Source: Escherichia coli (GTDB lineage Bacteria > Pseudomonadota > Gammaproteobacteria > Enterobacterales > Enterobacteriaceae). From it: a stretch of 226 nucleotides of DNA. Position 1 is the first letter of the stretch. The number at the start of each line of letters is the position of its first letter. Where the stretch lies: the NCBI RefSeq assembly GCF_003334335.1, contig NZ_QOWQ01000236.1. One strand, 5' to 3'. Positions 1 to 226 of this stretch are shown in pieces. The notes beneath the pieces are model-generated. The model was not told the origin of the DNA. It did no database searches and saw nothing but the letters and a program-made list of their open reading frames with translations. The position numbers and the translations under genes were made by a program.

Positions 1-226
1 AGGATCTGACGCCGGGCGAGATGACGGCAGAATCCTACGATGATAACTACCTGGATGATGAAGACGCGGACTGGACCTCGACCGGGCAGGGACAGAAATC
101 TGCAGGTGATACCAGTTTTACGCTGGCCTGGAAACCGGGTGAGGAAGGCCAGAAAGGGCTTATCGCATGGTTTGAAAGCGGGGATGTCAGGGCCTATAAA
201 ATCCGGTTCCCGAATGGTACGGTGGA
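1..226 (+). CDS. V: Phage major tail (tail tube) protein, lambda gpV family; internal fragment, partial at both ends (frame 3, full codons 3..224)
   Basis: Frame 3 is open across the entire window, while + frame 2 has several stops and + frame 1 has stops at 7-9 and 22-24. The 74-aa translation matches, from memory, the lambda gpV segment [74 protein letters not shown] with about 11 substitutions. The leading 'ag' at 1-2 fits the end of a lysine codon preceding D, as in lambda (..VK-DLTPGE..). No in-frame start or stop is present, so the gene extends beyond both edges. Not verified by database search. Confidence 0.9.

Follow-up and report, generated by a model that had tools for sequence, protein, structure and literature searches.

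A fragment of the tail tube gene V from a probable lambdoid prophage of Escherichia coli

Gene V and its product

The stretch of DNA analysed here (226 nucleotides, referred to as the window) is an internal fragment of gene V, which encodes the major tail (tube) protein of the lambda gpV type, and it represents a textbook phage structural gene that is already known. Read in frame +3, the window contains no stop codon and specifies a translation of 74 residues. In the PDB, this peptide is matched by lambda gpV chains over their residues 43/44-116/117 in a gap-free alignment (E values of 3.3e-41 to 1.6e-40; the matching structures include 2K4Q, 6P3E and 7T2E), and a profile search places it in PHROG 41, "major tail protein", with an E value of 4.4e-39. 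The positions of the features discussed in this report are collected in Table 1.

The window was found at 100% identity in seven complete chromosomes among the 5426 complete E. coli genomes searched, those of strains JE86-ST05, JE86-ST02, NCTC9112, DETEC-S792, UCPROB-001, UCPROB-002 and 99RCEF. In all seven it corresponds to bases 128-353 of a CDS of 747 nt for a protein of 248 aa (WP_001625275.1), so that frame +3 encodes residues 44-117 of the 248. Two Pfam domains were detected in the full ORF: Phage_TTP_12 (PF16461) at residues 18-152, where the match covers the entire model (positions 1-135 of 135; E 5.7e-70), and the Ig-like domain Big_2 (PF02368) at residues 161-241 (E 4.5e-11). The alignment of the full protein with the lambda-type tail tube chains in the PDB likewise runs from end to end (E about 1e-106), and the structure of the lambda gpV C-domain, 2L04, matches the C-terminal part (E 6.4e-11). 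Lambda gpV has the same two-domain architecture in a chain of 246 aa, as compared with 248 aa here. The original prediction, which was drawn from the window by itself, took the product to be part of a gpV-like major tail protein, namely the N-terminal domain from which the tube is built, and the assignments made through PHROG 41, the PDB and Pfam all agree with that description; the match to a phage major tail protein that it anticipated from a similarity search was obtained in PHROG 41. It was also correct in placing the end of the window short of the Ig-like domain, as the window ends at residue 117 and the domain begins at about residue 157-161; the C-terminal Big_2/Ig-like domain that it proposed to look for in the full ORF is present there.

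Comparison with gene V of lambda itself, which is 77% identical to the window in DNA and 85% identical in protein sequence (63 of 74 residues), provides information about the reading frame. The nucleotide differences at the first, second and third codon positions number 9/5/37, i.e. they fall mostly at third positions, and the codon changes across the window comprise 31 that are synonymous and 11 that are non-synonymous. This bias shows that the window is protein-coding in frame +3 and has been subject to purifying selection.

Frame -3 likewise lacks stop codons throughout the window, as it does in lambda and in the phage PhiR5_1. As this antisense frame shares its codon boundaries with the sense frame, it can contain a stop only where the sense strand has a TTA, CTA or TCA codon, and codon usage would plausibly account for its openness. 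The ORF listing contained no ORF of at least 50 aa with a start codon in frame -3, and an antisense or overlapping gene in this frame was rejected; the substitutions concentrate at third positions of the sense codons. The substitution pattern also gives no support to a 75-aa ORF in frame +1 of the window. A hidden RNA element was considered and rejected as well, as a search of Rfam at a permissive threshold returned only two snoRNA matches at chance level (15-16 bits, as compared with gathering thresholds of 36-48; E 0.14-0.29).

Table 1. Positions of features in the window, in the chromosomal loci with identical copies of it and in phage PhiR5_1
Feature	Sequence	Position	Strand	Evidence or remark
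Gene V fragment	window	1..226	+	Open frame, PDB, PHROG 41, exact matches in annotated CDS
Full codons 44-117	window	3-224	+	Partial codons 43 (bases 1-2) and 118 (bases 225-226)
beta2-beta3 loop, codons 50-78	window	21..107	+	Lambda numbering via gap-free alignment
Asp61-Asp62, GATGAT	window	54..59	+	Sequence read directly; conserved with lambda
Full V gene	JE86-ST05 (L001)	19874-20620
75-aa ORF, window frame +1	JE86-ST05 (L001)	20040-20267
G and T	JE86-ST05 (L001)	20642-21513; T from 21100		Separate CDSs in RefSeq
G/T slippery heptamer GGGAAAG	JE86-ST05 (L001)	21049-21055		End of G
cos 12-mer	JE86-ST05 (L001)	10780		Between Rz-like gene and Nu1
Layout like that of Stx-converting phages	JE86-ST05 (L001)	1186-7024		Q to holin
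Right-end likely cargo cluster	JE86-ST05 (L001)	30211-36085		Just inside att repeat
hyaA	JE86-ST05 (L001)	36738-37882		Annotated as frameshifted
J	UCPROB-002 (L007)	16673-20142		Frameshifted
J	UCPROB-001 (L011)	16673-20143		Intact
Side tail fibre genes	99RCEF (L005)	30390-31265		Two pseudogene fragments past J
H	PhiR5_1 (L004)	21494-23827 and 23827-24066		Two adjacent CDSs

The tube domain and its predicted assembly

The gap-free alignment to lambda gpV gives the two proteins a common residue numbering, by which the window can be related to what is known of tube assembly in lambda. In lambda gpV the flexible beta2-beta3 loop spans residues 50-78 and is the principal contact element between rings, and the D61/D62 pair within this loop is required for ring stacking and the ring-to-ring growth of the tube (PMC8718954). 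The acidic beta2-beta3 loop, with D61/D62, is present in the window according to the alignment. By analogy to lambda gpV, the N-domain (residues about 1-156) would assemble as hexameric rings stacked around the tape-measure protein, with the acidic loop that the window encodes, including D61/D62, making the contacts between successive rings. The stack of rings would form a flexible, non-contractile conduit through which the DNA leaves the head, and the C-terminal Big_2 Ig-like domain would project from the tube and decorate its outer surface. We infer this assembly mechanism from lambda on the strength of the 85% identity of the N-domain and the retention of the key residues. In lambda, loss of the Ig-like domain of gpV lowers activity by about 100-fold (PMC8718954).

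Gene order in the late region

The genomic context of the window was read from the identical copies in the seven chromosomes, with flanks of 20 kb in three of the loci and 10 kb in the other four. What is reported here on the identity of the gene, its domains, the order of its neighbours and the ends of the prophage applies to genomes that carry the identical sequence, and the mosaic nature of lambdoid phages tempers its transfer to the source of the window. According to the annotation, the gene order in all seven loci is Nu1-A-W-B-C-D-E-FI-FII-Z-U-V-G-T-H-M-L-K-I-J, from which it follows that head, portal and terminase genes are present in each. Directly upstream in every locus are genes for the small and large terminase subunits, a W-like head-tail joining protein, the portal, an S49 protease/scaffold, the decoration protein and the major capsid protein, together with FI/FII. 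The packaging genes are in turn preceded by the lysis genes in all seven. V lies between the gene for the tail terminator U and the chaperone genes G/GT, upstream of H, as seen in the annotation of the seven loci and by tblastn in JE86-ST05; the gene for gpV occupies the same place in lambda, between U and G/T.

The correspondence to lambda was examined further in the JE86-ST05 locus by tblastn with 21 lambda late proteins (Nu1 to Lom). Matches in the lambda order, with identities of 43-92%, were obtained for 20 of them, and the proteins from Nu1 to E are 52-65% identical to their counterparts in the locus. The lambda FI protein gave no tblastn match, and FI is recognized in the JE86-ST05 locus by annotation only. 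Beyond J, the three loci with 20-kb flanks carry side tail fibre genes, which in JE86-ST05 are preceded by lom, and three of the four loci with 10-kb flanks show the beginning of a Lom-family gene past J. The lambda-type heptamer for the -1 frameshift of G/GT, GGGAAAG, is conserved in JE86-ST05, where G ends. RefSeq lists G and T in this locus as separate CDSs and not as a joined G-T product.

Prophage boundaries and the regulatory region

Both ends of the element were inspected in JE86-ST05 alone, and the right end (tRNA-Ser and hyaA) is the same in NCTC9112 and 99RCEF. In JE86-ST05 an element of about 50 kb is inserted at the 3' end of the tRNA-Ser(UGA) gene, serT, between yccA and hyaA. The approximately 50 kb are flanked by the two copies of a direct repeat of 105 nt (65 nt of it exact) that contains the 3'-terminal 60 nt of tRNA-Ser(tga); one copy lies between yccA and the integrase gene and the other at the intact tRNA-Ser gene beside hyaA. 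The integrase, which adjoins yccA, is a tyrosine integrase by annotation and by its matches to PHROG integrases.

The upstream region of the JE86-ST05 element contains genes for the integrase and an exonuclease, dicB and two divergent regulators. It also has the replication genes P and DnaT-like, RusA and the Q antiterminator, and the late regulatory segment contains a DNA methyltransferase gene, three tRNA genes, a gene for a NanS-p-like esterase, and a lysis cassette that is annotated, as is Q itself, with a holin, a lysozyme and an Rz-like lysis protein. The cos 12-mer of lambda, GGGCGGCGACCT, occurs in the interval that separates the Rz-like gene from Nu1.

The host element looks like a stx-negative relative of the Stx-converting phages, situated at serT. 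Its late regulatory order of Q, methyltransferase, three tRNAs (CAT, TCG and TCT), NanS-p-like esterase and holin is that of the Stx phages; at the place where these carry stxAB, the JE86-ST05 element has instead a TerB-family gene (PHROG 632, "tellurite resistance") and a DUF3927 gene. The same interval in 99RCEF contains no annotated gene. The NanS-p-like protein encoded upstream of the holin gene in JE86-ST05 is a SASA esterase of 660 aa. A stx-negative element at serT would be of routine interest for the typing of E. coli prophages.

The right end of the JE86-ST05 element, just inside the att repeat, carries a likely cargo cluster with genes for a Lom/Ail-family outer membrane protein, a YadA-like adhesin (487 aa), a hypothetical protein of 157 aa and a YkgJ-family cysteine-cluster protein. 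The host gene hyaA, for the small subunit of hydrogenase 1, is annotated as frameshifted in JE86-ST05 and intact in NCTC9112 and 99RCEF.

A probable integrated lambdoid prophage and the alternatives

Taken with the boundaries and gene order described above, the window is very probably part of gene V in a lambdoid temperate phage, of the lambda-like type with a long flexible tail, that is integrated in the E. coli chromosome. The original prediction had offered two settings for it, a prophage tail module or an F-type tailocin, and had stated that the window by itself is unable to separate them. We agree with the latter statement, and the choice falls on the prophage, as the inspection of the flanks that had been proposed revealed the head, portal and terminase genes upstream of V in all seven exact-match loci and an integrase gene with an att repeat in JE86-ST05. 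Such a prophage may be able to produce virions, for which the 97.1%-identical late region of phage PhiR5_1 (host E. coli C) provides indirect support.

Not every lambdoid prophage of E. coli is functional, and many are known to be defective. The copy from which the window was sampled might accordingly reside in a cryptic prophage that is not inducible or gives rise to no infectious virions, with V persisting as a remnant that is either decaying or merely competent for recombination. Damage of the kind that this explanation would lead one to look for exists among the carriers of the identical sequence: UCPROB-002 has a frameshift in gpJ, 99RCEF has its side tail fibre genes as pseudogenes, and the early region of the JE86-ST05 element includes pseudogenes (DUF4752, Ea22-like and DUF551) and a truncated YdfR gene. 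E. coli genomes also carry as many as seven paralogues of V. On the other hand, the annotated genes from Nu1 to J are all intact in five of the seven loci (JE86-ST05, JE86-ST02, NCTC9112, DETEC-S792 and UCPROB-001), all seven carry the identical, intact V, and JE86-ST05 possesses cos, int, att, Q and the lysis genes. In addition, the deposited genome of a phage propagated on E. coli C has a late region that is 97% identical. We therefore regard a defective source as unlikely, and the damaged genes in some carriers mean that not every copy is likely to yield infectious particles.

The frameshift in J of UCPROB-002 could represent either a recent inactivation or an assembly error; the gene is intact in the sister strain UCPROB-001. 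In 99RCEF the late-operon genes other than those for the side tail fibres are intact.

The integrated state of the source has itself to be weighed against the possibility that the window derives from a free phage genome or a virome contig. Close relatives have been deposited as phage genomes, and these are 97.3-98.2% identical to the window. The search of the phage records with the window found no identical match, however, the best being 98.2%, whereas seven chromosomes match at 100%, and an origin from a free phage appears very unlikely to us. This is in any case a question of sampling by which the identity of the gene is unaffected.

The remaining alternative is an F-type tailocin, that is to say, a domesticated tail-only cluster that directs the production of capsid-less killing particles. 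The tube protein of the F-type pyocin of Pseudomonas aeruginosa is homologous and forms a flexible, non-contractile tube related to that of lambda, and the window alone is compatible with this reading as well as with a prophage. Tailocin clusters are without head, packaging, integration and replication genes, and one of the F-type would be expected at a fixed place in the chromosome and under host-type regulation. The present locus, in contrast, has all four classes of genes: those for the terminase, portal, protease, decoration protein, capsid and FI/FII lie directly upstream in the seven exact-match loci, and JE86-ST05 provides cos, the integrase, the att repeat and the replication genes P and DnaT-like. 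A related complete phage genome (PhiR5_1) is also on record. The tailocin reading was rejected because of these head, packaging, integration and replication genes, and we assign it a negligible probability.

For the integrated lambdoid prophage, the significance of these results is mainly one of correct annotation: the prophage locus includes a full head module, and V has kept its Ig-like domain.

Relatives and mosaicism of gene V

The phage that is most similar in the window is PhiR5_1 (PV340545; host E. coli C), at the 98.2% noted above; in the late region the identity is 97.1% along a stretch of 21.6 kb that reaches from Rz to the tail fibre. For PhiR12_1 (PV340549) the identity across the whole of V is 98.9%. 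A literature search for PhiR5_1 and PhiR12 found no paper that describes them, and their plaque-forming ability rests on the host field of the GenBank records. The tape measure gene H of PhiR5_1 consists of two adjacent CDSs, and in the E. coli prophages it is a single CDS of 2574 nt; the split could be due to a frameshift or be an artefact of sequencing or annotation.

Lambdoid phages are mosaic, and structural proteins of phages are known to exchange Ig-like modules. Among 146 related phage records, five cover at least 80% of the V gene in a single match, and in the other 141 no single match spans that much of it. For the 29 of these 141 that were listed, the DNA similarity runs out somewhere from nt 426 to nt 551 of the 747, mostly at nt 466-495, which is roughly 115-145 nt past the end of the window and near the boundary between the tube and Ig-like domains. 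In lambda V the DNA similarity ends at about nt 466 of 747, and the protein identity is 85% in the tube domain as compared with 35% in the Ig-like C-domain. The V genes of Stx phages (e.g. VT1-Sakai, AP000400) have about 93% identity in the portion for the N-domain and lose DNA similarity to the present V after about nt 482, which implies that they have a different allele of the Ig domain. The Ig-like domain thus appears, from these sequence comparisons, to be an exchangeable module.

It is possible, although we consider it doubtful, that V is a two-module mosaic in which a tube domain with ~80-93% DNA identity to those of lambda and the Stx phages is combined with a distinct Big_2 allele, 35% identical to that of lambda and present in only five of the 146 related phage records, that may alter binding at the tail surface. 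If this were true, the swapped Big_2 domain would be a small determinant of host interaction (for example, with a cell-surface glycan) that is exchanged independently of the tube.

Lambdoid prophages of this kind are common in E. coli. Homologues of V with at least 80% DNA identity were detected in 1663 of the 5426 complete E. coli genomes, with a median of one copy and a maximum of seven per matching genome; the exact-match strains have between one and four. The several related lambdoid prophages that a single chromosome may harbour offer ample substrate for recombination between prophages.

Follow-up and report, generated by a model that had tools for sequence, protein, structure and literature searches.

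The window, by which is meant the whole 226-nt stretch of DNA that was analysed, lies inside a single gene. Its positions 1-226 on the plus strand are codons 44-117 of a gene of 248 codons; the reading frame begins at base 3, and translation gives a single open frame across all 226 bases. A prophage locus of E. coli JE86-ST05 (called L001 here) is 100% identical to the window at L001 12001-12226, and this stretch is enclosed by a V gene of 747 nt (CDS 11874-12620). The full V protein matches the lambda tail tube protein 6p3e with E = 2e-106 over residues 1-244, the N domain structure 2k4q with E = 1e-87 and the C-terminal Ig-like domain structure 2l04 with E = 6e-11, and homology to gpV thus covers both domains. 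It also matches PHROG 41 (major tail protein) with E = 8e-113. The gene order in L001 and in the annotation of phage PhiR5_1 is Z, U, V, G, T and the tape measure gene H, which is that of a lambda-type late operon. PhiR5_1 is 98% identical to the window and its record names the gene major tail protein V. Because of the locus position and the protein matches (6p3e, 2k4q, PHROG 41), the sequence identifies the window as an internal segment of a lambda gpV-type tail tube gene in an E. coli prophage, and the part that it encodes is the N-terminal tube-forming domain. Prophages in seven complete E. coli genomes match the window at 100% identity, and there are 3,904 places with at least 80% identity to it in 1,663 of the 5,426 E. 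coli genomes.

Lambda gene V (PDB 2K4Q, 6P3E) is homologous to the gene in the window, occupies the same slot between U and G and shares about 81% DNA identity with the window region. The two differ at the C-terminus, where the Ig-like domain of the window's allele is another mosaic module. The N-terminal ~400-480 nt of V are ~93% identical between prophage groups while the C-terminal Ig-like domains are unrelated in DNA, and therefore a mosaic recombination junction is placed at the domain linker, at V nt ~410-480 (L001 ~12283-12353), just 3' of the window. As whole proteins, the two V groups with differing C-terminal domains are 76% identical. The tail genes of lambda are expressed from a Q-antiterminated late promoter located far upstream. 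Judging from the conserved gene order, the tail genes of the JE86-ST05 type prophage would be expressed in the same way.

An earlier note on this DNA had pointed to a near-consensus sigma-70 promoter-like motif within the V coding sequence. The motif is present as it was described. A -35-like hexamer, TTGAAA, is found on the plus strand at 172-177 (t172, t173, g174, a175, a176, a177) and matches TTGACA at 5 of 6 positions. Exactly 17 nt separate it from a -10-like hexamer, TATAAA, at 195-200 on the plus strand, which matches TATAAT at 5 of 6 positions and lacks the final T. The spacer at 178-194 (plus strand), GCGGGGATGTCAGGGCC, is 17 nt long with 76% G+C by our own count and corresponds to codons Ser102 to Ala107. 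An alternative -10 register, TAAAAT, is found at 197-202 on the plus strand; it satisfies the TAnnnT pattern and lies 19 nt from TTGAAA. From promoter geometry, transcription from either -10 register would be predicted to start 7 +/- 1 nt further on, in the zone 206-210 of the plus strand.

All the letters of the motif belong to codons. TTGAAA takes two bases from the end of Phe100 (TTT), all of Glu101 (GAA) and one base from the start of Ser102 (AGC), and TATAAA is Tyr108 (TAT) followed by Lys109 (AAA), so that the earlier description of the latter as simply the Y-K codons is correct. The same note had stated that lambda carries TTTAATGAA at the equivalent position, and this was confirmed in the lambda record. 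The lambda gene reads TGG TTT AAT GAA at this place, followed by GGC GAT ACC CGT and then GCC TAT AAA ATC. The codons TAT AAA ATC are the same in lambda, and in place of the -35-like hexamer lambda has TTAATG, from Phe-Asn-Glu (TTT AAT GAA). The -35-like hexamer does arise, as had been proposed, from the substitution of N-E by E-S, since lambda has F-N-E where the window has F-E-S (TTT GAA AGC). Neither hexamer is present in the V genes of phi80 and CP-933K.

Can a motif of this kind bind RNA polymerase containing sigma-70? Within the -10 element, position 2 (A) and position 6 (T) are the most critical and most conserved, and sigma captures both of these bases when the strands open. The usual sigma-70 spacer is 16-18 nt and a spacer of 19 nt is disfavoured. 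A sigma-70 consensus scan of both strands of the window, which demands both of the critical -10 bases, gave no promoter site, because TATAAA ends in A and has no T at position 6; the scan gave no terminator either. TTGAAA is a -35 element of the TTGnnn type. A TAnnnT core is not present at 16-18 nt from it, as TATAAA is at 17 nt and TAAAAT is at 19 nt. Auxiliary elements are also lacking in the window. There is no TGn extended -10, the bases before the two -10 registers being GCC or CTA, and the 22 nt before the -35 hold no A/T-rich UP-like element. Positions 151-230 have 51% G+C, and the region has about 51-55% G+C. Exhaustive libraries of -35 and -10 elements (16.8 million variants) have identified TAnnnT as the dominant determinant of promoter activity (bioRxiv 10.64898/2025.12.02.691827). 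In the study of Zehentner et al., even non-canonical starts for which no promoter is predicted show a conserved A and a conserved T at -7 (PMC10469882). The claim that the motif is near consensus with optimal spacing therefore stands as a count of matching letters, 5 of 6 in each hexamer; as a statement of promoter likeness it does not, because the mismatch in the -10 hexamer falls on the near-invariant final T.

The motif was also scored with a simple weight matrix. The matrix was built from textbook consensus frequencies, and its scores are approximate. On this scale the 17-nt register (TATAAA) scores 10.3 bits, with 10.28 bits used as the threshold for counts, and the 19-nt register (TAAAAT) scores 12.25 bits, which is the top-scoring combination in the window. 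On the same matrix lambda pR scores 13.4 bits, lacUV5 13.8, wild-type lac 10.1 and the full consensus 18.3. The best score on the minus strand of the window is 5.4 bits. That no other site in the window scores higher counts against reading the motif as due to chance, and the score of 12.25 bits is within the range of weak natural promoters on this scale. It could thus be a genuine weak intragenic promoter for sigma-70 (or sigma-S), probably using TAAAAT with the 19-nt spacer. From such a promoter the 3' part of V, together with G, T and H and the later tail genes, would be transcribed constitutively at a low level in the lysogen, independently of the Q-dependent late promoter. Weak activity of the motif would be unsurprising, since about 10% of random sequences of ~100 nt act as promoters in the work of Yona et al. 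(PMC5906472). All the same, a genuine weak promoter is considered unlikely. Of the two registers, the one at 17 nt is without the final -10 T and the one at 19 nt is disfavoured in its spacing, and the G+C-rich context offers neither TGn nor an UP element.

The frequency of such sites also bears on this question. In the 24.2-kb late-operon locus, counting both strands, there are 8 sites of at least 10.28 bits compared with 11.3 +/- 3.5 in 200 dinucleotide shuffles, and 2 sites of at least 12.25 bits compared with 2.1 +/- 1.4. Sites with at least 10 of 12 matches and a spacer of 16-18 nt number 4 in the same locus, compared with 2.5 +/- 1.5 in the shuffles. A consensus scan on 15 kb gave 4 sites where 7.4 +/- 2.6 were expected. 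Across 0.96 Mb of lambdoid prophage DNA there is one 10-of-12 site per 9.4 kb, a rate that amounts to 0.024 per 226-nt window and to about five per prophage. When the window itself was shuffled, a 10-of-12 site appeared in 1.4% of cases. Given the peptide F-E-S...Y-K and the late operon's own codon usage, the probability that the exact hexamers are spelled is ~0.036, which is not rare across a prophage of ~50 kb. The frequency of the motif does not exceed chance, and this chance-level frequency speaks against a weak promoter. The caution in the earlier note that the motif may be due to chance was well placed, as sites this good occur at chance frequency.

The conservation of the hexamers was studied in two ways. 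A degenerate back-translated pattern of the motif peptide was run over loci from IMG/VR, phage and E. coli records and gave 202 matches with only 4 haplotypes over the 35-nt stretch (the 'WFES' clade). Both hexamers are constant in 202 of 202 matches, and in the spacer there are three positions with synonymous variation, 182, 188 and 189. The pattern was also run over 100,044 species, each represented by a single genome, where it was found only in E. albertii, in one Collinsella MAG contig and in two unrelated HTH proteins. From these sequence matches the 'WFES' clade is taken to be shallow and confined to Escherichia. The Collinsella match is a 4,765-nt contig of a 'Collinsella sp.' MAG (JAIJJM010000220.1; Actinomycetota) that holds an Escherichia-type V gene segment; over the 35-nt pattern it is identical to the common E. 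coli haplotype, and the contig is probably a binning contaminant.

The second set consisted of 68 clean haplotypes of the N-terminal 480 nt of V, from which four haplotypes that were frame-shifted, misaligned or without an ATG start had been left out. In this set 55% of the degenerate third positions in the N-terminal domain are variable. The four synonymous third positions in the hexamers (173, 176, 197 and 200) are all invariant. For four positions chosen post hoc in a shallow clade this has P ~0.04, rising to ~0.10 when singletons are set aside, and among all 6+17+6 placements that could be chosen 5% are just as invariant. The invariance may be a weak, post-hoc hint of constraint. A weak promoter is one possible source of such a constraint, as the hexamers stay constant in the 202 matches and the 68 N-terminal haplotypes while nearby synonymous sites vary. 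On the other hand, lambda and other V clades lack the -35, which means that the motif has no family-wide function. The codons TGG TTT and GCC TAT AAA ATC are identical in lambda (TATAAAAT and TGGTTT are among the stretches compared), and since lambda has no -35, the constancy of these codons needs no promoter. The peptide that the motif encodes is the most conserved segment of the protein, even in lambda, and for this reason protein-level selection together with recent common ancestry would suffice to explain the constancy.

It could also be proposed that the constancy of window positions 174-203 reflects some other constraint at the nucleic acid level, such as a mosaic recombination junction, mRNA structure or a translation-rate signal, and that the likeness to a promoter is incidental. 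This stretch has 3 variable sites, compared with about 6 in 30 nt for the rest of the N-terminal domain, and V genes are mosaic, with a shared N-terminus and differing C-terminal Ig-like domains. However, the deficit is small and was seen post hoc (P ~0.05). The encoded peptide is the most conserved even in lambda, so that selection on the protein and recent ancestry are enough, there is no Rfam family and no notable structure signal, and the mosaic junction is ~200 nt further downstream, near V nt 410-480. A constraint of this kind is therefore regarded as very improbable.

What would a transcript that begins at the motif contain? A start at ~207 would fall in codon 112 of V, and the ribosome-binding site and start codon that come next are those of G at L001 12642, 435 nt downstream of the predicted start. 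The only in-frame internal start 3' of 207 with a plausible Shine-Dalgarno sequence (AAGGAG) is GTG codon 214, which leaves 35 codons; a truncated V product from this codon was considered and judged to be chance. The first strong terminator-like hairpin downstream on the plus strand is at L001 18598-18621, between I and J, and the transcript is therefore not expected to reach the lom-like gene. In principle, a transcript from a weak promoter could thus span G to I. Against such a promoter are the ~435 nt of untranslated RNA ahead of the next start codon, and tail chaperones and a tape measure protein made alone in a lysogen would have no obvious use. A search of the window against Rfam at E <= 1 gave two snoRNA chance matches only, both far below threshold, and the whole 24-kb locus gave no match at the gathering threshold. 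Neither a terminator, nor an RNA family, nor an in-frame start with a convincing ribosome site points to a purpose for the putative transcript. Nothing relevant was found in the literature on internal promoters of the lambda late operon.

Mapped transcription starts are available for a homologue. In E. coli O157:H7 EDL933 (NZ_CP008957.1) the motif TTGAAA-N17-TATAAA is found in two prophage V genes. In CP-933M the gene is EDL933_RS06355, on the plus strand, with the -35 at 1283562 and a predicted start at about 1283597-1283602. In CP-933V it is EDL933_RS15765, on the minus strand, with the -35 at 2997382 and a predicted start at about 2997344-2997347. The tail genes in the BP-933W and CP-933K regions of EDL933 do not have the motif. 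Compared with the window, the EDL933 V sequence differs at two spacer bases (182 and 189) and at several flanking bases. Between the two EDL933 copies there are 3 differences in the first 100 nt that a transcript would contain, and reads can therefore be assigned to one or the other.

Zehentner et al. (2023) determined primary 5' ends by Cappable-seq on this EDL933 accession in eight conditions with three replicates each, and Table S7, which lists internal sense starts, also takes in weak starts classed as degradation-level (PMC10469882). The comparison concerns the CP-933M copy, a near-identical gene with the same hexamers, under uninduced laboratory conditions. In Table S7 no start is given at ~1283597-1283602 on the plus strand, the predicted site in EDL933_RS06355 (PMC10469882). 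The sole entry for this gene there is 1283367, 91 nt from the start codon, with an RRS of 1.84; this start was seen in stationary minimal medium only and is ~230 nt upstream of the predicted site (PMC10469882). The entry that follows it is in RS06380, at 1287903 (PMC10469882). The earlier note had named the lack of a start near 205-210 as the result that would speak against its reading, and for the EDL933 homologue Table S7 has no entry at the position that was predicted. E. coli has a great many intragenic starts, with 4,637 called in EDL933 (PMC10469882), and this would favour a weak promoter in the window. The absence of a listed start at the site in EDL933_RS06355 in eight conditions with three replicates argues the other way, as the method did register a weaker start elsewhere in this gene. 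The suggestion that the motif could work as an intragenic promoter reading into the downstream tail genes was thus not borne out: nothing begins nearby, G being 435 nt away, the motif occurs at chance frequency, and its homologue has no start at this site in the table.

Other features of the two EDL933 prophages were seen in the course of this comparison. In CP-933M (L217 33028-34016) the major capsid gene RS06350 is truncated and, through a deletion, joined straight to the V gene RS06355. The V gene is without its first ~4 codons, and FI, FII, Z and U are missing; CP-933M therefore cannot make tails. A weak start is given at 1283071, inside the capsid remnant (PMC10469882). In the Stx1 prophage CP-933V the tail chaperone gene G (L216 31492-31914; NZ_CP008957.1 2996492-2996914, minus strand) contains a start at 2996822, 92 nt inside the gene. 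The published table of gene-associated starts gives it in five of the eight conditions, and it is the only gene-associated start there between the tail fibre and ninG genes (PMC10469882).

The motif can be compared with several known kinds of site. Canonical sigma-70 promoters (TTGACA-17-TATAAT; lambda pR, TTGACT-17-GATAAT; lac P1, TTTACA-18-TATGTT) share with it the TTG start of the -35, the TA start of the -10 and the distance of 17 nt. The window motif differs from them in lacking the final T of the -10, an extended -10 and an UP element. It is also placed inside a gene, 435 nt ahead of the nearest start codon downstream, and no start has been mapped to it. A closer likeness is to the spurious or pervasive intragenic sigma-70-like sites of E. 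coli, which, as described in two studies, are also consensus-like hexamers on the sense strand of an open reading frame that result from codon choice and are not tied to a downstream start codon (PMC10469882; PMC5906472). The sites in the EDL933 internal-start catalogue have a mapped 5' end, whereas the homologue of the window motif has none at this place in the same data (PMC10469882). The window motif further differs from the sites of that catalogue in having no TAnnnT core at optimal spacing. The promoters of lambdoid prophage morons, such as lom and bor of lambda and sodC between I and J in CP-933M, are active in the lysogen and are similar in the idea of late-region transcription that is independent of the late promoter. 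Morons, however, are separate intergenic insertions with their own promoter and terminator that carry host-fitness genes, and the window motif has no insertion, gap, gene of its own or terminator.

The prophage that holds the window also has an intergenic gap outside it. Between the tail assembly gene I and J there is a gap of 249 nt (L001 18424-18672). It contains the best promoter-like site of the 24-kb locus, TTCACA-16-TATAAT on the minus strand at 18560-18533 with 11 of 12 matches, and ~100 nt past this site a minus-strand hairpin with a T-run at 18453-18437. The strong plus-strand terminator at 18598-18621 is in the gap as well. The putative minus-strand RNA of ~100 nt folds at -21.6 kcal/mol (z = -1.95) and has no Rfam family. 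The sequence of the gap can be found in 102 phage records, most of them from Stx-converting phages. An identity with the anti-sRNAs AgvB or AsxR was ruled out, as those sit downstream of PR'. The element is possibly a small moron or sRNA unit. In CP-933M the I-J gap (L217 40007-40534; NZ_CP008957.1 1290007-1290534) holds sodC, of the Cu/Zn superoxide dismutase family, on the minus strand, which shows that the I-J junction is a moron insertion site in this phage group. A start at 1289899/1289900, just beside sodC, is active in anything from several to all eight conditions (PMC10469882).

Taken together, the motif in V is best read as a by-product of protein coding and not as a dedicated promoter, with a probability of roughly 85%. 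A conserved beta-strand region written in common E. coli codons (TTT GAA AGC ... TAT AAA ATC) happens to spell TTGAAA-N17-TATAAA. The holoenzyme with sigma-70 would be expected to bind it poorly, as the 17-nt register offers no final T to region 2 of sigma and the TAAAAT register has a 19-nt spacer; the G+C-rich spacer and surroundings and the lack of an extended -10 and of an UP element would further disfavour binding. Any initiation that does occur would be at the pervasive background level. The RNA would have no ribosome-loading site for ~435 nt and would be made by a polymerase that is not modified by Q; with such a long untranslated leader it would be exposed to Rho and would likely become a target of it.

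A different view would be that TTGAAA...TAAAAT acts as an internal promoter that the Escherichia 'WFES' V clade has conserved and that works only under certain conditions; it might need a particular sigma factor, an activator, a certain supercoiling state or relief from silencing. Were this the case, low-level transcription of G, G-T and H, or of a regulatory RNA from the 3' half of V, would be expected in lysogens under conditions outside those of the EDL933 study. There is little reason to expect this, and a promoter of this type is thought to be highly improbable.

If the motif were active in one way or another, part of the prophage tail operon would escape the switch that is set by Q antitermination, which would be of modest interest and would involve no new kind of mechanism. 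As a by-product of coding, the reading preferred here, the motif matters little. It illustrates how readily coding sequence arrives at such motifs by chance, with about one in every 9 kb of lambdoid prophage DNA. It may also serve as a worked example of how two hexamers that each match at 5 of 6 positions, at a spacing of 17 nt, overstate the likeness to a promoter when the mismatch is in the final T of the -10 element.
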